DNA of 64,000 nt from the NCBI GenBank assembly GCA_030649165.1, contig JAUSGG010000024.1:7005-71004 (forward strand), in the 5' to 3' direction. Position 1 is the stretch's first letter. Every line of letters begins with the position of its first letter. The translations under genes and the position numbers were made by a program. Positions 1-64,000 of the stretch are shown piece by piece. The notes beneath the pieces were generated by a model. That model made no database searches, was not told where the DNA came from, and was given only the letters and a program-made list of their open reading frames with translations. The stretch is from Armatimonadota bacterium (lineage in GTDB: Bacteria; Armatimonadota; UBA5829; JAUSEB01).

Positions 1-39
1 GAGAGTTATACTGGAGGCCGCCGGCCGCGAGTTGACCGC

Positions 40-567
40 ATGATTTACCACCTTGCCCGCCGCAGAACGTTTTTCTTCCCCGTAGGGCTCGTCGTAATGC
101 TGGTTCTTGCCAAGCCGACCTGGCCCACCTACCTGGCCGGACTGCTTCTCGTCATTCTTGGCGAAATCGTTAGATTCTGGGCTGCCGGGCATATCCGGAA
201 ATCCATTTCGCTTACGTCGAGCGGACCTTTCGGCTGCGTTCGCAATCCGCTGTACGCCGGCAGTTTTGTTATGACCGTAGGCTATGGCGTCATATCGAAC
301 AGCCTTGCCGCGGCCGTGTTCGCGATCGTTTTGTTTGGTATGCTGCATACCGCGGCAATCCTGTATGAGGAGCGCCAGTTATCGAAGCTTTTCGGACAGG
401 AGTTTACCGAATACTGCAAGTCCGTGCCCAGGTTGTTCCCAAAATGGCCCAGGGGCGAGCCAAGGCAATACTCGTGGCGCCAGGCCATCGAGAACAGCGA
501 GCATAAGTCGGCTCTGTTCGCCGCTGCCGCCGCGCTTGCATTCGCCGCGCGAGCGTTAGTGAGATAA
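40..567 (+). CDS. Isoprenylcysteine carboxyl/phospholipid methyltransferase (ICMT/PEMT) family membrane protein
   Basis: Hydrophobic 175 aa with the family motifs GPFxxVRNPLYxGS and EExxLxxxFGxEFxEYxxxVPR. Confidence 0.85.
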   Translation: MIYHLARRRTFFFPVGLVVMLVLAKPTWPTYLAGLLLVILGEIVRFWAAGHIRKSISLTSSGPFGCVRNPLYAGSFVMTVGYGVISNSLAAAVFAIVLFGMLHTAAILYEERQLSKLFGQEFTEYCKSVPRLFPKWPRGEPRQYSWRQAIENSEHKSALFAAAAALAFAARALVR

Positions 568-572
568 ACATA

Positions 573-2360
573 ATGAGTGATCCGTCAAAGCAAGAGCGCA
601 AAGTCTCCCCACAGAAGAGAGTCGCGAGCTACATCTTGAGGTACAAGAAGGTGTTCATCGGTGGCGCCCTCTGCGGCGCCGGGTCGGCCGTGGTCATGAT
701 GCTGGTGACGTGGCTGATCAAGCTGTTCTTCGACGCGATGGAAATGGACAAGGGCCACGGCGGACACCACCTATTGATGATGGTATGCGTCGGAACCATC
801 GGCTGCTACGTGCTGAACTGGGTCTTCTCTTACGGCCAGACCTATCTTCTTTCTTTCGGGAGCAATCGAGTGGCCGCGGATTTACGCAACGACATTTATT
901 CGCACATCCAAAGCCTGCCGCTCAGTTTCTTCGACCGCACCAGGACCGGTCACATCATCTCTCGCATCGCTAATGACATTGGGCTGATTCAGAACGGCTC
1001 AAACGTTATCGTCCCGCTTGTGCGCGCGCCACTGATCATCGTTGTCGGGCTCGGCATAATGTTCTTGACAAGCTGGAAACTGTCTCTCATTGCCGCGATA
1101 GTTGCGCCTTTGATGGCGTTGACGATAACTAAGATCGGCCGCAAGATGAAGACGCTTACCTCGCTCCTGCAGATCACGTTAGCCGATCTAACCGCGGCGC
1201 TGGAAGACGCCATGGTCGGCATGCGGGTCATCAAGTCGTTTGGCACCGAGGACTACGAGATTGATAAATTCGCGGAGCACAATCGTCGCAGCCTCAGAGC
1301 CACGATGCGGGGGGTCAAGAGGAACGCGGCGGTCACGCCTACTCTGGAGTTCCTGGGCGCGCTTGGAGCTGTTGGCGTGATATACTACGGAGCTTCGCTC
1401 GTGCAGCAACCGCACAGCCCTATGACCGTCGGCAGCCTCGTGCAGTATTTTGCGCTGCTGAACCTGGTCCAGGCGTCCGCCAGGCAGTTCGGCCAGGTGA
1501 CCGTCACGTATCAGCAAACTATGGCGGGCGCCGAGCGCGTTTTCGAAATGATCGACGAGAAATCAGACCTCGTGGAAGCCCCGGACGCAATAACGCTTCC
1601 GACGGTCTGCGGTAGAGTGGAGTTCCGCGACGTTACTTTCGAATACAAGAAAGGCATTCCCGTTCTGCGGAACGTCTCGTTTACGATGGAGCCTGGCAAG
1701 GTCGTGGCCCTTGTGGGCCCGAGCGGCGCGGGCAAATCGACCATAGCTTATCTCATCCCCAGGTTCTACGACGTGCTGGACGGGGCCGTATTGGTTGATG
1801 GCGTGGACGTGCGGGAAGTCACCCTGAACTCCCTGCGCAAGCACATCGGCATCGTGCCTCAGGAAACCATTTTGTTCACCGGCACGGTGAGGGAGAACAT
1901 AAGCTACGGGCGATTCGACGCCACCGACGAGGAGGTCATCGAAGCCGCGAAGGCCGCCCGCGCGCACGAGTTCATAGCGCAGTTGAAAGAAGGCTACAAC
2001 ACCATCGTCGGCGAAAGAGGCGTGGCCCTGTCCGGCGGCGAGCGGCAGCGTATTTCCATAGCGCGGGCCCTCCTCCGCAATCCGCGCATCCTGATCCTTG
2101 ACGAGGCGACCTCTTCGCTGGACTCCACTTCCGAGTCCCTGGTGCAGGAGGCCCTGGAGCGGCTGATGCAGGGGAGGACCACGCTGGTCATCGCTCACCG
2201 GCTTTCCACTATCACGAAAGCCGATCACATCCTGGCCATTCGTGACGGCCGCGTCGCGGAAAGCGGAACGTTTAGAGAGTTGCTCGCGGCCGGAGGGCTG
2301 TTCCATTCGCTTTACAACACGCAGTTCCGCCCGGAGCAAACCGGCCTGGCGGTTGACTGA
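573..2360 (+). CDS. msbA: Lipid A flippase-type ABC transporter (TMD+NBD)
   Basis: N-terminal membrane domain, Walker A GPSGAGKST, signature LSGGERQR, Walker B ILILDEATS; lipid A gene context. Confidence 0.8.
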   Translation: MSDPSKQERKVSPQKRVASYILRYKKVFIGGALCGAGSAVVMMLVTWLIKLFFDAMEMDKGHGGHHLLMMVCVGTIGCYVLNWVFSYGQTYLLSFGSNRVAADLRNDIYSHIQSLPLSFFDRTRTGHIISRIANDIGLIQNGSNVIVPLVRAPLIIVVGLGIMFLTSWKLSLIAAIVAPLMALTITKIGRKMKTLTSLLQITLADLTAALEDAMVGMRVIKSFGTEDYEIDKFAEHNRRSLRATMRGVKRNAAVTPTLEFLGALGAVGVIYYGASLVQQPHSPMTVGSLVQYFALLNLVQASARQFGQVTVTYQQTMAGAERVFEMIDEKSDLVEAPDAITLPTVCGRVEFRDVTFEYKKGIPVLRNVSFTMEPGKVVALVGPSGAGKSTIAYLIPRFYDVLDGAVLVDGVDVREVTLNSLRKHIGIVPQETILFTGTVRENISYGRFDATDEEVIEAAKAARAHEFIAQLKEGYNTIVGERGVALSGGERQRISIARALLRNPRILILDEATSSLDSTSESLVQEALERLMQGRTTLVIAHRLSTITKADHILAIRDGRVAESGTFRELLAAGGLFHSLYNTQFRPEQTGLAVD

Positions 2361-2375
2361 AGGGAACGCGATCAG

Positions 2376-3056
2376 TTGTCAAAGCTTTCGCGCAAAATAG
2401 CCGATTACGCGCTCTGGCGAATCGTCTGGTGGGCATCGAACCTCATCAGTCGCTCGCTCCGATTCCGCGTGGAGGGCTTTGACAGGCTTCTGGACCATCT
2501 GGCGACCGGCAAAGGACTGGTCCTGGTTGTCTGGCACGGGCGGACTCTGCTGCCCATCTATTATTGCCGGAACAGGGGGTTCTGGGCCATTATATCCCTC
2601 TCCCGCGACGGAGAGCTGCAAAACCGTGTCGTCACGCGATACGGCTATCGCACGATTCGCGGCTCGTCCGGCAAGCAGGGAGCGAGGGCGTTCCTGGAGA
2701 GCGTCAGACGCCTGCAGGAAGGAGCAACGCTGTCGGTGACTCCGGACGGACCGAAAGGCCCGGACAGGCAGGTGCAGATGGGGACCGTCCTCCTGGCCCA
2801 GCGGTCGGGCTGTCCGGTCCTGCCCATTGGCGCGAGCGCTCAGCCCCGCAGACTGTTGGGGTCCTGGGACAGCTACATGCTCCCCAGGCCCTTCGGCCGC
2901 GCGGCCGTGGTCTTCGGCGAGCCTCTCTGGCCGCCAGGCGAAGCTTCGGGCGAAGCGTCTGAAAAATGGACGGCGGAGATCGAAACCGCTCTCCGGGAAG
3001 TAGAACAGCGAGCAGAGGCACTCGCGAAGCGGCAGGTGAATTCCCTCTCCCTATGA
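2376..3056 (+). CDS. DUF374/LpxJ-like lysophospholipid acyltransferase
   Basis: Motifs WHGR, ISxSRDGE, IRGSS, TPDGPKGP and PRPFGR; sits between msbA and waaA. Confidence 0.85.
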   Translation: MSKLSRKIADYALWRIVWWASNLISRSLRFRVEGFDRLLDHLATGKGLVLVVWHGRTLLPIYYCRNRGFWAIISLSRDGELQNRVVTRYGYRTIRGSSGKQGARAFLESVRRLQEGATLSVTPDGPKGPDRQVQMGTVLLAQRSGCPVLPIGASAQPRRLLGSWDSYMLPRPFGRAAVVFGEPLWPPGEASGEASEKWTAEIETALREVEQRAEALAKRQVNSLSL

Positions 3057-3123
3057 GGGAGAGGGCTAGGGTGAGGGTGGAAGGTTGGGCTGAAGACCCG
3101 CTGTAGCCCGAAGAGAAAAAGAA
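3042..3123. repeat. CCCTCTCCC..GGGAGAGGG..GGGTGAGGG palindromic repeat plus tail; near-identical copy at ~10166-10248
   Basis: Direct comparison: tccctctccctatgagggagagggctagggtgagggtggaag...gaagaccc...agcccgaagagaaaaagaa occurs twice. Confidence 0.85.
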
Positions 3124-3126
3124 TAG

Positions 3127-4428
3127 ATGGCTAACGACCTACTGACATACTACGCATACAATAGCCTTCTGGCCGCGCTTTCGCCGGTCATCGCCGGCTG
3201 CTGCGCCTGGTCCGCGGTCCGCGCGCGCCGGCCCGTGTCGGTCATCCGCCGGCAGCTCGGGCTCATAGCTTCCGACGTTCGCAACATCAGGTCCGAACAC
3301 CGCGTCTGGGTTCAGGCCGTATCCGTGGGCGAAGCCGTCGCCAGCGGCCCAGTGTTCAGCGAACTCCGGCGGCTTCTGCCGGACGTTGAGCTTACCCTTT
3401 CCACTACCACCACGGCCGGCCAGGAGATAGCTCGAAAAAGCGTCTCCGAAGCCGACAACGTCGTCTACTTTCCGCTCGACATCGTCCCGGCGGTGAAGAA
3501 GTCGCTCGACATCATCCGTCCGGACGTGTTCGTGTCGGTGGAAACCGAGCTCTGGCCGAATTTCCTCTATCAATGCAGGCGCAGGGGTATACCCGTCGCC
3601 GTTATCAACGGCATCATTTCCGACCGGACCTATCGCTGGCGCAAAAGGCTCGGCTGGATATACCGTTGGGCGTTAAGCGGTGTAGACAGGTTTCTAATGC
3701 AGTCGCAGGACGACGCAGCCCGCGTCGTGGAGCTTGGGGCGCGTCCCGACCGGGTGGAAGTCGCCGGCAATTGCAAGTTCGATCAGCTTCCGCCCGACCT
3801 TTCCGATGATGACCGGCGCGGCATACGGAGCAGCCTGGGAATCAGCAACGGCTCGCCCGCGCTCGTTGCGGGGAGCACTAATCCGGGCGAGGAAGAGCAG
3901 GTCCTGGACGCATATCGCGCGCTGAGGCAAACACAGGGCCGTCTTCGACTCATAATCGCGCCGCGTCAGTTGGGTCGGACCGAGTCGATACGGACTCTGG
4001 TGTCGTCGTACGGCTTCTCCTGCGGCAGGCGCAGCGATGCCGGCAGCCTGACCGGCGCTGAGGATGTCATCATTCTGGACACGATGGGCGAGCTCGCGTC
4101 CGTGTACGGCGTGGCGACCGTCGCTTTTGTCGGCGGGAGCCTCATACCCAAAGGAGGACACAATATCCTGCAGCCGATCGCGCACGGACGGCCCGTGATT
4201 TACGGTCCGTACATGCACAAAGCCAGAGACCTGGCTCGCATCGCCGGCGAGGCGGGAGTTGGCTTTCAAGTCGCTGATTCAGCCGAATTCGCGCGCGTGG
4301 CCGCCTCATTGTTGGACAATCCGGCGCGGCTCGATGAGATTCGCGATAAGGCGCAAGGCTTGATCGAACGCAACCGGGGGGCCTCGCGCCGATGCGCGGA
4401 GACGATTGCCGAGCTGTGTCCAAGGTAG
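3127..4428 (+). CDS. waaA: 3-deoxy-D-manno-octulosonic acid (Kdo) transferase
   Basis: Motifs WVQAVSVGE, TTTTAG, ETELWPN, GNCKFD, AGSTNPGEE, LDTMGEL and GGHNILQP. Confidence 0.92.
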   Translation: MANDLLTYYAYNSLLAALSPVIAGCCAWSAVRARRPVSVIRRQLGLIASDVRNIRSEHRVWVQAVSVGEAVASGPVFSELRRLLPDVELTLSTTTTAGQEIARKSVSEADNVVYFPLDIVPAVKKSLDIIRPDVFVSVETELWPNFLYQCRRRGIPVAVINGIISDRTYRWRKRLGWIYRWALSGVDRFLMQSQDDAARVVELGARPDRVEVAGNCKFDQLPPDLSDDDRRGIRSSLGISNGSPALVAGSTNPGEEEQVLDAYRALRQTQGRLRLIIAPRQLGRTESIRTLVSSYGFSCGRRSDAGSLTGAEDVIILDTMGELASVYGVATVAFVGGSLIPKGGHNILQPIAHGRPVIYGPYMHKARDLARIAGEAGVGFQVADSAEFARVAASLLDNPARLDEIRDKAQGLIERNRGASRRCAETIAELCPR

Positions 4429-5555
4429 AATCGAAGCCGGCGGCGAGTTACGCGCTGAGCTTAATCAGCGGGGAGGCGCGCGGGCCGGTCGCGGCCGCGC
4501 TCAGGGCGGCGCTTGCGCTCCTCGCGGTCCTTTATCGAATAGGGCTGGCGGCATTCCTGCTGCCCTATCGCCTGGGCATACGGAAGCGCAGGCGGCTTCC
4601 GCGCCCGGTGATCAGCATCGGCAACATGACTTTCGGCGGGACCGGCAAGACGCCGGCGGTCCGCACGATCGCCGCCGGGTTGCAGGCGCGGGGATTGCGC
4701 CCCGTCATACTCAGCCGCGGCCACGGAGGCCGGCGGCACGGCAGCCCGACCATCGTGTCGGATGGAGCGAAACGCCGCCTGTCCGCCGCGGAATCCGGCG
4801 ACGAACCCGCGATGCTCGCGGATTTGCTGCCTGGCGTTCCGGTGGTTGTCGGCAAGAATAGATGGCGAAGCGGCCAACTCGCAATACGCGAGTTCGATCC
4901 GGACGTGATCCTGCTGGACGATGCCCTGCAGTATTGGCAGTTGCATCGTGATGTGGACGTGGTTCTGATAAACGCCGTGGAGCCGTTTGGCTACGGGCGT
5001 CTGATGCCGCGAGGCGCGCTGCGTGAGCCGCTGGCCGGTCTGAAACGCGCCGATGTTGTCGTGATCACGAACAGCGACAGGGCGACATCCGATGGCCTGG
5101 CCGGCATAAAGCGCCGAATCGCCGGAATTGCGCCCGATTCGCTGATTGTCGAAGCGGTCCATAAGCCGGTAGGTCTGCGCTTCGTAAGCGGCGAAACCGT
5201 CGGGATCGACTGGCTGCGGGGGCGGCAAGTCTGCTCCGCCTGTTCGATAGGCGCGCCCGGCCTGTTCGCAAACTCTCTCGCCGCGATGGGAGCGGAGGTC
5301 GTTCTGGAGTTCAACTTCCCGGACCACCATTTGTGGAGCGGGGATGAGATCGAGACCATAGCCGTCCGGGCCGCTGAAGTCGGCGCGGAAGCTATTTTGA
5401 CAACGGAGAAGGACGCGGTGAAACTGCCCGCCGGGGAACTCCGCCTTCCGGTCCTGGCGGTAGACGTAATGATGGACTTTGGCGAGGCGGACGTCATCAG
5501 CGCCGTAATGGAGAAGGCGCGCGTAATCCCCTCTCCCTTGACGGCAGAGGGTTAG
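4416..5555 (+). CDS. lpxK: Tetraacyldisaccharide 4'-kinase
   Basis: Motifs ISIGNMTFGGTGKTP, LSRGHG, GDEP, LDDALQ, PRGALRE, FPDHH and TTEKDAVKL. Start moved to the GTG overlapping the waaA end. Confidence 0.93.
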   Translation: MSKVESKPAASYALSLISGEARGPVAAALRAALALLAVLYRIGLAAFLLPYRLGIRKRRRLPRPVISIGNMTFGGTGKTPAVRTIAAGLQARGLRPVILSRGHGGRRHGSPTIVSDGAKRRLSAAESGDEPAMLADLLPGVPVVVGKNRWRSGQLAIREFDPDVILLDDALQYWQLHRDVDVVLINAVEPFGYGRLMPRGALREPLAGLKRADVVVITNSDRATSDGLAGIKRRIAGIAPDSLIVEAVHKPVGLRFVSGETVGIDWLRGRQVCSACSIGAPGLFANSLAAMGAEVVLEFNFPDHHLWSGDEIETIAVRAAEVGAEAILTTEKDAVKLPAGELRLPVLAVDVMMDFGEADVISAVMEKARVIPSPLTAEG

Positions 5556-5666
5556 AGCCTGCCCTGAGCGAAGCGAATGGGGTGAGGGTGATACGGTAAG
5601 GTTTCGTCCGATCCTTCGGTAGCGACGCTGCCGAAGGAGGGATTCCGGTGACCATTCGCTCATACA

Positions 5667-6590
5667 ATGAAAACACATCGTAAGCCGGTGAGGAAAAAGC
5701 TGCTGTTGTTCGCGGTCCGAAATGCGTGCCGGCCCATCGTTTGGGCGTTTAGCAGAACGCCTTGGGAAAGCGCCGGTCGGATAGCTCGTGTCCTTGGACC
5801 GCTGGCGTACTTCAGCAGCAGGCGATACCGTCGGGCCGCGGTCGCGAACCTGCGCGCCGCGTTTCCCGAAATGGGTGAGGCGGAAGCCCGGTCCATCACC
5901 CGGCGAGTATTCTGTAACTTTTGCCGAGCTCTTGTCGAATTCTTTATTGTGCGTCGATTTGGCCCGTCCGATCTCGAGCGTGTGATGGAGCTTCAAGGCA
6001 AGGAACATGCGGATGAGGCGCTGAGAAGAGGCAAGGGCGCAATGATACTCACCGCGCACATGGGGAATTGGGAGGTTCTCGCCAGAAAGCTCGTGGCGGA
6101 AGGCTATCCTATGAATGTGATCGCAAGAGACAGCGACGATCCGACTATGACCGGCGTCATCAACAGCGCCAGGCGGCAGGGTGGGTACACCGTTTTCGAG
6201 CGGGACAAATCCGTGCGGTCGGCGATGCGTTGTCTGAAAGACAATCAGTTTCTCGGAATTCTGCCGGATCAGAACACGATTGGGAGTTGCGTTTTTGTGG
6301 ATTTTTTCGGCCGCCCGGCGGCCACCGCCGCTGGAGCGGCCATGTTCGCCCTGAAGACCGGGGCGGCGATACTGCCGTCTTTCAACCATTGGGAGCCGCA
6401 TACTAAGCGATACAGCGCCGTGATCTACCCGCCGCTGGAGACTCCACTGACCGGCGACACCGACCGTGACGTCGAGCTGATAACGGCGGCTTACACGAAG
6501 ATAATCGAAGCGGAGATTCGCAAATACCCGGACCAATGGCTCTGGCTGCACAGCAGGTGGAAACGTACGCGCGTAGCGGATGAGGCGTGA
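5667..6590 (+). CDS. Lipid A late acyltransferase (LpxL/HtrB family)
   Basis: Motifs TAHMGNWE, ILPDQ, FVDFFGRPA and PDQWLWLHSRWK. Confidence 0.9.
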   Translation: MKTHRKPVRKKLLLFAVRNACRPIVWAFSRTPWESAGRIARVLGPLAYFSSRRYRRAAVANLRAAFPEMGEAEARSITRRVFCNFCRALVEFFIVRRFGPSDLERVMELQGKEHADEALRRGKGAMILTAHMGNWEVLARKLVAEGYPMNVIARDSDDPTMTGVINSARRQGGYTVFERDKSVRSAMRCLKDNQFLGILPDQNTIGSCVFVDFFGRPAATAAGAAMFALKTGAAILPSFNHWEPHTKRYSAVIYPPLETPLTGDTDRDVELITAAYTKIIEAEIRKYPDQWLWLHSRWKRTRVADEA

Positions 6591-6599
6591 GGACTGAGG

Positions 6600-6972
6600 T
6601 GTGAGTGACCTCCCCCTAACCCCCTCCTGAGAGGAGGGGGGACTCCCTCTCCTCGTAGGAGAGGGCTGGGGTGAGGTCCTTGCGCAGGTATGGGCGCATG
6701 CGGGAACTGACTTTGGTGATGTTCGATGAGTTGGTTGTATGAGGCCGTTCCCGCGGGATAGGTGTCCGTTTTCGAGGCAGGACTGAGGTATGAGGTGTGA
6801 GGTATGAGTGACCTCCCCCTAACCCCCTCCTGAGAGGAGGGGGAACATCGCTCCCTCTCCCTGGAAGGGAGAGGGTTGGGGTGAGGGTTGAAGCTATCGC
6901 ATTACACCGAGCGTTGACCGTTGCAACGAGGCCAACTCCCTCTCCATTCAGGAGAGGGTTGGGGTGGGGTTC
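6600..6972. repeat. Cluster of palindromic REP-like repeats (CCCCCTCC..GGAGGGGG and CCCTCTCC..GGAGAGGG types)
   Basis: At least five hairpins, including the duplicated unit gagtgacctccccctaaccccctcctgagaggaggggg (6603 and 6806). Confidence 0.85.
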
Positions 6973-7045
6973 TTCCGCGGCTTGCTTTAGTATGCTTTGA
7001 CCGGCAGCGTGAGGCTTTAACCTCACGGCCCACGTTCGGGCCACA

Positions 7046-7795
7046 ATGAAAGGAACTGGTGTGTTAAGAAGATCGTCCGTATGGATTATTTCGGCCATCC
7101 TGATAACGCTGGCGCTCCCCGCCGTCCTCGCGGCCGACCTGAGGCAGCAGGTGCGCGAGGCTACGTCGAAGTTCCGAGACTTGACGGTCAGCACCGTGAG
7201 CACGTACTCCAACGCAAAGGAGCTGGCTCGGATAGGCAAAAGCTTCGCGCGCGCCCACGAGTTCAAGAATGCGAAACTGAAGTACAAGGAGCCGGATAAG
7301 TTCAAGATGGAGGGGACCATCGGCATGGTCCGCGTCCAGTATATCTCCTACAATGACGTGCAGGTCGTCCGCATTCCCAAGATTCATTACTCGAAGCGAG
7401 AGGACGTCTCGGATCAGCCGGGAAAGGCGCGATCTTGCCTCGATCTCGGGATTGTCACCGACGGCCTTTGGCAGACCCACGAGGTCAAGCTCCTGGATAA
7501 GGAAGAAACGCCTTCGGGCGTCGTCTACGTGCTGCAGCTTACTCGTAACGGCGATCCGAGACCGAATCAGACTATATGGATTGACGGCCGGTTTCGCTTA
7601 CTGAAGTGGGAAAAGCGCTACAAGGGAGGCACCCTTAAGGCGCGGTATATCTTTAAGGAACACCAATTGGTGGATGGAATCATCTGGGTTCCGTGCCGGA
7701 CTGAAACCTATAACGTGAAGAACGCATTGGCCGGTGTCCTGGAAACCAAGGACGCGAAGGTAAACACGAATATACCTGACTCCGAGTTTCGATAG
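7046..7795 (+). CDS. Secreted LolA-like / outer-membrane lipoprotein-sorting family protein
   Basis: Signal peptide, YKEPDKFKME, and a C-terminal KVNTNIPDSEF typical of the LolA fold. Confidence 0.6.
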   Translation: MKGTGVLRRSSVWIISAILITLALPAVLAADLRQQVREATSKFRDLTVSTVSTYSNAKELARIGKSFARAHEFKNAKLKYKEPDKFKMEGTIGMVRVQYISYNDVQVVRIPKIHYSKREDVSDQPGKARSCLDLGIVTDGLWQTHEVKLLDKEETPSGVVYVLQLTRNGDPRPNQTIWIDGRFRLLKWEKRYKGGTLKARYIFKEHQLVDGIIWVPCRTETYNVKNALAGVLETKDAKVNTNIPDSEFR

Positions 7796-7806
7796 GCGGA
7801 ATAAGT

Positions 7807-9156
7807 ATGGCGCTCACAGGCACGAGGAACAACGAGCCGGTTGACGGCGCTCGACGCGAGTCCATAACAGCCGCAATCGCCGACGCCGCGGACAACCTGC
7901 TGCTGGAAATCCGCGGCGGACTGTATGCGCTCGCCCATTCCCTGTTTTGGCGAACTCGCGAGCGCTGGCTCTCGGATATTCTTCGGAACCGCGACTACAT
8001 CCGCCGATGGAAAGGCGCGCTTCTGCTGTTTGCGCCCGTGTCCGGCGAAGTCATAACCGGCCTGCCGCTCCTCCGACTGCTCTCCGAACGGTGGCCGGGG
8101 ACTCCGGTTCTGGTCTGCGCGACAACCAAGTCGGGACTGGCCGCGGCCAGGTCGGCGGGGCTGGAGGCGGCCCGACTGGCCGTTGACAGTCGCCGGCTGG
8201 CGCGCGGAATCGTAAAGGCCCTTGAGCCGAGAGGCATGATCATGATCCAGGCCTCGTGCACCGGCCTGCCCGTTAACCTGATCGCGGCTTTGGCCGCCGG
8301 CTCGCGGCCCGTGGTGGTCGTTAACGGTTCAGTTACGCAGAGAGACCTTCGGGCGTCCCGCGATGGAAAACGCCGTCGCCTGGGCGTGTATGGAAACATC
8401 ACGGCCTTTTGTATGCAAACTGAAAAGGATGCCGAAAGGCTGATAACGCTTGGCGCCGATCCTGAGAAAATTCACGTGGTCGGGAACATGAAAATGGACG
8501 CCGCGATCGAGGACGCCAAACTCGGCGCGTCTGAAGACCTCAGGCGAGAGCTGCATTTGAACGGATCGGAAGCCCTCATTGTGGCGGGGAGCACGCATCC
8601 GGGCGAGGAAGAGGCGGTCCTGGAGGGATTCCGCGCGGTGGAACGCGCTGTTCCCGAAGCGCGGCTGATTCTTGCGCCAAGGAAGATAAAGAGGGCCAAA
8701 TCCATATTGCAGACTTGCAGGCAAGCAGGCTTTTCCGCGGAGTTGCGCAGCAGTCTTCGGAGTTGCCCGCAGATCATCGTGTTGGATACCATGGGAGAGC
8801 TGCGATTGCTCTACGAATCGGCGGCGGTGGCTTTTGTCGGCGGCACGCTGGTTCCGGTCGGCGGACATAATGTGCTGGAGCCGGCGGCAAGGGGCAAACC
8901 GGTGCTGTTCGGGCCGTACGTTCATAATACCTCCGGCGCGGCCGAGGCGCTTCTGGAGGCGGGCGGGGCGTTCAAAGTCTGCGACGCGGACGATCTTTCT
9001 CGGACTCTGGTCGCTCTGTTTGACGACGACAATGCCCGCCGCGGCGCCGGCGCGCGGGCGCTTGAGGCAGTGCGGTCTCACGTCGGCGCAGCCGCGCTGT
9101 ACGCGAAGAAAGTGGAAGAGCTGGTTGATCCTGCCGAAGTCTATTCTGCTCGTTAA
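7807..9156 (+). CDS. Second, divergent Kdo-transferase (WaaA/GT30-like) paralog
   Basis: Keeps GNMKMD, AGSTHPGEE, LAPR, LDTMGEL and GGHNVLEPA; N-lobe motifs are altered. Confidence 0.85.
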   Translation: MALTGTRNNEPVDGARRESITAAIADAADNLLLEIRGGLYALAHSLFWRTRERWLSDILRNRDYIRRWKGALLLFAPVSGEVITGLPLLRLLSERWPGTPVLVCATTKSGLAAARSAGLEAARLAVDSRRLARGIVKALEPRGMIMIQASCTGLPVNLIAALAAGSRPVVVVNGSVTQRDLRASRDGKRRRLGVYGNITAFCMQTEKDAERLITLGADPEKIHVVGNMKMDAAIEDAKLGASEDLRRELHLNGSEALIVAGSTHPGEEEAVLEGFRAVERAVPEARLILAPRKIKRAKSILQTCRQAGFSAELRSSLRSCPQIIVLDTMGELRLLYESAAVAFVGGTLVPVGGHNVLEPAARGKPVLFGPYVHNTSGAAEALLEAGGAFKVCDADDLSRTLVALFDDDNARRGAGARALEAVRSHVGAAALYAKKVEELVDPAEVYSAR

Positions 9157-10165
9157 GCTGTCTGCCATAGGCGACGTGGTTATGGCGACACCCGTCGCGG
9201 AGAGCCTCCGACGCGCCTTTCCGAGCGCCCGAATCGCCTGGTTGGTGGAAAGACGCTGCGCCGACGCCGTGATCGGCAATCCGCATCTGGACGAGGTACT
9301 GGTGTCCGAAAGGCTCCGCGGCCTTTCGTTTATTCCCACGCTCAAGACCGCGCTCGGCCTGAGAGCGCGGCGCTTCGACCTTGCAATCGACTTGCAGGGA
9401 CTGGCGCGAAGCGCCCTCATGGTTCTTGCCTCAGGCGCTAAAAGCCGGATCGGGTTCGACAACGGACGGGAGTTCAGCCACCTCTGCTATAACGTTCGAG
9501 TCGGATGCGACGTCAAGCCTCACGGGATGGCCTGCCACCGCAAACTGTTGGAGCCACTCGGAATTGCGCCGGACGCGGCTTCTCGCCAAATGCTGTTTCC
9601 GCTGTCCGAGGACGACATCTCGGCCGCTCGCGAGCTTCTGTCCGCCCGCGGCCTGTCTGAGGATTCGCGTCTGGCCGCCCTCGCGCCGGCAACGACCAGG
9701 GCTTACAAGCATTGGGTCGAAGACCGCTGGGCGGAGCTCGCCGACAGGCTTTCCGCGCAAATGGGAATGACTCCGGTCTTTCTCGGCGGTCCTTCCGACC
9801 GCGCTCTGATCGCGCGCATACAAGCGGCGATGAGCCGCCCGTCCGTGTCCCTGGCCGGCGAGACCTCCATCAAATCGGCCGCGGCCGTGGTGAAGCGGTC
9901 TCAGCTATCGGTCACTGTGGACAACGGACTTATGCACGTAAGCGTGGCCCTGGGAGCGCCGACTGTAGGGATTTGCGGTCCGACGACGGCGTGGATGAAC
10001 CACGTGGACCGGCCCAATTACCGCGTCGTGATGAAGGAGTTCGCCTGCGCGCCCTGCCGCAAACGAGTCACTTGCGAGCAGTTCGACTGCATGCGCGCCA
10101 TCTCCGTCGACGATGTCGCGCGACTTGTGAATCACACATGGCGGCAGCTTGCGAATCCCCCGTAA
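9125..10165 (+). CDS. GT9 LPS heptosyltransferase (WaaC/WaaF-like)
   Basis: Motifs ILLVKLSAIGDVV, FDLAIDLQGL, KHW, VDNGLMH and C-terminal Cys cluster. TTG start inferred. Confidence 0.88.
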   Translation: MILPKSILLVKLSAIGDVVMATPVAESLRRAFPSARIAWLVERRCADAVIGNPHLDEVLVSERLRGLSFIPTLKTALGLRARRFDLAIDLQGLARSALMVLASGAKSRIGFDNGREFSHLCYNVRVGCDVKPHGMACHRKLLEPLGIAPDAASRQMLFPLSEDDISAARELLSARGLSEDSRLAALAPATTRAYKHWVEDRWAELADRLSAQMGMTPVFLGGPSDRALIARIQAAMSRPSVSLAGETSIKSAAAVVKRSQLSVTVDNGLMHVSVALGAPTVGICGPTTAWMNHVDRPNYRVVMKEFACAPCRKRVTCEQFDCMRAISVDDVARLVNHTWRQLANPP

Positions 10166-10292
10166 TCCCCTCTCCCTACGAGGGAGAGGGTTAGGGTGAG
10201 GGTGGAAGTCTTGGCTGAAGACCCACTATAGCCCGAAGAGAAAAAGAACCATTCCTATGCTTCGGGACATGTTTTGGGAGTGTTCAAGAACC

Positions 10293-10504
10293 GTCATTCC
10301 GAGGAGGAACGACGAGGAATCTGCTTTTTCGGAATGCAAGATCGTGCTCAAAAGCAGATTTCTCGCTCCGCTCCTAAGGAACTGGGCGCCGGAAACGTCG
10401 TACTTGTGCGTCCTTCGGCAGCGTCGCTACCGCTCTGCTACCGAAGGATCGGTTGGTTCCCTTCCGAAATAACCCCGCCTGCGGGGTCGGATGCTCGAAA
10501 TGAC
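10293..10504. repeat. GTCATTCCGAG..GAATCT/AGATT..GAAATGAC palindromic element interrupted by a nested 119-bp insert
   Basis: Inverted termini; insert 10374-10492 is flanked by GCTC duplications; partial copy at ~51921-51955. Confidence 0.65.
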
Positions 10505-10607
10505 GTGAGCGGACGCTTCTATCATGCGGGAACGGCCTAATGAGGCTAACTGCCGGACCTCGCAAGAGTCAGTTCCCGCGGGCAACACTGATCGACAAGG
10601 AAACCGA

Positions 10608-11732
10608 TTGACTCTTAACACATTGCACATCGAGACAGGCCGCCACCTCTACGGCGGCGCGTTCCAGGCGGCTCATCTGGTGAGGGGTCTAATAGCCCGT
10701 GGACACCGCGCGGCATTGCTCTGCCCGGAAGGCAGCGGCATTCAGCGCGAGCTCGACGGGCAGGCCCCTGTGTACGCCGTGCCTTTCCGAAGCGCCGGCG
10801 AGCTCGGTTTCATCTTCCGCGCCGCCCGCGTAATACGCAGGGTGAAACCGGATATCGTCCACCTGCACAGCAGGCGCGGAGCCGACGTCCTCGGCGCGAT
10901 GGCCGCCAGGTTGTGCCGCGCCCCGGCGGTGATCACTTCCCGCCGTGTCGACGATCCGATCCGCCGCAATCTCTGGAACCGCGTCCGCTTCGGCCCGTTG
11001 TGCGACCGCGTAGTCGCCATTTCCGAGGGAATCAGAAACGTCGTCATCGCCGGCGGCGTTCCTGAGAGCAAGGTCAGCCTCGTGCACAGCGCGGTTGACG
11101 TGGCGCAGTATCGGAAGCCGCGCGACCGCCGGTGGTTCGAAACGGAGTTTGGGCTGCAAGGCGACGAGCTGGCCGTCGGGGTAATCGCTCAGTTGATTCG
11201 GAGGAAAGGCCACGCTTTTCTGCTGCGGGCCATGCCCGACATATTGCGCACGGTCCCCAAATGCAGACTCTTGTTTTTCGGTCAGGGCGGAGACGAATCC
11301 GAGCTGCGCGATCTGGTTGACAGTTTAGGGTTGAGCGACAAGATCATCTTCGCCGGCTTCCGTACGGATATGGAGCGAATACTGCCGAACCTGGACCTGG
11401 TTGCGCATCCCGCGCTTACCGAGGGGCTGGGAGTATCGCTGCTTCAGGCCGCGGCCGCCGGCGCTCCCATCGTGGCGGCCGCAGCCGGCGGTATTCCGGA
11501 AATCGTACTGCATCTCAAGACGGGATGGCTGATTCCGCCGTCCGATTCAGCGGCCATATCCGAAGCGGTCTGCTCGGCCCTGACGGACCGCGATCTCGCC
11601 CAGCGGTTGGCGCGAAACGCTCGAGAACACGTGGAGGCCAATTTCGGCCTCGATCAGATGATCGAGGGGAATCTGAAAGTGTACCGAGAGGCCCTGGCTG
11701 CACGAGGCCATAATAACATGGCGGGACTATAA
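10608..11732 (+). CDS. GT4 glycosyltransferase
   Basis: Motifs LHIETGRHLYGG, KGH, GFRTD and EGLGVSLLQAAAAG. TTG start inferred. Confidence 0.88.
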   Translation: MTLNTLHIETGRHLYGGAFQAAHLVRGLIARGHRAALLCPEGSGIQRELDGQAPVYAVPFRSAGELGFIFRAARVIRRVKPDIVHLHSRRGADVLGAMAARLCRAPAVITSRRVDDPIRRNLWNRVRFGPLCDRVVAISEGIRNVVIAGGVPESKVSLVHSAVDVAQYRKPRDRRWFETEFGLQGDELAVGVIAQLIRRKGHAFLLRAMPDILRTVPKCRLLFFGQGGDESELRDLVDSLGLSDKIIFAGFRTDMERILPNLDLVAHPALTEGLGVSLLQAAAAGAPIVAAAAGGIPEIVLHLKTGWLIPPSDSAAISEAVCSALTDRDLAQRLARNAREHVEANFGLDQMIEGNLKVYREALAARGHNNMAGL

Positions 11733-11738
11733 GAAGGC

Positions 11739-12881
11739 TCAGGCTTGACCGAAGCGTCGATTGATGAGCTCTTGGAACCGCCTGGCCTGTGTTTGGACGC
11801 TGAACTCCGCCTCAGCTCGCCGCCGTCCGGCCTCTCCCATGCGTTGTGCAAGGGCCGAGTCAGTGAGTACTCGTATTATTGCATGCGCGGCGTCTTCCGG
11901 GCTTAAGGGATCTACCAAGCTGCCAGTTACTCCGTCCACCAGGGCTTCGGGTACTCCCCCGGCCAATCCTCCTATCACAGGCCGTCCACAAGCTTGCGCC
12001 TCAAGGAGAACAATACCGAATCCTTCACAGTCGCCGTTCGGAAGGGTCCGGTTGATCAACGCGAAGACGTCGCAAAGGCGGTACAAGTCCGGCAGATTCA
12101 CATCCTCGACATCTCCGAGAAACAGCACGTGGTTCCGCATTCCCAGGCCCTCCGCAAGATCTTGAAGTTCGCGCAGGTAAGCGCCGGAACCTACAATCGC
12201 ATAGCAGGCTTCAGGCACGGCTCGTACAACGGTGGGGAGCGCCCTGATCATTGTGTCAAAGCCTTTGCGCTCGATTAACCTGCCAACGCTGAGAATGATC
12301 TTCCTGCCCTCAAATCCGAGGCTGTTCGCAATCTTCGAATCCTTCAGGCCGGGAGTGAAGAAATCCACATCCACGGGGGGAGGGATAATCTCAATACGGT
12401 CATCAGCAATTCCGAGGCGGAGCAGCAGTTCCTTCGTGTGCCTGCTAATCGTGACAACAACTTCAGCGTTGAGGAGGACTTTCCGCTTTAAGGCTAATCG
12501 TTGGGGCTTCTGCTCAGGAGAGATGTCTTTACCGTAGCTGAAAACCAGGTATGGTCTCCCGGTCAGATGTTTCAAAGTGTAGCCAACTCGTCCATCCGGC
12601 GTCACGACGCCACAATGAACATAGCGAATGTTGTGTCGAGCGACGAGGCCGGCGGCTGTAACTACCATTATCAGGTGGCGAAGTTTTCGGGCGAATCCCG
12701 GGCAGGTAGCCGTTGTTACAGCCAGATTCTGAGCAGCGTCGAACTCCTTGCCTCCGGGACGAGGAAGCGTAAGAACGTGAAACAGCCCAGTTGGCAAGCT
12801 GCTGTAAAGATCGTATATATAGTTTTGTATACCACCTCTGGCCGGTGGATAGTTTGCGGACACAAGCAAGCCTTGAGGCAT
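11739..12881 (-). CDS. GT4 glycosyltransferase (PimB-like)
   Basis: Motifs YPPxxGGI, VGRLIERKGFD and EGFGIVLLEAQACGRPVI. Confidence 0.9.
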   Translation of the reverse strand: MPQGLLVSANYPPARGGIQNYIYDLYSSLPTGLFHVLTLPRPGGKEFDAAQNLAVTTATCPGFARKLRHLIMVVTAAGLVARHNIRYVHCGVVTPDGRVGYTLKHLTGRPYLVFSYGKDISPEQKPQRLALKRKVLLNAEVVVTISRHTKELLLRLGIADDRIEIIPPPVDVDFFTPGLKDSKIANSLGFEGRKIILSVGRLIERKGFDTMIRALPTVVRAVPEACYAIVGSGAYLRELQDLAEGLGMRNHVLFLGDVEDVNLPDLYRLCDVFALINRTLPNGDCEGFGIVLLEAQACGRPVIGGLAGGVPEALVDGVTGSLVDPLSPEDAAHAIIRVLTDSALAQRMGEAGRRRAEAEFSVQTQARRFQELINRRFGQA

Positions 12882-12907
12882 CTCGGATTCTCCAGACTAA
12901 ACCCCGA

Positions 12908-13612
12908 TCAGATCTTCCTCGCGACTATTAAGAACTGATCCCCGGTTCTCCCACCGAAGGTGAGATTCTGAGCGATGGTGTTCAATAGGCGCAATTTCAG
13001 GCCGTACAACCTGGTGAATGATGCGGCATACGTGCATTTTACGGTACGGCAACCTGCCGACTCCAGAAAGGTCCGCACCTCGTTACTGGAAAAAGCCTGG
13101 ATGTGGGTAGGGTCCTGCTTTTGGGCTTGGGAGAGTTTGGAAACCCCTGTGATCGCGCGCTGCGCCCGGCCGACTATGGACTCATACACCGGAGTTACCA
13201 CGAGTATTTTCCCGCCGGGCCTCACCTTTTGCAGGATATTGTCTAGCGCGGCCCGCGGATCGTCGAGGTGTTCTAAGACGTCAATCAAATACACCCAATC
13301 GTATAGGACGCTTGGCGTATAGTCGGCGAAAGAGCAACATTCGACATCATGCCCCTTGGCCTGACAAATCTTGACGTAATGAAGGCTAACGTCGATTCCC
13401 TTTATGCGCTGGACACCCAGGTTCCTCAGGAGGTCGAGCCAGAAACCGTCTCCGCATCCTATTTCAAGAAAGGATTGGCTTGTATCCTCCGCGGCGAACC
13501 AGTCGACCAAAACACGTGTTACCGCTCTGTGATGGGCCTTGACTAGCCGATTTCGAGTCAGAATTCGTTCTGTTGCGTAATCTTCCCAATCGACTGACGA
13601 ATTTGAAACCAA
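12908..13612 (-). CDS. Class I SAM-dependent methyltransferase
   Basis: Motifs LEIGCGDG, GIDVS, DVLEHLDDP and RPGG. Confidence 0.88.
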   Translation of the reverse strand: MVSNSSVDWEDYATERILTRNRLVKAHHRAVTRVLVDWFAAEDTSQSFLEIGCGDGFWLDLLRNLGVQRIKGIDVSLHYVKICQAKGHDVECCSFADYTPSVLYDWVYLIDVLEHLDDPRAALDNILQKVRPGGKILVVTPVYESIVGRAQRAITGVSKLSQAQKQDPTHIQAFSSNEVRTFLESAGCRTVKCTYAASFTRLYGLKLRLLNTIAQNLTFGGRTGDQFLIVARKI

Positions 13613-14003
13613 CGTTTGCCCCCATCTGCATTCATCGCATCTTAGCTTTTGTGGCGCGGATTGTCAATCGACTTCAGGCGTCGGGGCGCTTCCCATATTC
13701 AAGGTGGCTAAGACACTCCGGATTTAACCACGAAAGCACGAAACGGATGTGGAAGGCGGAGCTAACCGTCGCTCAATAGGCGACCGTGAGACGGCCCTCC
13801 GAGACGCGACTGCCACCGGGCTGTAAAGCTAAGCGGTTCCAATCGCGCCCGAAACAGAAGACCAGGATTCCCAATCCGAACTGACCCGCCCCTTAACCTT
13901 TTTCCCTGTACGCGAACGGGGCCGGGACATCCATCCCGACCCGTCCATCCACGAAGGAGTTCACTACGCTCTACTCCTCCGACTCCTTCGACTCTTCCGA
14001 CTC

Positions 14004-16274
14004 CTAATCCACCGTCACCTTAAACTGCACCGTCCCGCTCCCACCGGCGGCAACGGTGGAAATCGTCCACCGCACCTTGTTCGCCGCGCTGTCGTACGTC
14101 CCCGCGGACGTAGCTGAGCCGCTCACGTACGTGCAGTTTGCCGGTATCGCGTTCTCGATCGACACTGCTGTTGCGGCAGCATTCCCCGTGTTCCGAAAGG
14201 TGATTGTGTAAGTCACGGTGTCGCCCGGCTTGGGGCTCGCGTTATCGGCCGCGAGCGTAAGCGTGATATTCGGCGTTCCAGTGACCGGAGGAGGCGGACT
14301 GCTTCCCTGCTTTTTCAGCTTGTAGGCAAAACCCACGTCCGAAGCGCCGATGCTCACCGGTATCACGGCTGTTCCGTCGGAGTTCACGGTGATCGTCACG
14401 GCCTCTTTGATTTGCGTTGAAGCGTTGGTGTCCACCGTGCTGTAACGCTGGAGCGTATAGGTCCCAGTCTCCAGACCGGCAATCCTCACCGTTCCGCTCT
14501 GCGCGATTGGGTTTGGCGGCGCCGGAAGCGTGCTGCCGGGATAGCCCCAATCGCTGATCAGTCTGGCCCACACGTCCGTAAGGTTCTTCGCGAAAAAGTA
14601 AGCGCGGTCCCGGTTGTGCATCGACACGACCATAATCTGGCCGTTTGAGCAAGTCACCTTCGGGCTGGGGTTCGTGTCGTCGCTAACGGAATACGTGGTC
14701 TCCTGCGTCAGTCCCACAAACTCCTCACCCGCCATATAGTTCGCCAGCGGCTTGAATATCCACATCTTCTCCCCGCCGTTCTCATAGCCAGGCCCGCCAA
14801 GCATATAGCTCATCTTCCAGTGCGCGACCGACAGTCCGGCGAACATGCCCGCCCACATGGCGTCGCGGAAATGCCTCGCGCCCGGATCGTCCGCGTAGGC
14901 GGTGTTCCAATCGGGGAAACCGGACGATCCCGGGTATCGATAGATCAACCCAAACTCGTTCCACGAAAGCGGCTTCATCCACTTGTACCGCTTATACTGC
15001 AGACGCGCCAGCCGGTCGGCGTAGACCGCCATGTCCATCCAGGGATAGGAAAGATTGGATCCCATCTTTTCCAGATTGGGACTGCTCGCTTTGATACCCC
15101 AGCCCTGCGTGTATTTCGCGTAATCGTGATACTGCGAGAAATCCATCGCCGCGTTGTTGAATGGAACGCTCGTCGCCTGAAGCTCGCCCGATCCGTTGTC
15201 GCCTGAAGCGAGGTGGGGCTGCTCGGCGTAACCGTGAACGTAATTCGCCATCTCGATGTGCCAGTCATAGCTCGCGGAGCTTCCGCCGGTCTCATTGATG
15301 AAATCGAAGCTGAGGAAGTTCGTGGAGTATCCCCATCGCGCCAGCCAATACCGCAGCTTGCGCTTATATATCTCCTTGGCGGCGGACAATGTGAAGAACT
15401 CGGTCACGTTGGCGCACGGCGCTTCTCTTACGGTCAGCCGGACATACTGGCTGCTCATGTCTTTGATATAAGTCCAGTCGTCGAGGCACCAGACGACGCG
15501 TATGTCGTTCGTCAGCGCTACGTTGAAGAAATTGTCGATGCTCAGCGCGCGGGTCATATTGTAGTTGTTAAGGCTCTTCACGCCGCCGTTCTTGTTGACG
15601 TCGTACGGCTCGATGTTCATACTGGTGAAGAACGCTCTCGTGTAGGTGGCGCCATTTGCCTTCATCTTCGGGAAGGCCAACTCCGGGCCGCCCCCCATAC
15701 TGTAGCCGGAATAGTCGGTCCCGATCGGGTAGAAGCCGGAACCGTCCGTAAATCGGAAGAACCGTCTGTCGTTCGGGTTGACCTCGATAAACCCGTGCCG
15801 CGAGCTTGACGCGCAGTTGAACGTTCGAGCAGTTGTACTGACCGTGTCGGCGCCGTACTTGACTCTGATGTAATAGCGCCACTGCCCCACGGTTGTGGGA
15901 GCAAAACGCAGTCTCCACGAAGTCGAACCGCTGGAAGACTGATACCAGAAGCACGGCCACTCCTGCGTCGCGCCGTCGGGAGCTGTAATGACCGCGTCTA
16001 CCAGGATTCCCTTTTTATTGTAGTACTGACTTCCGAGGGCCGTGAGGTTTGGGTTGAAGGGATTGTAGTCCGTAAATGCAGTCCCCACGTTCGTGATCTG
16101 AATGGTCGCTTCATATTTGTCGAATCTGGGAACGCCGGAACTCGAGTAACCGGACAGGTTGTCCGATACAATCGTCACCACCGGCTGGGCTGCAACCGGA
16201 TGCGGCGCGATTCCCCCGAGAATCAGGGCCGAGACGGCCACAGCCGCCATCAACAAGCTGGTTCCTTTGCGCAT
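14004..16274 (-). CDS. Secreted clan GH-A (GH5-like) glycoside hydrolase with DUF5060-like N-terminus and DUF11-like C-terminal domain
   Basis: Signal peptide; WRLRFAPTTVGQWRY; FxFTDGSGFYPIG; acid/base INE; nucleophile NEFG; C-terminal PGDTVTYTITFRNTG. Confidence 0.75.
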   Translation of the reverse strand: MRKGTSLLMAAVAVSALILGGIAPHPVAAQPVVTIVSDNLSGYSSSGVPRFDKYEATIQITNVGTAFTDYNPFNPNLTALGSQYYNKKGILVDAVITAPDGATQEWPCFWYQSSSGSTSWRLRFAPTTVGQWRYYIRVKYGADTVSTTARTFNCASSSRHGFIEVNPNDRRFFRFTDGSGFYPIGTDYSGYSMGGGPELAFPKMKANGATYTRAFFTSMNIEPYDVNKNGGVKSLNNYNMTRALSIDNFFNVALTNDIRVVWCLDDWTYIKDMSSQYVRLTVREAPCANVTEFFTLSAAKEIYKRKLRYWLARWGYSTNFLSFDFINETGGSSASYDWHIEMANYVHGYAEQPHLASGDNGSGELQATSVPFNNAAMDFSQYHDYAKYTQGWGIKASSPNLEKMGSNLSYPWMDMAVYADRLARLQYKRYKWMKPLSWNEFGLIYRYPGSSGFPDWNTAYADDPGARHFRDAMWAGMFAGLSVAHWKMSYMLGGPGYENGGEKMWIFKPLANYMAGEEFVGLTQETTYSVSDDTNPSPKVTCSNGQIMVVSMHNRDRAYFFAKNLTDVWARLISDWGYPGSTLPAPPNPIAQSGTVRIAGLETGTYTLQRYSTVDTNASTQIKEAVTITVNSDGTAVIPVSIGASDVGFAYKLKKQGSSPPPPVTGTPNITLTLAADNASPKPGDTVTYTITFRNTGNAAATAVSIENAIPANCTYVSGSATSAGTYDSAANKVRWTISTVAAGGSGTVQFKVTVD

Positions 16275-16354
16275 GCTTTCACTCCTTACAATGCGATTGG
16301 CCTGGCTGCCGTCGAATCAAGGTCAACCACCTGAAATATTTATTCCATAATTCA

Positions 16355-16368
16355 AGTGTTATAACACT
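16355..16368. promoter_or_regulatory. Perfect 14-bp palindrome AGTGTTATAACACT, candidate operator
   Basis: Lies in an AT-rich stretch ~80 bp upstream of the 16274 start. Confidence 0.35.
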
Positions 16369-17065
16369 GCCGGAATATGGCACAACATAAAGATTTGAAG
16401 CAGTCAGGCATAGGGCTGCGTCGCGCTTGCGTAAGAGAGGGCGGGCTTTCTCTGCTGTCCGTTCGGATTGGAAGACCTTCCATGGACATCATAGAACAAG
16501 CTACTTCCGTTCAGCTTCGCGCAGATACTTGCGGCAGCCAACTAACGGCTGCCATTCTTTACGTTAGACGCCTGAGCTTGTTACAGAGTTCCCGCCTGCT
16601 CGCCACATTTCTGCCACTTTTGTCCATATAAGCTTCAATTATATGCCTGAATGCTTCGCCCTGAACAACCGGTCAGTTCCTACCAGAACATTTTCCCCCG
16701 CCAAACCGTCAGAACAAAAGGCGAAGCAAGAAAACCGGCGTCAAGCGGCCCAATAACTCCTCTTCCGCCAAGCGATCCGGTAACTCCCTCTCCCTGGAGG
16801 GGAGAGGGCTGGACGTTAGAGTGTAGCAGGCTACCGCGAGGCTGTCCCGGTAACTCCCTCTCCCTGGAAGGGAGAGGGCTGGGGTGAGGGTTGAACGTTG
16901 AATGGCTGACGAGAGTCTACTCGGACGCAGAGGACCTGTTTCTGTGCTTCCGACTCGTCCGACTCCTTCGTTCTCGCCCTCCGGCTTGACTTCGGCTGAG
17001 CTGTGCGTTAGATTAGACTGTGGTTGCTCCCGCCTATGAACAACTGCGCGTGCAGGAGAATATCG

Positions 17066-19111
17066 TTGCTTAAGCTCCCACGGGTCATCATAGCTGTGCA
17101 AGCCCTCACGGCGCTTACCGTGTTGGTCTGTTATCTTCCGGCCTCGGCGCTCGAGGCCACGCTTCTTGCGCCGCCGTCGGGCGCCAAAGTCCGCGGGGCC
17201 AAGACAGAGGTTGCCATCGGCTACAACGCCGGCTCCACCGAATCCGTCACCCGCATCGAACTGCTGATCGACGACGTCAGCTATGCTTCGAAAGTCTTCG
17301 ACGCGCCGCGCACTCGCGGTGTCGCTTCATTCATGTGGGACTCTCGCCAGGCTCCTAACGGAAAGCACAAGCTCCAGGCCAAGATATACAGCCAGGAGAA
17401 ACTGCTGACCACTGTTGCCGGCTCGGTCGTATCCGCCAACGAGCCGGGCGCTGTTCGCGTCGCCGTGGCGAAATTCGAGAACGTCACGAGCGGCGCCGTC
17501 CTGTCCGGCGATAAGGAAGTGAGACTCAGCGTGACCGGCGTGGGGAGCAGTCCGATGGTCGCTGTCTTGGTCGACAAGAGCGTTAAGGCGATAAAGAACC
17601 AGCCGCCTTACAACTTCGTTCTGGACACCAAGAGCTTGCCTGAGGGCAGGCACATCCTTGAGGCTTACGCGCTCGATGACGCCGGCAACCGCATAGACGC
17701 CCAGCCTCTGGAAATCTCGGTCAGGAATCTCGAGGCCGAACCCGCGGCTGCCGTCACCGCAAAGACTGCCCCAAAGTCGGAGGTCAAGGCAGCCGAGAAA
17801 CCGCCGGCTCCTAAGAACTCCCTCTCCTCGCAGGAGAGGGGTGGGGTGAAGACTTCCGCGTCTGCCAGGACTGCCCAGACGCCGAAGCCCGCGGCGGCTC
17901 AGGCTCAGACGAAACCGCCTGCCCCGCTGCCGAAACCCGCTGTCGCGGCCAAGCCCGTGCCGCCTGTCGCGAAACCGACGTCCGTTCCCGCGGTCAAGAC
18001 CGCCAAACCGCCTCCCGCAAAGTCACCCGCTGCCTTCGCCGCTGAACCTGTCGCGAAATCGGCGGACAAACAGCCGGCACATGTCGCGTCCCTGCCGCCA
18101 AAGAGCGCGCAGCCCAAACCCGTCGCGAGCGCCTCCGCCAAAGGAGCGGCAAAGCCCGCTTCCAAGCCGGCTGCCAAGCCGCCCGCGGTCGCGCCTGCTC
18201 GTATTTCCGCCGCGCCGGTCAAGGCCGCCGCGACGAGCGCGCCGATCGCATCCGCCACGCGTAACATTCAGCCGAAAAACACCCTCAGCCGGCCCGTGGA
18301 GACCGCCGAAGAGCCCAAGCCGGGCCATACCACTTTACCGCCCGTCAAGGTCGCTTGGGCCGCCCCCGCGTCAAAGAAGGCGTCCCCGTTAACCCGCGGA
18401 ACCGCCGTCATCAACATGCCGGAGCCGGAGCCGCGGGACAGCGCGCCCCCGGACAAGGTCAAACCCGCCGCGTCCGCCGTCGCTCCGGCGCATGCAAATC
18501 CGCCGTCCGCTCCGTCTGTCACTAGACCGTCCGCGCCGCCGCCTGCCGCCAAGCCGGTCAAGCCTGTCGTCGCAGAGGCTGCGCCGAAACCCACGCCGAA
18601 CAAACCGGTTGCTGTAGCAGTTTCGCCCAAACCCGCGCTGCCCGGTTCCGCCCCGGCCAAGCCCGCCGTGGCAGCGGTTGCGCCCAAACCCGCGCCGACG
18701 AGTTCCGCTCCAGTCAAGCCGGCTGTCGTAGCGGCCGCGGCCCCCAATCCGACGGTCAAGCCCCAGGCTGAGGCCGGCAGGCCGGAGCCAATTCGCGCCA
18801 GTGAAATGGTGTCGCTCAAAGCGCTTCAGCATGCGCCGAAGAAGATGATAGAGGTTTCGCTCAGGTGGGCGCTGGAGCAGGCGGGGTTGACAGTGAGCTT
18901 CGCCGGCGACGGTCAGATCATAAGAGGCGCCAACGCGAACAAACAGATCGAATTCCAGGTCGGCGCAAAGGAAGTGCTCGTTGACGACCACGTCGTCGTT
19001 CTGCCCTCGCCGATATCAACGGTGCGAGGCCGCGCGATGATCCCGCTCTCCTTCATCGTCGAGCAACTCGGCCTCGCGCTGAAGAATCCCCAGTTACTGA
19101 CCCCGCGATAG
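17066..19111 (+). CDS. Secreted protein: tandem Ig-like domains, Pro/Ala/Lys-rich linker, C-terminal copper-amine-oxidase-N-like (stalk) domain
   Basis: Signal peptide after RBS AGGAG and a TTG; WDSRQAPNGKHKL and LDTKSLPEGRHIL Ig-type motifs; ~350-aa PAK linker; GRAMIPLSFIVEQLG. Confidence 0.75.
   Translation: MLKLPRVIIAVQALTALTVLVCYLPASALEATLLAPPSGAKVRGAKTEVAIGYNAGSTESVTRIELLIDDVSYASKVFDAPRTRGVASFMWDSRQAPNGKHKLQAKIYSQEKLLTTVAGSVVSANEPGAVRVAVAKFENVTSGAVLSGDKEVRLSVTGVGSSPMVAVLVDKSVKAIKNQPPYNFVLDTKSLPEGRHILEAYALDDAGNRIDAQPLEISVRNLEAEPAAAVTAKTAPKSEVKAAEKPPAPKNSLSSQERGGVKTSASARTAQTPKPAAAQAQTKPPAPLPKPAVAAKPVPPVAKPTSVPAVKTAKPPPAKSPAAFAAEPVAKSADKQPAHVASLPPKSAQPKPVASASAKGAAKPASKPAAKPPAVAPARISAAPVKAAATSAPIASATRNIQPKNTLSRPVETAEEPKPGHTTLPPVKVAWAAPASKKASPLTRGTAVINMPEPEPRDSAPPDKVKPAASAVAPAHANPPSAPSVTRPSAPPPAAKPVKPVVAEAAPKPTPNKPVAVAVSPKPALPGSAPAKPAVAAVAPKPAPTSSAPVKPAVVAAAAPNPTVKPQAEAGRPEPIRASEMVSLKALQHAPKKMIEVSLRWALEQAGLTVSFAGDGQIIRGANANKQIEFQVGAKEVLVDDHVVVLPSPISTVRGRAMIPLSFIVEQLGLALKNPQLLTPR
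17816..17851. repeat. REP-like hairpin embedded in frame in a CDS
   Basis: actccctctcctcgcaggagaggggtggggtgaag is nearly identical to the intergenic copy at 6642-6676. Confidence 0.8.
18925..19111 (+). repeat. 187-bp direct repeat, left copy (partner 27868-28054)
   Basis: Gap-free alignment by eye with about 26 mismatches; both copies end ctgaccccgcgatag. Confidence 0.92.
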
Positions 19112-19140
19112 GACAAGGGCGATTAGGCCGGCCATTCTCT

Positions 19141-19172
19141 GGACCCGGTTTCGAGTCCCGGCCGGTCCACCA
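19141..19172 (+). other. 3' fragment of a tmRNA/tRNA-Ala-like gene (att-like remnant)
   Basis: ggacccggtttcgagtcccggccggtccacca = T-arm (one mismatch), acceptor 3' strand with U70/A73, and CCA. No 5' half nearby. Confidence 0.65.
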
Positions 19173-19567
19173 AACAACTAAAAATAAGGTTTCTCTCTAG
19201 CTAAAACGCCGGGATTCGCATCACCGGTGCTTTCGGCGTTCTACGCGCGGATGTCGTGCTCAGCGGCGATGTCCCAGCGATCTACAACAAGCCCGGCCTT
19301 TGGACTGGCTTCCCGGCCAGAACCACACATCGAGGCCCCGTTCTCTCTCTTTGCCGCCTTTTTCTCTGTCGCCTTTGGACTTTGGCATTCAAGTCCAAAG
19401 GGCGTTTCACGCTCAGGTTTGTGAGTTTTCGCAATCATTCCGCGCTCATGGGACTGGAGTAGTGGGTGTTGCTGGCGCGGAAGGAGGAAATGAGAGGCCG
19501 CTTGCACAATGGTAGTACAATACAAAACCGTGGTTCGTTTCGGGACAAGCTTCCCGAAACACCGTCC

Positions 19568-20413
19568 TCACTTAACCCACTCAACCCGAATGGGACCGAC
19601 TTTCTCATCAAGGATAAGGTGGGGTTCGAACTCCTCCCGAGCGCGCTTCACACCCAACGGATCACCGCAGAACACCTTCTCCCGAACCCACACTCCTGTC
19701 GACATGTCCACGGCGAATACGACCACGTTGCGGCCGTATCGAACCCGCAGAACTGCGTACCCATTCTGGGAAAGCTCCCCCGTGACAACGCGCACCAACT
19801 CTAGCTTCCTGGGTTTCGCCTCGCCGCGCAACTGGAGTTGGAAGGAAAACAGGTCCTCTAACCTATGTTTCCGTCCTCCGCTTATCTGGATGATGAGCTT
19901 TCCAGGGACCGGGGCATCACGTTTGGTCTCGATCCAGATGACTTTTTGACCCCGATAGATGCTGACCGACTTACTCTGCACTGTAGCCGGGCCCGGGAAG
20001 ACCAGGAGTCCTTTCCCCTCCACCGTTACCGTCTCTTGAGCTGTGGCGAACACATTGCCAGTGGCGGAAAGCACGTAGACGACCTTGAGATCGCCCAGCG
20101 CGTTGCTGGGTGTGGTGCTCAGCGACACCGTGCCTGACAGGCTGTCCCCACGCGCCTGCGAACTCACGACGCTCCCGTTGTCCACGCGGCGCAGTTCAAT
20201 GAGATCGGAGGAACTGGAATCAACAAGCGCGCTCACCGTATAGCGGACCTGCACCGAGTCGCCCTGCACCACAGCGACGACCTTCGTGCCGGGCGTGACC
20301 GTGTTCATAACGTCGAGAGTGACGGCTGGCCTAGCCTCCGCCCATAACGGGTCTGTCAGTCCGAGCGCGAGGAAAGCGACGACCAGCCAAAGGGGTACCA
20401 TCCTCATTGACAA
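19568..20413 (-). CDS. Secreted hypothetical protein (beta-rich N-terminal domain)
   Basis: Signal peptide, RBS GGAGG upstream, 281-aa ORF. Confidence 0.6.
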   Translation of the reverse strand: MSMRMVPLWLVVAFLALGLTDPLWAEARPAVTLDVMNTVTPGTKVVAVVQGDSVQVRYTVSALVDSSSSDLIELRRVDNGSVVSSQARGDSLSGTVSLSTTPSNALGDLKVVYVLSATGNVFATAQETVTVEGKGLLVFPGPATVQSKSVSIYRGQKVIWIETKRDAPVPGKLIIQISGGRKHRLEDLFSFQLQLRGEAKPRKLELVRVVTGELSQNGYAVLRVRYGRNVVVFAVDMSTGVWVREKVFCGDPLGVKRAREEFEPHLILDEKVGPIRVEWVK

Positions 20414-20687
20414 CCACCTCCTATGCGCGATGAGTCCTTGCAGACTCTATATGCCTTTCATAATCGTTCGACGGGTGGGGGGTTTTCACCTGCCACGCCG
20501 GCCCGGAGGATGACACCGCTGCGCCTACAGACGACAGGCGCGATCTCGAAGCCTGAACGCCTCGCTGGTCCTGACCACTCGACGCTTTGGAAACATTTCC
20601 CGTAGGTCTGTCGCGGAGGAGTCAGTGTTCAGATCGGGGATACCAACGTGCAGGCTTTGTAGATGTCGGTATTTCGGGAATCTTGTT

Positions 20688-22059
20688 CACTCTTGTCCAA
20701 AATAGGTTTTTGAGAAGGGCTGAGGCCTCCTTAGGCAGTATGTGTTTGTGACCGCAAACCAACTGCAAAGGAGTCTCAGCCTTGAAATCCAGTCTAAGCC
20801 TATTCGCCCAGATCGTGCAAGTCATACGACGAGCCAGATTCGCTCGCGTAGTTCGTCGGACCTCTGCTGAACGCCACAGCAAAGGGTTCAGCAGTTGGGA
20901 TCAGTTGATCGCTATGTTGTTCTGCCAGTTTGCTCAATCCAAGAGCCTTCGCGAGATAACCGATGGTCTTGCTGTGACATGTGGCAAGCTCAACCACCTC
21001 GGATTGCGCTCGGCTCCGGCGAAAAGCACCCTGGCATACGCGAATGCGCACAGGCCGTGGCAGATGTTCGAGCTACTGTTTGGCGAGTTGCTCACCATCT
21101 GCAAGAGCGTAAGCCCGGGCAAAAAGCGCAAGTTCAGATTCAAGAATCGCTTGCTGAGCTTGGACGCCAGCATCATTGAGTTGTGCGTGACCATGTTCCC
21201 CTGGGCTGACTTTCATCACGGTAAAGGAGCAGCAAAGCTCCATCTGTTGCTGGACCACGGCGGCTACCTGCCTGTGTTTGCCGATCTCACCGAGGGCAAC
21301 CGCAATGAACTAAAGATAGCTCAGAGCCTAAGACTACCCAAGGGAAGCATCGTCGCTCTGGACCGCGGCTATATAGACTACGGCCTGTTCCAAAGGTGGA
21401 CCAACGAGGGTGTCTTCTTCGTTACCAGGCTCAAGGACAAGTCTCTTATCGAGGTCATCAAAGAGCGGCTCGCGCCAACCGGCGGCAACGTCCTCGTCGA
21501 CGCCCTGGTTAAGATGACCGGCTACCTGGTCAAGAGAAAGTGCGCTTCCCACTTGCGAATCGTCGTCGTGTGGGACGAGCGTAGCGGAAAACACGTAACC
21601 TTCCTGACCAACAATTTCGCGCTGGCCGCATCTACCATAGCCGCGATCTATCGAGATCGCTGGGAGATCGAACTGTTTTTCAAGGTCCTAAAACAGCATC
21701 TCAAGATCAAAACCTTCGTTGGAACAAGCCTCAACGCCGTCAAGATACAGATTTGGACAGCACTGATCACGCTGCTCTTGATCAAGTTCATCCAGTTCAA
21801 GTCCAAGTGCGCGTTTGCGCTTTGCAGGCTCGTTGCGCTCCTGCGCTTGAACCTGTTTACATACCGAGACCTCTGGGATTGGCTGGCCAACCCGCTCGCG
21901 GTTCCACCATTGGAACCACCCCCACAGCTTGAGCTTTCGTTCTAGACAGCATATTCGAAAGCAGGGGGGGTAGAAATCCGACATGACAACAGAGACACCT
22001 AAGCTGAGATCACCAAACCTGTCCAAACAAGCTTCTTGCAGCTATTTTGGACAGCAATG
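20688..22059 (+). mobile_element. IS4-family insertion sequence
   Basis: Terminal inverted repeats cactcttgtccaaaatag / ctattttggacagcaatg; 9-bp target duplication AATCTTGTT at 20679-20687 and 22060-22068. Confidence 0.95.
20782..21945 (+). CDS. IS4-family DDE transposase (DUF4372-type N-terminus)
   Basis: Motifs LDASII, KLHLLLD, DRGYID, FVTRLK and YRDRWEIELFFKVLKQ (YREK). Confidence 0.95.
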   Translation: MKSSLSLFAQIVQVIRRARFARVVRRTSAERHSKGFSSWDQLIAMLFCQFAQSKSLREITDGLAVTCGKLNHLGLRSAPAKSTLAYANAHRPWQMFELLFGELLTICKSVSPGKKRKFRFKNRLLSLDASIIELCVTMFPWADFHHGKGAAKLHLLLDHGGYLPVFADLTEGNRNELKIAQSLRLPKGSIVALDRGYIDYGLFQRWTNEGVFFVTRLKDKSLIEVIKERLAPTGGNVLVDALVKMTGYLVKRKCASHLRIVVVWDERSGKHVTFLTNNFALAASTIAAIYRDRWEIELFFKVLKQHLKIKTFVGTSLNAVKIQIWTALITLLLIKFIQFKSKCAFALCRLVALLRLNLFTYRDLWDWLANPLAVPPLEPPPQLELSF

Positions 22060-22135
22060 AATCTTGTTCCCGAAACAGAACCGGCTTTGGACTTGAGAGA
22101 AAACCACCGTCGCTTTTGGCGCAGGGCACAATTCC
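22060..22135 (+). repeat. Island spacer module (TTTCGGGA..TCCCGAAAC hairpin + CCGGC(C)TTTGGACTTGAGAGAAAACCACCGTC), IS-interrupted copy
   Basis: Matches copies at 22851-22935 and 24221-24300; its left part lies at 20672-20687. Confidence 0.85.
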
Positions 22136-22316
22136 TCCACCAGTTTAGATGTTAGAGGTTAGATGTTAGATGGCCTCGGCGTGATCGCCGGGGCTTTCGG
22201 CGTTTTACGCGTGGAACTCATACAAGGACAGCGGTTTCACTGCAAGACCGTCTTGATACTGAGCCACTCGACTAACACCCTCTATGGCGACCTTCCCGGG
22301 GCAGTCCTGGAACGCA

Positions 22317-22676
22317 CTATTCTTTCGCGTAGTTGCTGGCTCCCGCCCAGTCTATCACCACAACCTCTTGGTCGCCTATCACCCAGGCGTCGTGCCCGGA
22401 AGGCAGCTTCGTAACCATTCCAGGCTCTGAGTCGAACTCAGTCCCATCGGCCATCACGATATGCATACATCCGGCAACTTGGTATTGAAAATGTGGAGCC
22501 TCACACCATTCAGTTCCCGCGATCGGTTTGACATGCTCCGACCAGCGCCAACCTGGTTCCAGCGTGAGTCTCCCCACTACTCCGTCCCCTATATGCAGAA
22601 GCTCCAGCTTGCCTTTTTCGAAGGTCCGAACTTCGTCCGGCGACTTGAAACTCTTATGCTCAGCGCTACCCATCAC
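22317..22676 (-). CDS. Cupin-domain protein
   Basis: Motifs LEPGWRWSEHVKP, CEAPH and LPSGHDAWV. Confidence 0.85.
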   Translation of the reverse strand: MMGSAEHKSFKSPDEVRTFEKGKLELLHIGDGVVGRLTLEPGWRWSEHVKPIAGTEWCEAPHFQYQVAGCMHIVMADGTEFDSEPGMVTKLPSGHDAWVIGDQEVVVIDWAGASNYAKE

Positions 22677-22850
22677 TGACTCCTATCTCGTCCAGACAGA
22701 TGATCATTTTCTCGATTCGTTTCCTGATCTCGCCGTATCGAGAAGCAGTTGCCTGTACGCAAGTGCTTGCTCTCTTGCTTACCCAGTTTCCGGTTATGCA
22801 AACCCACTCCGGAGCGGACTCGCACGGATTCTTCTCGTTTCTTCGCGGTC

Positions 22851-22935
22851 TCTCGGGAAGCTTGCTCTCGAAATCGAACCCGGCCTTTGGACTTGAGAGA
22901 AAACCACCGTCACTTTCCGCGGAGGCAACAATTCC
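22851..22935 (+). repeat. Island spacer module copy
   Basis: tctcgggaagcttgctctcgaaatcgaacccggcctttggacttgagagaaaaccaccgtc. Confidence 0.85.
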
Positions 22936-23065
22936 CGATCCTTCGGTAGCAAAGCGTCAGCGTCGCTGCCGAAGGATATAAGGACGTAAGGAAGCAACGG
23001 CTTTACGCTGCCGCATTCCGGGTAACTATTAGGTGAGCATAAACTACTGAAAAGGGATACGCAGA

Positions 23066-24202
23066 ATGGCGATTTCGGTGAGCAAGATGCCGAGGCAGAA
23101 CTTGGAAGACCTCTTGCCTATGAGAAGCTTCTGGTGGCTTCTGGAATCGGCGCCGGATGGTATCATGATTGTGGATAGCGAGGGCCGCATCATGCTTGTC
23201 AACGCACGAGCGGAAAAGCTATTCGGTTATACGGAGGATGAGTTGATCGATAAGCCCGTCGAGATCCTGATGCCGGAGCGTTTTCGCCAGAAACATGCCG
23301 AGCATCGCCAAGCTTACGAGTCAGCCCCCAGAACGAGGCCAATGGGGATCGGACTGGAGCTCTATGGTGTACGTAGAGACGGCAGCGACTTTCCCGTCGA
23401 GATCAGTTTAAGCCCGGTACAGACCAAGAAGGGATTGCTGGTGATGGCCATTATCCGCGACATCACCGACTACAAGCGTGAACACTTCATCTCCCAAACA
23501 CTCCAGCAGGCATTGCTCTCTCCAGCGCCTGCTGACTTAAGTGGGATGAAGATGGCTTCGGCATACCATTCCGCCCACATCGGAGCTCTGGTTGGAGGCG
23601 ACTTCTTTGACGTTTTCGCCATTCGGCCTGGATTGATAGGCATAGCCATTGGGGATGTATCCGGCAAAGGGACGGAAGCCTCAGTGCATACAGCCTTGGC
23701 GAAGTACTCGCTGAGAGCGTATGCCTATCAAGACCCGGTTCCATGCTCTGTAATGGAGAGGCTGAACAATGCGGTTTCCCACCAGTCAGAGCCCGAGGAT
23801 TTCATCACGTTGTTCTACGGACTGCTCCGTATCAGAGAGGGGACCCTTTCTTTCGCGAACGCAGGGCACATGCCACCCCTCTACCTCGCTTTTCCAAGCC
23901 GTGAAGTATCGGAGTTGGCCATTCGCGGCGTGCCTTTAGGGGCACATCCCGAAACCCAATACCAACAGCAAGCAATAGACGTCAGGAGTGGCGACAGAAT
24001 ACTGTTCTACACGGACGGTGCAACGGATGCGCGGAACGGCAAGGGGTTCTATGGCGTAGATCGCCTGACGGAGTTCTTCCGTGACAGGCGGTTTGAGCAA
24101 CCAAGCGATTTCCTTGCCCACCTGATGAAAACACTGGAGGACTGGTCCGAAGACCGATTGCGGGACGACATAGCGCTGCTCTTGGTTTCGATTGGGGAGT
24201 AA
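23066..24202 (+). CDS. PAS-domain PP2C/SpoIIE (RsbU-like) phosphatase
   Basis: PAS (ESAPDGIMIVD..RRDGSDFPVEISLSP) followed by VGGDFFD, IGDVSGKG, ANAGH, YTDG and DDIALL. Confidence 0.92.
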   Translation: MAISVSKMPRQNLEDLLPMRSFWWLLESAPDGIMIVDSEGRIMLVNARAEKLFGYTEDELIDKPVEILMPERFRQKHAEHRQAYESAPRTRPMGIGLELYGVRRDGSDFPVEISLSPVQTKKGLLVMAIIRDITDYKREHFISQTLQQALLSPAPADLSGMKMASAYHSAHIGALVGGDFFDVFAIRPGLIGIAIGDVSGKGTEASVHTALAKYSLRAYAYQDPVPCSVMERLNNAVSHQSEPEDFITLFYGLLRIREGTLSFANAGHMPPLYLAFPSREVSELAIRGVPLGAHPETQYQQQAIDVRSGDRILFYTDGATDARNGKGFYGVDRLTEFFRDRRFEQPSDFLAHLMKTLEDWSEDRLRDDIALLLVSIGE

Positions 24203-24220
24203 GGGGACGAAGCTTTGAGG

Positions 24221-24300
24221 TGTTTCGGGAACCTTGTTCCCGAAACGAACCCAGCCTTTGGAGTTGAGAGAAAACCGTCGTCGATTCTTGCGGAGGGAAC
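24221..24300 (+). repeat. Island spacer module copy
   Basis: tgtttcgggaaccttgttcccgaaacgaacccagcctttggagttgagagaaaacc. Confidence 0.85.
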
Positions 24301-24344
24301 GCTGGCGCCACCAGGTTTAGAAGTCAGAAGGTAGGAGTGCCGTT

Positions 24345-24420
24345 GTTTCGGGATTTGAGGAGCGCCACCCGCCTTCCGCCCAGCAGTCCCACTCACCATA
24401 CGCTCCGGAAATCCCGAAAC
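24345..24420 (+). repeat. GTTTCGGGATTT hairpin element (AGCG subtype, 36-nt centre)
   Basis: gtttcgggatttgaggagcg-N36-cgctccggaaatcccgaaac; a half copy starts at 24583. Confidence 0.9.
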
Positions 24421-24803
24421 CCGCAATCTCATTGTCTGACACACTACATAGGGATGAGGTTTTGGGATTCTGCCTCCGCCAACACGGTTGTTGCCAATTG
24501 CCAACCCGTACATATATGGTGGCAGTTGGCAACAACGAGACCGCGCCCGTGTGTCGCGTAGTTGCTTCCGCCAGGTTCTCTTGTTTCGGAATTTGAGGAG
24601 CGCCGCCCACACCTGCTGTCGTATAGAGTCGGATCGGAGACCCTGCCGGTTCTGTTTCGGGAGCGATGACACGTCGCGCCCGATCAAGGTAGGAGTTAGA
24701 GGCTGGAAGGCAGAACTCAGGAGTTAGAAGCTGGAAGGACCTCGGCGCGATTGCCGGGGCTTTTGCTGTTTTATGCGCGGAGATAGTGAGATTGGAGTTC
24801 ATC

Positions 24804-26792
24804 ATGCATCGATTGGTATCTGCCTTTGTGCTCGCCTCGATTCTTGCTTCGGGGGTTGCGTATTCGGCTCAGCAAGACGTTCGGGACATCTACCCGGATA
24901 CCTGGGTGGCTAGCGATGCTCTTGGGAGGACAATGCCGGGGTTTGTTGATGCGGGGCCGATGAAGAAGGATCAACGCCGCGTGGTGGGGATCTTCTACAT
25001 TACGTGGCACAGCGACTCGCTAAGCGCGCTGAAGAGCCCGTTTACGGCTGATGTCTCAAAGGTACTCGCCGGCGACCCGAGCGCCCGCCTCGATGCCAAG
25101 CATCCGCTGTGGACGGAAGGCTCGTATCACTGGGGCGAGCCTGAGACGGGCTATTTCCTGAGCAAGGATGAGTACGTCATCCGCAAGGATATGTCGATGC
25201 TTGCCGACGCGGGCGTGGACGTGCTCGTGATGGACGTCACCAACGCGGTGCGGTACTGGGACGAGTGGGATGTTGTCTTTCCGGTGATGCGGAAGATGAA
25301 GGCCGAAGGAAATAAAGTCCCCCAGTTCTGCTTCTGGGCGTTCAACGGTCCGGTGATCACCGTCGTGCAAGACCTGTACGAGAAGATATACAAGGCGGAG
25401 AAGTACAAAGACCTGTGGTTCATGTGGGATGGCAAGCCGCTTCTGCTCTACAACGGCAATCCGACCAGCGATGCCAATGGCGCGGGCGTGCAGAACCCAA
25501 ACCCGCATTACGACGCGTCCGCCGTAACAGACAAAAACAACCCCCATTACGGCGACCCCAATTACACTGAGCAGTATTACAAAGATTACACGAAAGAGGT
25601 GAAGAGCGCCTTCACGCTGCGCACCATGTGGTGGGGATACTACGAGTGGGCGGGGAAGCGCTTTGTCGGGACCGAAGACAACTGGAGTTTCGGCCTGGAT
25701 ATGGGGGATAAGCGGGTTAGCTCGATGAATCCGGACGATCTCGTCTCGGTCCATAACGGCAAGAGAGAAGAATCGGCCGTAACGCCCGCGCAGCATCCGT
25801 CCAGCTTAGTCGGAAAGTCATGGACACTGGACAAGGGAGAACCGGAACTGAATGAGCAGGATCTGCCTGTGCCGACCTATGTGCCCTGGCTCGGCAAGAC
25901 AGTCGAACACCCTGAAGGCTATGGAATCTACTTCCAGCAGCGATGGGATGAGGCGATCAAGAGTAACCCGCAATTCCTCTATATCAATGATTGGAACGAA
26001 TGGTCAGCCGGCAAGTATCAGCCGGCGGAGGGACAGACCACCGATTTCATGCGCCGCAAGAGCCCCTACTTCTTCGTCGATCAGTATAACGCTGAGTTCA
26101 ACCGCTGCATCCAGCCGATGAAGGGCGGATACACCGACAACTACTACATGCAGATGGCTCAGAACATTCGGCGATATAAGGGTGTCCGACCCATACCTGA
26201 GCTGCGCGGATATAGCGCGATCAAGATCGACGGGGATTCCAAAGACTGGAAGCAAGCGAAAGTTGAATACCGGGACACTATCGGCGATACCGCTCATCGT
26301 GATTACAAAGGCTATGGCGGGCTCCACTACAAGAACGACTCAGGCCGCAACGACATCACCGCCGGCAAGGTTGCGGTGGATCGCGAGATGATCTACTTCT
26401 ATGCTGAAACGAACACCGCGTTGACACCGCACACCGGCCAAAACTGGATGCTTCTGTTGATCGATGCCGACAAGAATCCCAAAACGGGGTGGTTTGGCTA
26501 TGACTACCTCATCAACAAGAGTATCGTGGACGCCAGGACCACCACAATCAGACGGTTTGACCCCAAGACCAAGTCATGGGTCGAGGTTGCGAAGCTGGGC
26601 TATCGCTACAAGGGGAAGACTCTTGAGCTGGCTGTGCCGCGCAAGCTTCTGGGGCTGGAGGGCGGCGCGTTCTCCTTCGATTTCCACTGGTGCGACAATC
26701 CTGCCGATCTGACCGACCCGATCTCTCTCTGCGTCAATGGCGACAGCGCACCAAACAGGCGGTTTAGCTATAGGTGTGTGTGGCGGAAGTAG
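24804..26792 (+). CDS. Secreted glycoside-hydrolase-like protein (TIM-barrel type with C-terminal sugar-binding-like domain)
   Basis: Signal peptide; HWGEPxxGYF, ADAGVD, WDGKPL and INDWNEW motifs; KIDGDxxDW domain. Confidence 0.65.
   Translation: MHRLVSAFVLASILASGVAYSAQQDVRDIYPDTWVASDALGRTMPGFVDAGPMKKDQRRVVGIFYITWHSDSLSALKSPFTADVSKVLAGDPSARLDAKHPLWTEGSYHWGEPETGYFLSKDEYVIRKDMSMLADAGVDVLVMDVTNAVRYWDEWDVVFPVMRKMKAEGNKVPQFCFWAFNGPVITVVQDLYEKIYKAEKYKDLWFMWDGKPLLLYNGNPTSDANGAGVQNPNPHYDASAVTDKNNPHYGDPNYTEQYYKDYTKEVKSAFTLRTMWWGYYEWAGKRFVGTEDNWSFGLDMGDKRVSSMNPDDLVSVHNGKREESAVTPAQHPSSLVGKSWTLDKGEPELNEQDLPVPTYVPWLGKTVEHPEGYGIYFQQRWDEAIKSNPQFLYINDWNEWSAGKYQPAEGQTTDFMRRKSPYFFVDQYNAEFNRCIQPMKGGYTDNYYMQMAQNIRRYKGVRPIPELRGYSAIKIDGDSKDWKQAKVEYRDTIGDTAHRDYKGYGGLHYKNDSGRNDITAGKVAVDREMIYFYAETNTALTPHTGQNWMLLLIDADKNPKTGWFGYDYLINKSIVDARTTTIRRFDPKTKSWVEVAKLGYRYKGKTLELAVPRKLLGLEGGAFSFDFHWCDNPADLTDPISLCVNGDSAPNRRFSYRCVWRK
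26646..26792 (+). repeat. 147-bp direct repeat, left copy (partner 27723-27869)
   Basis: Gap-free alignment; both copies encode FDFHWCDNPADLxDPISLCVNGDSAPNRRF..WRK*. Confidence 0.92.
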
Positions 26793-26849
26793 AGAGTGAC
26801 CTCCGGATCAGCAGGCAGCCATGTGGTATAATATCCACGGAGGGCGAGC

Positions 26850-27101
26850 GTGGAACCGCGTCTACATAAATCTGAAGTCCAACGTTGGTTGGCAGGTCAG
26901 CGCGAGTCTGAAAAGGTGATCCGGAAGGAACGCGTTAAGGCTCTGCTTAACCGCTCGCCTGATGAAGCATGGACGGTATATCTCTCCTTAACGGATAGCT
27001 GGTTGGGTAACTCACCGGACGCGAGCAAGCCCTCGTACCTCTTGACAGCGATGCGCCGGGCGCTGGACCGGCGTTCCCAGAGGAAGCATCTTGTCCCATG
27101 A
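26850..27101 (+). CDS. Small protein, putative partner/antitoxin of the downstream nucleotidyltransferase
   Basis: 83 aa, ATGA overlap with the next gene, extended -10 TGgTATAAT at 26824-26832. Confidence 0.6.
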   Translation: MEPRLHKSEVQRWLAGQRESEKVIRKERVKALLNRSPDEAWTVYLSLTDSWLGNSPDASKPSYLLTAMRRALDRRSQRKHLVP

Positions 27102-27685
27102 GTATTCTGGATACCGCGGTCGATATAGCATCCTTCCTCGATGAGCAAGAAATCCCCTATGCCGTTATCGGAGGACTGGCAGTCCAATACTGGGGCGAGG
27201 CGCGAACCACCAGGGATGTTGACATAGTGGTTCTTGTATCCCCCGACAGGATCGAAGGTTTCCTCGACGCGGCTGTTCGCAGATTCAAGCCGCGTCTCCA
27301 GGACGCCGTCTCCTTCGCCCAAACAAACCGCATGCTCCTGCTGTCCGATGCTGGCGGAACGCCTGTCGACATCGCGCTGGGCATTCCAGGCTACGAAGAA
27401 GAAGTAATCCGGCGCGTCGTGACCGTGACACTCCCGAACAACCACGTCATCCGATTGATTGGCCCCGAAGACCTGATCATACATAAGTGCATAGCTGGAA
27501 GACCGAGAGATCGGGAGGACATCGAGAGGATCTTGGTGCGGCAACGACTCTCGGTTGACATCGACTATATCCGGCAGTGGCTGGGTGAATTCGTTGACCT
27601 GATAGAGGATCACGATGTCGTCTCGATTTTCGAGAGTGCGCTCGAACGGGCAAGCGCAGAGCTGGCACAGGATACCGAAGCTTAG
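27098..27685 (+). CDS. Pol-beta-superfamily nucleotidyltransferase (DUF6036/AbiEii-like)
   Basis: Motifs YAVIGGLAV, RTTRDVD and PEDLIIHKCIAGRPRDREDI. Confidence 0.85.
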   Translation: MSILDTAVDIASFLDEQEIPYAVIGGLAVQYWGEARTTRDVDIVVLVSPDRIEGFLDAAVRRFKPRLQDAVSFAQTNRMLLLSDAGGTPVDIALGIPGYEEEVIRRVVTVTLPNNHVIRLIGPEDLIIHKCIAGRPRDREDIERILVRQRLSVDIDYIRQWLGEFVDLIEDHDVVSIFESALERASAELAQDTEA

Positions 27686-27722
27686 AAGAGCGACAGGCAT
27701 TAACGGCTGTCCTTCGCCCAGT

Positions 27723-28054
27723 CTCTTGGACTCGGAAAGCAGCGCATTTACCTTCGATTTCCACTGGTGCGACAATCCTGCCGATCTGATCGACCCGATC
27801 TCTCTTTGCGTCAATGGCGACAGCGCTCCGAACAGACGGTTCAACCACCGGTGTATCTGGCGGAAGTAGGCGCCAACGCGAACAAGAGCATCGAGCTTCA
27901 GGTCGGCGCGAAGGAAGCGCTCGTTGACGACCACATGGTCGTTCTGCTCTCGCCGATCGCAACGGTGCGAGGCTGCGCGATTATCCCGCTCTCCTTCATC
28001 GTCGAGCAGCTTCGTCTGCCGCCGAAGAACCCCAAGCTACTGACCCCGCGATAG
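27723..28054 (+). pseudogene. Two abutting orphan gene 3' ends (copies of the 24804 and 17066 genes)
   Basis: 27723-27869 matches 26646-26792 and 27868-28054 matches 18925-19111; neither has a 5' part. Confidence 0.85.
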
Positions 28055-28206
28055 ACCAGGCCCGACCGTTCGCCACCGAAACAGTTCAGTGAGGCAACCA
28101 CGCCCGCTGTGCCGGGAACGCTACGCCGAGCAGGCAGAGCCGTGCTTTGAAAGAATAAGTGAACCCAAGGCAAACAATTGGCGACGGTAAGTGGCCGCCT
28201 GTGTCT

Positions 28207-28578
28207 TCAAGATTTGCACCTACGGTAAGACGCGGTTACTTTGTTGCAGAGGGAAACCAGAGAACCGATCAAAATAGCAACCAACCCGATCGGCCACATC
28301 AAAAGAAGAGTCACGCAGGCCCATAGAAACAATCGACCAAGCCACCCTCCCATCTGCTCGGGCTTCATAACGAACCCGCATAGTATCAGTGGAATATTGA
28401 TTGGCCAAATAAAGAAGACGATAAAGGCAAGTAAACCGAATAGCCCGATGATATCCATCCACCAAGGCAGAGGCGTCGCGGCATTTGCTGATCTTTCCCT
28501 TTCCAGCCTTTCCTCTTCTTTTCTCTCTATCTCCGCCTGCAAGTCGAACTCACCATACCAGTCCGGCACAGTAGACAC
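28207..28578 (-). CDS. Small membrane protein
   Basis: Charged N-terminus followed by hydrophobic segments. Start moved to a GTG because the ORF-track 5' extension reads through repeats. Confidence 0.55.
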   Translation of the reverse strand: MSTVPDWYGEFDLQAEIERKEEERLERERSANAATPLPWWMDIIGLFGLLAFIVFFIWPINIPLILCGFVMKPEQMGGWLGRLFLWACVTLLLMWPIGLVAILIGSLVSLCNKVTASYRRCKS

Positions 28579-28589
28579 CCCCTTTCCGA

Positions 28590-28773
28590 TCCTTCGGTAG
28601 CAAAGCGGCAGCGACGCCGCCGAAGGACGCACCGCTGTGCGTTGTTTCGGGATTTGAGGGTTGGGCGTCACACTCGTGCGGTTATAGTACAACCTCACAT
28701 CCCGACCCGGAAATCCCGAAACGGGGCGCTCCCGATCCTTCGGTAGCAAAGCGGCAGCGGAGCTGCCGAAGGA
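28590..28773. repeat. Composite repeat: TCCTTCGGTAGC..GCCGAAGGA hairpin / GTTTCGGGATTT element (28644-28722) / TCCTTCGG hairpin
   Basis: The TCCTTCGG family also occurs at 5612, 10411, 22939 and 51114. Confidence 0.9.
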
Positions 28774-28838
28774 GTCAACCAAAAGCCGGAGATGCGCATC
28801 CCCGGCTTACGTCTATCTGCTATTTCTCTCGCCGACCG

Positions 28839-29081
28839 TCAGTTCTTACTCGCCGCATCCTTCGTGGACGACTCTGAATCCTCGCCGGCCGACGACTTAT
28901 CCGGCTTGCGGTAATCGTTGATGTGGAAACCAGACCCTTTGAACACAATGCCGACCGGGAACATTACCTTGCGCACCTTGCCGCCGCACTTCTCGCAGTC
29001 GGTCAGCGGGGCTTCAGTTATTTTTCGTATCACTTCAAACGAATGGCCGCATTTGGTGCACTGGTATTCGTAAGTCGGCAT
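28839..29081 (-). CDS. FmdB-family zinc-ribbon protein
   Basis: MPTYEYQCTKCG..CEKCGG..FKGSGFHINDY. Confidence 0.9.
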   Translation of the reverse strand: MPTYEYQCTKCGHSFEVIRKITEAPLTDCEKCGGKVRKVMFPVGIVFKGSGFHINDYRKPDKSSAGEDSESSTKDAASKN

Positions 29082-29274
29082 TGTCTGGCCTCCGTCCGGC
29101 GGTAAAACCTGTCAATTGAGCTTATTATAGCAGAGTCCGCCGCCGCACATCAACACTCGGAGTCGAAGGAGTCGGATGAGTCGGACTCGTCCAACAACCA
29201 ACAACCAACAACTCCCTTCCCATCCGTGTTCATCTGTGTTCATCTGCGGTTAAGATGCGCGGAATCAAAACCTG

Positions 29275-29303
29275 TTGACAACATTCAGCCCTTTCGCTAT
29301 ACT
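29275..29303 (+). promoter_or_regulatory. Sigma70-type promoter of the infC operon
   Basis: TTGACA-17 bp-TATACT. Confidence 0.8.
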
Positions 29304-29337
29304 ATGCAGGACAACTTTAGATTTCTGAGGTGACTGG

Positions 29338-29847
29338 ATTATCAATAAGGATCTCAGGGTCAATGAGAGGATTCGCGCGCGAGAGGTTCGACTTATCGAC
29401 GAGAACGGAAGTCAGGTAGGAGTCGTGCCGGGCCGCGAGGCTCTCGATCTGGCAAGGGAACGTGGGCTTGACCTCATCGAGGTTGCGCCGGCCGCGAATC
29501 CGCCGGTTTGCCGTATTATGGACTTCGGCAAATGGAAGTACGAACAGGCTAAGCGGGAGCGTGAGGCGCAGAAGAAACAAAAGATGACCGAGATGAAGGG
29601 CGTCAAGATGCGCCCCGGAACCGCCGAGCATGACTTTCAGTTCAAGCTCAAAAACGTCCTAAAGTTCCTTCAAGAAGGGGACAAAGTCAAAATAACCGTC
29701 ATTTTCCGGAGCAGGGAGATCACTCATCCCGAATTCGCCAGGCGGTCTCTCGATAGACTCGCGGAAGCGACGACCGGCATAAGCATTGTAGAGAGGCCGC
29801 CGGGAATGGAAGGCCGGACTATGACGATGATACTGAGTCCGAGATAG
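29338..29847 (+). CDS. infC: Translation initiation factor IF-3 (ATT or ATC start)
   Basis: The frame extends upstream through INKDLRVNERIRAREVRLID to ATT/ATC (29338/29341) after RBS GAGGTG; LDLIEVAP..PPVCRIMDFGK. Confidence 0.95.
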   Translation: MINKDLRVNERIRAREVRLIDENGSQVGVVPGREALDLARERGLDLIEVAPAANPPVCRIMDFGKWKYEQAKREREAQKKQKMTEMKGVKMRPGTAEHDFQFKLKNVLKFLQEGDKVKITVIFRSREITHPEFARRSLDRLAEATTGISIVERPPGMEGRTMTMILSPR

Positions 29848-29887
29848 CGATTCCGCCATAAGGCGGACAAGCGAAAGGGAGCAATCC

Positions 29888-30085
29888 GTGCCTAAAATGA
29901 GGACCAGAAAAACCGCGGCAAAGCGATTCGAAGCCACCGCCAGCGGCAAGATTCTTAAACGTAGGACCGGCAAAGGACACCTTATGCTGAAAAAGTCGCC
30001 ATCCAGAAAACGGCGGCTGGATATTAAGTCGCAAGCTACCTCCGGAGAGAAGAGGCAGATCAGGCGGATGGTGCCCTACCTCTGA
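29888..30085 (+). CDS. rpmI: 50S ribosomal protein L35
   Basis: MPKMRTRKTAAKRF; infC-rpmI-rplT synteny. Confidence 0.97.
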   Translation: MPKMRTRKTAAKRFEATASGKILKRRTGKGHLMLKKSPSRKRRLDIKSQATSGEKRQIRRMVPYL

Positions 30086-30218
30086 CCCAACCTGTCCCCT
30101 CCCCTTGGGGGGGGGTTAAACCTGTCCCCCCTCCTTGTAGGAGGGGGTTAGGTTAGGGGGAGGTTACACGGCGCGGAACGACACTCATCCTCCGAGGATT
30201 CACGATAGGAGACCGTAA

Positions 30219-30581
30219 ATGCCACGCGTAAAACGCGGAATCATGACCCATAAGCGTCACAAGAAAACGCTTATCAGAGCCAAAGGATACTGGGGCGGCC
30301 GCAGCCGCCTGTTTAAGACTGCAAAAGAAGCAGTCATGCATGCTTTTCAGTACGCTTACCGTGACCGCCGCACGAAAAAGCGGGACTTCCGCCGTCTGTG
30401 GATATCCCGAATCAGCATCGCTTGCAGGCTGAACGGAATCACCTATAGCAGGTTTATTGAGGGGTTAAGCAAAGCTGGGAATGAAATGGATCGAAAGGTT
30501 CTGGCGGATTTGGCTGTCAGGGACGCCGAGGCGTTCGCCAGCATCGTCGAGAGCGTTAAATCCCAGCCCGCAATCGCGTAA
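30219..30581 (+). CDS. rplT: 50S ribosomal protein L20
   Basis: [34 protein letters not shown]. Confidence 0.98.
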
Positions 30582-30831
30582 GAGAGTTTCTGGTCAAACA
30601 ATAATTATCGCCCTACGTCCAATAGCTGTGATCGATCGCTGATTCATGACGGTTGTGTACAACCCGTCGCTGAACACTGGTTGGCGCTGTGAGTCCGCGC
30701 GTGATCTTGGCAATTGGACGTTGGTCGTTTTAGTGGGTAAGAGCTCACGATTGGCGAGTACAACTCTTTTCGTCGCTCACTCTCGGGAGAAGACGAGCGT
30801 AATCCCCTCTCCCTTGAGGGAGATGGCCGTT

Positions 30832-30910
30832 GTTTCGGGATTTGAGGGTTGGGAGCCATACATTTCGGGTTGCATGAAGCCTTTGTTTCCCAGCCCGGAA
30901 ATCCCGAAAC
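30832..30910 (+). repeat. GTTTCGGGATTT hairpin element (GTTGGG subtype)
   Basis: Conserved inverted arms around a 35-nt centre. Confidence 0.9.
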
Positions 30911-30944
30911 GGGCGCTGTATGAGAAGTCTAGTAGGTCTGATCA

Positions 30945-31979
30945 ATGAGTGAAACCGGGGTCCGCGATAGTTTGGACGAGTTGAAGACCGCCGCGAAAAG
31001 CAGTATCGCGGAGGCTTCGTCGCTGTCCGAATTGGCGGACATCGAGACAACATACCTTGGCAGGAAGGGGCAGCTTACACAGCTTCTCAGGGGCGTCGGA
31101 GAACTGCCGCCGGAGGAGCGTCCTACTTTTGGCCGTCTTGTGAACGAAGCAAGGGCCGGGCTGGAGCAGGCGCTTGCGGACCGCCGGGCCGCTTTGGCCG
31201 AAACCGAAGGCGCGCAGCGGCTGCGGGCCGAGGCGCTGGACGTCACGCTGCCCGGCCGCTTCTATACGGTCGGACGACAGCATCCGCTCAGCGCCACGAT
31301 GGACCGCATCAAGCGAATTTTCCTTGGCCTTGGATACGAGATAGTGGATAGCCCGGAGATCGAGCGCTATCATTACAATTTTGAGTCGTTGAACTATCCT
31401 GAAGAGCATCCGGCGATGGACGAGCAGATGTCTTTCTATGTGACCGACGATCTGCTGCTCAGGACCCAGACCACCGCCGTGCAGGCGCGCATTATGGAGA
31501 GCAGGCAGCCGCCGCTTCGCATCTGCACGATGGGACGCTGCTACAGGAGCGATGAGGTCGATGCGACGCACAGCCACACTTTTCATCAGGTGGACTGCTT
31601 CGCCGTCGATGAAGACATCACATTTGCCGATCTTAAAGGAACTCTGTATAATTTCGCCAGGGAGATGTTCGGCCCGGACACGCAGGTGCGCTTCCGCCCG
31701 GACTATTTCCCCTTCGTGGAGCCGGGCGCCGAAGTGGCAATCACCTGCGTGATCTGTGGAGGCGAGGGCTGCGGCGTGTGCAAGTCCACCGGCTGGCTCG
31801 AACTGGGTGGCGCCGGGATGATTCATCCCAACGTCTTTCGGCAGGTCGGGATCGATCCTGAGCAGTACTCGGGATTCGCTTTCGGTCTGGGAATCGACCG
31901 CATGCCCATGATGATGTACCGGATCGATGATCTCAGGCTTTTCCTGGAGAACGACATAAGGTTTCTGCGACAAGTGTAG
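30945..31979 (+). CDS. pheS: Phenylalanyl-tRNA synthetase alpha subunit
   Basis: Motifs LLRTQTT, DATHSHTFHQ, YFPFVEP, WLELGGAG and GFAFGLGIDR. Confidence 0.98.
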   Translation: MSETGVRDSLDELKTAAKSSIAEASSLSELADIETTYLGRKGQLTQLLRGVGELPPEERPTFGRLVNEARAGLEQALADRRAALAETEGAQRLRAEALDVTLPGRFYTVGRQHPLSATMDRIKRIFLGLGYEIVDSPEIERYHYNFESLNYPEEHPAMDEQMSFYVTDDLLLRTQTTAVQARIMESRQPPLRICTMGRCYRSDEVDATHSHTFHQVDCFAVDEDITFADLKGTLYNFAREMFGPDTQVRFRPDYFPFVEPGAEVAITCVICGGEGCGVCKSTGWLELGGAGMIHPNVFRQVGIDPEQYSGFAFGLGIDRMPMMMYRIDDLRLFLENDIRFLRQV

Positions 31980-32025
31980 GGGCGAACCTTGTGTTCGCCC
32001 AAGCGAACCTGTCGGTAGGACCGTT

Positions 32026-32103
32026 GTTTCGGGATTTGAGGAGCGACAACCTACCCGCGGTTCAAACGGACTAAGCGCTGAATCGCTCCGGAAATCCCGA
32101 AAC
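32026..32103 (+). repeat. GTTTCGGGATTT hairpin element (AGCG subtype) between pheS and pheT
   Basis: 20-bp arms around a 38-nt centre. Confidence 0.9.
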
Positions 32104-32140
32104 AACAGATCGGTCGGTGGTTGAAAGAGAAAGCAGTAGT

Positions 32141-34234
32141 ATGAAGCTTTCCGTGGAATGGTTGAAGGAATTCGTGGGCTTCGATTGCTCTATCGATGAG
32201 CTGGCGAAGTCCCTGACGATGGCCGGCCTCGAAGTTGAGGACATCGTTACCTACTCCCCCGACGAATTGGCGCGTCTGGGCGGAGGTCGTGAAGGGCCGT
32301 CCGGCCCGGTATTCGACGTCAAAGTTACCCCCAATAGAGGCGATTGGCTGTCCGTCATAGGCGTCGCGCGTGAAGCCGCGGCGATTCTTGCGACAAAGTT
32401 GACGGTCAGTGAGGCGACCGCCGAGGGCGCGCCGCCGCCCACGTCATCGGCCATCGAGGTGACCATCGTGGCTCCCGACTTGTGCCGCCGGTACGCCGCC
32501 GGACTCGTCAGAAACGTCACGATCAAGGAATCTCCCGACTGGCTCAGGAACCGGTTGATCATGGCCGGTATGCGCCCGATCAATAATATCGTGGACATTA
32601 CGAACTACGTAATGATCGAGTACGGCCAGCCTCTGCATGCGTTCGATTATCACCTGCTCAGAGGCGCGGAGATCATCGTGCGCCGCGCCGCGCCCGAAGA
32701 GGTAATGGCGACAATCGACGGTCAGCAGCGCGAGTTGTCCTCCGATATGCTGATGATAGCCGACCGGGACCGCGCCGTGGCCGTAGCGGGAGTGATGGGC
32801 GGGGCCGATACCGAAGTCGCTGAGACAACCAGGGACGTGTTGATCGAGTCCGCCAATTTCGATCCCGTTTCCATAAGGCGCACGTCCAAGACGCTGGGCC
32901 TTACCACCGAATCTTCCTATCGGTTTGAGCGGGCCGTGGACCCGTCAATCACGGTGGCGGCCCTCAAGCGGGCGGCGGAGCTGATGCGGGACCTCGCGGA
33001 CGGCGAGATCGCCGAAGGGGTAGTGGATGCCTACCCGGCCGAAATCCAGCCGCTGACAATCGAACTTCGTCCCGAACGTGCGAACAAATTGCTTGGTTGG
33101 AACATAGAACCGTGCGAAATGGCACAATTGTTGCAGCTACTTGGTATGTCTGTTCGCTTGAATAACCCCCTCCAAGTGACCGTGCCCACCTTCCGGTCGG
33201 ACATTACCGAGGAGATCGATCTCATAGAAGAGATCGCCAGGCTTCACGGTTTTGACAAGATCGAGACCACGCTGCCGGAGTCGCCTTCTCAAGGGCGGGA
33301 GTGCGAAGTCAACCTTTTCGAGGATCGCCTGAGACAGCTTCTTCTCAGGTGCGGCGCTCAGGAAGTAATGACTCACAGCATAGTAGACTCTTCGCTCGTG
33401 GAGAGAACGGGACTCGCCGAACGGGTCGTGCACATTCGGAATCCTCTCCGCGAAGACTTGAGCCGGCTCCGGGTGATGCTCATCCCCGGCCTTTTGGAAA
33501 CGCTGTCGAGAAACGCGGCCTTTGGGGCCAAAGACTTAGCCATTTTTGAGATCGGGCGCGTCTATCATTATGGACGAGATGGCCTGATTGCGCAGAATAG
33601 ATCTGTCGCCGGGGCCTTGATCGGTTCGCAGTGGGCCGGCGCGTGGAACCTGGACAGGTCCGCGCTGGAGGCGGACTTCTATCTGTGCAAGGGTGTCGTA
33701 GACGCTTTGCTGGATTCTCTGGAGATTCGGGAGCGTGAATACACCGCTGCCCAATCGCCGCTTCTGCATCCGACCAGATCGGCCGTCGTGCGGAGCGGAG
33801 GAGCGGAGATCGGCATACTCGGCGAAGTCGAAGCGTCCGTGCGGGAGTCGTTCGACCTTCGTGGACGACCGTACGTCTTCGAGCTCGATTTCGAGACTTT
33901 AAGGTTTCAAGCGGGGCGTCGGAGAGTATACCGTCCGGTAGCTCGGTATCCGGCGATATACCGCGATCTGTCCGTCGTCGTCGATGAGGACAGGCCGTAC
34001 GCCGAGGTCAGGAATGCTATCTCGGAAGCCGGCGGCGAATGGATAGAGCGCGTAGAGCTTCGTGAGGTTTATACGGGACGGCCGTTGAGTCCCGGACAGA
34101 AAAGCCTGCTGTTGTCGCTGGCTTTCCGGTCGGTCGAGCGCACGCTGACGGACCAGATCGTGAACGATCAGATGGCCCGGATAAAAGATCGACTGACGGC
34201 GGAATTGTCGGCGGCTATTAGAGGCGCAGAATAG
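32141..34234 (+). CDS. pheT: Phenylalanyl-tRNA synthetase beta subunit (short form)
   Basis: Motifs TPNRGDWLS, INNIVDITNY..GQPLHAFD, DLIEEIAR and an FDX-ACB C-terminus. Confidence 0.97.
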   Translation: MKLSVEWLKEFVGFDCSIDELAKSLTMAGLEVEDIVTYSPDELARLGGGREGPSGPVFDVKVTPNRGDWLSVIGVAREAAAILATKLTVSEATAEGAPPPTSSAIEVTIVAPDLCRRYAAGLVRNVTIKESPDWLRNRLIMAGMRPINNIVDITNYVMIEYGQPLHAFDYHLLRGAEIIVRRAAPEEVMATIDGQQRELSSDMLMIADRDRAVAVAGVMGGADTEVAETTRDVLIESANFDPVSIRRTSKTLGLTTESSYRFERAVDPSITVAALKRAAELMRDLADGEIAEGVVDAYPAEIQPLTIELRPERANKLLGWNIEPCEMAQLLQLLGMSVRLNNPLQVTVPTFRSDITEEIDLIEEIARLHGFDKIETTLPESPSQGRECEVNLFEDRLRQLLLRCGAQEVMTHSIVDSSLVERTGLAERVVHIRNPLREDLSRLRVMLIPGLLETLSRNAAFGAKDLAIFEIGRVYHYGRDGLIAQNRSVAGALIGSQWAGAWNLDRSALEADFYLCKGVVDALLDSLEIREREYTAAQSPLLHPTRSAVVRSGGAEIGILGEVEASVRESFDLRGRPYVFELDFETLRFQAGRRRVYRPVARYPAIYRDLSVVVDEDRPYAEVRNAISEAGGEWIERVELREVYTGRPLSPGQKSLLLSLAFRSVERTLTDQIVNDQMARIKDRLTAELSAAIRGAE

Positions 34235-34251
34235 GAAAGGAGAGGGTGTAG

Positions 34252-34899
34252 TTGACGGACGAAAAGCGCGCTGATCTGCGGGAGATCGAATCCGCAATAT
34301 GTCAGCTCCGAGACATCGCCTCCGCGAAGGTCATTGGCGGACCGACCGGAGCGATCGAGGAGATACACGTGTTGACGGAATCGTCTCGCCCGCCCAAACA
34401 GATTGTGAGGGACATCGAATCCGCGCTCATGGCAAAACTGGGCGTTCAGATCGACCACAAGAAAATAAGCATAGCGCAGGTTCAGGGCAATCAGAAACCG
34501 GAACGTCGCCGGCTCAGGTTTTCGGATGTCGCAATATCGGTGAATGGAAACCGCGCGGATGCCACCGTTCATCTGTCTAACGATGGGACGGTTTATACCG
34601 GAACCTCCGATGGCCACAGCTCGGCGCACAGCCAACTGCGTCTGATTGCTACCGCGACGCTGCGGGCCGTTGAGAATTCCGGCGCCGCGGACGGAACTAT
34701 GGTAGTCGAGGACCTCAGCGCCGGCACCGTGCTGGCCGGTAAGACGATTGTCGTGGTCGTGACCAATATGATCACCGATCGTGGCGAGGATCTCTTGTCG
34801 GGATCCTGCGTAGTCAAGCAAGACCTTTGGAAGGCGGTGGTGAACGCGACGCTGGACGCAGTCAACCGGCGTTTGTCGGTCGCGTCAATAGAAGATTAG
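34252..34899 (+). CDS. Conserved hypothetical protein with LeuA-allosteric-like C-terminal domain
   Basis: RBS GGAGAGG; IEEIHVL..PKQIVRDIES; C-terminal ATVxL..G..DLWKAVVNATLDAVNR. Confidence 0.7.
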   Translation: MTDEKRADLREIESAICQLRDIASAKVIGGPTGAIEEIHVLTESSRPPKQIVRDIESALMAKLGVQIDHKKISIAQVQGNQKPERRRLRFSDVAISVNGNRADATVHLSNDGTVYTGTSDGHSSAHSQLRLIATATLRAVENSGAADGTMVVEDLSAGTVLAGKTIVVVVTNMITDRGEDLLSGSCVVKQDLWKAVVNATLDAVNRRLSVASIED

Positions 34900-35013
34900 T
34901 CATCAGATATGGATCGGCGGCTTGGCGAGACGAGCGATGTAACACCCCGAGCGGAGCGATAGACAGCCTGTCGAGCGGCACAGGTATGTTACTCGCGAAA
35001 GGGGTTGAAAGAC

Positions 35014-35100
35014 GTGAAGACGTTAGTCAAGGCAATGTTGGCAATAGCCACGCTAGGACTCACCTGCGGCGCTATCTGGCACATCTGGCCTCCGGCCTAG
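35014..35100 (+). CDS. Unannotated 28-aa peptide MKTLVKAMLAIATLGLTCGAIWHIWPPA
   Basis: RBS AAAGGGG ~9 nt before the GTG; basic N-terminus, hydrophobic core, Cys/Trp-containing tail; below the ORF-track length cutoff. Confidence 0.65.
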   Translation: MKTLVKAMLAIATLGLTCGAIWHIWPPA

Positions 35101-35314
35101 TACGTGAAACGTGCAAGCTGAAAACGCAGGTGTTCAGCTAGTTGAGATAGATCAACCCGAGCCGTCGGTCCATAATATATACATCGCCCACATTTTCACC
35201 GGGGCGGCATGCTCCCGCGGATATGGCATAATTACTTAGTAGTTGCGTCCCGCGGTTTCCGGCTTGTCTGTCAGGTAGTAGCAGGCGCGGTTGAACACCT
35301 GAGGAGAATAGACC

Positions 35315-36880
35315 GTGCAACAGCAGTACAGGGCTTACAGAATATTCAGAATCGTGATCATCGGGCTTTGTGTGACGATGGCTATCCCGACGGTCATGAT
35401 CTGCCAGAGTACACATGTCCCCTGGTCTCAACTACTTTTTCTGATCGCGATCGCCACGCTGTGCGAATTGGCCCCGGTAGCCCTTGGCGCTAACTACGCG
35501 GAAGTTACGCTCACCCTGCCCCTCGTGATCATGGTGATGCTCGTCTACGGGACGCTGCCGGTCATCATACTCGGCCCCTCGGCGTTTATCCTCGCGAGCG
35601 CGCTTGGCTGGTCCAGCGCGCTTCTGTCACATAGGTTTACGGTGCCTTCCACACAGCGCACCGGCTTGAGCAGCCGACTGCGAGCGCTGATCTTCAACGT
35701 GATTCTGGCGTGGGTCGGACGTCCGTGGGTTGGGAGGCATTCGGGCTCTTTTGGCTGGGTGATCTTGAGTGTCCTGTACAACGCATCCCATTTGTGTCTG
35801 AACATCGTCTTTGCATCTCTCGTATATACGCTGGCCGGCGGCGCGCTATTGGGATCGCCCGCAATCTCTGAACTCAGGACATTGGGATGGGTCCAGACCA
35901 TAGCGGCCGCGGTGGCCGCCATGACCGTCTTCTTTGCGAGCGACGCGGGGATATACGGCGTCGCCACCGCGTTGTACGAGAGCCTTCCCGCCTACACCAG
36001 GACCTTGGGCGGGTTCGTCCTCAGATGCCAAATGTTGTTCCGCCAGACTATCGCTTCGGTGTACAAGAGCGACGTAGTGCTTACGGTCCTGGGAGCGGTC
36101 CTGACATTCTTGTACCTCAGGATCGGTACGACGGCGGTTATCGTCTTGTTTGGTTCGCTTTACATGATCCGCGACGCGATCCGGCAAACTTTCCAACAGA
36201 TTCAGACTTATCGAGATACGGTCACCACGCTCGGAACGTATATGCAGCGTTACCACCCGTACACCAGAGGCCATCTGAAGCGGGTTGCCGACCTGAGCGA
36301 GCGCCTGGCCAAGGAGCTGAGACTCCCTTTGGAGTCGGTCATGATGATGCCGGACGCGGGAATGCTCCACGACATCGGCAAGGTCGGCGTCAGCGAAGAC
36401 ATACTCGACAAAGTGGGAAAGCTGACGGACGACGAATGGACGGTGATCAAGCAGCACCCTGTGAAGGGCGCTGAGATAGTCAGTCATCTGCCGTTTCTGG
36501 ACAAGATCGTCGACTGGGTCAAGTACCACCACAAGTGGGCGGACGGAACGGGGTACCCCGACGACGGCAAGAAGGACGGCCAGATACCGATCGAAGCCAC
36601 CATCATTGCAGTCGCCGACGCCTTCGACGCGATGACGGACGACCGCGACCTCTCCGTCGATTGGCAGTGCGATACCTGCGGGCACAGGCCGGACGATGGG
36701 GGCCGGCCGGAATTTTGCCCCCAGTGTGGTGTGGAGAAGAAAAGAGTGTACCGGGAGCCGCTGAGTTTGAACGACGCCATAGACCAGCTCAGACGGGGAG
36801 CCGGCTCGCAGTTTTCGCCCAGGGTAGTCAAAGCCTTTCTGCGGATGCTGGAAAGAGATGGGGTGCACATAGATGGATAA
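35315..36880 (+). CDS. Multi-TM sensor HD-GYP phosphodiesterase with rubredoxin-like insert
   Basis: Polytopic N-terminus; YTRGH, LHDIGK, HHKWADGTGYP and VADAFDAM; CxxC..CPxCG insert. Confidence 0.9.
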   Translation: MQQQYRAYRIFRIVIIGLCVTMAIPTVMICQSTHVPWSQLLFLIAIATLCELAPVALGANYAEVTLTLPLVIMVMLVYGTLPVIILGPSAFILASALGWSSALLSHRFTVPSTQRTGLSSRLRALIFNVILAWVGRPWVGRHSGSFGWVILSVLYNASHLCLNIVFASLVYTLAGGALLGSPAISELRTLGWVQTIAAAVAAMTVFFASDAGIYGVATALYESLPAYTRTLGGFVLRCQMLFRQTIASVYKSDVVLTVLGAVLTFLYLRIGTTAVIVLFGSLYMIRDAIRQTFQQIQTYRDTVTTLGTYMQRYHPYTRGHLKRVADLSERLAKELRLPLESVMMMPDAGMLHDIGKVGVSEDILDKVGKLTDDEWTVIKQHPVKGAEIVSHLPFLDKIVDWVKYHHKWADGTGYPDDGKKDGQIPIEATIIAVADAFDAMTDDRDLSVDWQCDTCGHRPDDGGRPEFCPQCGVEKKRVYREPLSLNDAIDQLRRGAGSQFSPRVVKAFLRMLERDGVHIDG

Positions 36881-37559
36881 TCACATCGTCGTAGACCTCC
36901 CGGCGATCGTTGCGATTATCGCCGCGGCGATGATAACGATCGGAAGCGCTTACTGGTCAAGAATGGCTCTGCCGAGACAGATCGACCAGGCGTATCGCGC
37001 GTCGCTCCACGCCTTGGCCGCCGCGGTCGAAACCAAGGACTCGGGCACAGTGGGGCACGCTCGCAGAGTCGCCGACTATTCAGTTGCGATAGGACGGGAA
37101 CTCGGGCTGTCGCCGGCCGAGCTGCAGCGTATCGAACACGCGGCGCTTCTTCGCGACATTGGAAAGGTGAACATTCCCCACTCGCTGCTCAATAAGAGCG
37201 AGGCCCTTACCGAGGAAGAATTCGATATCATCAAGAGTCACTCTAAGATAGGCGCGGACATCGCTTCTCAAACGCCGTTTCTTGCCCGATGCGCCGACAT
37301 AATCACTCATCATCACGAGCGCTGGGACGGCAGCGGCTACCCGGCCGCCCTGCAGGGCGAGGACATTCCTCTGTCGGCCCGCATTGTCGCGGTCGCTAAC
37401 GACTACGACGCGATGACTTCGGACAGGCCGTACCACAAGGCTTTACGCGGACCTGCCGCCGCGCGTATAATCAGGGAAGGCGCGGCTGAGGCTTACGATC
37501 CCGCCGTCGTCGATATGTTTCTCAGGATACTGGAGAAAGAGGGGACCATTCTCACGTAA
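36873..37559 (+). CDS. Single-TM HD-GYP protein with degenerate HD motif (RD)
   Basis: TVGHARRV, LLRDIGK, HHERWDGSGYP, VANDYDAMTSDRPY. Confidence 0.9.
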   Translation: MDNHIVVDLPAIVAIIAAAMITIGSAYWSRMALPRQIDQAYRASLHALAAAVETKDSGTVGHARRVADYSVAIGRELGLSPAELQRIEHAALLRDIGKVNIPHSLLNKSEALTEEEFDIIKSHSKIGADIASQTPFLARCADIITHHHERWDGSGYPAALQGEDIPLSARIVAVANDYDAMTSDRPYHKALRGPAAARIIREGAAEAYDPAVVDMFLRILEKEGTILT

Positions 37560-38140
37560 TGATAGAGGCTATACTGCTGTCTCTCATCGTCGCGTACGTC
37601 AGGAAGGGCAATATCAGGCGTTTGGGCGAGCTGGACCTCCGCCACACCTGGCTGATCTTCGCTGCCGCTGTCTTCATTGGCCTCCTTTTCATCTTCACAA
37701 AGTACGTTCCAGGGATGGCGTTCCTGGGCAGGCTGACGTCGGTCTCGCACCTCGCCGCATATCTCGTAGCCCTTATAGTCATTGTGCTCAACCGCCGTTT
37801 GCCCGGAATGGCTCTCGTCGGGCTCGGAGCGGCGCTCAATTTTGCGGTTATTTCCGTCAACGGGGGCAAGATGCCGGTTTCGTACGAGGCGGCCAAGTAC
37901 GCCAATATGGAGAAGGCCCTGCGTAACGACCTCGTCCGTCATTGCAGGATCGACGAGAACACCCGACTGGCTGTTCTCGCCGACGTCATCCCGCTGAAAT
38001 GGCCGTCGTTTCACCCCGGGGTCATGAGCGTCGGCGATATCATTCTAGATGTCGGATTGTTCGTCCTTGTTCAGTACGGCGTCTGCCCGCGAAAGCGAAG
38101 CGTCAAGGAGCTTGTCGGGGGAGCAGATCCCGCCGGCTGA
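37559..38140 (+). CDS. DUF5317-family membrane protein
   Basis: Motifs GAALNFAVISVNGGKMPV and LADVI..SVGD; start overlaps the HD-GYP stop. Confidence 0.85.
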   Translation: MIEAILLSLIVAYVRKGNIRRLGELDLRHTWLIFAAAVFIGLLFIFTKYVPGMAFLGRLTSVSHLAAYLVALIVIVLNRRLPGMALVGLGAALNFAVISVNGGKMPVSYEAAKYANMEKALRNDLVRHCRIDENTRLAVLADVIPLKWPSFHPGVMSVGDIILDVGLFVLVQYGVCPRKRSVKELVGGADPAG

Positions 38141-38316
38141 CATTCTCCCTCTCCCTGGAAGGGAGAGGGAACGTGCTATTGTGAGCCGCCGTATTCCCCC
38201 TCTCCCTGGAAGGGAGAGGGCAGGGGTGAGGGTTGAAGTGATCTAACCTCCAACCTCTAACTTCTAACCTCTAAACCGGGGTGAGGGTTGAACCTACCGC
38301 TATGACCCGCTGACCT

Positions 38317-39969
38317 ATGCCAAAGAAACCTTCCCAACCTGATCGGGGCGACATCTACAGCTCGATCCTCCTCTTAATCCTCATCATCGGGCTCGCTCTA
38401 AGAATATGGGGGATCTTCTGGACCCTCCCCACGTCCGGTGGCTATTCCTATCACCCCGACGAGATTTTCCAGATCGCGTCCGCGGAGAAGATCGACCTGG
38501 GCGCGCTTAATCTGAACCCTCAGTTTTACAACTACGGCGCGATGTATATGTACCTGGTCAGCGCTCTCATGTCGCTCGGGGCGAGCGTTGGACTGACAAG
38601 TCGCCTTGTCCTGGTGGACTGGTATCTGATCGCCCGATTGCTGACAGCGCTCCTGGGCGCCGTGACACCATACCTGGTCTTTCTGACCGCATCGCGCCTG
38701 TTCGATCGCAAGGTCGGTCTTGCCGCCGCGCTTCTGGCCGCGATTACGCCCGTCGCGGTCGTTCACTCGCATTTCGCGACGGTCGACGCGCCGGCGACTT
38801 TCTGGGTGGCGGCCTGCCTCGCAACGTCGGCTCGGCTTGCGCGCGGGGCGTCGATCCGGTCCATCATATTCGCCGGCCTGTTCGCGGGATTCGCGGGAGC
38901 GACGAAGTACACGACGGCGATAGTCCTCATCGCCCCGCTCGTCGCATTGCTCGCGGAGCGCGAAGCGCCGTTCTCGAAGAAGCTGCCGCCCGTTGGGCTG
39001 GCGATTGCCGCGGCCCTCGCCGGCTTCGTAATCGGCAACCCCGGCTGCGTCCTCTGGGCCGACCAGTTCGGGAAGGGCTTTCTCTATGAGTTCTCCCACG
39101 CACGGCAGGGACACGGACTCGTCTTCGTGAACACCGGGCCCGGCTGGCTGTTCCACATTCGAAGCTCACTTCTGTACGGGTTGGGACTCCCGTATCTGCT
39201 GCTTTCTCTCGCCGGGCTGTGCGTGATCGCCCGGCAGCGGCGAAGGGAGAGTTGGTTCCTTCTGGCCTTCGCGCTCGTATACTTTGCCACGATCAGCCTG
39301 TCACCGGTCCGATTCGCCCGCTACGTGATCCCGCTTACACCAGTCCTGGCGATTACGGCGGCCGCCGCAATCGTGAACGGCTTCGACTCCATCGCCCGTC
39401 TCAGATGGGGAAGGCTCCGCGCCAGGCAGACCCTGCTGGTCTCCTGGCTCGTCGTCTGTGTAGGCGCGCTGTACTACACGCTCAGCTACTCGATGGCTCT
39501 TGACCGGCTGTTTGATGACAAGGACCCGCGGTTCGAGTCCGTTGCCTGGATCAAGGCCCACGTTCCAAAAGGCTCTGCGATTGCGCTGCCGACGAGGCCG
39601 TGGTTTTACAGCCCGGCGTTCAGCGAATGGTTCACGCATCCGCTGCCGGAGGAGCGTTTCCTCGGTTTGTCGAGGGTCAAGGATTACCGGCTGCTCGCAA
39701 ATCCGGATTTGGAATGGGACTCCGACCTGCTTCGCTCGGCGCGCCCGGACTATGTCGTCGTGTCGGATTACGAGGACCTGGACGCCGTGCGCGCCAAGGA
39801 CCCCGCCGCGCTGGAGTATCTGCGCATACTGCGCGCCCGCTACGCCGTCGCCGCGGTGATAGCGGATAGGCTGCGCGGAGGAGGTCTCGATTTCGGAACG
39901 CCCGAGCATTTGCCGCACGATCTCAAGTACGCGTCTCCGCGGCTGACGATATATAAGAGGCGGACCTGA
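38317..39969 (+). CDS. GT-C membrane glycosyltransferase (PMT/ArnT-like)
   Basis: HPDE loop, HSHFATVD, ATKY and RFARY; many TM segments. Confidence 0.85.
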   Translation: MPKKPSQPDRGDIYSSILLLILIIGLALRIWGIFWTLPTSGGYSYHPDEIFQIASAEKIDLGALNLNPQFYNYGAMYMYLVSALMSLGASVGLTSRLVLVDWYLIARLLTALLGAVTPYLVFLTASRLFDRKVGLAAALLAAITPVAVVHSHFATVDAPATFWVAACLATSARLARGASIRSIIFAGLFAGFAGATKYTTAIVLIAPLVALLAEREAPFSKKLPPVGLAIAAALAGFVIGNPGCVLWADQFGKGFLYEFSHARQGHGLVFVNTGPGWLFHIRSSLLYGLGLPYLLLSLAGLCVIARQRRRESWFLLAFALVYFATISLSPVRFARYVIPLTPVLAITAAAAIVNGFDSIARLRWGRLRARQTLLVSWLVVCVGALYYTLSYSMALDRLFDDKDPRFESVAWIKAHVPKGSAIALPTRPWFYSPAFSEWFTHPLPEERFLGLSRVKDYRLLANPDLEWDSDLLRSARPDYVVVSDYEDLDAVRAKDPAALEYLRILRARYAVAAVIADRLRGGGLDFGTPEHLPHDLKYASPRLTIYKRRT

Positions 39970-40856
39970 TGGACCGAATGGCCCAGCGGTTCCTCGATTA
40001 TCTACTGGTGGAGCGGGGGCTGTCGCGGAACACGATAGCCTCCTACGGACTGGATATCGCCCAGTTCATCGCGTACGCCGCCGGGCGCGACGTGGGATCG
40101 CCCCAGGCTCTGACCGAGGAGCTGATCCTGGGCTACACCGCATGGCTGCTCGAGAAGAACTACGCCGCCACCAGCGCCGCCCGCAAGTCCTCCGCCGTCA
40201 AAGGTCTCTGCAGGTTCCTCTATACCGAGAAAGCCATCGAGAAAGACATAGCCGCTGTCATCGAACACCCTCAGACGCCGAAAAGGCTGCCGGACACGCT
40301 TACGAGGGATGAAGTCATCTCGCTGCTGAGCCGGCCGGACGTCTCGACGGACGGCGGTCTGAGGGATCGCGCCATACTCGAAACGCTATATGCCACGGGC
40401 CTGCGGGTTTCCGAGCTCATCGGGCTGACCGTGGGCTCGGTCGATCTCGAAATCGGCTTCGTCCGATGCATAGGGAAAGGCTCGAAAGAACGCATAACGC
40501 CCATCGGTGAGATAGCCTCGGACTACGTCCGGCAATACGTGTCCCGATGCCGCCCCGCTTTGGTGGGAAGCGCGCGCGTGGACGGGCTGTTCCTGTCGCG
40601 CCGGGGGAAGCCCCTGTCCCGCGTTTCCATCTGGAAGCTGATCCGCAAGTACGCTCTCCAGGCGGGCATCACCAAGCCGCTCACGCCCCACACGCTGCGC
40701 CACTCGTTTGCGACACACCTGCTGGAAGGCGGCGCGGACATAAAGTCGATCCAGGAGATGCTCGGCCACGTCAGCATCGCCACAACGGAGATTTACACTC
40801 ACGTCAGCAGGGAGCAATTGAAGCGCGTGTACAGGGAGTCGCATCCACGGGCGTAG
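39969..40856 (+). CDS. xerD: Tyrosine recombinase XerD
   Basis: ERGLSRNTIASY, LYATGLRVSEL, GKGSKER, PHTLRHSFATHLL and LGHVSIATTEIYTH. Confidence 0.9.
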   Translation: MDRMAQRFLDYLLVERGLSRNTIASYGLDIAQFIAYAAGRDVGSPQALTEELILGYTAWLLEKNYAATSAARKSSAVKGLCRFLYTEKAIEKDIAAVIEHPQTPKRLPDTLTRDEVISLLSRPDVSTDGGLRDRAILETLYATGLRVSELIGLTVGSVDLEIGFVRCIGKGSKERITPIGEIASDYVRQYVSRCRPALVGSARVDGLFLSRRGKPLSRVSIWKLIRKYALQAGITKPLTPHTLRHSFATHLLEGGADIKSIQEMLGHVSIATTEIYTHVSREQLKRVYRESHPRA

Positions 40857-41202
40857 CGGCTAGCTGTTAGTTGTTGGTTGTCAGTTGTCGGTTCACTGGT
40901 CACTGATGCCATTTCCGCCCGGTATTGCGCTGTTTCGGGGCGGTTTCGTATCAGGACTAAGCTATTCCGCGCACGTTTCAGCGCGTTTCCGCACGTTTTA
41001 CTGTCGTTTTACCTGCGTTTTCAAATACCCCGGTTCGGGTCGCTGCTGAGTCACGATCGACACACTAACGGCAACGATCCAAATCGGGCGGAGGACGCGG
41101 ATGGGAGGGCTTTTGGCTATCGGCGGCGGGCTCGTCCACGCTCCCAACGCCGGCCGGCAGAGGCAGGAGTTCCGCCATCAACTGTCTAAGGTATCTGCAA
41201 CC

Positions 41203-42804
41203 ATGAGAAATACCTTGTTCTACGGCGACAACCTGGACATTATGCGCGAGCACATCGCGGACGAGTCGGTCGATCTGATCTACCTCGATCCGCCTTTCAA
41301 CTCCGCGCGGGACTATAATGTGCTCTTTAAGCAGGCAAAGCGCGATGAGAATCAGGCCCAGATAGCAGCGTTTTCGGACACGTGGCAGTGGAGCAAGCGG
41401 CGATACGAGGAGTTCTTCGACGACAGCGGGAACAGCGAGTTGTTCAACCTGGTCGAGTCGCTTTACCGCATCCTCGGCCAAAGCGAGATGATGGCATATC
41501 TGGTTATGATGGCGCCCAGGCTAATGGACATACGCCGCGTGCTCACCCGTACGGGCAGCGTGTGCTTGCACTGTGATCCTATCGCGTCGCACTATCTGAA
41601 GGTAATGCTTGACGTGGTTTTCGGCCCCAGGAGCTTCCGCAATGAGATCATCTGGAAGCGCACCACATCACACGGCAACGTGGTCAACAAACATGGGTGG
41701 ATTCACGATACCATTTTATGGTACACCAAGAGCAACCGGTGGACTTGGAATCAGCAGTATTCGGAGTATGACCCAGCTTACATCGACAGCACATATCGCT
41801 TTGTGGAGAAAAACACCGGACGAAGATATACGCTCGACAATATTACGGCGCCAATGTCGCGCGCGTCTCGGGGACAGATTTACGAGTGGAAAGGCTATCG
41901 GCCCGGTCCGTCTCGTTGTTGGGTATACGCGACAGAGAAGATGGAAGAACTCGACCGCCAGGGTCGGCTTCACTACACCAAGACCGGAGGCGTGAGATAT
42001 ATTCGTTATCTGGATGAGATGCCCGGTACCAAGACCCAGGACATCTGGACTGACATTCCAATAGCGGCCAGAAACGAATCGTTAGGGTACCCTACTCAGA
42101 AACCTCTCGCCCTGCTCGAGCGAATCCTGAAGGCATCCTCCAACCCGGATGATGTGGTCCTCGATCCCTTCTGCGGCTGCGGTACCGCCGTAGTGGCCGC
42201 GGAGAAGCTCGGAAGGAAATGGATGGGCATAGACATCACGTTTATTGCCATAGACCTGATGATCAGCCGTCTGGCTAAGGACTTCGGCCTGAAGCGAGGC
42301 CACGATTACGACGTTATTGGTGATCCTAAAGACGCTTATTCCGCCCGCAAGCTGTTCGAGGAAAGCCCGAAACAGTTCGAGATATGGGCGATAGGGCTGG
42401 TCGCCGGTGTTCCCCAGCCGGAGAAGAGCGCGGACAGGGGTGTTGACGGCAAGGTGTACTTCATGGACCTGGAGGGCAATCTGCAATGGGCGGTATGTCA
42501 GGTCAAAGGCGGGCATCTGACACCGACCGTTATCCGGGATCTTTCTCACGTTATCCAGCGCGACAAAGCGGCAATGGGCTTTTTCATCTGCCTGGGAACG
42601 CCCACAAGAGGAATGTATCAAGAAGCGGAGGAACTCGGCTTTTTCGAGGCCCCCAGCGGACGGAAAATCCCCAAGCTCCAGATACGCACGATTGAGCAAT
42701 TGCTGGAAGGCAAGGAGTTCGACTACCCGAAAGGTTACTCCCTGAAGAGCGGCGGAAAACGGCTGGCGCGCGAGGGGGAGCAGACGGAGCTGGGGTTGGA
42801 ATGA
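41203..42804 (+). CDS. Beta-class N6/N4 DNA methyltransferase fused to a C-terminal Mrr-like nuclease domain
   Basis: YLDPPFNS precedes DPFCGCGT; YPTQKP; C-terminal DRGVDG..QVKGG. Confidence 0.88.
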   Translation: MRNTLFYGDNLDIMREHIADESVDLIYLDPPFNSARDYNVLFKQAKRDENQAQIAAFSDTWQWSKRRYEEFFDDSGNSELFNLVESLYRILGQSEMMAYLVMMAPRLMDIRRVLTRTGSVCLHCDPIASHYLKVMLDVVFGPRSFRNEIIWKRTTSHGNVVNKHGWIHDTILWYTKSNRWTWNQQYSEYDPAYIDSTYRFVEKNTGRRYTLDNITAPMSRASRGQIYEWKGYRPGPSRCWVYATEKMEELDRQGRLHYTKTGGVRYIRYLDEMPGTKTQDIWTDIPIAARNESLGYPTQKPLALLERILKASSNPDDVVLDPFCGCGTAVVAAEKLGRKWMGIDITFIAIDLMISRLAKDFGLKRGHDYDVIGDPKDAYSARKLFEESPKQFEIWAIGLVAGVPQPEKSADRGVDGKVYFMDLEGNLQWAVCQVKGGHLTPTVIRDLSHVIQRDKAAMGFFICLGTPTRGMYQEAEELGFFEAPSGRKIPKLQIRTIEQLLEGKEFDYPKGYSLKSGGKRLAREGEQTELGLE

Positions 42805-42875
42805 TTTGGCCTGTAGCCGCAGCGCAACGACCGCACGGTAACCGACAGGCCGGCTCGGTTTCCCGCGAGATTCCC

Positions 42876-42953
42876 GTTTCGGGATTTCCGGGTGGGGACG
42901 TGAAGCTGCCTGTTATCGCATTATGTACGACGCCCAACCCTCAAATCCGAAAC
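42876..42953 (-). repeat. GTTTCGGGATTT hairpin element, reverse orientation
   Basis: gtttcgggatttccgggtgggg-N35-cccaaccctcaaatccgaaac. Confidence 0.85.
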
Positions 42954-43076
42954 AACAAACCATTCAGTTAGTGGCTGGAGGACCGTTTTCTTCCGGGTCT
43001 CCGTTTGCTTCGGGACGAAAAGCGTGTCCCGAAGCATAGAAAAGACGAAGCAGCCGGCAGGCAAGTGAGGGTACAA

Positions 43077-44942
43077 ATGCGAGTACTAATGACATTGGCT
43101 GTTGCAGCGGTGATCGTCGCTTGCCCGCTCTTGGGCGCGGCCACAGCCGATTCCGAGGCTCCGGTTGACCCGCGCCTCTCGCGGAAGGTCACCTATGAGG
43201 CCAAACACAAGCCGGTCAAGGTGATCCTGGCCGATTTGTCCCGAATGACCGGTATCACACTCAAGGCCGGGATCACAACGCGGGACTGGCAAGTGCGGGA
43301 CCGGCGGATGAACATCTTCGTCAAAGACCTCCTGCTTCTGAGCCTGATGAACTCAATGGCTCGCGTGATGGACTTCACGTGGGACAAGAACACGAGGCTT
43401 GATCCACCGACCTACCGCATGTACATGGACAGGAAGAAGCTGGCGGCGGCGGAGGCGGCCAAGACCAGGGCGGACCAGAGCTTCCGGCGGCACATGATGG
43501 AACAGCGCGCCAAGTTCGTCGACTACGTTAAGAACCCGCCTGACTATTCACCCGCCGAGCTTGAGAAGCTGAAGGAAGAGAACCCGTATCTGTATCTTCT
43601 CCGCCAGCGCGGGACGGACAGGCTGATGAAGGCGTTCCTGGAGGAAGTCCCCGGATACGAGGAAGCTTTCATGACCTATGAGCGCATCCTGAATCCTCCG
43701 GCCCGCATCCTGTCGGATTCGACGCTCGATCTACTGCTCTCGTGCATGAAAGCCAAAGCCTCTGTGCCGGGAACCAGATGGGGCGGAGGGGCGCCGTTTC
43801 CGGCGGACGTGGATATCGAATGGCTGAAGAAAGGCCTGGTGCGGTTGACCGTACCCACTCCGGAACTGGTGCGCACTGATACGCGGTGGTGCTTCGGCGG
43901 CCTGGGGGCGATAGTAGGACCCACTGAGTTTTACATCGAGGAGCTTAGGGATCCCGAGGATCCCTTTGGCCAGGCGCTTGCGAAAGCCGAGATCGAGTCG
44001 ATGGAGCGGAATGCCCCATACTACGAGGTCAGACGCCAGTCATGGCCCGAGATGGAACGGCTGTTCAGAGAGGACGCCAGGAAGAGGGAGGAGTCGGAGG
44101 GTTGTGAACCTCTTGTCGAGCATGTCGACAAGCCCTGGCTGCGGGAAAAGGTGAAACTGCGGCTCGACAAGGATGATCCCATGAGTCTGCGAAACGTTCT
44201 GGACTCGCTGGCGGAGGCGTCCGGTTACAACGTGGTCTCGGACAGCTTCAAACTGACCTTCGTTGTGGGCAATATGAGCGCCGTTGAGCAGGAGTTGACG
44301 GATACCCTTGCGGTGATCTCCGACTACTACGGCTACAACTGGAACAAGCATGGCTCAATCCTGGAGTTCAGGGACCGCAACTGGTTCAGAAGGCGAAGGA
44401 CCCAGATTCCCGACGAGTGGATGGAACGCTGGAAAGCCAATTTCAAGGCAAACGGCGAGGCCGTGCTTGATGACATCGCCCAAATGGCCGCGCTCCCCTT
44501 CGAGCAGTTGGACGAAAACGTGGACACGGAGCCGGTCTTTCAGATGTCTGATGGGTTTATCTGGACCATACGAAATGGACGTGGAATGCTGAGGGTCTAC
44601 AACTCGTTTAGCCCATCGCAGCGAAAAGCGCTGTTGAGGACCGGAGTCGAGTTCGGGGGGCTCACGCCCGAGCAGCGGGAACTGGCCGTGGACGCGTTTG
44701 AGCCAATGGACACGATGGAATGGAACCCGCCCAGGTTCTGGGAGGACCCCGACGAAAGATTGGTGTTTACGGGACGCTTCGACCGTCCCGCTGAGGGCGA
44801 GCCCACCTTTATCCTACGAGTCACCGGAAGGCAGGGAAAGGTTTACGTTGAAAAGGCCATCGCGCTGCGGAAGTACGTAGAACCGCCAAAGCCGGCGCCG
44901 GAGAAGGAAGAAGCGCGGAAGAATACGTCGGCTGGGAAGTAG
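43077..44942 (+). CDS. Secreted protein with repeated STN/secretin-N-like segments
   Basis: Signal peptide; DPRLSRKVT..LADLSRMTGI and KVKL..LRNVLDSLAEASGYNVVSD; paralog at 62377. Confidence 0.65.
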   Translation: MRVLMTLAVAAVIVACPLLGAATADSEAPVDPRLSRKVTYEAKHKPVKVILADLSRMTGITLKAGITTRDWQVRDRRMNIFVKDLLLLSLMNSMARVMDFTWDKNTRLDPPTYRMYMDRKKLAAAEAAKTRADQSFRRHMMEQRAKFVDYVKNPPDYSPAELEKLKEENPYLYLLRQRGTDRLMKAFLEEVPGYEEAFMTYERILNPPARILSDSTLDLLLSCMKAKASVPGTRWGGGAPFPADVDIEWLKKGLVRLTVPTPELVRTDTRWCFGGLGAIVGPTEFYIEELRDPEDPFGQALAKAEIESMERNAPYYEVRRQSWPEMERLFREDARKREESEGCEPLVEHVDKPWLREKVKLRLDKDDPMSLRNVLDSLAEASGYNVVSDSFKLTFVVGNMSAVEQELTDTLAVISDYYGYNWNKHGSILEFRDRNWFRRRRTQIPDEWMERWKANFKANGEAVLDDIAQMAALPFEQLDENVDTEPVFQMSDGFIWTIRNGRGMLRVYNSFSPSQRKALLRTGVEFGGLTPEQRELAVDAFEPMDTMEWNPPRFWEDPDERLVFTGRFDRPAEGEPTFILRVTGRQGKVYVEKAIALRKYVEPPKPAPEKEEARKNTSAGK

Positions 44943-44988
44943 GGATGTGTATCAGGTCAGGTGTTGGGTGACGGGGGCGGAGTATTTC

Positions 44989-45033
44989 GGTCTCGCTGCT
45001 TCGGCTGTGCTGCCGAAGCAGCGAGACCTTCTT
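44989..45033 (+). terminator. Perfect 17-bp stem-loop after the 43077 gene
   Basis: ggtctcgctgcttcggc-tgtgct-gccgaagcagcgagacc followed by ttctt. Confidence 0.55.
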
Positions 45034-45388
45034 GATCTCCTGAATGAGAGGCAACGGGACATGGATGTCCAGAGACGCGAGCCCCGGACATGGATGTCCC
45101 GAGCTATCACGGTTTGCGACATTGCGACAGCCGTATATATAGTGTCTGTCGTGTCGCAATGCGCCGCTATCGGAGTTGGCATGAGCCGTGAACCATCAAC
45201 CATGAACCATACCACCAACCTTGTAAGAGTTCAGGAATGGGTAGAATTGTATCACCCTCACCCTAACCCTCTCCCGTCAAGGGAGAGGGGATTACGCTCG
45301 TCTTCTTCCGAGGACGGAGGAATAACGACCGACAGTCTACCTAATCGTGAACAGTTACCCAACCTTTCTGTGTTACCCAACCTTTCTG

Positions 45389-45417
45389 TTGACACTACTC
45401 CACCCGTCTGGTAGTAT
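45389..45417 (+). promoter_or_regulatory. Sigma70-type promoter of guaB3-guaA-hpt
   Basis: TTGACA-17 bp-TAGTAT, preceded by the tandem 18-mer gttacccaacctttctgt x2. Confidence 0.65.
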
Positions 45418-45449
45418 ATCTCGAAAAGCCCCCCGGAGGAACGCAAACG

Positions 45450-46610
45450 TTGGAGGTTAACGTCGGCGGAAGAAAGACAGCCAAAAGAGCCTATGGTTTT
45501 GATGAGGTCGCGGTCGTACCGTCCACAGTAAGCGTGGATATCGCGGATGTCGATACGGGCTGGTACATCCACGATCTGTGCTTCTCGATTCCCATCCTCG
45601 CGTCCGCAATGGACGGAGCAGTCGATGTCCGATTGGCCGCGGAACTGACCAGATTAGGCGGGCTGGCCGTCCTGAACCTCGAAGGCGTTCACTCCCGGTA
45701 CGAAGATCCCTATGCCGCAATTGATAAGATAATCAGCGCCGACGCCGACGGCGTAATCCCTGTCATACAAGATATCTATAAGGCCCCCATCAAGCGCGAG
45801 TTGGCGGCGCGAACGGTCAAAGAGATGAAAGCGGCCGGGGCCAAGGTGGCGGTGTCCGCCACGCCCGTGGTCGCCGAGGATTTGGCCGAAGCGGTCTTCG
45901 AGGCCGGGGCGGACATATTTGTTATCCAGTCCACCGTCACCGCGGTAGAGTACGTTTCGCGCAACAGCTCCGGTGTCTCGATCACCGACTTCTGCAGGAA
46001 CTCTCCGGTCCCCGTCATCGTCGGTAATTGTGTAGACTACGCGGGCGCCACGGCTTTGATGAAGGCGGGCGCGGACGCCGTCCTGGTGGGCGTTGGGCCC
46101 GGAGCGGCGTGCACGACTCGTAAGGTATGTGGCATAGGCGTGCCGCAGGTGACGGCCACCGCGGATTGCGCCGCCGCGCGCGATGACTACGAGGCGGAAA
46201 CCGGCAGATACGTGCCGATGATCACCGACGGCGGTATGCGCACCGGCGGCGATATAGTCAAGGCGATAGTGAGCGGCGCGGACGCGGTCATGATCGGTTC
46301 GCCGATCGCCGGCGCCGCGGAGGCCCCGGGCAAGGGGTACCACTGGGGGATGTCCACATTCCATCCCGGCCTCCCAAGAGGCACGCGCATTAACGTAGGG
46401 ATTCAGGGAAACCTGGAAGAGATTCTCTATGGCCCGGCCAAGACCGACAACGGGACAATGAACCTCATTGGGGCTCTGAGACTGGCAATGAGCTATTGCG
46501 GCTCCAAAACCATAAAAGATTTGCAGAAGGCGGAACTCATAATAGCGCCTGCCTTGCCTATGGAGGGCAAGACGCAGCAGCGCGCGCAAGGTGTCGGCCA
46601 ATGGCGTTGA
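45450..46610 (+). CDS. IMP dehydrogenase family protein (GuaB3 type)
   Basis: [23 protein letters not shown] and [10 protein letters not shown]; no CBS domains; upstream of guaA. Confidence 0.9.
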
Positions 46611-48157
46611 AGGGCCGGAACTCCTCTCCACGGCAGTTGGTCATAGTACTCGACTTCGGAGCGCAGTACAGCCAGCTCATCGCAAGGCGGATCAGAGAAT
46701 GCAAGGTCTACTGCGAAATCCTGCCTTACGACACGCCTCTCAAAGAGCTGCTGGCTCGCGAGCCGGTGGGGATAGTCTTCTCCGGCGGGCCGTCGAGCGT
46801 GTATGAGGAAAACGCGCCTTCGTGCGACCCCAAGCTTTACGAGGCCGGAGTCCCGATCCTCGGCATTTGCTACGGAATGCAGTTGATGGCGCATCAGCTA
46901 GGCGGAGGTGTTGCGCCGGGCGCGCGGCGAGAGTTCGGCAAGACCGAACTGGACGTGCTGGACAGCTCCGACCTTTTCGCCGGCCTCAACCCGGAACTTA
47001 TCTGCTGGATGAGTCACGGGGACGCCGTTCAAAGTCCGCCACCGGGGTTCAAGGTCACCGCGCGGACGATGAACTCGCCGGTCGCGGCGATGTCGAACGC
47101 GCGGCGCAAGCTGTACGGAGTGCAGTTTCACCCGGAAGTCGTCCACACGCCGTGGGGCGTTGAGACGATTCGCAACTTTCTCTATCAAGCGTGTGGCTGC
47201 AAAGGCCTCTGGACGATGGAGTCCTTCGTTCAGCAGGCGACCGAGTGGATACGTGAGGAAGTCGGCGACAAGTCGATCATCTGCGGTCTGAGCGGCGGGA
47301 TCGACTCGGCCACGGTCGCGGCCCTGGTCCACAGAGCGGTGGGAGACCAGCTTACGTGCATTTTCGTCGATCACGGGCTTATGAGGATGGACGAGGGCTC
47401 GAAGGTCCGCGAGACGTTCGAAGAGTTCTTCAAGATGAAGCTGGTGTACGCCGATTCGGCCGAAAGGTTCCTCGTGCGATTGGACGGCGTGAGCGACCCC
47501 GAACTCAAGAGGCGGATAATCGGCGAGGAGTTCATCCGCGTGTTCGAGGAGGAGTCGAAACGGCTCCCCCAGGTGGACTACCTGGCGCAGGGCACGCTTT
47601 ATCCCGACGTTATCGAGAGCGGGACGCGCTCCGCGGCAAAGATCAAGACACACCATAACGTAGGTGGGCTTCCGGAGAATATGGACTTCAAGCTGGTGGA
47701 GCCCCTGCGGAACCTGTTTAAGGATGAAGTAAGGGCGCTTGCGGAAGAGCTCGGGCTGCCGTCGGATATGGTATGGCGCCAGCCTTTCCCTGGTCCCGGA
47801 CTGGCAATCAGAATACTCGGAGAGGTCACCAAGGAGCGCCTCGAAATTTTGAGGCAAGCCGACGCGGTGGTTGTGGAAGAAATAAAGCGAGCCGGTATGT
47901 ATCGCCGCGTATGGCAGGCGTTCGCGGTTCTCGCCCCCATCAAAAGCGTCGGCGTTATGGGCGACCAGCGCACCTACGAAAACACGATTGTCCTCCGGGC
48001 CGTGACGAGCGAAGACGCGATGACCGCCGACTGGGCCAGGCTGCCCTACGAAGTCCTGGAGCGAATAAGCAACAGGGTCATAAACGAGGTCAACGGCGTC
48101 AACAGGGTCGTGTTCGACATAAGCTCCAAGCCGCCCGCGACTATCGAGTGGGAGTGA
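46601..48157 (+). CDS. guaA: GMP synthase (glutamine-hydrolysing)
   Basis: [36 protein letters not shown] and KPPATIEWE. Confidence 0.98.
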
Positions 48158-48163
48158 TTAACG

Positions 48164-48718
48164 ATGGACCAACATCAGGATATAGCTCAGGTGCTCATAA
48201 CCGAGCAAGAGATATCGAATCGCATCAAGGAACTGGGGATCGAGATTTCCAGGGACTATGACGGCAAAGAGCTTGTCCTCGTAGCCATACTAAAGGGGGC
48301 CGCGATATTCCTGGCCGATCTCGTCAGGGAAATATCGATACCGCTTTCCTTTGATTTCGTCGCCATTTCCAGCTATGGGGCGGACAGCCGATCGTCCGGT
48401 GTGGTGAGGCTTCTGAAAGACCTGGACGAAAGTATCGAAAGCAAACACGTATTAGTTGTAGAGGACATCGTGGATACCGGTTGGACTCTGCGACTCAGCT
48501 ACATAGTGGAGAATCTTCGCTCGCGCAAGGCCGCCAGCGTCCGCGTATGTACTCTTCTCGATAAGCCTAGTCAACGCAAGTTAGATGTGGGTATAGATTA
48601 CTACGGATTCACCGTTGAGGATAAGTACGTGGTTGGATACGGCCTCGATTTCAACGGAAAATACCGTAATTTGCCCTACATCGGGGCGCTGAAGCCGGAA
48701 GTTTACGGCGGAGGATAA
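48164..48718 (+). CDS. hpt: Hypoxanthine phosphoribosyltransferase
   Basis: ILKGA, SSYG, VEDIVDTG, VVGYGLD and RNLPYI. Confidence 0.96.
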   Translation: MDQHQDIAQVLITEQEISNRIKELGIEISRDYDGKELVLVAILKGAAIFLADLVREISIPLSFDFVAISSYGADSRSSGVVRLLKDLDESIESKHVLVVEDIVDTGWTLRLSYIVENLRSRKAASVRVCTLLDKPSQRKLDVGIDYYGFTVEDKYVVGYGLDFNGKYRNLPYIGALKPEVYGGG

Positions 48719-48738
48719 AAAAAGTCTGGTTGCAGCGC

Positions 48739-48767
48739 TAGACAAAACGCCGCAATGTGTCTATAAT
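48739..48767 (+). promoter_or_regulatory. Sigma70-type promoter of rho, followed by a ~190-nt leader
   Basis: TAGACA-17 bp-TATAAT. Confidence 0.7.
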
Positions 48768-48959
48768 ATATAATGTTGGACTTGATGAATCCTCGTCCAA
48801 CGTGCGCCCCGATTGAGCGGGGCCTTCTTGCAACCATCTGCTTGTTGGTCCCTGTGAGTACAGGCAACCCAAGTTTGTTATTTTTCTATCGCCCTGCATA
48901 TTACCAGATGTGTACGCGCGAGATAACCTATTCCCATTTATTTATCCCATGCCAAAGAG

Positions 48960-50240
48960 GTGACGACAGTGGAGGCGCTACAATTAGCGGAACTCGAAAC
49001 TAAGAGCCTGGAAGAGCTTCAGGATATTGCGAAGGAGCTCGGGATCGAAAACGGCAACGGAAAGAAGCAGGATCTCGTATTCAAGATACTGCAGACACAG
49101 ACCGAGCAAAGCGGTCTCATCTTCGATCAGGGCTGTCTGGAAACCCTTCCCGACGGGTGGGGGTTCATGAGGCACAACAACTTTGCGCCGGCTGCGTCCG
49201 ACGTCTATGTGTCCCTGTCGCAGATCAAGAGGTTTGGTCTGAGGACGGGCGATTCCGTGTCGGGACAAGTGCGTCCGCCGAAGGACACGGAGAAGTACTA
49301 CAGCCTGCTGCGGGTCGAGGCCGTGAACAGCCAGGACCCGGAGACCTCGCGGCAGCGCAAGAATTTCGACGATCTGATCCCGATATACCCCAACGAGCAC
49401 ATAATACTGGAAACCTCGGCGGAAAACATATCGGCCAGGTTCATCGATCTCATTGCTCCGATCGGCAAAGGTCAGCGGGGACTCATCGTCGCGCCGCCAA
49501 AGGCAGGCAAGACCACGCTGCTCAAGACCATCGCGAACAGCGTCACCAAGAACCATCCGGAGATATACCTGCTCGTCCTGCTCATCGACGAGCGTCCCGA
49601 AGAGGTCACGGACATCAGGCGGTCGGTTGACGGCGAGGTCGTGAGTTCCACGTTCGACGAACTGCCCGAAAACCACATGCGCGTTGCGGATATGGTTCTG
49701 GAGAAATCCAAGAGGATGGTGGAGTCCGGCAAGGACGTTATGGTGCTGCTCGACAGCATAACCAGGTTGTCCCGCGCATCCAACCTCACAGTTACGCCCA
49801 GCGGCCGGACACTCTCCGGCGGTTTGGACCCATCCGCGCTCTACAGGCCAAAGAGATTCCTCGGCGCGGCCCGCAACATCGAGGAAGGCGGAAGCCTTAC
49901 CGTTATCGCGACCGCGCTGGTGGAAACCGGCAGCCGCATGGACGACGCCATTTTTGAAGAGTTCAAGGCTACCGGCAATATGGAACTGGCTCTTGACCGG
50001 AACCTGGCCGAGCGGAGGATTTTCCCCGCGGTCGATATCAAGAGGTCCGGGACGCGTCACGACGAGCTTCTTTTCGACCGCGACACTCTGCAGCGCATCT
50101 GGCAATTGCACAGGCTCTTGGCCGCGCTCGGGGTGGTGGAGGCGACGGAACTTCTCATCGACCGGCTGGCTCATACCAAGTCAAACAAGGAATTCCTGAA
50201 GATAGTCGATAAGACTATGAAGAGCAGCGATCTCGATTAG
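48960..50240 (+). CDS. rho: Transcription termination factor Rho
   Basis: [36 protein letters not shown] and [11 protein letters not shown]. Confidence 0.98.
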
Positions 50241-50301
50241 CTGAAACCCTCGCCGGGTAACTTAGAATCGAGTAGAAGCAATCAGCGAGAGGAAGCGCGA
50301 C

Positions 50302-50853
50302 GTGGTAGAAGAGCCTGGATTTGAGGAAGAAGAGCCCGGAATCCCCGACGAGCCAATGGGCGGAGAGGGTTTCCCGGAAGGCGACATGGAAAGTATGCCG
50401 CCGCCGGGCGGCATGCCCGAAGACCGCGGCGAGCCGACCGAAGAGCACGAAGTCAAGGTCATGGGCGTCTATGAGCAGCAGGAGCAGGGAGGCCGCTCGA
50501 CTGCGTTCGTGCTGCTCCGGGATAACCTCGGCCGCTCCGTCCTCATAATGATAGGCAAGTTCGAAGCGTTCGCCATTTCCATCGCGCTCGAAGGAAAGAG
50601 CGCCGACCGGCCTATGACTCACGACCTCATAAACAACATTATCTCCCGCATGGGTGGCAAGGTCGATCGAATCCTCGTAGACGATCTCTTCCAGAGCACT
50701 TACTACGCCAAGATCGACGTAGCCATAGACGGCAAAGTCGTCCAAATCGACTCCCGCCCCAGCGACGCTATCGCCGTTGGAATTCGGGCAAAAGCCCCGA
50801 TCTTCATGGCGGAGTCCGTGCTGCAACAGGCGGCGGTGCAGGAAGACATTTAG
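50302..50853 (+). CDS. Bifunctional nuclease family (DUF151) protein with acidic N-terminal extension
   Basis: IGKFEAFAI, RPMTHDL and DSRPSDAIA. Confidence 0.9.
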   Translation: MVEEPGFEEEEPGIPDEPMGGEGFPEGDMESMPPPGGMPEDRGEPTEEHEVKVMGVYEQQEQGGRSTAFVLLRDNLGRSVLIMIGKFEAFAISIALEGKSADRPMTHDLINNIISRMGGKVDRILVDDLFQSTYYAKIDVAIDGKVVQIDSRPSDAIAVGIRAKAPIFMAESVLQQAAVQEDI

Positions 50854-50883
50854 AGGTTGGAAGTTAGAGGTTAGAGGTTAGAA

Positions 50884-50912
50884 GGCCCCGGCGATCACGC
50901 CGGGGCTTTTTT
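50884..50912 (+). terminator. Rho-independent terminator
   Basis: ggccccggcg-atca-cgccggggct followed by a T run. Confidence 0.85.
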
Positions 50913-50970
50913 GCTGTAGTCCCGGAAGAACAAGCCGAAGCATCGGGAACACCGGCAAGTGAGGGGCATG

Positions 50971-51021
50971 GGTTCAGGGGAGAACGCAGATGAACACAGA
51001 TATCCGCCGATGAACGCGGAT
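50971..51021. repeat. GAACGCAGATGAACACAGAT-type repeat
   Basis: Copy at ~54221-54271; reverse copies at ~29221, ~54344 and ~56162. Confidence 0.75.
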
Positions 51022-51186
51022 GGGAGGATTGCGGGCACTGCAGGAACTGACTTCGGGTCAGCGCCGGACGTTGGATGATGGAGGCCGTTCCCGCGGGATA
51101 GAACTGTTGCGCGTCCTTCGGCAGCGTCGCTGCCGCTTTGCTACCGAAGGATCGGATACTCGCCGTTCGTCCCGAACGTGCGCAGA

Positions 51187-51450
51187 TTATGCCCGGTACG
51201 CCTCATCCCGGCGCAGCGCGCCATACACCCGCACCAATCGGAGATCGTCGTGAATACGATAGAGGATTCTGTAATCGCCCACGCGGATTCTCCACGCAGG
51301 CTCGCGCTGTCCTTTGAGTTTCGAGCATCCTTCCAGACGTGGATCAGCCTGCAGATGCTCCAGTTGCTCGATAATGCGCTCTCGAACAGTGGGCTGCAGC
51401 GACTCGATCTGCTTGGCCGCCCTGTGATCGACTTCGACGCGATATCTCAC
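51187..51450 (-). CDS. RelE/ParE-family toxin
   Basis: KLKG..WRIRVGDYRILY..RRDEAYR. Confidence 0.92.
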   Translation of the reverse strand: MRYRVEVDHRAAKQIESLQPTVRERIIEQLEHLQADPRLEGCSKLKGQREPAWRIRVGDYRILYRIHDDLRLVRVYGALRRDEAYRA

Positions 51451-51659
51451 GACGCTTTCTTCAGCAAGCTCTTTTGGAGTTCGTTCAGACCGACAAATCC
51501 CTGCGATGAGGCTTCTGCTTCGTCAACATACTGAGCGTCACGGAGATCCTCAAGTTCGCGAACCATCGCGTCGAATTCGCCGATGGGCAGGACGATTGCT
51601 GTTCGTCTTCCTTTTCCGTCTACGATGTATTTTGCACGTGTCTTGGTTGTCATGACCAC
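51447..51659 (-). CDS. Cognate antitoxin
   Basis: 70 aa, overlaps the toxin start; YIVDGKGRRTAIVLPIGEF..ELEDLRD. Confidence 0.8.
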   Translation of the reverse strand: MVMTTKTRAKYIVDGKGRRTAIVLPIGEFDAMVRELEDLRDAQYVDEAEASSQGFVGLNELQKSLLKKAS

Positions 51660-51746
51660 TCCTATGCCAAGTGTATTTTACCACATGGCATCTGAGTTTG
51701 CAGGCGCCTTCGGGAAGCGTCGGCATTCTGCGGCTGATGGCTCGTT

Positions 51747-51822
51747 GTTTGGGGATTTGAGGAGCGCCGCCGAACGTATCGCCGCATACACCAAGTGAAC
51801 TGCGCTCCGGAAATCCCGAAAC
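51747..51822 (+). repeat. GTTTCGGGATTT hairpin element (AGCG subtype)
   Basis: gtttggggatttgaggagcg-N36-cgctccggaaatcccgaaac. Confidence 0.88.
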
Positions 51823-52070
51823 CGACTACGCTACAAGAGGAGAATTGTGGCCCATCGCCTAAGACTTTGCTTGGCGCACCGAAACAACGGAAAATCCGCT
51901 TTTAGGCGTGACGCAACCAGAAAAAGCAGATTCCTCCACTTCGGTCGGAATGACATTCCCGCGAAACTGAACTCACTCCTGAACAGTTGTCCTGTTCTCG
52001 TTTCCTTTCACTTCCGCTATAATGGCTGAGGTATTGCCGCCCGCGGGTTCAAGCGCCGGCGTAGGAGGAA

Positions 52071-52838
52071 ATGTTGTCTGAGCTGATCGAATCTCCCTAT
52101 CCCAATGGCTGCCGCGGCGCCGTGTCGCTGACGTTTGACGACGGTCTGGACTGTCACCTCGACATCGCCGTGCCCGCGCTCAATGACCGCGGGCTGCCGT
52201 CAACGTTCTACGTTGTCGCGCGGGAGATGACGGCGGGCGCCGATGATTGGAAAGATCGGGCCGCGAAATGGAAGGAAGTCGTTCGCCAGGGCCACGAGAT
52301 CGGCAACCACTCCGTCTCGCATATATGAAGCACGGGTTTTAGCAGCTCCCGGGTGGAGCGCAGTCTGGAAAACGTATCGCTTGAGGAGATCGAGGCGGAC
52401 GTGCTGGAAGCGGAGCGCAGGCTGAACGAAGCGCTTGGGCCGGCCCAGCGGAGTTTCTCCTACCCCTGTTACCAGGCTTATGTGGGCGACGGTCTGACGC
52501 GGCGGTCCTACGTGCCGGTTATCGCCCGGCATTTCACGGCCGCGAGGGGCAGAGGCGAGTACGCCAACTATCCGCTGACTTGTTCGCTTACGTATTTGTG
52601 GTCGTATCCGGTGGAGGAGATGACGGGGCCGCGGATGATCGATCTGGTCAAGCGCGCCGTTTCAAACGGACAGTGGCTCATACTGACGTTTCACAGCATT
52701 GGCGACGGGCATCTTCCGGTTGCCCAAAACACGTTTGTGGAAGTGTGCGATTTCCTGGCGCGGAATCGCAGTGATATCTGGGGCGCGCCGGTCGTCGAGG
52801 TCGCGCGCCGGGTTGCTGATTGGCGGAAGTCGGCGTGA
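52071..52838 (+). CDS. Polysaccharide deacetylase (NodB/CE4) with an in-frame TGA at 52326: candidate selenoprotein or pseudogene
   Basis: ORFs 52071-52328 and 52353-52838 share one frame; TFDDG, HEIGNHSVSH, FSYP and LTFH motifs span the TGA. Confidence 0.85.
52342..52361 (+). promoter_or_regulatory. SECIS-like stem-loop
   Basis: GC-a-GCTCC-[CGGGT]-GGAGC-GC; the loop starts 21 nt after the TGA. Confidence 0.5.
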
Positions 52839-52867
52839 CTGATTTCAGATCGCGGTTATACTCGGCC

Positions 52868-52949
52868 GTTTCGGGATTTCCGGGTTGGGAGCTGCAAAGT
52901 TTCCCTGGATAGCCGATAGGTTTAACGCCCCAACCCTCAAATCCCGAAA
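52868..52949 (-). repeat. GTTTCGGGATTT hairpin element, reverse orientation
   Basis: gtttcgggatttccgggttggg-N38-cccaaccctcaaatcccgaaac. Confidence 0.9.
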
Positions 52950-52995
52950 CACCGGGAAACACGAAATAAAGAACATGAGAGAAGAGGTAGGTTAG

Positions 52996-54210
52996 ATGGC
53001 GAAATTGGCGGTTTTGGGTGGAACGCCCGTAGCGGAGAACGGGATGCATGTGGTCTGGCCGGAGATCGGCGACGAAGACCGAGAGGCGTTGCTGCGGACC
53101 TTCGAGTCGCGCAATTGGTGCAGGTTTGGGCTCCCCGACGACATCTGCGAGGCGGCCAAGTTTGAGCGCGAATGGGCAGCCTACCACGACGCGAAGCGAT
53201 GCATAGCCGTCAATAACGGCACCGCGGCGTTGATGTGCGCCTTCCGAACGCTCGGTATCGGTCACGGCGATGAAGTCATCGTGCCCGCGATCACGTTCAC
53301 GGCGACCTCGGACGCGGTGGCGTTATGTGGAGCAGTTCCCGTGTTTGTGGATATGGACCCCGAGACCTACCAGATCGATGCCGGCGCCGCGGAGGATGCG
53401 ATTACAGGGAAAACAAAGGCCATCTGCGCAGTCCATTATGCCGGTTATCCCGCTGACCTCGATCGACTGTCGGCATTGTCGGCGAAGACGGGCATTCCGG
53501 TCATCGAAGATTGCGCCCACGCCCAGGGAACGGCCTGGCGCCGGAAGAAGGTCGGCGCCCACGTCACGGCCGGCTGCTTCAGCTTCCAGCAGAGCAAGAG
53601 CCTGGCCTCGGGCGAAGGCGGCGCCGTAGTCACCGACAACGACGATTTGGCCGATGCGCTTTGGGCCGTCCACAACCTTGGCCGGACCATGGAAGCAAGG
53701 CGGTATGACCATACGGCTCTCGGTTACAATTTCCGTCTATGCGAGTTCGAGGCCACGATCCTGCGCACTCAGCTCAAACGTCTGCAGGAACAGACTGAAC
53801 GCCGGATGCGGAACGGCGCGGTTCTGGGGGAAGCGATAAACGCGACTGAGGGTCTCCGGACTCTCAAGGCGGACGACCGCATCACCCAGCGCGGCTACTA
53901 TTTCTACATAGTCCGCTACAACGCCGACGAGTGGGGCGGCATCCACCGTAACAAGTTCATTAAGGCGATGTGCGCCGAGGGGGCGCACTCGTTTGCCGCC
54001 TACGGCCAGCCTGTGCACCAAAACGCCAGCTACATCAACGGAGTTGTCCCGCACCGCGTCGCCGGCTGCCCCAATGCCGAGCGCGCCGCCGCGGAGGAGC
54101 AGGTCGCCTTCGGAAGCCACGCGCTGCTCGACAAGGCAAACGTGCGGATCATCATCGACTCCCTGGTGAAGGTCAGGGAGAACCTGGATGAGCTGCGGCG
54201 GGTGGAGTGA
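52996..54210 (+). CDS. DegT/DnrJ/EryC1/StrS-family PLP aminotransferase
   Basis: GDEVIVPAITF, IEDCAHAQG and FSFQQSKSLASGEGG. Confidence 0.93.
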   Translation: MAKLAVLGGTPVAENGMHVVWPEIGDEDREALLRTFESRNWCRFGLPDDICEAAKFEREWAAYHDAKRCIAVNNGTAALMCAFRTLGIGHGDEVIVPAITFTATSDAVALCGAVPVFVDMDPETYQIDAGAAEDAITGKTKAICAVHYAGYPADLDRLSALSAKTGIPVIEDCAHAQGTAWRRKKVGAHVTAGCFSFQQSKSLASGEGGAVVTDNDDLADALWAVHNLGRTMEARRYDHTALGYNFRLCEFEATILRTQLKRLQEQTERRMRNGAVLGEAINATEGLRTLKADDRITQRGYYFYIVRYNADEWGGIHRNKFIKAMCAEGAHSFAAYGQPVHQNASYINGVVPHRVAGCPNAERAAAEEQVAFGSHALLDKANVRIIIDSLVKVRENLDELRRVE

Positions 54211-54379
54211 CGGAGACTTAGGTTCAGGGGAGAACGCAGATGAAGACGGATGTCCGCCGATGAACGCGGATTGTTGAGACTTCAATCCTGCGCTTCGTCT
54301 GGAATGTGACGTTCCCTGCTTCGCGACGAGGCCGTTCCGCGTTAATCTGCGTTCATCGGCGGTTTCAAATGCTCCCGTC

Positions 54380-54811
54380 TCAAGCCCGCGCGTGGCGTGG
54401 GCCGATATGCGCTCCGGCTCTGGTTGCCGCGTATATTATCGCTATACCGATGGCCGCGCGGATGAGTCCTGCCACCCACGTCATCGTCACCTGCGAGCCG
54501 TGCGGGCGGTTCAGGAAGAACCCGTAGACCGAGTCCCGCATACCTGCCGGGTTGATTAGCAGCGCGACACCGCCGAGAGTCATCAATACTCCCAGGATAA
54601 GCACGAACGGCCTGAGCCCCACAAGACGCCGCACTGCGGCCAGTGTCAGCACGATCCCGATTGCCAGAGCGACGACACCCACGATCCGCAGACCCTGCGC
54701 GCTCAGTATCGAGGGCATGACCCGCAGCCACCAGGACACCGCCGCGACCTGGGACAGGCCCACAAGAGCCACAAGCGCTCCAACAATAAGCACGATTCGA
54801 CGTAGAACCAT
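54380..54811 (-). CDS. Small four-TM membrane protein
   Basis: RBS GGAGGGTG before the ATG; four hydrophobic segments. Confidence 0.65.
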   Translation of the reverse strand: MVLRRIVLIVGALVALVGLSQVAAVSWWLRVMPSILSAQGLRIVGVVALAIGIVLTLAAVRRLVGLRPFVLILGVLMTLGGVALLINPAGMRDSVYGFFLNRPHGSQVTMTWVAGLIRAAIGIAIIYAATRAGAHIGPRHARA

Positions 54812-55022
54812 GATTTCACCCTCCGTCGTGGGAGAAGGAGTCGGAAGAGTCGGCGGAGTCGAACGAGTCGGAGGTTTGCCTCCGCACATTCCCGACATCG
54901 GGGCGCACATCTCCCATTTGAACTACGGATTCGTCTGTCCGCCGGTTCCTTGACTCATCCGGCGCCCCAGGCGGCCGAAGTAGAAACGTAGGCGGACAAG
55001 AGTCGAAGGAATCGGACCGATA

Positions 55023-55058
55023 GGACTGATGGGACTGATGGGACTGATGGGACTGATA
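55023..55058. repeat. 9-bp tandem repeat (GGACTGATG)x4
   Basis: Seen directly, just downstream of thyA. Confidence 0.85.
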
Positions 55059-55063
55059 GTAGA

Positions 55064-55918
55064 CTACAGCCCCTTCCTTCCGCTCACCTTCTCCGCCTCC
55101 AGCGAGTCGGCGATCTGCTGCCGGGCCTCGTCAATAATGTCCTGGACGTCTTCCGTTGAGAACACGCGCTGGTCGAAGGACCTGTTTTCGAGGGTTTTCA
55201 GGAACGCCTCGAACTCCTCGAAATACGAGCCGTATATGTGGAATGAATCGGCGATGTGCGTGTACTGGCCGGGACGGATTTCACGGCCAAGCTCCCTGGT
55301 GAGCCGTTCGGCGACGGCGCGCTGGAGATCGGTGAAGGCGTACATATTCATAAAAGCGGCCTTGAACGCGTCGTTGCTGCGCATGTGGGCGTTCAAGACA
55401 AGCTCATCTCCGTAGACGCGGAACCACAGCCGCTGCAGGCAGGCGGGGTCGGCGATTCCCGTGTCCTCCCACGGTTTCCAGGTGATGGCCTGGGCGCGGC
55501 GGGTGTGCGGGGCTTTGATCAGTTCTTGCGTCAACCGCTCGATCTGGTCAATCGGCTCCGACAGGCCGGGGACCGAATACGCCGCGAGGCGTTCGTGGTA
55601 GGTATACTCCCACTTGCCGGCCGCGGGATCGACCCAGTGGTCGTGAATGCCGTCCACCATCTCCTGCCGATAGGCTTCGAGCTCCACGATCCCTCCGGGG
55701 AAGCAGCGGTGAATGCGCGGCTCGGCCATCGAGTCTTCGACGACGATCACCGCAATAGCATCGCGGCTGGGCGGATCGCCCGGTTTGTCGTACTGGGTGG
55801 CGATCGCCGCGCCTTCACGCCACGTCCTGACGACGGCGTTCTCCCACGCTTCGGGCAGCGTCCGCGCCGAGACCGAGATTACGGGAAGTGTTTGAGTCAT
55901 TTGTTGAGTCTCCTCCAA
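55064..55918 (-). CDS. thyA: Thymidylate synthase (short/archaeal-like ThyA)
   Basis: YTYHERL, TRRAQAITW, catalytic DPACLQ, MRSND..N and SFHIY. Confidence 0.8.
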   Translation of the reverse strand: MEETQQMTQTLPVISVSARTLPEAWENAVVRTWREGAAIATQYDKPGDPPSRDAIAVIVVEDSMAEPRIHRCFPGGIVELEAYRQEMVDGIHDHWVDPAAGKWEYTYHERLAAYSVPGLSEPIDQIERLTQELIKAPHTRRAQAITWKPWEDTGIADPACLQRLWFRVYGDELVLNAHMRSNDAFKAAFMNMYAFTDLQRAVAERLTRELGREIRPGQYTHIADSFHIYGSYFEEFEAFLKTLENRSFDQRVFSTEDVQDIIDEARQQIADSLEAEKVSGRKGL

Positions 55919-56029
55919 GTTGAGATTGAGAGTTTAGAGTTGAGAGAGCCGGCTTGCCCTCAGGTCGGCCCAGCAGAGCCGGAACCGGAATCTATCACGA
56001 AAGCACGAAAACACGAAATCGGAGCGGTT

Positions 56030-56108
56030 GTTTCGGGATTTCCGGGTTGGGATGCAAGGTTCTTCTTTAACCCTATAGGTATGACCCCCAACCCTCAAAT
56101 CCCGAAAC
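56030..56108 (-). repeat. GTTTCGGGATTT hairpin element, reverse orientation
   Basis: gtttcgggatttccgggttggg-N35-cccaaccctcaaatcccgaaac. Confidence 0.9.
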
Positions 56109-56209
56109 ACCGGACGCACTTGCGCATGAGAGGCCTACGCCGAACCACGTGTTTCGTTCGTATCGGCGTTCATCTGTGCGCATCCGTGTTTATCTGTGTT
56201 CTTCTTCAA

Positions 56210-59200
56210 TCACTCCGTCGCTTTCAGCTTGAACCGCAGCTTTTCGCCGAACGGCGAGCGGTTTTCGGCGACCATCCACACGGCTACCTGCGTCTCACGG
56301 CTGATGGGAGATAGCTCGAACTCCGGGAACTCCACGTCCGCCAGCCAAGCCGTCCGGGCCGGCAGAGGCCATTTCTGCCGGGCTGTTTCCCCATCTCCGG
56401 CGCAGAGGTACACGCCGCCGTTGTCCTTGCCCGCTTCGGCGGGCGTGAGCCAGGCGGATTCGGCGGTGTTGCCGACGCTTGCCCGCGCCTTCACGGGCTG
56501 CCCCGCGGTAACCGTGACCGCGGCGCCGTCCTTCACCTCGATCCATTGGCCACTGGAATCCTGAATCTGAAGCCAGTTGAACTCAGCGTTCAGATATTTG
56601 GGCGGATTGTGGCCGTCGATCGGCGTGTTTCCGACGGCGATCATGGGCGTGTTCGACGAGTCCGTTCCGGTTCCCTTGGTCTTCAGCCCAGCGCCTTTTC
56701 CTTCGTCCAATGCCTCGATGTACGCGTCCATTCCGCGGAACCACATCGCCGAAAGTCCGCGCGGGTGCAGATCGCGGTCTACCTGAATCCAGACCTCGGC
56801 GGGTTTGCGGTCGCGGGGCGTCTTGAAGCGGTCCGCGACCTTCTTGTATTCGAGCGCCGCCGGCCTCGGCGCCCGGTCGGGACCGATGAGGCCGAAGTCG
56901 CTGTCCTCGTCGATGCGATGCCCGCCGGGCCACCACCAGCCGGCCCCGCCGTTAACGTCGGTCTCGAAGAACATCTTGTGCATATTGCGGTAATACGCGG
57001 TCTGACCATCCTGCGACCAGCTTACGTAGTCGCCCTGGAAGTACCGCGGCACGCCGTATTCTGCCCAGAAGACCGGTTTGCCGCCGCTGACGAACCGGCC
57101 GTACTCGTTCAGGAAGCCCGCGCGCCTGTAGTTGATATACTCTCCGCCCAGGCCGTAGCCCTCGGGGGAGGTGAAGTCCAGATGCTTGACACCGCTGCAC
57201 AAATCGAATGGCATATGGTGATCGATCGTCGGCTGACCGGTTCCGCCGTAACCCGTGCGGACCCCGAACAGGTGGTTGGGATCGACCTTGCTGATCTCGC
57301 GCACGGAGATGCCATAGCCCTTGCTGATCATATCGTCGGCGAACCGCCTGTAAGCGGCGACCATCTTGGCCCAGGGGCCTTCGCTCGTTACCTGCTCGTC
57401 GGTCGGGCCGGGGACCTTGCCGTCCGGTTTCGTGATTTTGAAGCCCCAGTCGGTTTCCGCCTTGGCGACACTGCCGTAGCGGTCTTCTACCCACCTGCGC
57501 CACGTGTTATCCAGGGCCTTACGTTCCTTCTCCGGCCCGAGGTGCGGCTCCCAGGCCAGATCGTAAGCGTAAAACGTATCGTTTTCCGCCAAATGGGCCT
57601 CGCGCGCAATCTTGGCGGCGTTCTTCGGCGACCCCGAAAACGGGTGGCCGGGAACCGAAATGTTGACCTTTATCCCCCGGCCGCGGCACCTCTCCAGAAA
57701 GTCCATCAGCGGGTGGAATGGCTCCATGGCCTGTATGCTTACCGAGTTCATCCCGAGAGACACCAGTTGGTCCAGGTCGCTACCGACAGCCTCGGGGTCG
57801 TATTGGCCGGGGTCCTGCCAGGAAAGCCAGTATTCGCGTTTTTCCAGTCCGGCTGAGTAAAGCGGCCAGTAGTTGACGCCGAACGGATACCACTTCTTAC
57901 CGCCGAGCCGGAAGTCGCCGTCCTTGACCGTGACCAGGTCTGGTCCCAGTTTCCGGTCGGCATCCACCACGCTGAACGGATATGAGATCACGTCCGCAAC
58001 CTTGCCGTCGGCCGAAAGCGAAGTCTCGACAACGTATTCGCCCGGCTGCAGCTTGAGATCTCCGGCGTCCTCCAGCACGTTGATCTCGCCGTTGACCCGC
58101 CACGATTTGGTGAAGACGCTGACATCCCCGCGCTTGATCTCCAGGCGCGCGTCGCTCACCCCGCCGGTTGCGTTGACGCCCACCTTGACCGGCTCATTCG
58201 TCAGATAGCAGAAACGGTCCGTTCCGCCGCTTCGAAGGAAAACGCCGGAATCCATCCTCGCAAGGAGGGTCTTCACGACCTGGATGACGTACTGGCTGCG
58301 TTTCGCCAGGAAGTCGGGATCGGCGAACCCCACGATCCCCCAGACGGACCCGGGGTAAGAATCGTCAGCATTCAGCATCATGCTGACCGGCGTGCCGCGA
58401 AACTCACCGGAAGCGTCGAAGGCGGACAGGAGCGGTATCCATCTGAAAGGGAGCTTGCGCTGCGCTCCAAGCCCGCGAGGCCGCCATATCGGGCAGATCA
58501 ACTTGCCGGGCGGGCGCTTGTCGAAGCCTTCCACGATCGGCGCCTGCCGGGCGTACGGCTCCAGACGCACCGCCTCCGTCAGCTCAAACACCTTATAATC
58601 CGGACTAATCGACTCGAGCACGGGAGGAGTGAAATCCAGCTCTGAGAGGTCGTCCTCGGCTGCTTCGAGTTTGGCGACCGAATACGAGCGCGGACCTTTC
58701 GCGTCCCTGGTCAACCCATCGACGAAGCCGAAGAGCAGCTTCGCTGAGTTCTCCGGCTTAAACTGGTCGTTCGGTCCGCCTCGGTCCTTGCAGTTGCGCC
58801 TCAGCCGCTGATACCGAAAGCCGTAGGAGGGTATGGCGTACTGCCGCCATTCAGATTCGAGGTTTACAACGGCGTACCAGCGCGAGCCGTCTATCTCCTC
58901 CCAGATGATCGCAAGATCGGGCGTGTTCGCGTCGCCTTTCGCCCAGAACGAGGTGATGTATGCGCGGCCGAAACGGCTGCGCATATCCTCTGTGACGACG
59001 AGTTCGGATTTCGCCGAGCTCGGCAAATCCACCTGGAGCGACTGGCCGACCTCAGGGACGCCGCTGTCCTCTACGGAGAGTTTTGCGGTTGACCCCTCAT
59101 TTTCAGGCTGCCAGTTGCTGAGCGCGTCCTCGTCGATCTCCGGAAGCGGGAAAACGTTCTTCAGCGCCCGCGGCCTGGCCGCCATTGCGTCGCGGTCGAG

Positions 59201-59581
59201 CCATTTTCCGTCAGCCTGAACCATCATTTTGCTGAAGGCCGGCCCGCCGACAACAACCAGATTGCCGCCTTGCTCCAGGAATTCGACAAGCGCGGCCTTT
59301 GCGTTAAGAGGGAAGAACCGCGCGTCCGGTAGGACAAGCGTTTCGGCAGCCGGTTCCGCCGCGAGCAGGGCGGGTAGACCCTGGCCGGTCACCGCCCGCG
59401 CGCCGAGGTCCGACTGCAGCGTCTTGACGAGACTATCGACGAACGCCTGGCTGGCGTACGGGAAGCTGTCGTACAGCACGTGTACGCGCCTGCCCTGCGC
59501 GGGGGCCGCCCCGGATGCCACGGAAGCTCCGAGGAGGAGGGCAAATATGGCTATCGGCAGGTAAGCGATGATCTCTTTCAT
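56210..59581 (-). CDS. Large secreted clan GH-A glycoside hydrolase (beta-galactosidase/GH5-like)
   Basis: Signal peptide MKEIIAY..; GVNYWP, YDLAWEP, KPVFWAEYG and DFGLIGPDRAPRPA. Confidence 0.75.
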   Translation of the reverse strand: MKEIIAYLPIAIFALLLGASVASGAAPAQGRRVHVLYDSFPYASQAFVDSLVKTLQSDLGARAVTGQGLPALLAAEPAAETLVLPDARFFPLNAKAALVEFLEQGGNLVVVGGPAFSKMMVQADGKWLDRDAMAARPRALKNVFPLPEIDEDALSNWQPENEGSTAKLSVEDSGVPEVGQSLQVDLPSSAKSELVVTEDMRSRFGRAYITSFWAKGDANTPDLAIIWEEIDGSRWYAVVNLESEWRQYAIPSYGFRYQRLRRNCKDRGGPNDQFKPENSAKLLFGFVDGLTRDAKGPRSYSVAKLEAAEDDLSELDFTPPVLESISPDYKVFELTEAVRLEPYARQAPIVEGFDKRPPGKLICPIWRPRGLGAQRKLPFRWIPLLSAFDASGEFRGTPVSMMLNADDSYPGSVWGIVGFADPDFLAKRSQYVIQVVKTLLARMDSGVFLRSGGTDRFCYLTNEPVKVGVNATGGVSDARLEIKRGDVSVFTKSWRVNGEINVLEDAGDLKLQPGEYVVETSLSADGKVADVISYPFSVVDADRKLGPDLVTVKDGDFRLGGKKWYPFGVNYWPLYSAGLEKREYWLSWQDPGQYDPEAVGSDLDQLVSLGMNSVSIQAMEPFHPLMDFLERCRGRGIKVNISVPGHPFSGSPKNAAKIAREAHLAENDTFYAYDLAWEPHLGPEKERKALDNTWRRWVEDRYGSVAKAETDWGFKITKPDGKVPGPTDEQVTSEGPWAKMVAAYRRFADDMISKGYGISVREISKVDPNHLFGVRTGYGGTGQPTIDHHMPFDLCSGVKHLDFTSPEGYGLGGEYINYRRAGFLNEYGRFVSGGKPVFWAEYGVPRYFQGDYVSWSQDGQTAYYRNMHKMFFETDVNGGAGWWWPGGHRIDEDSDFGLIGPDRAPRPAALEYKKVADRFKTPRDRKPAEVWIQVDRDLHPRGLSAMWFRGMDAYIEALDEGKGAGLKTKGTGTDSSNTPMIAVGNTPIDGHNPPKYLNAEFNWLQIQDSSGQWIEVKDGAAVTVTAGQPVKARASVGNTAESAWLTPAEAGKDNGGVYLCAGDGETARQKWPLPARTAWLADVEFPEFELSPISRETQVAVWMVAENRSPFGEKLRFKLKATE

Positions 59582-59773
59582 AGGACGTTGGGTCTCCTTG
59601 CGAGCGCGGATCGCCACCGGCTCGGCAAGTGTGATTATACAGTTGGGGGAAAGGAGCGTCAATGAGTTGAGGGAGTCGAAAGAGTCGAGGTATGGGAGAC
59701 CTGCGGTCAGAAAGGCGTGCGGGGTCGGAGACCCGCCCACAGCGATAGAAACGTGGAAGTACGGGCTCTTGAG

Positions 59774-61129
59774 CTATCTACTCACACTAACAATCCGCAT
59801 GCTATCAGCCCCCACGATCTGATCCCCGTCAGTTGTCCGGCCCGTTAGAGTTCCTTCAGTACTCTCCGCATTGAGATCGAGCGACTGGGCGCCGAAGTAG
59901 AACAGCAGGTCAGCGTCACTGTCTCTGTCCACATCCTCAAGATGCCAGCGCAGTGGTTCGGCAGAACAGAATCGGACCGTGGGCGGATCAACCGTATCGG
60001 CATCGAATCCGGGAATGCTCAGGACCGCCACCGGCACGACACCTTTGCTGCGGAGGTTGATGGTATTGGGATACTCGCCGGGCTTGAGGTCGATTGTTAC
60101 CCGAATCATGGGTGTCCAAAGGATAGCGTGAGAATAGCCAGCGAAAGCGACCGTGGAGTTGCCGACTACGTGGCCGTGATTATTGATGCCATAGGCCCAG
60201 CTGCTATACCAACCAAGCGGGGTGTCAAGGTCGAATAGGCTCGTGCCATCCCATACGAAGGCGTGTGTATAGCCATAGCCAGTGTAGCCTTGCATCACAT
60301 ATCCGACTACCAGTCCGCTGTCGTTGATGTCACACCCAAAACTGTTGAGCCAGCCTGGGAATGTTCCAAGATTACGTATGCCTACATTATCCCAAAGACA
60401 GGCTCTGGCCGTGTTGTCGCTAGTCGCTGAGTATCCGACCACATATCCTCTATTGTTAACGCTCTGCGCAAAGCTTTGGTGCCAGTCAGTGGTTGGCAAT
60501 GCGCCAAGGTCATGAGCACCGGAGCTGTCCCAAAGGCAGGCGCGGCGTCCACCGTAGCCGTCAGACCATCCGACTATCTGCCTATTATCGTTAATGTCCA
60601 CCGCGGTACTGCTGAATCCTTCCGGCAATGTGCCGAGGTCGTGGATGCCGCTACTGTCCCAGAGAACAGCATGGTACTGGTAAGGAGATAGGTAGGCATA
60701 GCCTACAGTCTGGCCGTTGTTATTCACGCCACAAGCTCCACTTCCATAGTCGCTCCCCGGTAAGGCGCCAAGGTCGTGCGCACCGTTCTCGTCCCAAAGG
60801 CAGGCGTGCTCAGAGCCACTAGAAGTGTAGGACCAGCCGACGACTTCGCCCCTATCGTTTATGGCCCAAGCCCCGCTACTACGTCCTCCCGGCAGCGTGC
60901 CCAGATCATGTATGCCTGCCGCGTCCCATAGGCAGGCTCTGATAACGCCATTGCCGTTATGCACGGTATACGAGAAACCGGCGATCTGAACATGATTGTT
61001 AATGCCATACGCGAAACTATCTGCTTTTCCCGGAAGCGTGCCAAGATCGGTGATGGCATACACCAGCCTGGCATTTGCCATCGGAGGCCACACGCAAGCA
61101 AACCCAAGTATAAACAAGACTGCTTTCAT
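59774..61129 (-). CDS. Secreted HAF-repeat (beta-propeller-like) protein with C-terminal IDxKPG domain
   Basis: Repeats of DLGTLPG..A.GINNxGQVVG..HAxLWD; C-terminal IDLKPG..GVVPVAVL..EDVDRDSDADLLFYF. Confidence 0.85.
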   Translation of the reverse strand: MKAVLFILGFACVWPPMANARLVYAITDLGTLPGKADSFAYGINNHVQIAGFSYTVHNGNGVIRACLWDAAGIHDLGTLPGGRSSGAWAINDRGEVVGWSYTSSGSEHACLWDENGAHDLGALPGSDYGSGACGVNNNGQTVGYAYLSPYQYHAVLWDSSGIHDLGTLPEGFSSTAVDINDNRQIVGWSDGYGGRRACLWDSSGAHDLGALPTTDWHQSFAQSVNNRGYVVGYSATSDNTARACLWDNVGIRNLGTFPGWLNSFGCDINDSGLVVGYVMQGYTGYGYTHAFVWDGTSLFDLDTPLGWYSSWAYGINNHGHVVGNSTVAFAGYSHAILWTPMIRVTIDLKPGEYPNTINLRSKGVVPVAVLSIPGFDADTVDPPTVRFCSAEPLRWHLEDVDRDSDADLLFYFGAQSLDLNAESTEGTLTGRTTDGDQIVGADSMRIVSVSR

Positions 61130-61153
61130 TTTTTGCCTCCTCCACCGCACTGT

Positions 61154-61475
61154 CTACTTGCGCCTTCTCCGAATAAACGCGCCCACCAGTCCCGCAAGTC
61201 CTCCGGCAAGTGCCAGAATGGAGGACGGTTCGGGAATCGGCAAGAACGCCTCGCCGTGGGCTACATAGTCCCAGTAGCTATCCACGGTGCCTTGTGGGGA
61301 ACATCGAGGAGCCAAAGATCATCCCAGTCCGAGAGTCGCTGATACCAGTGCCGGAGAATATCTCTGCTCCGTCTAGACCCTGATCGGTCGTCAATGTTAC
61401 TGACTGGCTGGTAACACGAGTTGTTCCATCGTCCAGCGTGAGCTTGGCTTTGACATTAGCGGCAGCGTCGCTCAC
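61154..61475 (-). pseudogene. Truncated, frameshifted PEP-CTERM protein
   Basis: Minus strand ends PIPEPSSILALAGGLAGLVGAFIRRRRK*; removing one C from the CCCC run near 61296-61299 joins it to ORF 61278-61475. Confidence 0.75.
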
Positions 61476-61829
61476 CGCCCAGTCAGACTGGCAACGTTCA
61501 GTCCAACTTTGCCATGTGCCGTGGAGGGCGTTGCTCTGGGGGTTCTAGCGCCGGACGGCCAGGCGACCTTAACAATACGCTATGACCCCTTCGGTAACCT
61601 GCTGGAGCGGCGGACCAAATCAGCCATTCACTGGACCGGGGACGAAGTCGAATCCCACAGCTACGAGGAGAGGGAGGGGTGAGGCTGCACGTGACATCTA
61701 ACAACACACCTCCAGCTTCCAGGCGATATACATGCCCCCCCTGGCAGACGCCGCCATTGACAGAGACACGAGTAGGCGTTAGACTCTGTGCGTCGCCGGC
61801 GGGCGGAACCGAATTCCAGGGAGGCGCTA

Positions 61830-62150
61830 ATGGAACGTGTATGTTTTCTGCACTATGTGAAGCCGGAGTTCATCGAGGAATACAAGAGAGACCATCAGGC
61901 GGTGGACCCGGAGATGCTTCAAGCCTTGACCGAGGCGGGGTTCACCAACTATTCACTCTTCCTCCGCGAAGATGGGCTCCTGGTGGGCTACTTTGAGGCG
62001 GAGGACACGAAGGAGTCACTGCGGCGCGTCAACGCCACTGAGGCGAACAGGATTTGGCAACAGAAGATGCTGCCCTATTTCAAGTCGGGGCCGGGGGATG
62101 AGAAGAAGGCCGCCATCGACTGGCTGGAGCAGGCGTTCTACTTGCCGTAG
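61830..62150 (+). CDS. L-rhamnose mutarotase family protein
   Basis: EEYKRDH..PEMLQAL.EAGFTNYSLFL..WQQKM; RBS GGAGG. Confidence 0.88.
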   Translation: MERVCFLHYVKPEFIEEYKRDHQAVDPEMLQALTEAGFTNYSLFLREDGLLVGYFEAEDTKESLRRVNATEANRIWQQKMLPYFKSGPGDEKKAAIDWLEQAFYLP

Positions 62151-62376
62151 GATCGGGGCGTTTACCGCGGTGTTGCGTCCGGTGATCCGCAGATCGTTCC
62201 GGACATGCTGTCCGGGACGCGATTGCGCCGACATCTTGTCCCTTCGCTCCGCGATCAACCAACAACGTTGTCCGCGGAACCAGGCACACTCCTGTCAACC
62301 TTGTCGACTTACGATGCGTCTCTACTGCTGACCGTGCAGGTTGATCCGCGGGCAGCTACCAGAAGGAGTTTCAAGT

Positions 62377-64000
62377 ATGCGGGCATTTCTATTGGTTTCC
62401 CTGGCATTTCTGGTTTCGGTCGGCGCCGTGTGTGCGGCTTCGCAGCCGGACGCGGGCCTGAACAAGCCTGTCACCGTTGCCGTCAAGGGCGAGGCGTTGT
62501 CCGATATTGCCGCCATACTGCAGAAGCAGACAGGGGTCCGGTTGAGGGTATCCCGTGAGATCGCGGATCAGAAGGCGACCGTATTCGTCGATAACAAATC
62601 GCTTGGCAGCGTGATGAACGGCTTGGCGAGTCTTTTCCACTTCCGCTGGAGCGCGAGCGCTTCCGGCGAGAACCGCGTCTACACTCTGGCGGAGGGCGCG
62701 AAGCCGGGACAGGACCGGGCTTCGCTGCGGCAAGAAGCGATTGACCATGCGTGGGAGGAACTGCGCCGCAGGACGGAACAGATGGCGGAACTCTCCTCCA
62801 AGAGCAAAGACGAGTTGAAGCAGATGGACGACGTTCTTCTCACAAAGTATCCCGATATGGACAATCCGCGGGTCCTGGCGCAACTCGACATTCTCCGCAG
62901 GCTGCGCAAGGACACCCGCCTCGCCGCCTGCGCCGCCTTTTACAAAACGATTCCGAAGAACGTGCTTGACGCCTTGTGGGAGGGAGCCAACATATTGTAT
63001 GACTCCGCCTGTGATGATAAGGAATGGCAACCGCCCGAGGCGCCGGCCGAAGAGATCGGTAAGGTAGATCGCCCGCACACCGTGAATCTGCGACTCTCGG
63101 TAAACAACGACGCCGGCAATATCAACCTTGTCATGGATGGCTGGATAAGTTTCCTGCCGGGCGGCGGATGTGCTACAGAGTGCATGTTCCTGGGAACCGT
63201 TGAGATCGGATCGACCCAGACCGAGCAACACGCGACGCTGCCGCGCAAGCCCGCCGATGAGGTATTGCGCAAGAAGGTTACTCTGACAACGGCGGACCTT
63301 GCCGGCGAGGCCGCTGTCCCTGAGCAGGGCACGTCAACCCTCAAGCCCTACATCAACAAGTCCGACCTCCTGGCGCTGCTGCATCGCAAACTGGGCCTGC
63401 AAATCATCTCGGACCACTACAGCGATTGGGAGGAGTTTGCCCCGGTCAAGGACGCGTCGGTCAAGGATGTGCTGGAAACCGAGTCGGATGTTGAGCCGAG
63501 CGCACTGACAGCCGATTGGGGATGGGACGGCAAGTTTCTGTACTCACGAGTTCGTGACCCACAATTCTTTGAATGGTACGAACTGCCGAACCGGCTGCTC
63601 AGGCAGTTGCGGGCGGCCTACGCGAAGCAAGGTTACCTGGGTCTGGAGGAGCGCGCCGACATCTCCGTTCTACCTGATGAGCAGGGGGCGCTGTTGGAGT
63701 CCGCGTGCCGTTTTCTCGGCCTGCCGAACATGCCGTATCTGACAGTGGCCTGTCGCAAGGAACTCCGACTGTACGGTCTGCTTTCCAAGCAGCAACGCTC
63801 CCAGGCGTTCCACGGTGGAATAGATGTCGAGCAGCTCACGCCCGATCAGCAGGCAGCATTGGGGTGTCTTCTTAGTCCTGAGAATAGCCGCATGGATAAT
63901 GGGATGCATCCAGTCGGCATCTATATGCAGGGCCGCAGGCTGGATAAGCCCGCGGACCCGTCCGCTCCAATCCCGGTCGCGCTGGAGATGAAGGACGACG
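62377..64000 (+). CDS. Secreted STN/secretin-N-like protein, paralog of 43077-44942, truncated by the window end
   Basis: Reads MRAFLLVSLAFLVSVGAVCAASQPDAGLNKPVTVAVKGEALSDIAAILQKQTGV..; missing from the ORF track because no stop lies in the window. Confidence 0.75.
   Translation, partial: MRAFLLVSLAFLVSVGAVCAASQPDAGLNKPVTVAVKGEALSDIAAILQKQTGVRLRVSREIADQKATVFVDNKSLGSVMNGLASLFHFRWSASASGENRVYTLAEGAKPGQDRASLRQEAIDHAWEELRRRTEQMAELSSKSKDELKQMDDVLLTKYPDMDNPRVLAQLDILRRLRKDTRLAACAAFYKTIPKNVLDALWEGANILYDSACDDKEWQPPEAPAEEIGKVDRPHTVNLRLSVNNDAGNINLVMDGWISFLPGGGCATECMFLGTVEIGSTQTEQHATLPRKPADEVLRKKVTLTTADLAGEAAVPEQGTSTLKPYINKSDLLALLHRKLGLQIISDHYSDWEEFAPVKDASVKDVLETESDVEPSALTADWGWDGKFLYSRVRDPQFFEWYELPNRLLRQLRAAYAKQGYLGLEERADISVLPDEQGALLESACRFLGLPNMPYLTVACRKELRLYGLLSKQQRSQAFHGGIDVEQLTPDQQAALGCLLSPENSRMDNGMHPVGIYMQGRRLDKPADPSAPIPVALEMKDD

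Follow-up and report, generated by a model that had tools for sequence, protein, structure and literature searches.

Within the 64,000-nt window analysed here, a stretch of an Armatimonadota contig, a 28-codon open reading frame proved to be a genuine gene: it is under purifying selection and has been kept in several phyla, far beyond chance. This micro-gene lies inside a structured RNA of ~267 nt that lacks an Rfam match and is new in this analysis; the first-pass annotation of the locus had seen the peptide and the three genes behind it, but had overlooked both the enclosing RNA and the conserved protein encoded upstream. On sequence comparison, we favor a reading in which the RNA leader gates a membrane micro-protein that would act together with an HD-GYP sensor and DUF5317, rather than an Agr-type thiolactone autoinducer, and we put the probability of this reading at about one half. 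The locus is composed as follows.

34252–34899, plus strand: p215, a cytoplasmic protein of 215 aa belonging to no Pfam or NCBIfam family, characterized by a structure model and fold matches.
34908–35174, plus strand: the whole structured RNA leader, ~267 nt from the 5′ to the 3′ arm of helix P1 and enclosing the micro-gene (alignments A1–A3, RNAalifold, pair counts).
34908–34925, plus strand: P1 5′ arm, TATGGATCGGCGGCTTGG, pairing with 35157–35174.
34944–34948, plus strand: anti-Shine-Dalgarno (anti-SD) ACCCC, the 5′ strand of helix P2, pairing with GGGGT at 35001–35005.
34946–34958, plus strand: invariant block CCCGAGCGGAGCG with tandem AGCG motifs (invariant alignment columns; pattern search).
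34963–34989, plus strand: P3 hairpin with covarying stems and the loop CGAGCGGC (34972–34979), which holds an invariant AGCG.
34996–35008, plus strand: block CGAAAGGGGTTGA, invariant in the alignments, which holds the Shine-Dalgarno (SD) sequence and forms the 3′ strand of P2.
35014–35100, plus strand: the micro-gene, 28 codons with a GTG start and a TAG stop, encoding MKTLVKAMLAIATLGLTCGAIWHIWPPA.
35157–35174, plus strand: P1 3′ arm, CCGAGCCGTCGGTCCATA (alignments, RNAalifold, pair counts).
35315–36880, plus strand: HD1, a MASE9-like polytopic membrane domain (residues 1–300) followed by an HD-GYP domain.
36873–37559, plus strand: HD2, whose single transmembrane helix leads into a canonical HD-GYP domain (HHERWDGSGYP).
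37559–38140, plus strand: DUF5317 membrane protein (Pfam profile, hydropathy, structure model).

The first-pass annotation had proposed 35014–35100 as an overlooked ORF with a ribosome-binding site, upstream of three overlapping genes, and this stood up well. The GTG at 35014 is preceded at a distance of 9 nt by GGGG (35001–35004), whereas an alternative in-frame TTG at 35005, which would give 31 aa, lacks spacing to the SD. The micro-gene is kept in 13/13 syntenic intergenic regions, in all 29 related genomes carrying the leader pattern (start codons ATG in 27, GTG in one, and TTG in one) and, between the same neighbors, in 73 of 80 wider loci from Armatimonadota, Bacillota, and Chloroflexota that were collected via p215—counts to be read with the caveat that related genomes are not independent samples. 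Median pairwise dN/dS was 0.19 for the coding frame, whereas the other two frames gave 1.18 and 3.9. A search among 1.84 billion representatives recovered about 20 tiny proteins of the same family, and product length ranges from 25 to 47 aa across phyla.

The two ends of the leader pair in a covarying long-range helix, P1. Eight of its 13 pairs show double changes among 13 sequences; across the wider loci, the helix reaches at least 9 bp in 72/73, with 58 distinct 5′-arm sequences, and its score exceeds the maximum of 20 shuffles in 57/73. Inside P1, the SD is paired with the upstream anti-SD in P2, beneath the covarying hairpin P3, all nine pairs of which have changed on both sides. Anti-SD:SD pairing was present in 27/27 scored sequences and takes the forms AACCC/GGGTT, ACCTC/GAGGT, and TCTCCC/GGGAGG in different lineages; P2 pairs are invariant within the order, and the support for this helix comes only from such cross-phylum variants, several of which are individually not significant. 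Overall, 94% of cells in the leader structure were paired and 17/27 pairs carried double changes, values matched by none of 500 shuffles; sliding the structure by 1–3 columns left only 28–44% paired. In the internal loop and in the P3 loop, the AGCG columns do not vary among 28 sequences drawn from three phyla. As for known riboswitches or other RNA families, these were rejected on the basis of the Rfam 15 covariance models: no relevant match (c-di-GMP-I and c-di-GMP-II included) was found at E ≤ 1 over 34000–38400, none to the leader region 34890–35320 even at E ≤ 10, and no relevant one at E ≤ 1 in the intergenic regions of seven distant loci. The leader pattern itself occurs in 29 of 401 genomes, with one copy in each, and had no matches in the controls.

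An occluded SD under long-range end pairing calls to mind type I toxins. In hok-type mRNAs, translation is silenced by 5′–3′ fold-back pairing together with SD sequestration, and type I toxin–antitoxin systems rely on an antisense or overlapping small RNA and have a patchy, often multicopy distribution. The minus strand bears one weak promoter-like site at 35199–35172 (1 found vs. 0.5 expected). A toxin-like gene, whose small hydrophobic product would be held back by mRNA folding, would account for this site as well as for a hydrophobic peptide of 25–30 residues, yet we hold this to be highly improbable: the gene occurs once per genome (29/29), its place between one pair of genes being unchanged across three phyla, the block is lost or kept with its neighbors, amphipathic and long-tailed variants exist, and the alignments showed no conserved antisense element. 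Membership in a type I toxin–antitoxin system was rejected on these grounds.

Downstream, the three genes are tightly packed, as originally described: HD2 overlaps HD1 by 8 nt, and DUF5317 overlaps HD2 by 1 nt. HD-GYP phosphodiesterases are defined by hydrolysis of c-di-GMP or cGAMP. Both HD-GYP proteins matched Pfam HD_5 (cut-off 27.2 bits), HD1 with 1.6e-29 and 103 bits, HD2 with 1.2e-43 and 149 bits; the nearest solved chains to HD2 were 5z7c (1.3e-37) and 4mcw (7.9e-36). Hydropathy profiles contain at least seven hydrophobic segments in HD1 residues 1–272 and one in HD2. The HD-GYP motif is given as HD plus HHExh(D/N)GxGYP in a preprint (10.1101/2021.11.05.467447). Judged by motif and profile, HD2 is an HD-GYP protein and HD1 a variant one: the latter keeps HD, HH, and GYP, carries HHK in place of HHE in 12 of 14 orthologues (HHE in two), and has a Cys4 insert at residues 450–476. 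Residues 1–300 of HD1 appear to resemble MASE9; the profile PF20972 gave no Pfam match at E ≤ 0.01, the Atlas feature score was 0.90, and structure matches whose aligned part is named MASE9 reached TM-scores of 0.63–0.69. MASE9 was proposed by its definers to bind a ligand within the membrane (10.1101/2021.11.05.467447).

Across genomes, p215, the leader RNA with its micro-gene, and the MASE9-like HD-GYP form the constant core of this block, while the second HD-GYP and DUF5317 are optional. Of 20 fetched loci, 13 share this gene order and one more has it in pieces, and an HD-GYP gene follows the micro-gene in 69 of the 73 ORF-holding loci, the other four ending too early or being decayed. Among 41 relatives, 26 have p215, 25 have DUF5317, and 23 have the leader pattern; 16 lack both DUF5317 and the leader pattern, and 14 of these 16 also lack p215. 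The block comes and goes as a whole. In 73/80 loci, p215 lies immediately before the leader; it was modeled with a pLDDT of 83. Its N-terminal domain resembles the C-terminal subdomain of adenylating enzymes (VIA match 5gxd, Z 9.4, residues 3–76), and its C-terminal half the regulatory domain of LeuA/citramalate synthase (3f6g, Z 9.3, residues 86–209); Foldseek matches were 3hpz (E 1.2e-5) and 3f6h_B (TMt 0.62).

DUF5317 matched PF17248 with 3.6e-37 and 128.1 bits (cut-off 25) and has four hydrophobic segments; 20/20 aligned homologues match the profile as well. Its distribution tracks the type of peptide. All 29 genomes whose peptide is short and hydrophobic have DUF5317, 26 of them within the locus and three elsewhere in the genome, as against none of seven genomes in which the micro-gene is kept in an amphipathic, interrupted, or long-tailed form; the short hydrophobic peptide hence occurs only in genomes that also have DUF5317. 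The first-pass annotation had assigned DUF5317 the processing of a precursor, which, as a general step, conflicts with these seven genomes. Its model, moreover, matched no peptidase fold. No peptidase family was among the weak Pfam matches of the protein, the model gave no Foldseek match at E ≤ 0.001, the lipoprotein signal peptidase entry 6ryp reached only E 5.1 and TM 0.22–0.25, and a wide VIA search returned only generic helical matches (Z ≤ 8).

The peptide itself was originally likened to an Agr signal. In AgrD, a conserved Cys (or Ser) closes a (thio)lactone ring onto the last residue of the mature peptide, and a charged C-terminal tail is removed by AgrB. Here, the residue at the corresponding position depends on the lineage: peptide families f1 and f3 have Cys, f5 has Ser, f2 has Ala, and Bacillota and Chloroflexota have Gly. 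Since Ala and Gly cannot form the ring, it is ruled out as a general feature. In the window's order, the ORF ends 7–10 residues past the Cys position, in WPP(P/R/K/A), without an acidic or otherwise charged C-terminal tail. The AgrB profile PF04647 had no match in the 99.3%-complete genome, with no control genome above the cut-off either, and the AgrD profile PF05931 had none anywhere, controls included. With one clade being amphipathic besides, an Agr-type autoinducing peptide was rejected.

A weaker form of that annotation's model—that a Sec-type pre-peptide is cut at its small-residue site and the released aromatic tail sensed outside the cell by the membrane HD-GYP—we consider improbable. 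Signal peptidase I substrates have n-, h-, and c-regions, small residues at −3/−1, and no Pro at +1. In most lineages the peptide fits in shape and small residues: a basic N-terminus precedes a hydrophobic stretch (median best 15-residue hydropathy 2.19), the site reads C/A/S/G, then G, then A/S, so that the possible −3 and −1 residues are always small, and Fimbriimonadia-type forms even show a classic A-S-A site with a charged tail of at least 20 residues behind it. However, cleavage would release merely 4–6 residues in Bacillota, Pro follows A-G-A in many f2 sequences, and a clade of 17 loci has an amphipathic peptide without an h-region (median 1.13 vs. 2.19). Conservation of the helix, which is hydrophobic with conserved small residues, equals or exceeds that of the tail, the block comes without an accompanying exporter or peptidase gene, and the Cys on which an Agr ring would depend varies between lineages. 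Within the original idea of a peptide–HD-GYP–DUF5317 system, the genetic tie to the membrane HD-GYP (69/73) and to DUF5317 (co-occurrence) found support, while the Agr analogy, secretion, and general processing by DUF5317 did not.

The main rival, which we regard as possible if rather doubtful, is a cis-acting leader ORF, for which the act of translation matters and the peptide has no role in trans. The nascent chain would perhaps arrest the ribosome at its aromatic/Pro-rich end, and a ribosome at or near the stop would block P1 or a terminator, thereby setting read-through or translation of the HD-GYP operon. P1 encloses the ORF, the small-residue motif always follows Met at the same distance, and the peptides end in WPP(P/R/K)-stop in the window's order, whereas the Bacillota ending is aromatic-x(-x)-stop. 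Only 1–37 nt lie between the stop and the P1 3′ arm in 13 loci from Bacillota and Chloroflexota (≤14 nt in eight), and behind the arm come a T-rich run and the start of the HD-GYP gene; for this geometry, a cis-acting ORF is at least as good an explanation as a protein acting in trans, and perhaps a better one. In the window's order, by contrast, 35–75 nt separate the stop from the P1 3′ arm and another ~140 nt, including a conserved GGCATAAT box, lie between P1 and HD1; no terminator-like site was found in 34700–35400. Selection moreover spans the whole peptide, hydrophobic helix included, which is unusual for arrest peptides, and peptide type covaries with DUF5317, a protein rather than an RNA feature.

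Returning to the favored, leader-gated membrane micro-protein, the leader would hold the micro-gene untranslated until P2 is opened, either by a protein reading the AGCG motifs or by a small ligand. We name p215 as candidate reader because it is the only constant neighbor besides the HD-GYP; against this weigh its best matches, which are ligand-binding or enzyme subdomains, and four Zixibacteria loci where p215 relatives occur without the leader. The product, of ~25–30 residues, would probably stay in the membrane, with a single hydrophobic helix between a basic N-terminus on the cytoplasmic side and an aromatic/Pro-rich end at the outer face. Together with DUF5317, it may act on the membrane-embedded MASE9-like sensor and so set cyclic-dinucleotide hydrolysis. 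Given the amphipathic peptide of one clade, a transmembrane role would not be universal.

Among known systems close to this one, hdgA–hdgB of Streptomyces venezuelae is described as two tandem membrane HD-GYP genes whose mutants have no developmental phenotype (PMC6205966), with HdgA named as the only MASE9 protein studied (10.1101/2021.11.05.467447). As far as these descriptions go, both loci have two adjacent membrane HD-GYP genes, probably in one operon, the first being polytopic and of MASE9 type. The second Streptomyces protein is, however, described as degenerate with six TM helices, whereas here HD1 has the variant motif (HHK in 12/14) and HD2 is canonical with one helix; compared by description only, hdgA–hdgB comes with no mention of a micro-gene, RNA leader, p215, or DUF5317. 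The CD1980.2 family of Clostridioides difficile is reported to comprise proteins of 58 aa that associate with the membrane and are encoded behind class I c-di-GMP riboswitches, multicopy and restricted to that species (PMC13724677). Going by that account, the shared theme is a structured RNA leader joined to a tiny membrane-associated protein in a c-di-GMP network, which for our locus is a prediction; our micro-gene differs in being single-copy, 25–47 aa long, cross-phylum, and enclosed in a leader without Rfam match.

The Agr system consists of AgrD, AgrB, AgrC, and AgrA, with a histidine kinase as partner. Common to it and the present locus are a short precursor bearing a helix at its N-terminus and, as far as this window goes, a Cys with a Trp four residues on; Agr differs in its conserved Cys, its charged recognition tail, and its partner, which here would be an HD-GYP enzyme. 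TnaC, SecM, and the erm leaders exemplify control by leader or arrest peptides: they, too, place a short ORF in a structured leader, where translation could remodel the downstream RNA, and Trp and Pro near the stop add to the likeness. Yet the micro-gene peptide is conserved over its full length with a hydrophobic helix, and a ribosome at the stop would, in the window's order, sit too far from P1 to occlude it directly. MgrB, finally, is a small single-pass membrane protein acting on PhoQ, and by analogy our micro-protein resembles it in size, in its single hydrophobic helix and basic N-terminus, and in its proposed target, the membrane part of a signalling enzyme. The two are unrelated in sequence, and, unlike mgrB, the micro-gene lies directly upstream of its presumed target, sits inside a structured RNA, and is kept across phyla.

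The micro-gene, a 28-codon ORF missed by the annotation, lies inside a structured RNA leader between the genes for p215 (a 215-aa protein) and HD1 (the first of two HD-GYP proteins). The surrounding block is arranged as follows (positions in the window, forward strand):

32117–34234, pheT
34252–34899, p215, 215 aa
34908–35174, leader, a structured RNA of ~267 nt, within a gap of 415 nt between p215 and HD1
35014–35100, micro-gene, 28 codons
35315–36880, HD1
36873–37559, HD2, overlapping HD1 by 8 nt
37559–38140, DUF5317, a membrane protein, overlapping HD2 by 1 nt
38317–39969, PMT_2-type glycosyltransferase
39969–40856, xerD-like gene

Pfam confirmed two HD-GYP-type domains and DUF5317 in the window, and neither Pfam nor NCBIfam returned a family for p215 or the micro-gene. 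The latter starts with GTG at 35014, stops with TAG at 35100 and is preceded by GGGG at 35001–35004, 9 nt 5′ of the start; the first-pass annotation, which had reported a small ORF with a ribosome-binding site ahead of HD1-HD2-DUF5317, was accurate in its description.

The micro-gene is a real gene under selection. Mean pairwise differences at codon positions 1, 2 and 3 were 0.35, 0.19 and 0.62, the third varying most, and the median dN/dS was 0.19 in frame versus 1.18 and 3.9 when the frame was shifted. DUF5317 was present in 25 of 41 related genomes, and 20 of these loci were fetched for synteny: 13 displayed the complete order pheT-p215-gap-HD1-HD2-DUF5317-PMT, one had the same order in frameshifted pieces, three ended at contig ends, and three from a single genus contained DUF5317, PMT and xerD only. 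An ORF of 28–32 codons followed GAAAGGGG in 13 of 13 gaps. Of 401 genomes of the phylum, 29 contained the exact conserved-leader pattern, each a single time (controls, 0), and all of them belong to four families of the window's class; the ORF followed the pattern in all 29. Searching protein representatives with the peptide alignment gave 23 matches at E ≤ 1e-3. One relative harbors a 1.4-kb insertion between HD2 and DUF5317 (L046, G026:C77; 4997–6418).

The block is inherited as a unit. Of the 41 relatives, 25 encode DUF5317, 26 encode p215 and 23 have the leader pattern; in the two genomes that have DUF5317 and no leader pattern, the DUF5317 gene stands at a contig end. Both DUF5317 and the leader pattern were missing from sixteen relatives, and p215 was missing from 14 of these as well. 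Within one genus the block was found in three genomes and missing from four; in another, pheT-p215-ORF-HD1 and DUF5317-PMT-xerD sat on different contigs.

In alignments, the sequence 5′ of the micro-gene is better conserved than the micro-gene itself. RNAalifold predicts three helices here: P1, a long-range helix joining the leader ends, in which 34908–34925 is the reverse complement of 35157–35174, ~56 nt past the stop codon; P2, an anti-SD:SD helix between the CCC inside an invariant CCCGAGCG(A/G)AGCG block and the GGG of the Shine–Dalgarno sequence; and P3, a hairpin between the P2 strands with AGCG in its loop. Across 13 sequences, 94% of cells were paired and 17 of 27 pairs showed changes on both sides (P1, 8/13; P3, 9/9); none of 500 shuffles reached the observed pairing, and slides of 1–3 columns left only 28–44% paired. 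P2 was unsupported by this 13-sequence alignment because the five pairs of P2 and P2a, three of which never vary, show no compensatory change. A direct search recovered P1 of 9–31 bp in 29 of 29 loci. In L150/L057 (G011:C344), P1 comprises 31 contiguous bp, and an additional ~440 nt lie between the leader and HD1.

Rfam returned nothing at E ≤ 1 over 4.4 kb of the window, at E ≤ 10 when restricted to the leader, or in the intergenic regions of seven distant loci; a c-di-GMP-II riboswitch, considered as an identity for the leader, accordingly drew no Rfam match in the window or the seven loci. Scanning 34700–35400 yielded no plus-strand promoter and no terminator. A conserved GGCATAAT box at 35213–35230, downstream of the P1 3′ arm and ahead of HD1 (aligned in L028, L031, L034 and L037), may act as a –10-like element of a separate promoter for HD1; it went uncalled in the simple promoter scan. 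The Thr-Cys-Gly codons CACCTGCG (35061–35068) are the exact complement of CGCAGGTG (35125–35132), 25 nt after the stop, and the Cys codon may be partly under RNA constraint. We rejected this helix as a general feature: it occurs in the window (8 bp) and, shorter, in some loci of family f3; it is the best helix in only a few of 29 loci, where most best helices are at shuffle level. In L157 (G018:C97; 2395–2773) the leader is without P2 and P3, Pro, Asn and Asp break the peptide helix, ~25-nt tandem repeats come next and the genome gave no DUF5317 match; this copy of the block seems to be decaying.

Scanning species-representative genomes with the p215 alignment uncovered 416 relatives, of which the best 80 loci were analyzed. 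By record title, these best 80 of 416 belong to Armatimonadota (several classes), Bacillota (Thermincola, Symbiobacterium, Phosphitispora, Syntrophomonadaceae, Thermosediminibacterales), Chloroflexota and Zixibacteria, the titled carriers including Symbiobacterium thermophilum, Thermincola ferriacetica and Phosphitispora. Using an iterated peptide profile and three lineage-specific patterns, we located a small ORF directly 3′ of p215 in 73 of these best 80 loci. Three of the other seven stop within ~200 nt of p215, and four are Zixibacteria, also without an HD-GYP gene, in which p215 relatives are followed by other genes and no AGCG-rich leader was found; these leaderless relatives neither help nor hurt the idea that p215 binds leader RNA. 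An HD-GYP gene comes after the ORF in 69 of the 73 ORF-bearing loci, the remaining four being truncated or decayed.

P1 of at least 9 bp was present in 72 of the 73 loci, with 58 different 5′-arm sequences, and its score exceeded those of all 20 shuffles in 57 of the 73. Anti-SD:SD pairing occurred in 27 of 27 scored sequences and covaries across lineages (AACCC/GGGTT, ACCTC/GAGGT, TCTCCC/GGGAGG), several short versions being individually not significant. Two AGCG motifs and the G's of the Shine–Dalgarno sequence are the only invariant nucleotides in 28 leaders from three phyla. Two side observations concern individual loci. In an Armatimonadales-titled record (L098, 5140–5290), about seven 21-nt tandem repeats, reading (MLGKLL)n in one frame, lie between the leader and the HD-GYP gene. 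Upstream of p215 in four Bacillota loci, the cspA thermoregulator model gave sub-threshold matches of 53–70 bits versus a gathering score of 78 (L140, 2662–3002; L152, 2816–3137; L153, 2882–3259; L141, 335–683), and a cold-shock gene leader probably adjoins the block there.

The encoded peptides fall into several forms:

Peptide forms by lineage (length; sequence features)
Window's order: 27–32 aa; M-(K/S)-(R/T)-L-x-K-V-L-..-T-(C/A/S)-G-(A/S)-x-W-x-x-W-P-P-(P/R/K)
Bacillota and Chloroflexota: 25–26 aa; end A-G-G-A-x-(F/W)-x-(W/Y/I)-x
Chthonomonadia-type: 38–39 aa; Pro-rich tail
Fimbriimonadia-type: 41–47 aa; A-S-A, then charged tail
Clade including Capsulimonadaceae-titled records: 25–32 aa; amphipathic, MNTVSKMIKTLSSAI-x-GCG-..-HWPP-(D/E)

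The median best 15-residue hydropathy was 2.19 in the main group versus 1.13 in the amphipathic clade. The first-pass annotation had read the ORF as an Agr-like secreted peptide with a Cys core; the Cys proved to be a feature of some lineages only, and profile searches for AgrB and AgrD gave no match, with controls that were weak or silent. DUF5317 lies within the locus in 26 loci, all with short (25–30 aa), strongly hydrophobic peptides; in the other three cases of short hydrophobic peptides it is encoded elsewhere in the genome, and no DUF5317 match was obtained in seven genomes whose peptides are amphipathic, interrupted or long-tailed. Thus, DUF5317 is dispensable for the micro-gene but goes with its short membrane-type form—an association that amounts to about five lineage-level contrasts rather than independent counts. 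The main rival explanation is a leader ORF acting purely in cis, and the geometry of the Bacillota loci suits it, the stop codon falling 1–37 nt short of the P1 3′ arm, with a T-rich run and the start of the HD-GYP gene coming next; however, the peptide is conserved over its whole length and its type is linked to DUF5317, both of which argue against such a role. The cis leader-ORF and membrane-peptide mechanisms could also act together. Co-folding of the peptide with HD1 residues 1–300 and DUF5317 scored 0.01 (mark, 0.32), speaking neither for nor against binding.

Among the neighboring proteins, HD1 has at least seven hydrophobic segments in residues 1–272 and resembles MASE9 in Atlas searches (feature score, 0.90; MASE9-named structure rows, TM 0.63–0.69); the Pfam model for MASE9 did not match it. 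HD1 retains HD, HH and GYP, with HHK replacing HHE in 12 of 14 orthologues, and the same 12 carry a CxxC..CxxC insert within the HD-GYP domain (residues 449–476; 36659–36742) that resembles a zinc ribbon or rubredoxin, with weak, sub-threshold Pfam/NCBIfam matches. HD2 has the canonical motif HHERWDGSGYP, its nearest solved chains being a cGAMP phosphodiesterase and PmGH. The p215 model (pLDDT 83) has two domains: residues 3–76 are structurally similar to the C-terminal subdomain found in adenylating enzymes (5gxd; Z 9.4, 71 aligned, rmsd 2.4) and residues 86–209 to the regulatory domain of citramalate/isopropylmalate synthase (3f6g; Z 9.3, 109 aligned, rmsd 3.2). Residues 80–211 also match 427–484-aa ORFs in relatives at 29–37% identity.

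DUF5317 (model pLDDT 91) has invariant Asn and Asp residues, and fold searches gave no convincing match. Two Asp motifs in it are invariant, L-x-D and S-x-G-D, and resemble those of aspartyl intramembrane and signal peptidases; an identity as a peptidase drew no support from the fold searches or from weak Pfam hits. Nor does DUF5317 appear to be a stand-alone version of the HD1 membrane domain, for which BLASTP found nothing (best E, 7.1). Directly after the DUF5317 stop, 38142–38220 contains two copies of a 28-nt unit, each a perfect 10–11-bp palindromic hairpin (CCCTCTCCCT-GGA-AGGGAGAGGG), possibly a pair of terminators or an element of the REP type; more short direct repeats follow at 38223–38292.

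The locus combines a selected micro-gene, an end-paired RNA, an occluded Shine–Dalgarno sequence and invariant AGCG motifs. We infer that opening of P2 would gate translation of the micro-gene, the product of which would act in the membrane with the MASE9-like HD-GYP protein and DUF5317. Apart from the HD-GYP enzyme, p215 is the only constant partner of leader and micro-gene; the AGCG motifs, single-stranded and repeated, have the appearance of sites for a protein, which would make p215 a candidate RNA binder, but its modeled folds point to small-molecule binding. We put at roughly 15% the probability that the leader belongs to a new class of sensing RNA, acting either as a riboswitch that recognizes a cyclic dinucleotide or one of its breakdown products or as a p215 target via AGCG, and that it gates synthesis of an in-membrane peptide ligand of the MASE9 sensor. 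Were this so, the input of an HD-GYP enzyme would be a genetically encoded micro-protein, made on demand in the same cell, and RNA, peptide and enzyme would form a closed feedback loop governing the level of the second messenger, with conservation extending from Armatimonadota to Bacillota.

We know of no input signal for most membrane HD-GYP enzymes, the whole MASE9 class included. The block supplies three conserved input candidates for such an enzyme—the micro-protein, DUF5317 and p215 with its LeuA-regulatory-like domain—along with a leader RNA that Rfam does not contain and whose helices are backed by covariation. If isolates of the titled carriers hold the block, these hypotheses are open to bench testing. 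More generally, a 25–30-codon gene missed by annotation can rank among the most conserved parts of a signaling operon.

Our literature search found no paper on DUF5317 and, among the matches listed, none describing the leader, the micro-protein family or the HD-GYP block, passing mention in supplements being possible. Among studied systems, the nearest relative is the hdgA-hdgB pair of Streptomyces; the authors who defined MASE9 noted that HdgA, the only member to have been studied, is without a known role (preprint 10.1101/2021.11.05.467447; PMC6205966), and they suggested ligand binding within the membrane for MASE9 (10.1101/2021.11.05.467447). In mode of action, the closest analogies are small membrane regulators of sensors and the riboswitch-controlled small membrane proteins of C. 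difficile (PMC13724677).
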